NCBI GenBank assembly: GCA_048938445.1
Contig: JBHLME010000110.1
Location: 1-14,912, forward strand
From: Promethearchaeota archaeon
GTDB lineage: Archaea; Asgardarchaeota; Lokiarchaeia; Sigyniarchaeales; SOKP01
DNA length: 14,912 nt
Direction of reading: 5' to 3'
How positions within the stretch are numbered: position 1 is the stretch's first letter; every line of letters starts with the position of its first letter. Shown piece by piece: positions 1-14,912 of this stretch. The notes beneath the pieces are model-generated. The model saw only the letters and a program-made list of their open reading frames with translations, made no database searches and had not been told where the DNA came from. The position numbers and the translations under genes are program-made.

Positions 1-303
1 ATAGAGGTTTCTCGCGAAATTTAATATATAATATATCCCCTAAAATTTCCTATTAATTTTGGAAAAATGGTAAGTAACTAAATTTAATCCATTATTTCCG
101 GGACGCCTCTTTCTCTTTTTCTTACTATCTTAATAATTTTATAATATTACAATAGATAATTTAAATTTTAAATGGAATTATAAAATAAATCATTTTTTTT
201 TACTTGTGAGTAAAATAGCAAGTTCTTAATATGTTCTATTTATAAAAAATCAAATTTTATTAATCATATGTCTTAGAGTATAGTTTAAAATGAATGATAT
301 ATA

Positions 304-939
304 ATGAACTTAGAAAAATTAACCGAGCTTATTGTTGAACTAGAGTTAGATCTAATTCAAGATGCTGTTCGAGAAGCACTTGAACAAAATAAAAACGAAC
401 CACTTGAAATTTTAAACGCCCTAACAAGAGGAATGGATAAGGTTGGAAGTTTATATGAAGAAAAAGAATATTATTTAACAGAATTAGTACTTGCAGGAGA
501 AGCAATGAAAGAGGCTCTTAAGATCCTACAACCTGCTTTACTTTCAAGAGGTAATACAGGAGAAAAAACTAAGGTTGTAATAGCAACTGTTAAAGGCGAC
601 AATCATGATATTGGAAAAAATATTTTATCCTCACTTTTATTGAGTTCTGGATTTGAAATACATGATTTAGGTATGGATGTATCAGCAGAGAAAATTGCTA
701 TGACAGTAAAAGAGACGGGCGCAAAGATCGTAGCATTAAGCACGCTCCTTACATCGACCGTCGAGCAAGTAAAAGTCGTTCATGATACTTTGAAAAAAGA
801 AAATTTAAGAGATGATGTGAAATTAATTGTTGGAGGTGCTGCTTTAACAAAGGATATTGCTAAAAAATTAGGAGCCGATGATTTTGCATCAGATGCCGTT
901 GAAGGTGTAAAAAATATCAAAAAATTAGCTAGAATGTAA
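304..939 (+). CDS. Corrinoid (cobalamin-binding) methyltransferase cognate protein, MtbC/MttC/MtaC-like
   Basis: N-terminal B12 cap helices (ALTRGMDKVGSLYEEKEYYLTELVLAGEAM), then the base-off/His-on motif GDNHDIGKN (DxHxxG), LSTLLT (SxL) and IVGGA (GG) of the Rossmann B12-binding domain; 211 aa. Confidence 0.93.
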   Translation: MNLEKLTELIVELELDLIQDAVREALEQNKNEPLEILNALTRGMDKVGSLYEEKEYYLTELVLAGEAMKEALKILQPALLSRGNTGEKTKVVIATVKGDNHDIGKNILSSLLLSSGFEIHDLGMDVSAEKIAMTVKETGAKIVALSTLLTSTVEQVKVVHDTLKKENLRDDVKLIVGGAALTKDIAKKLGADDFASDAVEGVKNIKKLARM

Positions 940-989
940 TATATCTTTTATGAAATTAATATCATAAATCTTATTACTACTATAATCAA

Positions 990-1409
990 TTAAATTTCTT
1001 TTTCATTTACTTTTTTTGATATGTTCTTAAATTGAATTTCCAATAAATTTGCGCCTTTTTTTTCCATGAGGTTTTGAACAAATTTTTCAGTTTCTCCATA
1101 ATCTTGAGTGAAAGTAAAATATGTTTTAATGGATTTATTATTCAAATCTAATGTTTCCATTAATATTTTAATTGCTGCAGCGGGTTTCCCCGCCCAAATT
1201 GGACCACAAATTATAATATCATTATATTTTGAAATATTTAACTTTTTAGCTTGTTTTTTTAACTTTTTATGACGCAAAAAGAATTGAAAGCATCGTAAAA
1301 GGTTTCCAGGAGCAAATTCTATAAGATCACAATTCTTTTCACGTGATATATTTTCAGCAATTTCCTTATTGTGTCCTAACAAGGAATAATATATAACGAT
1401 TTCATTCAT
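990..1409 (-). CDS. Short flavodoxin-like protein
   Basis: IVIYYSLLGHNKEIAE resembles the flavodoxin YxSxTGNT loop; YNDIIICGPIWAGKPA resembles the GxPxW loop. Start placed at the second Met (1409) because the fold begins there; the ORF track start at 1421 is an alternative. Confidence 0.7.
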   Translation of the reverse strand: MNEIVIYYSLLGHNKEIAENISREKNCDLIEFAPGNLLRCFQFFLRHKKLKKQAKKLNISKYNDIIICGPIWAGKPAAAIKILMETLDLNNKSIKTYFTFTQDYGETEKFVQNLMEKKGANLLEIQFKNISKKVNEKEI

Positions 1410-1523
1410 TATAATTACCATATCCTTTTGATAATACTATTTATTCAATTTGAAAATAAAACTTTTACCACATGAAGAGAATTTAATTGAATATCGGATA
1501 AGTTTTAGGAGAAAAATTTTATA

Positions 1524-2435
1524 ATGGAATTTTTAATAATAACATCAACGGAAGACTTAGCTTCAATGAACATTCGTGAGAACTTAATCAATTCCAATCA
1601 ATTTCATTTTAAGCAAGAAAATCTAAAATGGCATGATAATTTCTTATTCATTCTTGAAGATATTAATTTAAGAGTCGATAAATTTACATTTTTAAAAGAA
1701 CATCAAATATATCTTGGATTAACGGACATTCCTCTAATTCATTTAAATGATTTAAAGCTAAAGAATTCTAACATTGATCCTGATTTATTGGTCTTTGCTA
1801 GCCGTCATCGGTCTGAAACTGCTCTTAAAGCATTTTTAACACATTTAACAGGTAATTGGTCCGACAAAGCAGATTTTGGAGGGAATCCCACACAGTTATC
1901 AATAGCAAGTGCTCTATTATTTAAAGCTGGTTTTCATTCCTTGAAAAGTCAATTAGATCTTCCTCAATTTAGTGAATTTTCAGATTTTTCTTTGGATGTG
2001 GAGGTTACACATCATGGTCCAACTACATTAGAGAAGCCACTATTATTCATTGAGTTAGGTAGTAGTGAAAATGAATGGAAATTAAAAAATGCGGGAGAAC
2101 TTGTAGCAAATGCTATCATAAATACAATTTTAGAATATCTTAAAATGAAAGATGATCCAGAAATAGAAATTGGAATTGGATTTGGGGGAACTCATTATGC
2201 ACCTCAATTTAGAAAATTAATCGATGAAAAAAAAATTGCTATTTCTTTCATTTGTCCCAAGTATTATATCCAAGAATTAAATGAGGAAATGATAGCTCAA
2301 ATGATATCCAACACGTTCGAGAAGGTAGACTATTTTATAATTGATTGGAAAGGGACAAATAGTCAAGATAAACAACATTTATTTAGAATATTAGAACAAT
2401 TTGAAAAACCTATTAGAAAAACGAAAGATTTCTGA
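1524..2435 (+). CDS. dtdA: D-aminoacyl-tRNA deacylase, archaeal/plant DTD2 type
   Basis: Family motifs DLASMNI, FASRHRS, THLTGN, EVTHHGPT, FIELGSSE and GFGGTHYAPQF; AGGAG at 1507-1511 upstream. Confidence 0.93.
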   Translation: MEFLIITSTEDLASMNIRENLINSNQFHFKQENLKWHDNFLFILEDINLRVDKFTFLKEHQIYLGLTDIPLIHLNDLKLKNSNIDPDLLVFASRHRSETALKAFLTHLTGNWSDKADFGGNPTQLSIASALLFKAGFHSLKSQLDLPQFSEFSDFSLDVEVTHHGPTTLEKPLLFIELGSSENEWKLKNAGELVANAIINTILEYLKMKDDPEIEIGIGFGGTHYAPQFRKLIDEKKIAISFICPKYYIQELNEEMIAQMISNTFEKVDYFIIDWKGTNSQDKQHLFRILEQFEKPIRKTKDF

Positions 2436-2450
2436 ATAATTAAACTCAAA

Positions 2451-3314
2451 TCAAGATTCATCCCTGATTTTTTCATAATAAGTTATTAAATTTTTAAATA
2501 CATAATGAGCAGGAGAAAATCCTTGAGTTGCAGATTTTGATAGGACTTTTTGAAGAAAGTCATCATGCTTACATCCCGTGATAGTTACATTAAGCTCTCT
2601 TATATTATACATGGACCTCCAAAACTGTGTTGGCCATGAAACAAGTGCTTCTAAGGTATTAAGGAATTTACTCTTTCCTTCTTTACTTAACTCCAATTCT
2701 TTCTTAACCTTATAAATATTACCACCATCTTTTTTAGTAATATTTATTATACCATCTTTTTCAATTTGTTTCATTAAATCATGTAATTCCGTGACCTTGA
2801 TTTCATTTATATTGAGTTTTTTTAAATTACTTAATATTTCTGTATCATCAATTTCTCTGAGTTTCATCATTACGTAATTTCGAGCAATAATATTATATTT
2901 CAAAGGTACTGTTTCATGATCTAAACGATTATATTGGATCAAATTTCCTAATATTTCCTTAGCGACCATGTATTTCAGTATTAATTGATCATCTACAGAA
3001 TAATCTCTTTTTAATTGTTCAGAATCGTTAAAATAAGAGTGATATAATGTTTGTAATAAAGTTTTAATGCTATAAAATCCATCTACTAAAGATTGTTCTA
3101 CATTTTTTAACACGTTTATTCTGAATTCAATATCATCCAAGAACTTATCTTTTTCTAATTTTATCGGACGAACTAAATGAGGTTTTCCAAATTCACTAAG
3201 ATATGCATCCCATTTTGTTTTAAAGCGATAATTTTGGGATTTACCAATACTTGAGAGTTTATAAACAACCTCATATAGTTTTTCTAAGAAAATCTTTTCT
3301 GTTACGTTAGTCAT
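2451..3314 (-). CDS. Hypothetical protein, mostly alpha-helical, with a probable winged-helix subdomain
   Basis: 287-aa ORF that fills the gap, with plausible composition. The segment DDTEILSNL...VTELHDLMKQIEKDGIINITKKDGGNIYKV has the wHTH pattern (recognition helix, LxxxGxI, beta-hairpin wing). No family recognised. Confidence 0.75.
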   Translation of the reverse strand: MTNVTEKIFLEKLYEVVYKLSSIGKSQNYRFKTKWDAYLSEFGKPHLVRPIKLEKDKFLDDIEFRINVLKNVEQSLVDGFYSIKTLLQTLYHSYFNDSEQLKRDYSVDDQLILKYMVAKEILGNLIQYNRLDHETVPLKYNIIARNYVMMKLREIDDTEILSNLKKLNINEIKVTELHDLMKQIEKDGIINITKKDGGNIYKVKKELELSKEGKSKFLNTLEALVSWPTQFWRSMYNIRELNVTITGCKHDDFLQKVLSKSATQGFSPAHYVFKNLITYYEKIRDES

Positions 3315-3397
3315 TCGAAAAATTATTATACCTATTTCCTTAAATTAATATATTTTTTAAATATATTAATTTTTTGAACTTAATATAAAATAAAATA

Positions 3398-4594
3398 TTA
3401 TTCAGAAATCTCCTTTATGACTTTAATTATCCGATTAACTTGATCATCATTAATTATTAAGGGGGGTAAAAGGCGAATTACGGTTAATCCTGCATTTAAA
3501 AATAATACACCTTTCTTTACAGCTGCATCAATCCTTTCCTTTACGGGTTTTCTGAAATCAACTCCAATCATCAATCCTTTTCCACGAATACCCCTGATAT
3601 GATCATTACTTCCAGCAATCTCATTAAAACTAGAGATCAATTTATTCCCCTGTCTTTCTGCATTCTCTACAAGATGCTCCTCCCTAATGATATCGATTGT
3701 TGCACTTGCTGCAGCACATATCAGAGGATTTCCACCAAAAGTTGAATAATGTTCACCAGATTTGAGCTGGTTCCAGAGCTCTTCGGATGCTATAGTTGCC
3801 CCCATTGGAAGCCCTCCTGCAATCGCTTTTGCCATACAGATTACGTCTGGTTCTATTCCATAATGTTCACAGGCAAACATCTTACCCGTCCTTCCAAATC
3901 CCGCTTGAATCTCATCATCTATGAGAAGCAAGTTTTTTTCATTACATAATTCCCGTAATGCTTTCGGAAAATCATCAGGAGCAGGATAAACCCCTCCTTC
4001 ACCCTGGATTAATTCTGTAATGACTGCAACTGTATTATCATTAATTAATTCTCTAACAGAATCAAGATCACCATATGATGCAAATTTAACATTGGGACTT
4101 AGCCAGGGTAAGAAAGGCTTTCTATATTTCATGTTGAATGTCATAGCTAAAGAACCAATGGTCCTTCCATGAAAAGCTCTTTTAAATGCAATGATTTCAG
4201 GTTTTTTTATATCTGTTTTAGACTTTATTGCCAATTTAATTGCAGCCTCGATTGCTTCAGTTCCACTATTAGATAAAAATGATTGAGTCAAGGATTTCGG
4301 AGTTATTTCCGCCAATTTTTCCAATAAATTTGCCCTTGATTCTACGGGGTATGCTGGTGGAACCATAACAACGCTTTCAAGTTGTTTTTTTATTGCCTCG
4401 ATGAATTTTGGATGGTTATGGCCTATATTCATTACACCATGACCTGCAACACAGTCTAAATATTCATTTCCTTGAGAGTCATAAAGGAATGCTCCGTTTC
4501 CTTTCACGATGACGTGATCCCTGATGGAATAGAGGTGAGGATAATATCGTTCGTGCGTGTCGATGATCTTTTTCGGGTCAAGTTGTTTTATCAT
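3398..4594 (-). CDS. lysJ: Class III PLP aminotransferase, [LysW]-aminoadipate-semialdehyde/glutamate-semialdehyde (LysJ) or acetylornithine (ArgD) type
   Basis: YLDCVAGHGV, NSGTEAIEAAIK, FHGRTIGSL, KYRKPF, IQGEGG, DEIQAGFGRTG, PLP lysine in MAKAIAGG, STFGGNP and IRLLPPL. KYRxPF and AGxTVIRLLP resemble LysJ; ArgD cannot be excluded. Start moved to ATG 4594 (or 4600) because the longer track ORF overlaps the divergent gene. Confidence 0.85.
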   Translation of the reverse strand: MIKQLDPKKIIDTHERYYPHLYSIRDHVIVKGNGAFLYDSQGNEYLDCVAGHGVMNIGHNHPKFIEAIKKQLESVVMVPPAYPVESRANLLEKLAEITPKSLTQSFLSNSGTEAIEAAIKLAIKSKTDIKKPEIIAFKRAFHGRTIGSLAMTFNMKYRKPFLPWLSPNVKFASYGDLDSVRELINDNTVAVITELIQGEGGVYPAPDDFPKALRELCNEKNLLLIDDEIQAGFGRTGKMFACEHYGIEPDVICMAKAIAGGLPMGATIASEELWNQLKSGEHYSTFGGNPLICAAASATIDIIREEHLVENAERQGNKLISSFNEIAGSNDHIRGIRGKGLMIGVDFRKPVKERIDAAVKKGVLFLNAGLTVIRLLPPLIINDDQVNRIIKVIKEISE

Positions 4595-4684
4595 ATGCAT
4601 AATAAATGAAATACTTAAAAAAAAGGAAATGATTTTCATCCTCATGACTTCATGTATTTTGATCAGGGCACTTGATTGCCACCC

Positions 4685-4690
4685 AGGTGA
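4685..4690 (+). promoter_or_regulatory. Shine-Dalgarno site of the VOC gene
   Basis: AGGTGA ending 6 nt before ATG 4697. Confidence 0.7.
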
Positions 4691-4696
4691 GACTGC

Positions 4697-5077
4697 ATGA
4701 ACCTCGACCACATTGCTCTGGCCTATAGTTCTGAAAAAGAAAGTGACACATTTTTCATCACCCTCTTGGGATGTACGAAAACAAGATCATTTACAGTTTC
4801 ATCGGACTTGATGGAACGATTTTTTGGGATTACGAAAGAACAGGAGGTTCTGAGATATGAAAAAGATAACGTGAGTTTTGAAGTGTTTATCACGAATGAT
4901 GAGAGTCGAGCTAGAGATACATTTACACACGCATGCTTGATAATAGAAAATAGAGAAGAGTTAATAAACAATGCAAATGTAATGGGTTTTGAGACGATTA
5001 AGGTCCCTCGAAAAAATGATGATGGGCATTATTTATTTTTAAAAGATTCTTACAGAAATTTATATGAAATAAAATAA
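4697..5077 (+). CDS. VOC (glyoxalase/bleomycin resistance) family protein
   Basis: LDHIAL, FFITLLG, FEVF, HACL and LFLKDSYRNLYEIK match the paired beta-alpha-beta-beta-beta VOC pattern with H/E/H/E metal ligands; SD AGGTGA at 4685-4690. Confidence 0.85.
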   Translation: MNLDHIALAYSSEKESDTFFITLLGCTKTRSFTVSSDLMERFFGITKEQEVLRYEKDNVSFEVFITNDESRARDTFTHACLIIENREELINNANVMGFETIKVPRKNDDGHYLFLKDSYRNLYEIK

Positions 5078-5174
5078 TAGAGAATGCCACGAACTATAAT
5101 ATAAAACACAAACGTTTTTTTAGTTTAATTTTTATAATGATATAGGATCTATCCACGATTTCAAGAGAAATTTT

Positions 5175-5180
5175 GGTGAT
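5175..5180 (+). promoter_or_regulatory. Shine-Dalgarno site of the pseudo-GTPase gene
   Basis: GGTGAT ending 5 nt before in-frame ATT 5186. Confidence 0.55.
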
Positions 5181-5185
5181 ATATT

Positions 5186-5968
5186 ATTTCAAAAACATTC
5201 AAAGTAAAGGTAGTGATTGGAGGAGAGTCTAGTCTTGAAAAGAACTCGTTCTTAAATCGAACTACCTTGGTCGAGGAGGAAATTGGAGTTTCCTTCAAAT
5301 CACTTGAATGTATTGTCAATGATAAAGATTCCTATAAATTAATCATGTGGGATTTGAATCCCGCGAAAGATATTTTTGGTTTCATGTATCCTCAATTTTG
5401 TAGAGGTGCAAAAGCATGTTTTTTATTTTTTGATTTTTCAAGATATGACTCCTTTAGTGAGTTACCTTATTGGATATCACTTTTTAGAAATACTCTCGGT
5501 GAGAATATTCCCATAATTTTAATTGGCACCTTACCTGAGATAAAGGTTCAGGAAGTTTATGAGGAAGATATTGAGGACGTGATAAAACGTTATCATCTCT
5601 ATCCCAAGTATTTTAAAGTATCTAACAAGGGAAATAAAAAAAAGAAAAAAAGAACAATTTATGAAAATTTAATCAAGAATATTGATCCTAATTGTGAAAT
5701 AGAAAAATTTAAGATAATCTCTCCTCTTGAAGATCAAAAATTTATAGAGTTCTTTATAAAATTTGCACGATGTCCTATTTGTAACAGAAAAAATCACGAG
5801 AGTTACTTGGCAAAATTCTTTTATAGCCAAGAAGATGACATTAAAAATCTAAGACAATACCTATTAGACTTTTTAGATGAATCGCGGTATCACCCCGAAT
5901 CTTACAAGAAAAGAATTAAGTTGGGAATTCCTTGTTGTTCTTGTTATCGCTTAATTTTTGAAAGTTAG
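5186..5968 (+). CDS. Rab/Ras-like small GTPase domain with degenerate G motifs (pseudo-GTPase) fused to a C-terminal Cys-rich putative Zn-binding domain
   Basis: GTPase fold landmarks: TFKVKVVIGG (beta1), IGVSF, KLIMWDL, FCRGAKACFLFFDFSRYDSF, IPIILIG and YFKVS; C-terminal CPIC...GIPCCSC. Start inferred at ATT 5186 (or 5183) after SD GGTGAT 5175-5180; the track start is GTG 5213. Confidence 0.8.
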   Translation: MSKTFKVKVVIGGESSLEKNSFLNRTTLVEEEIGVSFKSLECIVNDKDSYKLIMWDLNPAKDIFGFMYPQFCRGAKACFLFFDFSRYDSFSELPYWISLFRNTLGENIPIILIGTLPEIKVQEVYEEDIEDVIKRYHLYPKYFKVSNKGNKKKKKRTIYENLIKNIDPNCEIEKFKIISPLEDQKFIEFFIKFARCPICNRKNHESYLAKFFYSQEDDIKNLRQYLLDFLDESRYHPESYKKRIKLGIPCCSCYRLIFES

Positions 5969-5981
5969 ATTGCTGTTATTC

Positions 5982-6401
5982 CTATTTTAGAATTCCAGAA
6001 GCTTTAATGATATCCAAGTGATCAAATGCTAATTCTAACTTGGAAATTTCCGATAATGGAATGATCTCGAGGCTTGCGGCATCGGTTTTTGCTTTTGGTT
6101 TGGGACTTTTTTCAACGGGTTCGCATAAGAATGCAATAGTAACAGTATGACCCCTTGGATCTCTATCAGGTTTAGAAAAAACACCAACCATCTTTTTAAT
6201 TTTCACAATCAAGCTCGTTTCTTCACTGGCTTCTCTCAAACAGGCATCTTCAACGGTTTCACCAATATCTACAAATCCACCAGGAAGTGCTAATTGTCCT
6301 TGGAATGGAGGATTTTTCCGGCGAATGAGCACTAGCTTTTTACCCTTGTCATATAAAATTAGAGCATCGACCGTTAATAATGGTGTTTCAGGTTTGGGCA
6401 T
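5982..6401 (-). CDS. Nudix hydrolase, ADP-ribose pyrophosphatase-like
   Basis: Nudix box GGFVDIGETVEDACLREASEETSL plus RDPRGHTVT and LAFDH motifs typical of the archaeal ADP-ribose pyrophosphatase-like subgroup. Confidence 0.92.
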   Translation of the reverse strand: MPKPETPLLTVDALILYDKGKKLVLIRRKNPPFQGQLALPGGFVDIGETVEDACLREASEETSLIVKIKKMVGVFSKPDRDPRGHTVTIAFLCEPVEKSPKPKAKTDAASLEIIPLSEISKLELAFDHLDIIKASGILK

Positions 6402-6457
6402 TTTTTATATAAAGAAGTATTTAATAATAAGAAGAATACACATCTATATAAATGATA

Positions 6458-7270
6458 CTAATCATCCCACACGTCCGATTGTAACAAGTGCTCGATACGA
6501 GTCCGTCTTGGTCGAACAAATTTGGTATGCCCCTCTTTTCTTTCAAGTAAAAGGTTTTTTTGCAAGGTCATCGAATTTACCATCTGTACCTCAAGGTCTC
6601 CTTCATCAAGAATGATGTGGTTAAAGCTAGGGCTCTCATCTGCCCTTACTTTATTTGATGCTGACGTTCCGCAGTAGAGAAAAGTCGTGGGTCCAATTAC
6701 ATATGCATGTGGTATGTGTTTATGGCCCATTATGACCAAATCAATCTCAAATATTTGAGTTAATTCTATAAGTTCCCCGGCATCCACCAAGGTTGTTTGT
6801 TTACGTCCACTATAAGGGACGGCAATAGCGTGATGATGCATCGCAATGATCCGGTTTTCCAATTTACAACTAAGAAATTGACGGCCAAGCCAATCTAATT
6901 GTTCATCACCGATTTCTCCTCTACTGATATCATCTTTGGCGCTACATAATCCGACGATAATCGTGTTTTTATCATTCATAACTAAAGTTGAGCGCCTAGG
7001 TCCAATAAATTTCTCAAAAAAGATTAGCCCGTTATTTTTTGCGTCATGGTTACCAGGAATTGCAATGAATTTAGGTGAAACTTCCTTCAATCTTTCTAGA
7101 TAAGGAAGAAATTTTTGATATTGCTTAAATCGTCCTTTATGGACAATGTCTCCTGACAGCACGACGGCATCTGGTGTATTATCTTTTATATATTGGACAA
7201 CATTATCAAAATAATCATCACTAAATTCAGAACCGAAGTGCATGTCGCTAATTTGAATAATATTTACCAT
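6458..7270 (-). CDS. Calcineurin-like metallophosphoesterase, Icc/CpdA-like
   Basis: All five metal-binding motifs: SDMH, SGDIV, PGNHD, MHHH and MGHKH. Confidence 0.92.
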   Translation of the reverse strand: MVNIIQISDMHFGSEFSDDYFDNVVQYIKDNTPDAVVLSGDIVHKGRFKQYQKFLPYLERLKEVSPKFIAIPGNHDAKNNGLIFFEKFIGPRRSTLVMNDKNTIIVGLCSAKDDISRGEIGDEQLDWLGRQFLSCKLENRIIAMHHHAIAVPYSGRKQTTLVDAGELIELTQIFEIDLVIMGHKHIPHAYVIGPTTFLYCGTSASNKVRADESPSFNHIILDEGDLEVQMVNSMTLQKNLLLERKEGHTKFVRPRRTRIEHLLQSDVWDD

Positions 7271-7274
7271 TGGA

Positions 7275-10193
7275 TCATTCCTTTATTTTTTTTTTAATAT
7301 AACTTAATACATCATTTACATTTAAGGTTTGATCTTCTACAAGCCCTTGTCCATAATCTTGACTTCCCCCGCCTTTTCCGCCAAATTTCGAAACACAATC
7401 TTTAATAAAGTCTCCCATATGAAAATCTAAAGCTCTTGCGGGATTTTTTCCTAACATTCCCAAGATACCTATGCCTTTTTCATCTTTATTAATAAAAATA
7501 GTAATAATATCATCAGATTTATCCATAATTCTCCGACTTAAATCTTTCACAAAATTTTGGTCAATATCTTCAAATTTTTCTAAAATTAATTTAAAATCTT
7601 TATAGTTTCGTGCTTTTTCTACTAATTCTGTTAAATAATCACTATTCAATAGTTTTTTCTTCGTTTTAATTTTTTTAATCCCTTCATTCCATTCCATATA
7701 TAGTTTCTTGACTTTTGCTGGAATTTCTCTTTCCTTAATCTTCAAATCTTCAGAAATTTTAGTTATGATATCACCTTCATACTTTTGATCTGAATTTAAT
7801 ATCAAGTCCTTTTCATTAATTTTCCCCTTTTTTAGAGCCTTATTTACATTATTACGCTTTTTTAGTAACTCTCTTACTCTACCAACAAGTTGGTTGGATT
7901 CTACCGATAATATCGATTTTAATTCAGCTTTTATGATGTTATGTTCTTCTGTAATCATATCAGTAGCATGTCCTGCAGTGAAAACTAATCGAACAACCCC
8001 ATCTTGAATTTTTTGAGATTTGAGAATTTTAATTTTGCCCGTTTCAGACGTATTATTTAAATGAGTACCTCCACATGCTTCAACATCTATACCAGGAACC
8101 TCTACAACACGAATATTTTTTCCTGGGACAGCGCCACCTTGATATAATCCCATTCCGTACTTCTGTTCTGCTTCGGAACGAGGCATAAAGGAAAGATTTA
8201 ATTCAATTCCTTGCTTTACAATTTCATTTGCTCTCTCTTCAATTAATTTTAGTTTGTCCCTTGGAATTTGCTCGAAGTGAGTGATGTCTAAGTGAGCATT
8301 TTTCATCGTCTTTTTAGCTCCAGCTTGGTTTACATGACTACCCAAGATTTCTTGAGCAGCAGCATTGACAATGTGGGTAGCGGTATGGTGTTGTGAGAGT
8401 TGGTATCTCCATTCTTTATCAATTTCTACTGTTACTAAATCACCTTCTTTAAAATTAGGCTTTTTTTCAAGAACATGAATCACATGATTTCCTTGCTTGA
8501 TGACATCGGTAAATTTTTGTCCATTTATTGTTCCAATATCATGAAGTTGCCCTCCTGAAGTTCCATAAGCTACAGATTGATCTATTACTACCATTTTATC
8601 GAATATTTTAAGGACTTTAGCGGAATTAGATAGTTCAGTATAATCATAATAATATAAGGATTTAGTTTCAGGAATATCATCTAAGTCAATTTCTAGTTCC
8701 TTTCCTGTTGCGTGAACTTGTTCAACCTTTTCGTGTCTTTGAACAACCAATGAGTAAAAATTATCGGGGATTTGGACTTTTACTTTATATTTTTTTGCGG
8801 CCGCTTTAACCATATCTGGACTTATCCCATTTGAATCATATATTTCAATTAAGGTTTCAGTAGAAATTTCTCCTTTTTTCAGTAGTTTTTCTAGAATCTT
8901 TCCAGCTTTATCTTTTGTTTCATAAAATTTTATTTTTTCTACTTCAAGGATTTCTCTAATTTCATCAATGTGTTCAGACACCTCAGGGAATATATCCTTT
9001 AATTCTTCAGCATGCCAAGCACATACATCACCCATATCGATGTCCCACATGAACATGTCTATAAAGCTAATAGCGCGCCTGAATATAACTCTTAAATTAT
9101 ACCCTCCTCCTACATTTGAAGGAAGCTTTCCATCATTGATGGCAAATAACAAACTCCGGGCATGTTCTGCAATTGAATAAAGCCCTGTCATTGGCATTAT
9201 TTTTTCTTTGAGCACATCTACATTAATATTCAATTCATAAGCTACTCTTTGCCAAGCAGCATCCATATCATCAACTTCATCTATATTAAGGTATGCTGAA
9301 TACTGAGAAAATTTGTTGTATAATTCCAAGTCTAATTCAATTTTCGTAATTTCTCGAAGTTTTCCTAAAACATATGGAAAAATTGCTTCATACATATTGG
9401 GAGTTCCTTGCGAAAACCAAGCAACACGTTCTTGCCCTAGCCCCATATCAAGGACTTTAAGCTTGAGTTCTTTTGGACCTTCTGGAGTCTGTTCGAACAT
9501 CATGTATACTTGATTAAAAAGCTCAACACCTCTACTAAAGAATTCCAAGCTACATCCAAACGTGCCACCTCCTGCCCATGAATCTTCATGTATCGTGATT
9601 TCATCCTTAGAAAGTCCTACGCCTTTCTCAGTTATAAAATCGTGCATATCCATAAAAAGAGAGCCTTGATTCCACTCCTCTGGAGGGACAAATGAATGTT
9701 GCCCAATCATCACAAAACCAGTACAATGACTTCCGGTAATTCCTACATTTTCGATATCATTAAATCGAAGGCAAAATTGGGGTATGACTAGTTTTTTAGC
9801 GGGGGGTTCAACTTCTCCCTTGATTACATAAGGCTGAAATGCTGATATTGAAGCAATTGTAAATTCAGAAGTTGGATTCCATCGTGCCACGCATGGATAT
9901 CGTTTAATTGGTTTATAACCTCGAGGTTCTAAAACTTCTACTATCTTATTCCATACATCTACAAACGATAACTTAACTGGAGAAGGATTATTCATAACAA
10001 CTTGAAAACCTCCTGAACAAGCGGGATCACCACATACTTTTCTATCTTCATGAGTAGTCCAAAAATATGTTCCACAATTACAAAGTTTTCTCATATATCC
10101 TAATTTTTTTAGTTCTTTAGTTGGATAGTATTTATCAGGCTCCTTAGAAGCAATTTCCTTGAATACTATCTTTTGTTCTTTGTCAGAAAGCAT
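7275..10193 (-). CDS. alaS: Alanine--tRNA ligase, archaeal type, with editing and C-Ala/DHHA1 domains
   Basis: N-terminal Cys cluster (CNCGTYFWT...CGDPAC), RYPCVARW, ASISAFQP, CLRFNDIENVG, WAGGG, DMGLGQER and PSNVGGGYNLR; editing motifs HHTATH and CGGTH; C-terminal GGKGGG. 972 aa. Confidence 0.97.
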   Translation of the reverse strand: MLSDKEQKIVFKEIASKEPDKYYPTKELKKLGYMRKLCNCGTYFWTTHEDRKVCGDPACSGGFQVVMNNPSPVKLSFVDVWNKIVEVLEPRGYKPIKRYPCVARWNPTSEFTIASISAFQPYVIKGEVEPPAKKLVIPQFCLRFNDIENVGITGSHCTGFVMIGQHSFVPPEEWNQGSLFMDMHDFITEKGVGLSKDEITIHEDSWAGGGTFGCSLEFFSRGVELFNQVYMMFEQTPEGPKELKLKVLDMGLGQERVAWFSQGTPNMYEAIFPYVLGKLREITKIELDLELYNKFSQYSAYLNIDEVDDMDAAWQRVAYELNINVDVLKEKIMPMTGLYSIAEHARSLLFAINDGKLPSNVGGGYNLRVIFRRAISFIDMFMWDIDMGDVCAWHAEELKDIFPEVSEHIDEIREILEVEKIKFYETKDKAGKILEKLLKKGEISTETLIEIYDSNGISPDMVKAAAKKYKVKVQIPDNFYSLVVQRHEKVEQVHATGKELEIDLDDIPETKSLYYYDYTELSNSAKVLKIFDKMVVIDQSVAYGTSGGQLHDIGTINGQKFTDVIKQGNHVIHVLEKKPNFKEGDLVTVEIDKEWRYQLSQHHTATHIVNAAAQEILGSHVNQAGAKKTMKNAHLDITHFEQIPRDKLKLIEERANEIVKQGIELNLSFMPRSEAEQKYGMGLYQGGAVPGKNIRVVEVPGIDVEACGGTHLNNTSETGKIKILKSQKIQDGVVRLVFTAGHATDMITEEHNIIKAELKSILSVESNQLVGRVRELLKKRNNVNKALKKGKINEKDLILNSDQKYEGDIITKISEDLKIKEREIPAKVKKLYMEWNEGIKKIKTKKKLLNSDYLTELVEKARNYKDFKLILEKFEDIDQNFVKDLSRRIMDKSDDIITIFINKDEKGIGILGMLGKNPARALDFHMGDFIKDCVSKFGGKGGGSQDYGQGLVEDQTLNVNDVLSYIKKKIKE

Positions 10194-10299
10194 ATTTTTT
10201 CCTTTTTCTTATCAGTTTAAATGATTAATCTTGAATGTATATTAATTATTGTTATTGATTTCCTATATTATTTTTCTTTAATTAGAAAAATTATAAAGT

Positions 10300-10332
10300 G
10301 GTAATTTTAAGAAAATTTAAATCATTGATTTA
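10300..10332 (+). promoter_or_regulatory. Candidate promoter (BRE/TATA-like) plus palindromic operator upstream of the Rab-like GTPase, in the region shared with divergent alaS
   Basis: GGTAATTTTAAGAA (10300-10313) followed by the perfect palindrome TAAATCA-T-TGATTTA (10318-10332). Confidence 0.35.
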
Positions 10333-10393
10333 TTATTATTTTCAAAAATAAAAAACATATAAAAAGAAATAAATTACGTGAGGATAAGTTTTT

Positions 10394-10984
10394 ATGAGTG
10401 AAGGGCGATCATTTACATTTAAAGTAATAGTCGTTGGAGATGGTGCGGTTGGTAAGACTTCCTTAATAAGGCGTTTTGTTCACAATAAATTTGAGAAAGA
10501 TTATTTAATGACTTTAGGAAGCGAAATTACGAAATATACGCAAAATATTGATGGAAATAATATTTCATTAATTATTTGGGACTTAGCTGGTCAAGAAGGT
10601 TTTAAAAATATACGACAAAATTTTTTCACCGGAAGTAATGCAGCAATAATTGTTTTTTCTCATGAAGAAAATGAATCAGGTGAAAAAAGTCTAAAAAATG
10701 TTCCAAAATGGCTTGAAGAAATAACAAAACATACTAAAAAAATCCCTATAATGTTATTTGGTAATAAAATAGATTTAATCGATGTTGATAAGCTTAATAC
10801 TGACATGGCACTTCCAAAATCAGATTACAATCTCAATAAACTTGCTAATGATTTAGGATTTCTTGGATATTATAAAACAAGTGCATTATCGGGGGAAAAT
10901 GTCCATAATGCGTTTGGAACATTAATAAAGGAGTTATATCAAAAGCAAATAGCGATTCTTGAAAATTTAAAAAAAGAAATATAA
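10394..10984 (+). CDS. Rab-like small GTPase (Ras superfamily; eukaryotic signature protein type)
   Basis: Intact G1 GDGAVGKT, G2 YLMTLG, G3 WDLAGQE, G4 NKID and G5 TSAL; no C-terminal Cys prenylation motif. Confidence 0.95.
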   Translation: MSEGRSFTFKVIVVGDGAVGKTSLIRRFVHNKFEKDYLMTLGSEITKYTQNIDGNNISLIIWDLAGQEGFKNIRQNFFTGSNAAIIVFSHEENESGEKSLKNVPKWLEEITKHTKKIPIMLFGNKIDLIDVDKLNTDMALPKSDYNLNKLANDLGFLGYYKTSALSGENVHNAFGTLIKELYQKQIAILENLKKEI

Positions 10985-11222
10985 CTTTACATTTTACTTT
11001 CATTCGTTCAATTTATATTAATTTAGTTTAGTTGTACTGATATTCTTTAAAAATGAATTTTATGAATTTCTTGGATATCTCTTAAACTTTTTATAGTTGT
11101 GAATCGATGAATGGTAAAAGCTCTAATTTATTAGATTTTAAAAAAAGTTTAAATAAACAAAAAAAGATTATTATGTTGGTTCAAATATAGAAGAGGATTT
11201 CAAAATCAAACATGAATACTTA

Positions 11223-13118
11223 ATGACCGAATTCAATAAGATAATTGAAAATTTAACAAAAAAAAATAAAGAATTAGAATATATAATCAACAAAAGCCCT
11301 GTTATAGTTCTACTTTGGAAAAATGAAGAGAATTGGCCTGTAGAATTTGTTTCAGAAAATATTTCACAATTTGGTTTCACACAAGAAGAATTTATTTCTG
11401 GTAAAATTAAATATTCTGAGATAATATATGCTGAGGATTTGAAACGTGTACAAAAAGAAGTAGATTTTTACATTAATAGTGATTTTACAGAATTCACTCA
11501 AGAGTATAGGATTATTGATAAATCAAACGAAATTAGGTGGATTGATGATAGAACATTCATTAGACGAGATACTAAAGATGAAATTACTCATTTCCAAGGT
11601 GTAATATTTGATATTACAGAAAAGAAAAAAATCTTGGAAGAATTAAAAAACTCTGAACAAAAATTTAGAATGATATCAGAACAAGCATTAGTGGCAATAG
11701 GGATAATTCAAGATGATAAAATCGTATACGTCAATCAAAAAGCAGCTGAGATTTTTGGGTATGAGATAAATGAGATGAAAAGCTGGGCACCTGGAGAATT
11801 TGCTAAAACAATTCATCCAGATCATCTTGAAGAAGAAATTAAATATATTAATCAAATACAAACTGATTCAACAGTTAATGAGATTCAATTTCAAACTAAA
11901 GGGATAAGTAAGTCTGGAGAAGAATTTTGGGCAGAAGCATTGTTTAAGAAGTTTTTATATAATGACCGGCCTGCACTTATAGGTATGTTTATTAACATAA
12001 CTGAAAGGAAAAGGGTAGAAAATGCTTTAAAGTTCACTCAATTTGCAGTTGACCATAGTGTCAACCCTGCTTTATGGATGGATGACCAATTCAATATTAT
12101 TTATGTAAATGAAGCTATGTGTAAATCGTTAGGTTATACAGAAGAGGAATTACTTGGTATGAAGGGTTTAGATCTTAATCCAACTTATCCCAAAGATGCT
12201 TGGGAACCTACATGGAAGGAAATTAAAGAGAAAGGATCACTTGTTATAGAAACTTATCATAAAAAGAAAAATGGGGTATTATTCCCTGTAGAAGTATATT
12301 TAAGTTACTTACAATATGACAATAAGGAATATAACTGCGCATTTGTCCATGACATTAGCGAACGTAAAGAATCATTGAAAATTATTAAGGATTCAGAAGA
12401 AAAATATCGTGAAGCATTTTATCGAGAAAATTTTTATAAGGATTTATTTACGCATGACATGAAAAATATTATGCAAGCTATCAATAGTTCATTGGAGATT
12501 TATGAGTATATATTGAGAGATGAAATGAGATATGCCCAAGACAAAAAGTTACTTGATAATATTCATTCTCAAATAGACAGAGGGGCTCATTTAATTAATA
12601 ATATAAAAAGATATTCAGATTTAGAATCTTTTGAACTTCCCCTTATAAAGCTGAATATTTATAAAATTATACAATCAGAAATTAGTATTATACAAAATTT
12701 AATTAAAAATCAAAAAATTTTCATCGAACTATTACCCCGTGAAGATCCTGAGTTTTTCAGTTTAGGAAATGAACTTATTCATGAAATATTTGAAAATATC
12801 TTGCAGAATTCAATTATTCACAATGAAAATGAAAAGATTATTATTTCGATTTTGATATTTAAAATTTTAAAAGAACAAAAATCATATATAAGGATAGAAA
12901 TCTCTGATAATGGGAGAGGGATTGAAGATTCAAGAAAAAATATTGTCTTTAATCGTGCTTATAATCAAGACAAATCAAAAATAGGGATGGGGCTAGGTTT
13001 ATCCCTAGTAAAATTAATTATAGAAAAATTTGATGGAGAGATCTGGATAGAAGATAAAGTTCCTGGTGATTATAAACAGGGAAGTAGATTCATCATATTA
13101 TTACCGCAGATAAGTTAA
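11223..13118 (+). CDS. Cytoplasmic sensor histidine kinase with three PAS/PAC domains
   Basis: Three PAS repeats ending DITEKK, NITERK and DISERK; H-box FTHDMKN; N-box ENILQNSIIH; G1 DNGRGI; G2 GMGLGL. No hydrophobic TM segment. Confidence 0.93.
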   Translation: MTEFNKIIENLTKKNKELEYIINKSPVIVLLWKNEENWPVEFVSENISQFGFTQEEFISGKIKYSEIIYAEDLKRVQKEVDFYINSDFTEFTQEYRIIDKSNEIRWIDDRTFIRRDTKDEITHFQGVIFDITEKKKILEELKNSEQKFRMISEQALVAIGIIQDDKIVYVNQKAAEIFGYEINEMKSWAPGEFAKTIHPDHLEEEIKYINQIQTDSTVNEIQFQTKGISKSGEEFWAEALFKKFLYNDRPALIGMFINITERKRVENALKFTQFAVDHSVNPALWMDDQFNIIYVNEAMCKSLGYTEEELLGMKGLDLNPTYPKDAWEPTWKEIKEKGSLVIETYHKKKNGVLFPVEVYLSYLQYDNKEYNCAFVHDISERKESLKIIKDSEEKYREAFYRENFYKDLFTHDMKNIMQAINSSLEIYEYILRDEMRYAQDKKLLDNIHSQIDRGAHLINNIKRYSDLESFELPLIKLNIYKIIQSEISIIQNLIKNQKIFIELLPREDPEFFSLGNELIHEIFENILQNSIIHNENEKIIISILIFKILKEQKSYIRIEISDNGRGIEDSRKNIVFNRAYNQDKSKIGMGLGLSLVKLIIEKFDGEIWIEDKVPGDYKQGSRFIILLPQIS

Positions 13119-13141
13119 AAAAAATATAATCAAAAGCAAAC

Positions 13142-13185
13142 GGTAATTTTTAAGAATATAAAAAAAGAGTTAAGATCATTGATCT
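13142..13185 (+). promoter_or_regulatory. Candidate promoter (BRE/TATA-like) plus palindromic operator upstream of the second kinase
   Basis: GGTAATTTTTAAGAA (13142-13156) followed by AGATCA-T-TGATCT (13173-13185). Confidence 0.35.
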
Positions 13186-13233
13186 AATATAATTTGTATA
13201 AATAAAAATGTAATAAATTATTTTTAATAATTA

Positions 13234-14388
13234 ATGAGCAATCTTAATGAAAATTCTGAAAATTTAATAAAACGGTATGAACTGATTGATTTCATCATAA
13301 ATAAAAGCCCATATATTATATTTCTTTGGAGAAATGAAGAGAATTGGCCTGTTGATTTTGTTACAGAAAATATTTCTAAGTTTGGATATACTCAAGAGGA
13401 TTTTCTTTCGGATAAAATTCGTTATACTGAAATAATTCATCCCGATGATGTTGACCGCGTTTCTAAAGAGACTCATTCTTATTGTGCAAGTGGTGCAACA
13501 GAATTTACTCAAGAATATAGAATTTTTAAAAAATCAGGAGAGGTCATATGGATTGATGACAGAACTTTTATAAGAAGAGATCCAGTGAGAAAAGTAGCCT
13601 ATTTCCAAGGTGTTATCCTTGATATAACTGAAAAAAAAAAGATTCAGCAAGAATTAGAAAATTCAGAACAAAAATTCCGATTAGCATTCCATCGAGAAAA
13701 TTTTTATAAAGATCTTTTCATGCATGACATGCGAAATATATTACAGTCTATTGGTAATTCATTGGAGATTTATGAGTATGAATTGAAAGAAGAAATGAAT
13801 AATGATCAAAATATACAGTCTCTTGAGAGAATCCACACTCATATAGAAAGGGGGGCTCATTTAATTAATAATATAAAAAAATTTTCTGAATTAGAATTTA
13901 TAACCCATTCCTTAGAAAAACAAAATATCTATCAAATCATACAAAAATGTGTAAACACTGTTCAAAGTTCAATAAGAAGTAAAAAAATGTTAATCAAGAT
14001 TGATCCTAAGAATGACCCAAAATTTATGATATTAGGAAATGAACTTATAAATGAAGCGATCGAAAATATCTTAATGAATTCCATTATTCATAATGATAAT
14101 GAAGAGGTAATAATTTCGATTTTGATGTTTAATGTTTTAAAAGACCAAAAAGCTCATATTAGAATTGAAATTTCAGATAATGCTAGAGGGATTGAAGATT
14201 CGAGAAAACAAATCATTTTCGATCGGGCTCATAATCAAGATAAGTCAAAAATTGGGATGGGATTAGGTTTATCTTTAGTAAAAATAATTATAGAAAATAT
14301 TAATGGAGATATTTGGATAGAAGATAATGTTCCAGGGGATTATGAACAAGGTAGTAAATTTATCTTATTAATACCAAAAGTAGAATAG
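13234..14388 (+). CDS. Cytoplasmic sensor histidine kinase with one PAS/PAC domain; paralogue of the upstream kinase
   Basis: PAS ending DITEKK; H-box FMHDMRN; N-box ENILMNSIIH; G1 DNARGI; G2 GMGLGL. Colinear with 11223..13118. Confidence 0.93.
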   Translation: MSNLNENSENLIKRYELIDFIINKSPYIIFLWRNEENWPVDFVTENISKFGYTQEDFLSDKIRYTEIIHPDDVDRVSKETHSYCASGATEFTQEYRIFKKSGEVIWIDDRTFIRRDPVRKVAYFQGVILDITEKKKIQQELENSEQKFRLAFHRENFYKDLFMHDMRNILQSIGNSLEIYEYELKEEMNNDQNIQSLERIHTHIERGAHLINNIKKFSELEFITHSLEKQNIYQIIQKCVNTVQSSIRSKKMLIKIDPKNDPKFMILGNELINEAIENILMNSIIHNDNEEVIISILMFNVLKDQKAHIRIEISDNARGIEDSRKQIIFDRAHNQDKSKIGMGLGLSLVKIIIENINGDIWIEDNVPGDYEQGSKFILLIPKVE

Positions 14389-14415
14389 AATAGTATTATT
14401 AGTAAATATTTTTCT

Positions 14416-14470
14416 TGTTTTAAGGAATGCTTTAATTTCCTTCCTTAGAACATTTACTCGCATTCTTTTT
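14416..14470 (+). terminator. Putative hairpin plus T-tract after the kinase pair
   Basis: TGTTTTAAGGAA (14416-14427) pairs with TTCCTTAGAACA (14441-14452) with one G-U pair and a 13-nt loop; T-rich tracts lie on both sides. Confidence 0.4.
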
Positions 14471-14624
14471 AATTCATTTTTATTATAACTTACCTAATGT
14501 GTCTTATTTTACAGTTTTAAATCCAAAATTTTTTTTTTACATTTATGTAAGTTTTAAATACAAACATATCATATAATTTAACATTCCATTTTGGAATCCA
14601 ATGATATAATAATACTAAATAATA

Positions 14625-14631
14625 GAGGTGA
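14625..14631 (+). promoter_or_regulatory. Shine-Dalgarno site of the last ORF
   Basis: GAGGTGA ending 6 nt before ATG 14638. Confidence 0.75.
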
Positions 14632-14637
14632 AATTAA

Positions 14638-14912
14638 ATGAGGTTTCTATTGACTATGTGGTATCCACCTGATAAAATTAATGATATGGCGAGTAAATTT
14701 AAGATAGTTAAAATTCCAGATTTCATTAAGAGATGGGATATTTATGGGACCAGTGATGGTCTTAATGGTTTTAAATCTTATCAGCTAATTACCATAGAAA
14801 AAGGGAAAGTGGACGAGGGGGTTGATTATCTTATCAAAGAACTTGCACAATATACCGAAATTGAAGGACATAGGTGGAAAATAGAACCTGTGTTAGGTAT
14901 TAAAGATAGTTT
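14638..14912 (+). CDS. Hypothetical protein, 3'-truncated by the window edge (not in the ORF track)
   Basis: SD GAGGTGA at 14625-14631, ATG 14638, open to the end: MRFLLTMWYPPDKINDMASKFKIVKIPDFIKRWDIYGTSDGLNGFKSYQLITIEKGKVDEGVDYLIKELAQYTEIEGHRWKIEPVLGIKDS... Confidence 0.85.
   Translation, partial: MRFLLTMWYPPDKINDMASKFKIVKIPDFIKRWDIYGTSDGLNGFKSYQLITIEKGKVDEGVDYLIKELAQYTEIEGHRWKIEPVLGIKDS

Follow-up and report, generated by a model that had tools for sequence, protein, structure and literature searches.

Small GTPases of Asgard archaea are studied as forerunners of the membrane-traffic switches of eukaryotes. In the available text of Surkont & Pereira-Leal 2016 (PMC4915359) and Tran et al. 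2024 (PMC10933270), archaeal Rab-like proteins are described as having neither a C-terminal extension nor C-terminal Cys residues, and GTPase activity is given as measured for Thor-Rab (Fig. 1 legend in the same literature, PMC4915359/PMC10933270). Class i pseudo-GTPases, which are defined in the available part of PMC12490416 by a GTPase fold with neither nucleotide binding nor hydrolysis, are represented in eukaryotes by CENP-M, the pG domains of p190RhoGAP and the psGD of AAGAB (PMC4080450, PMC5593906 and PMC12490416, each as far as its available text goes). Our search of a literature library for papers combining the terms 'Asgard' and 'pseudoGTPase' returned none.

The window analysed here, a stretch of 14,912 nt from a Promethearchaeota archaeon, carries on its forward strand an Asgard (Promethearchaeota/Lokiarchaeota) gene (5186..5968, 260 codons plus TAG), whose product is a well-conserved Rab-like protein without any canonical G motif, followed by a Cys-rich domain of the zinc type; the coding region is supported by a Pfam match to its Ras/Rab part and by an AlphaFold2 (AF2) model. 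The frame is open from 5180 to the stop codon TAG at 5966–5968, the gene comprises 260 codons without internal stop or frameshift, and the opposite strand of 5186–5968 contains no ORF of at least 60 aa. Residues are numbered from the codon at 5180, the first after the in-frame TGA at 5177–5179.

The protein shares its fold and the RabF-type motifs of the interswitch and switch II with the Asgard Rab-like GTPases, its closest relatives in sequence, but differs from these proteins, which have intact G motifs in the descriptions available, by the absence of G1–G5 and the presence of an 80-aa Cys domain. As in the eukaryotic class i pseudo-GTPases, as far as the cited texts describe them, a GTPase fold (here predicted) without the G-motif residues has been maintained by selection as a module for protein interaction, and the window protein is likely to act similarly, being a scaffold that needs no nucleotide. 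Unlike CENP-M, the p190RhoGAP pG domains and the AAGAB psGD, with which it has no sequence relationship past the superfamily, it is archaeal and of Rab-like ancestry; it further differs in that intermediates are alive in sister genomes, in its fusion to a putative metal-binding domain, and in having a nucleotide-free state that is a prediction.

A Rab-like fold with degenerate G motifs

The G domain (5192..5689) runs from strand beta1 to helix alpha5 and was recognised by Pfam as Ras (PF00071; residues 30–168, E 6.3e-11, bit score 42.6 where the curated cut-off is 21.6) and as Roc (E 5.2e-8), with the P-loop part falling outside the Ras alignment because this match starts at profile position 27. 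When a profile of the family was compared with solved structures, the best 60 chains were all Rabs, headed by Rab11 (E 3.2e-31). The AF2 model of the full protein (pLDDT 90.9, pTM 0.80, no segment below 50) has the predicted order beta1-alpha1-beta2-beta3-alpha2-beta4-alpha3-beta5-alpha4-beta6-alpha5 of a G domain, and Foldseek with this model again placed Rabs at the top (Rab43, E 1.3e-11; TM normalised to target 0.71–0.78).

The nucleotide-binding motifs are present as remnants only. The G1 remnant GESSLEKN (5222..5245) departs from GxxxxGK[ST] by Gly to Glu and Ser/Thr to Asn changes, with the P-loop Lys (K21) retained, and includes two acidic residues in the phosphate loop (E16 and E20) that are also present in the relatives P0002 and P0003. 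In the switch I/RabF1-type stretch EEEIGVSF (5273..5296) a Glu replaces the Thr expected for G2, and the G3 remnant WDLNP (5348..5362) retains its Asp (D58) but has lost the Gly of DxxG and has no catalytic Gln. Comparison of motifs among orthologues placed GTLPE (5525..5539; GTLP at 5525–5536) at the site of the G4 motif [NT]KxD, while the G5 remnant VSNK (5618..5629) corresponds to TSI in most orthologues and is directly followed by the polybasic stretch GNKKKKKR (5630..5653), at the start of helix alpha5 in sequence and AF2 model. The window protein hence has none of the elements of a functional switch, be it the Walker A of G1, the Thr of G2, DxxG in G3, [NT]KxD in G4 or a G5 of the S-A-[KL] type. 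The host genome has 94 Ras-family matches; among 82 of its Ras-like domains that were checked, just 5 have no GxxxxGK[ST].

In the family-profile alignment IGVSF, KLIMW, FCRGA and LFFDFS are aligned with IGVEF, KAQIW, YYRGA and LVYDIT of Rab11, and the RabF-type positions of the interswitch and switch II are among the best conserved in the family. FCRGA (5396..5410), at the end of switch II, occupies the site of the YYRGA-type motif of Rabs and is conserved across the close family. The RabF-type strings, which belong to the interswitch, to switch II and to strand beta4, reportedly go back to Pereira-Leal & Seabra in 2000; a search for them in the text of PMC4915359 gave no match.

An earlier note made from the DNA letters had already quoted strings from GESSLEKN to GIPCCSC in the Cys domain, and every one that it quoted was found at its position. 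Its reading of a Rab-like fold in which no canonical G motif remains agrees with the Pfam Ras match, the Rab-only top 60 profile matches and the AF2/Foldseek results, and its claim that RabF surface motifs are retained is upheld by the Rab11 alignment and the conservation of these positions; the erosion of all five G motifs holds in that none of G1–G5 is canonical, but is incomplete at the P-loop, where the Lys survives.

Graded motif loss and selection at a conserved locus

We identified 29 positional orthologues, occupying the same genomic slot in 29 other genomes, with a glyoxalase-like gene flanking one side in 28/29 loci and a NUDIX and/or metallophosphoesterase gene flanking the other side, likewise in 28/29; the loci compared extended about 1.5 kb to either side. 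The window gene itself has glyoxalase-like, NUDIX, metallophosphoesterase and AlaRS genes as neighbours, in conserved order. A functional link to these neighbours was considered and set aside in favour of general synteny, as the glyoxalase-like gene is on the opposite strand in one locus (L011), and a sister genus has the neighbours without the gene. In this sister genus the gene was absent from its slot in both of two syntenic loci, with the neighbours kept, and is thus dispensable there.

None of the 29 orthologues has the Thr of G2 or the Gly of G3, nor, with the latter, DxxG, and these are the sole losses common to the whole orthologous group. The G1 motif GxxxxGK[ST] is kept in 27/29 and the G4 motif xKxD in 23/29; each of the four species in the genus of the window has lost G4, which is mostly kept outside this genus, whereas among the positional orthologues the loss of G1 is confined to the window and its closest relatives. 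A phylogenetic tree unites the window protein with P0002 and P0003 (support 100/100), none of which has any of the motifs left, next to a sister group (P0004-6, with P0004 as a type from the same genus) that retains G1, within a wider clade of 36 rows (support 100/99) in which G1 and G4 are mostly retained. Since orthologues outside the genus mostly keep both, as do those of the P0007 and P0009 type, G1 and G4 were lost in a lineage-specific manner. The earlier note had proposed to test whether the loss of the G motifs is conserved among orthologues, and had named intact orthologues as evidence against its reading: conserved loss was borne out for G2 and G3 but not for G1 and G4, and the evidence against the reading thus applies by half, G1 and G4 being mostly kept outside the genus.

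The presence of G1 and G4 in most orthologues implies that their ancestor was a nucleotide-binding protein, and the window protein might still bind nucleotide as a switch, with a remodelled pocket around K21 and D58 that takes GTP, GDP or another nucleotide in a non-canonical manner. The high frequency of G1 and G4 in the orthologues fits with this, as does the conservation of K21 (almost invariant) and D58 (invariant) in the close family, and the retention of these two residues leaves room for an unusual ligand. In the window, though, the P-loop Gly and Ser/Thr have become Glu and Asn, Lys and Asp are both missing from G4, as are the Thr from G2 and the Gly from G3, and the phosphate loop carries the acidic E16 and E20 conserved in P0002 and P0003, which makes a remaining nucleotide switch quite improbable.

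The gene for the pseudo-GTPase is not decaying and is under purifying selection, as indicated by low dN/dS, the pLDDT of the full-length model and the conserved slot in the 29 other genomes. Against the nearest orthologue (L009, 77% identical), dN/dS by the NG86 method was 0.086 (pN 0.133, pS 0.674), a ratio that is only approximate because dS (1.7) is near saturation, with 0.063 for the G domain and 0.138 for the Cys domain; other pairs gave 0.059–0.099. The check on selection proposed in the earlier note, where values near 1 would have spoken for decay, thus came out in favour of a maintained gene.

The Cys-rich C-terminal domain

The Cys-rich domain (5729..5962) is mostly helical, comprises about 80 aa (~78 aa, residues 184–261) and was delimited with a purpose-built HMM (E 2.5e-29). 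It contains a first CxxC pair, CPIC (5771..5782), an almost invariant NH dipeptide (5792..5797) and the sequence GIPCCSC (5924..5944; Cys codons 5933–5938 and 5942–5944), in which the outer two Cys form the second CxxC pair. Two alignments, of 62 and 20 sequences, show the residues C, P, C ... G, P, C, C, C without exception (62/62 and 20/20), and the four Cys of the two CxxC-type pairs match, at the sequence level, the generic Cys4 zinc-binding pattern. A few relatives have no His in the NH dipeptide, and this His is therefore unlikely to belong to the four core ligands. A further metal site formed by two Cys of the G domain, C44 and C74, was also considered; both are present together in 34/64 family rows, maybe through shared ancestry, and the idea was dropped because stand-alone Cys domains have no G domain.

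Searches with this domain matched no known family or fold. There was no Pfam match at E ≤ 0.01 (best Rad50_zn_hook, E 0.038, with P0109, and zf-C2HC_2, E 0.16) and no NCBIfam match at E ≤ 0.1 (best domain-only E 0.23, P0109), and the profile search of PDB gave nothing significant (best E 0.039), with the zinc ribbon of TFE and the hook of Rad50 (6zff and 1l8d) as weak, non-significant profile matches at E about 0.04. The AF2 model of the domain alone (pLDDT 82.4) found no solved fold with Foldseek (best E 0.47) and no chain with Z ≥5 among 48,161 in VIA-align (best Z 4.2), and a search of the ESM Atlas with the C-terminal part gave no usable match. A homodimer of the domain modelled with zinc scored 0.00 (mark 0.42), which speaks neither for nor against binding. 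The domain resembles the Rad50 zinc hook, small CxxC zinc ribbons and treble-clef fingers in having a CPxC knuckle between helices. The Rad50 hook has just two Cys per chain and requires a partner chain, whereas the domain of the window protein has a second invariant CxxC pair of its own. The proposal in the earlier note of a C-terminal Cys4-type domain is supported by the two invariant CxxC-type pairs, the Pfam, NCBIfam and fold searches giving no known family or fold, and its suggestion to look for the domain alone or in other fusions was productive.

The domain is present on three ORFs in the host genome, and was found not only behind intact or degenerate Rab-like domains, but also alone, in tandem and with a long linker, with a distribution almost exclusively within one archaeal family. 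The stand-alone forms include a protein of 154 aa. One stand-alone protein (P0133) has an NCBIfam Cas6 match below the cut-off (E 0.00053, 20.5 bits vs 58.65). No recurring partner was seen among the neighbours of the two further Cys-domain genes of the genome; these neighbours encode an HD-domain protein, a heterodisulfide-reductase-like protein, a thiolase, PAP2, a nitroreductase and a DUF4332 protein.

DNA or RNA binding is common among small CxxC...CxxC domains, and the domain may likewise bind nucleic acid, which would make the protein a transcription or RNA regulator derived from a Rab fold and not a protein-protein adaptor. The polybasic stretch ahead of the domain and the sub-threshold similarity to the TFE zinc ribbon and Rad50 hook point the same way, but no nucleic-acid-binding family or fold gave a significant match and the gene neighbourhoods hold no hint of such a role, and we regard this function as unlikely. 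The Cys residues could also be sites of lipidation and membrane anchoring in place of a metal site, giving this archaeal family an equivalent of the prenylated tail of Rabs, given that the CC-x-C cluster is near the C-terminus beside basic and hydrophobic residues; the family would then be an exception to the archaeal Rab-like proteins without C-terminal extension or Cys (PMC4915359 and PMC10933270, in their available text). The cluster, however, stops 8 residues short of the C-terminus, is always paired with the invariant CPxC ~50 residues upstream, and is placed by AF2 at the start of a helix within a folded domain, and a degenerate copy elsewhere in the genome has Glu for the middle Cys of GIPCCSC with the C-x-x-C spacing kept. 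Prenylatable Cys of Rabs are located at the extreme C-terminus, as CC, CXC or CCXX, whereas the cluster of the window protein belongs to a folded CxxC...CxxC domain, and a lipid anchor is highly improbable.

The explanation we favour, and consider somewhat better than even, is that the two-domain protein functions as a nucleotide-free adaptor of the class i pseudo-GTPase type, coupled to a Cys4 metal module. The N-terminal domain has a Rab-like small-GTPase fold but no longer the phosphate-, Mg2+- and guanine-binding residues; it is most likely free of nucleotide and locked in one conformation, and the strongly selected surface of the interswitch and switch II would serve as a constitutive protein-binding face. 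The C-terminal helical module would be held by one metal ion, most likely zinc, with Fe-S as the other candidate, via the CPIC and C-C-S-C pairs. This module is a mobile, lineage-specific domain, seen also on its own, in tandem copies and after Rab-like domains that are intact. Its most likely contribution is another surface for binding, and the two domains together would act as a nucleotide-independent adaptor. The scaffold or decoy role put forward in the earlier note is likewise a candidate function, as is a conceivable link to the intact Rab-like GTPase at 10394.

These data add to the picture of Asgard GTPases that some Rab-like proteins bear a folded Cys-rich C-terminal domain of no recognised kind, that a Rab-like domain has been kept by selection after all nucleotide-binding motifs were gone, and that intermediate stages persist as positional orthologues in sister genomes. 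The reach of these findings is limited by the narrowness of the family, the empty slot in one sister genus and the lack of an indicated partner; the family also defines a new domain of ~80 aa for the domain databases. This architecture may already figure among the '?' domains of the Asgard surveys (asCOG lists, MK-D1 GTPase architectures). With the intermediates still extant, the sequence in which motifs disappeared is directly readable, and every stage is accessible to biochemistry. As a tentative and rather doubtful extension, one Promethearchaeota family may represent a living series in which a Rab-like GTPase at one locus turned into a nucleotide-free pseudo-GTPase, losing G2 and G3, then G4 and then G1, always fused to a metal-binding domain of new fold born in this lineage, which could be the built-in, effector-like partner of the Rab interswitch/switch-II face; its stand-alone versions might attach to that face in trans. 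If true, this would be the first archaeal pseudo-GTPase system described, and a natural model for the origin of pseudo-GTPases.

Start of the reading frame

The start at 5186, as assumed in the earlier note, has a Shine-Dalgarno-like sequence upstream but a non-canonical codon. As no ATG, GTG or TTG (table 11) precedes the GTG at 5213, which falls within strand beta1, the ATT at 5186..5188 is a putative near-cognate start, with the ATT at 5183 as alternative; in frame, nothing but TAT, ATT, ATT and TCA stands between the TGA (5177–5179) and the Lys conserved in beta1. The Shine-Dalgarno-like hexamer GGTGAT (5175..5180) is conserved ahead of the gene in each of the four species that make up the genus here (the window, L009, L010 and L011), irrespective of the frame of its internal GTG, and is also present in a strain variant and at the contig end of a relative.

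The co-occurring strain variant (run X6) has one base fewer at 5184, which brings GTG 5176 in frame, and as the window allele has no canonical start it could be start-damaged: a one-base insertion after an ancestral GTG 5176 would recently have removed the start, leaving the protein unmade or without beta1. The GTG is indeed in frame in L009 and L011, as it is again in the X6 variant. However, the letters around the putative ATT start were reproduced by independent contigs from another study (X3 record 2: 728 nt, 0 differences), the codons of beta1 show synonymous changes between species, and the 260 codons are free of stops and frameshifts, so that a recently disabled allele seems distinctly unlikely. 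A canonical start is likewise absent from L010 and from the contig end of the relative (X8, with an in-frame TAA and then ATA), and both of these retain GGTGAT 3–5 nt ahead of an in-frame ATT or ATA.

The Rab-like N-terminal domain

The gene at 5186-5968 (+) had been read in an earlier note, made from the sequence alone, as a Rab-like pseudo-GTPase with all its GTP-binding motifs (G1-G5) eroded, fused to a Cys4 zinc domain, and every motif string quoted there was located exactly at the position given. These are GESSLEKN (5222-5245) for G1, EEEIGVSF (5273-5296) for switch I, WDLNP (5348-5362) for G3, FCRGA (5396-5410) at the end of switch II, GTLP (5525-5536) for G4 and VSNK (5618-5629) for G5, followed by a first Cys pair CPIC (5771-5782), NH (5792-5797) and a second Cys pair in GIPCCSC (5924-5944); the erosion of all five G motifs was thus verified. 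The frame runs into the Cys domain with no stop other than the terminal TAG (5966-5968), the opposite strand over the gene lacks ORFs of at least 60 aa, and the G+C content of the gene region (~0.29-0.34) is similar to that of the remaining window. Residue 1 is codon 5180, the first after the in-frame TGA at 5177-5179, with AlphaFold2 numbering two lower.

Residues 30-168 matched Pfam Ras (E 6.3e-11, 42.6 bits, cut-off 21.6) and residues 10-117 matched Pfam Roc (E 5.2e-8). The Ras alignment begins at profile position 27, so that the P-loop part is unaligned; for comparison, the intact Rab-like GTPase at 10394 scored 140.9 bits across the entire profile. Alignment A2, of 62 family members, was used as a profile and matched 911 solved PDB chains at E ≤ 1e-5, and the top 60 of these were Rab proteins only, with Rab11 first (E 3.2e-31). 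The family's IGVSF, strand ending W-D, F-C-R-G-A and L-x-F-D align with IGVEF, KAQIWD, YYRGA and LVYDIT of Rab11, stretches which are the RabF positions (Rab-family surface motifs). AlphaFold2 on the same alignment gave a model with the usual order of G-domain elements (mean pLDDT 90.9, pTM 0.80, no stretch below 50), for which Foldseek placed Rabs at the top of the PDB matches (Rab43 E 1.3e-11, target-normalised TM 0.71-0.78, rmsd 3-4 Å). Pfam, the PDB profile matches and the structure prediction agree on a Rab-like fold, and the Rab-type surface is retained.

The host genome holds 94 Ras-family matches, 82 of which were checked for GxxxxGK[ST] after dropping 12 short or partial ones. The motif was present in 77 domains and absent from five: the window protein, a near miss on contig C215 (G000:C215:20968-21444, -), two tandem domains (G000:C85:1300-2532, +) of one 542-aa ORF, and one on C92 (G000:C92:5379-5792, -). 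The domains on these three other contigs may be further archaeal pseudo-GTPases.

The Cys domain and its distribution

At three positions of CPxC (C, P, C) and five of GIPCCxC (G, P, C, C, C) the 62 two-domain proteins show no variation, and N-H is nearly invariant, the His being missing from a few relatives. The same pattern was seen in a further 20 copies that stand alone or sit in other fusions, and a degenerate copy elsewhere in the host genome retains C-x-x-C with the middle Cys replaced by Glu. Together, the invariance, the copy with Glu and the relatives lacking His point to two CxxC pairs as the likely metal ligands, in agreement with the proposed Cys4 site. AlphaFold2 on the Cys domain alone (pLDDT 82.4) predicted a helix, a short CPxC knuckle, three helices and a final helix beginning at CCxC, and the full-length model shows the same elements.

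Pfam gave no match to the Cys domain at E ≤ 0.01 (best zf-C2HC_2 at 0.16, and Rad50_zn_hook at 0.038 in one relative), and NCBIfam none to the window protein or its Cys domain. Among relatives, the best NCBIfam match on domain-only sequence had an E-value of 0.23 (P0109), and the stand-alone protein P0133 matched the Cas6 model at E 0.00053 with 20.5 bits, far under the model cut-off of 58.65. The Cys-domain profile reached just E 0.039 in the PDB (Rad50 hook, TFE), Foldseek of the model against the PDB had a best E-value of 0.47, VIA-align over 48,161 chains had a best Z of 4.2 with none at or above 5, and an ESM Atlas search returned no usable match. In the source databases its carriers go under "hypothetical protein", with no precomputed Pfam domain for any of them. 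As a family the Cys domain is new, with no match to a known family or fold, and the profile and AlphaFold/Foldseek checks that the earlier note had proposed thus leave a Rab-like N-terminal part joined to a domain without known match.

That note had also raised the question of whether the Cys domain occurs stand-alone or in other fusions; both were found, as were tandem copies. Three ORFs of the host genome contain it: the window protein, a 154-aa stand-alone protein (L040, G000:C182:1113-1574, -) and a 498-aa protein (L039, G000:C62:1461-2954, +) with two tandem Cys domains, the first degenerate (PCEDC), and no GTPase, in which the ~330 residues ahead of the tandem match no Pfam family. The 154-aa form is found in nearly all genomes of the window's family. 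Elsewhere, stand-alone proteins are 84-200 aa long, often with an N-terminal helix motif S-L-R-D-E-M-L-x-E-L-x-R-L-R, and the Cys domain also lies behind Rab-like domains, with linkers of up to ~200 residues containing the same motif. The stand-alone forms resemble the part of the long fusions that is made up of linker and Cys domain. The motif, extended by x-I-M, precedes the Cys domain in long-linker Rab-like fusions and many stand-alone proteins, its carriers including P0047, P0050, P0062, P0076, P0078, P0088, P0099, P0112 and P0133.

In a phylum-wide sample (E ≤ 1e-6) the Cys domain was present in 63/301 genomes, with 62 of the 68 genomes in the window's family carrying it, and in 0/232 genomes of 29 other families. 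In an order-level sample, one genome (G020) belonging to a second family had a full-length match.

Motif loss, selection and proposed role

Of 330 candidates from a word-indexed search, 28 proteins had E ≤ 1e-3; they are 248-276 aa long, all match Ras and Roc and, where the source is named, they come from Lokiarchaeota, Promethearchaeota or "Hermodarchaeota" MAGs. An exhaustive search gave 2337 representatives at E ≤ 1e-3, of which 125 reached ≤ 1e-10 and 20 reached ≤ 1e-30. Within the order-level sample, 67/151 genomes and 12/24 genera had a match at E ≤ 1e-25. The 29 fetched loci are positional orthologues, with a glyoxalase-like gene on one side in 28/29 and NUDIX and/or metallophosphoesterase on the other in 28/29, both exceptions being contig ends. 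A sister genus, g2, can do without the fused gene: the gene was found in 0/53 genomes (E ≤ 1e-25, order-level sample), the stand-alone Cys-domain form is present in 18/22 genomes of the phylum-wide sample, and in the two of four examined loci with conserved synteny the NUDIX and glyoxalase-like genes are 33 nt apart with nothing between. Three genomes of genus g7 (loci L013, L015 and L017) have two tandem copies of the gene in the conserved slot, 36-44% identical to the window protein.

Among the 29 orthologues, G1 (GxxxxGK[ST]) is retained in 27 and G4 (xKxD) in 23, and neither the G2 Thr nor the G3 DxxG in any. None of the four species in the window's genus retains G4 (GTLPE, GTTPE, GTLPE, GTLTD), and among them only the window and L009 have additionally lost G1; the orthologue L031 (genus g5) lost G1 independently. 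Conservation of the motif loss across orthologues thus holds for the G2 Thr and G3 Gly, and fails for G1 and G4, whose loss is lineage-specific. A maximum-likelihood tree of 61 rows, excluding the truncated (N-terminal) or aberrant P0040, P0058, P0097 and P0171, grouped the window protein with P0002 and P0003 (support 100/100), with P0004-6, which keep G1, as sister (six together 100/92), and all six nested in a 36-row clade (100/99) mostly having G1 and G4. Distant two-domain members retain the G2 Thr and DxxG, for example P0042 (GSSQVGKT, DTIGVDF, WDIKG). By strict patterns for G1 to G4 (G4 as [NT]KxD), 21 of the 61 rows kept G1 and G4, 12 G1 only, nine none, six G2 only, three G1 and G2, two G2 and G4, and two G2 and G3, with single rows for all four (the reference at 10394), G4 only, G1 with G3 and G4, G3 only, G1 to G3, and G1 with G3. 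Motif states and tree together indicate that the family stems from Rab-like GTPases of the ordinary kind and that its motifs were eroded repeatedly, to a depth that varies, with the window protein at the far end. The value of the system is that intermediate stages of motif loss survive at one locus, and that its Cys domain is a new family.

Pairwise Nei-Gojobori estimates for the window gene against L009 (77% aa identity) gave pN 0.133, pS 0.674 and dN/dS 0.086 (G domain 0.063, Cys domain 0.138); with dS close to saturation at 1.7 the ratio is approximate, and the gap between pN and pS is nonetheless clear. Values for L010 versus L011, L014 versus L016 and L015 versus L017 were 0.077, 0.099 and 0.059. 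The degenerate gene is thus under purifying selection, with a ratio not near 1, and its fully degenerate G domain is constrained no less than those keeping G1 and G4. The derived P-loop G-G-E-x-S-x-E-K-N is conserved among the window protein, P0002 and P0003.

The P-loop Gly and Ser/Thr, G2 Thr, G3 Gly and G4 Lys/Asp are needed for binding of phosphate/Mg2+ and guanine, and the Thr/Gly "loaded-spring" switch depends on the G2 Thr and G3 Gly. With these residues lost, the window protein is expected to lack both phosphate/Mg2+ and guanine binding as well as the switch. Judging from what is understood of G domains, it would be a nucleotide-free, single-state module, which fits the class i pseudo-GTPase definition in the available portion of PMC12490416. 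Most orthologues, with G1 and G4 kept and the G2 Thr and G3 Gly absent, are predicted to bind nucleotide but not to switch. The interswitch and switch-II surface is conserved in the family. The most economical role would be a constitutive adaptor, with the Rab-type surface contacting one partner and the Cys domain another; alternatively, within such an adaptor, the Cys domain might bind the Rab surface itself. We consider the identity as a pseudo-GTPase with a new metal domain very probable, and give the adaptor mechanism slightly better than an even chance.

A literature search found no paper joining "Asgard" with "pseudoGTPase", and the architecture was not described in the literature found on Asgard small GTPases with zinc or zinc ribbons; survey supplementary tables may list it. 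In the available portion of Tran et al. 2024 (PMC10933270), MK-D1 is reported to have 74 small-GTPase sequences; a terminal Cys is present in none of them, and some include "?" domains whose function is unknown. Within the available text of Surkont & Pereira-Leal 2016 (PMC4915359) the RabF consensus strings were not found, and archaeal Rab-like sequences are stated to be without C-terminal extension or Cys; the window protein has its Cys domain at the C-terminal side. Many GTPase families are covered in the accessible parts of Liu et al. 2020 (bioRxiv 10.1101/2020.10.19.343400) and PMC12962969, which do not mention this one. The window protein is an archaeal, Rab-derived pseudo-GTPase fused to a new domain; of the earlier reading, the pseudo-GTPase nature, Rab-type surface, predicted Cys4 module and lack of prior description stand; the loss of G1 and G4 is specific to the window's lineage, and the function is one that we infer.

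Translation start and neighbouring genes

The only start of translation table 11 (ATG, GTG, TTG) is GTG 5213, the use of which would cost strand beta1. Conservation of the beta1 residues K-T/S-F/Y-K-V/I-K, whose codons differ synonymously from species to species, means that translation must start upstream, where no in-frame codons but TAT, ATT, ATT and TCA lie between the 5177-5179 stop and the first Lys that is conserved. All four species of the genus share a GGTGAT hexamer (5175-5180 in the window); L009 and L011 have its internal GTG in frame, the window and L010 out of frame. Contigs of a different study (sequencing run X3, record 2) have 0 differences from the window over 728 nt, and in a strain variant from run X6, with 11 substitutions and 2 gaps, a missing base at 5184 brings the GTG into frame. 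At a relative's contig end in run X8, ATA comes after an in-frame TAA, in agreement with the N-terminus of P0003. The window allele may have a damaged start, but initiation at a putative near-cognate ATT/ATA 3-5 nt after the SD-like GGTGAT is favoured, since this arrangement is common to three lineages. An odd arrangement was also seen in the orthologue L018 (G017), the frame of which opens directly after a TAA with CTG as first codon, this TAA lying two codons behind an in-frame ATG preceded by GGAGG.

A 287-aa protein without Pfam match (2451-3314, -) is conserved (50-62% identity) beside the glyoxalase-like gene at many syntenic loci, including those of g2. Downstream of the 10394 GTPase, two adjacent paralogous PAS-domain histidine kinases (11223-13118 and 13234-14388, +) have near-identical N-terminal PAS and C-terminal HATPase regions.
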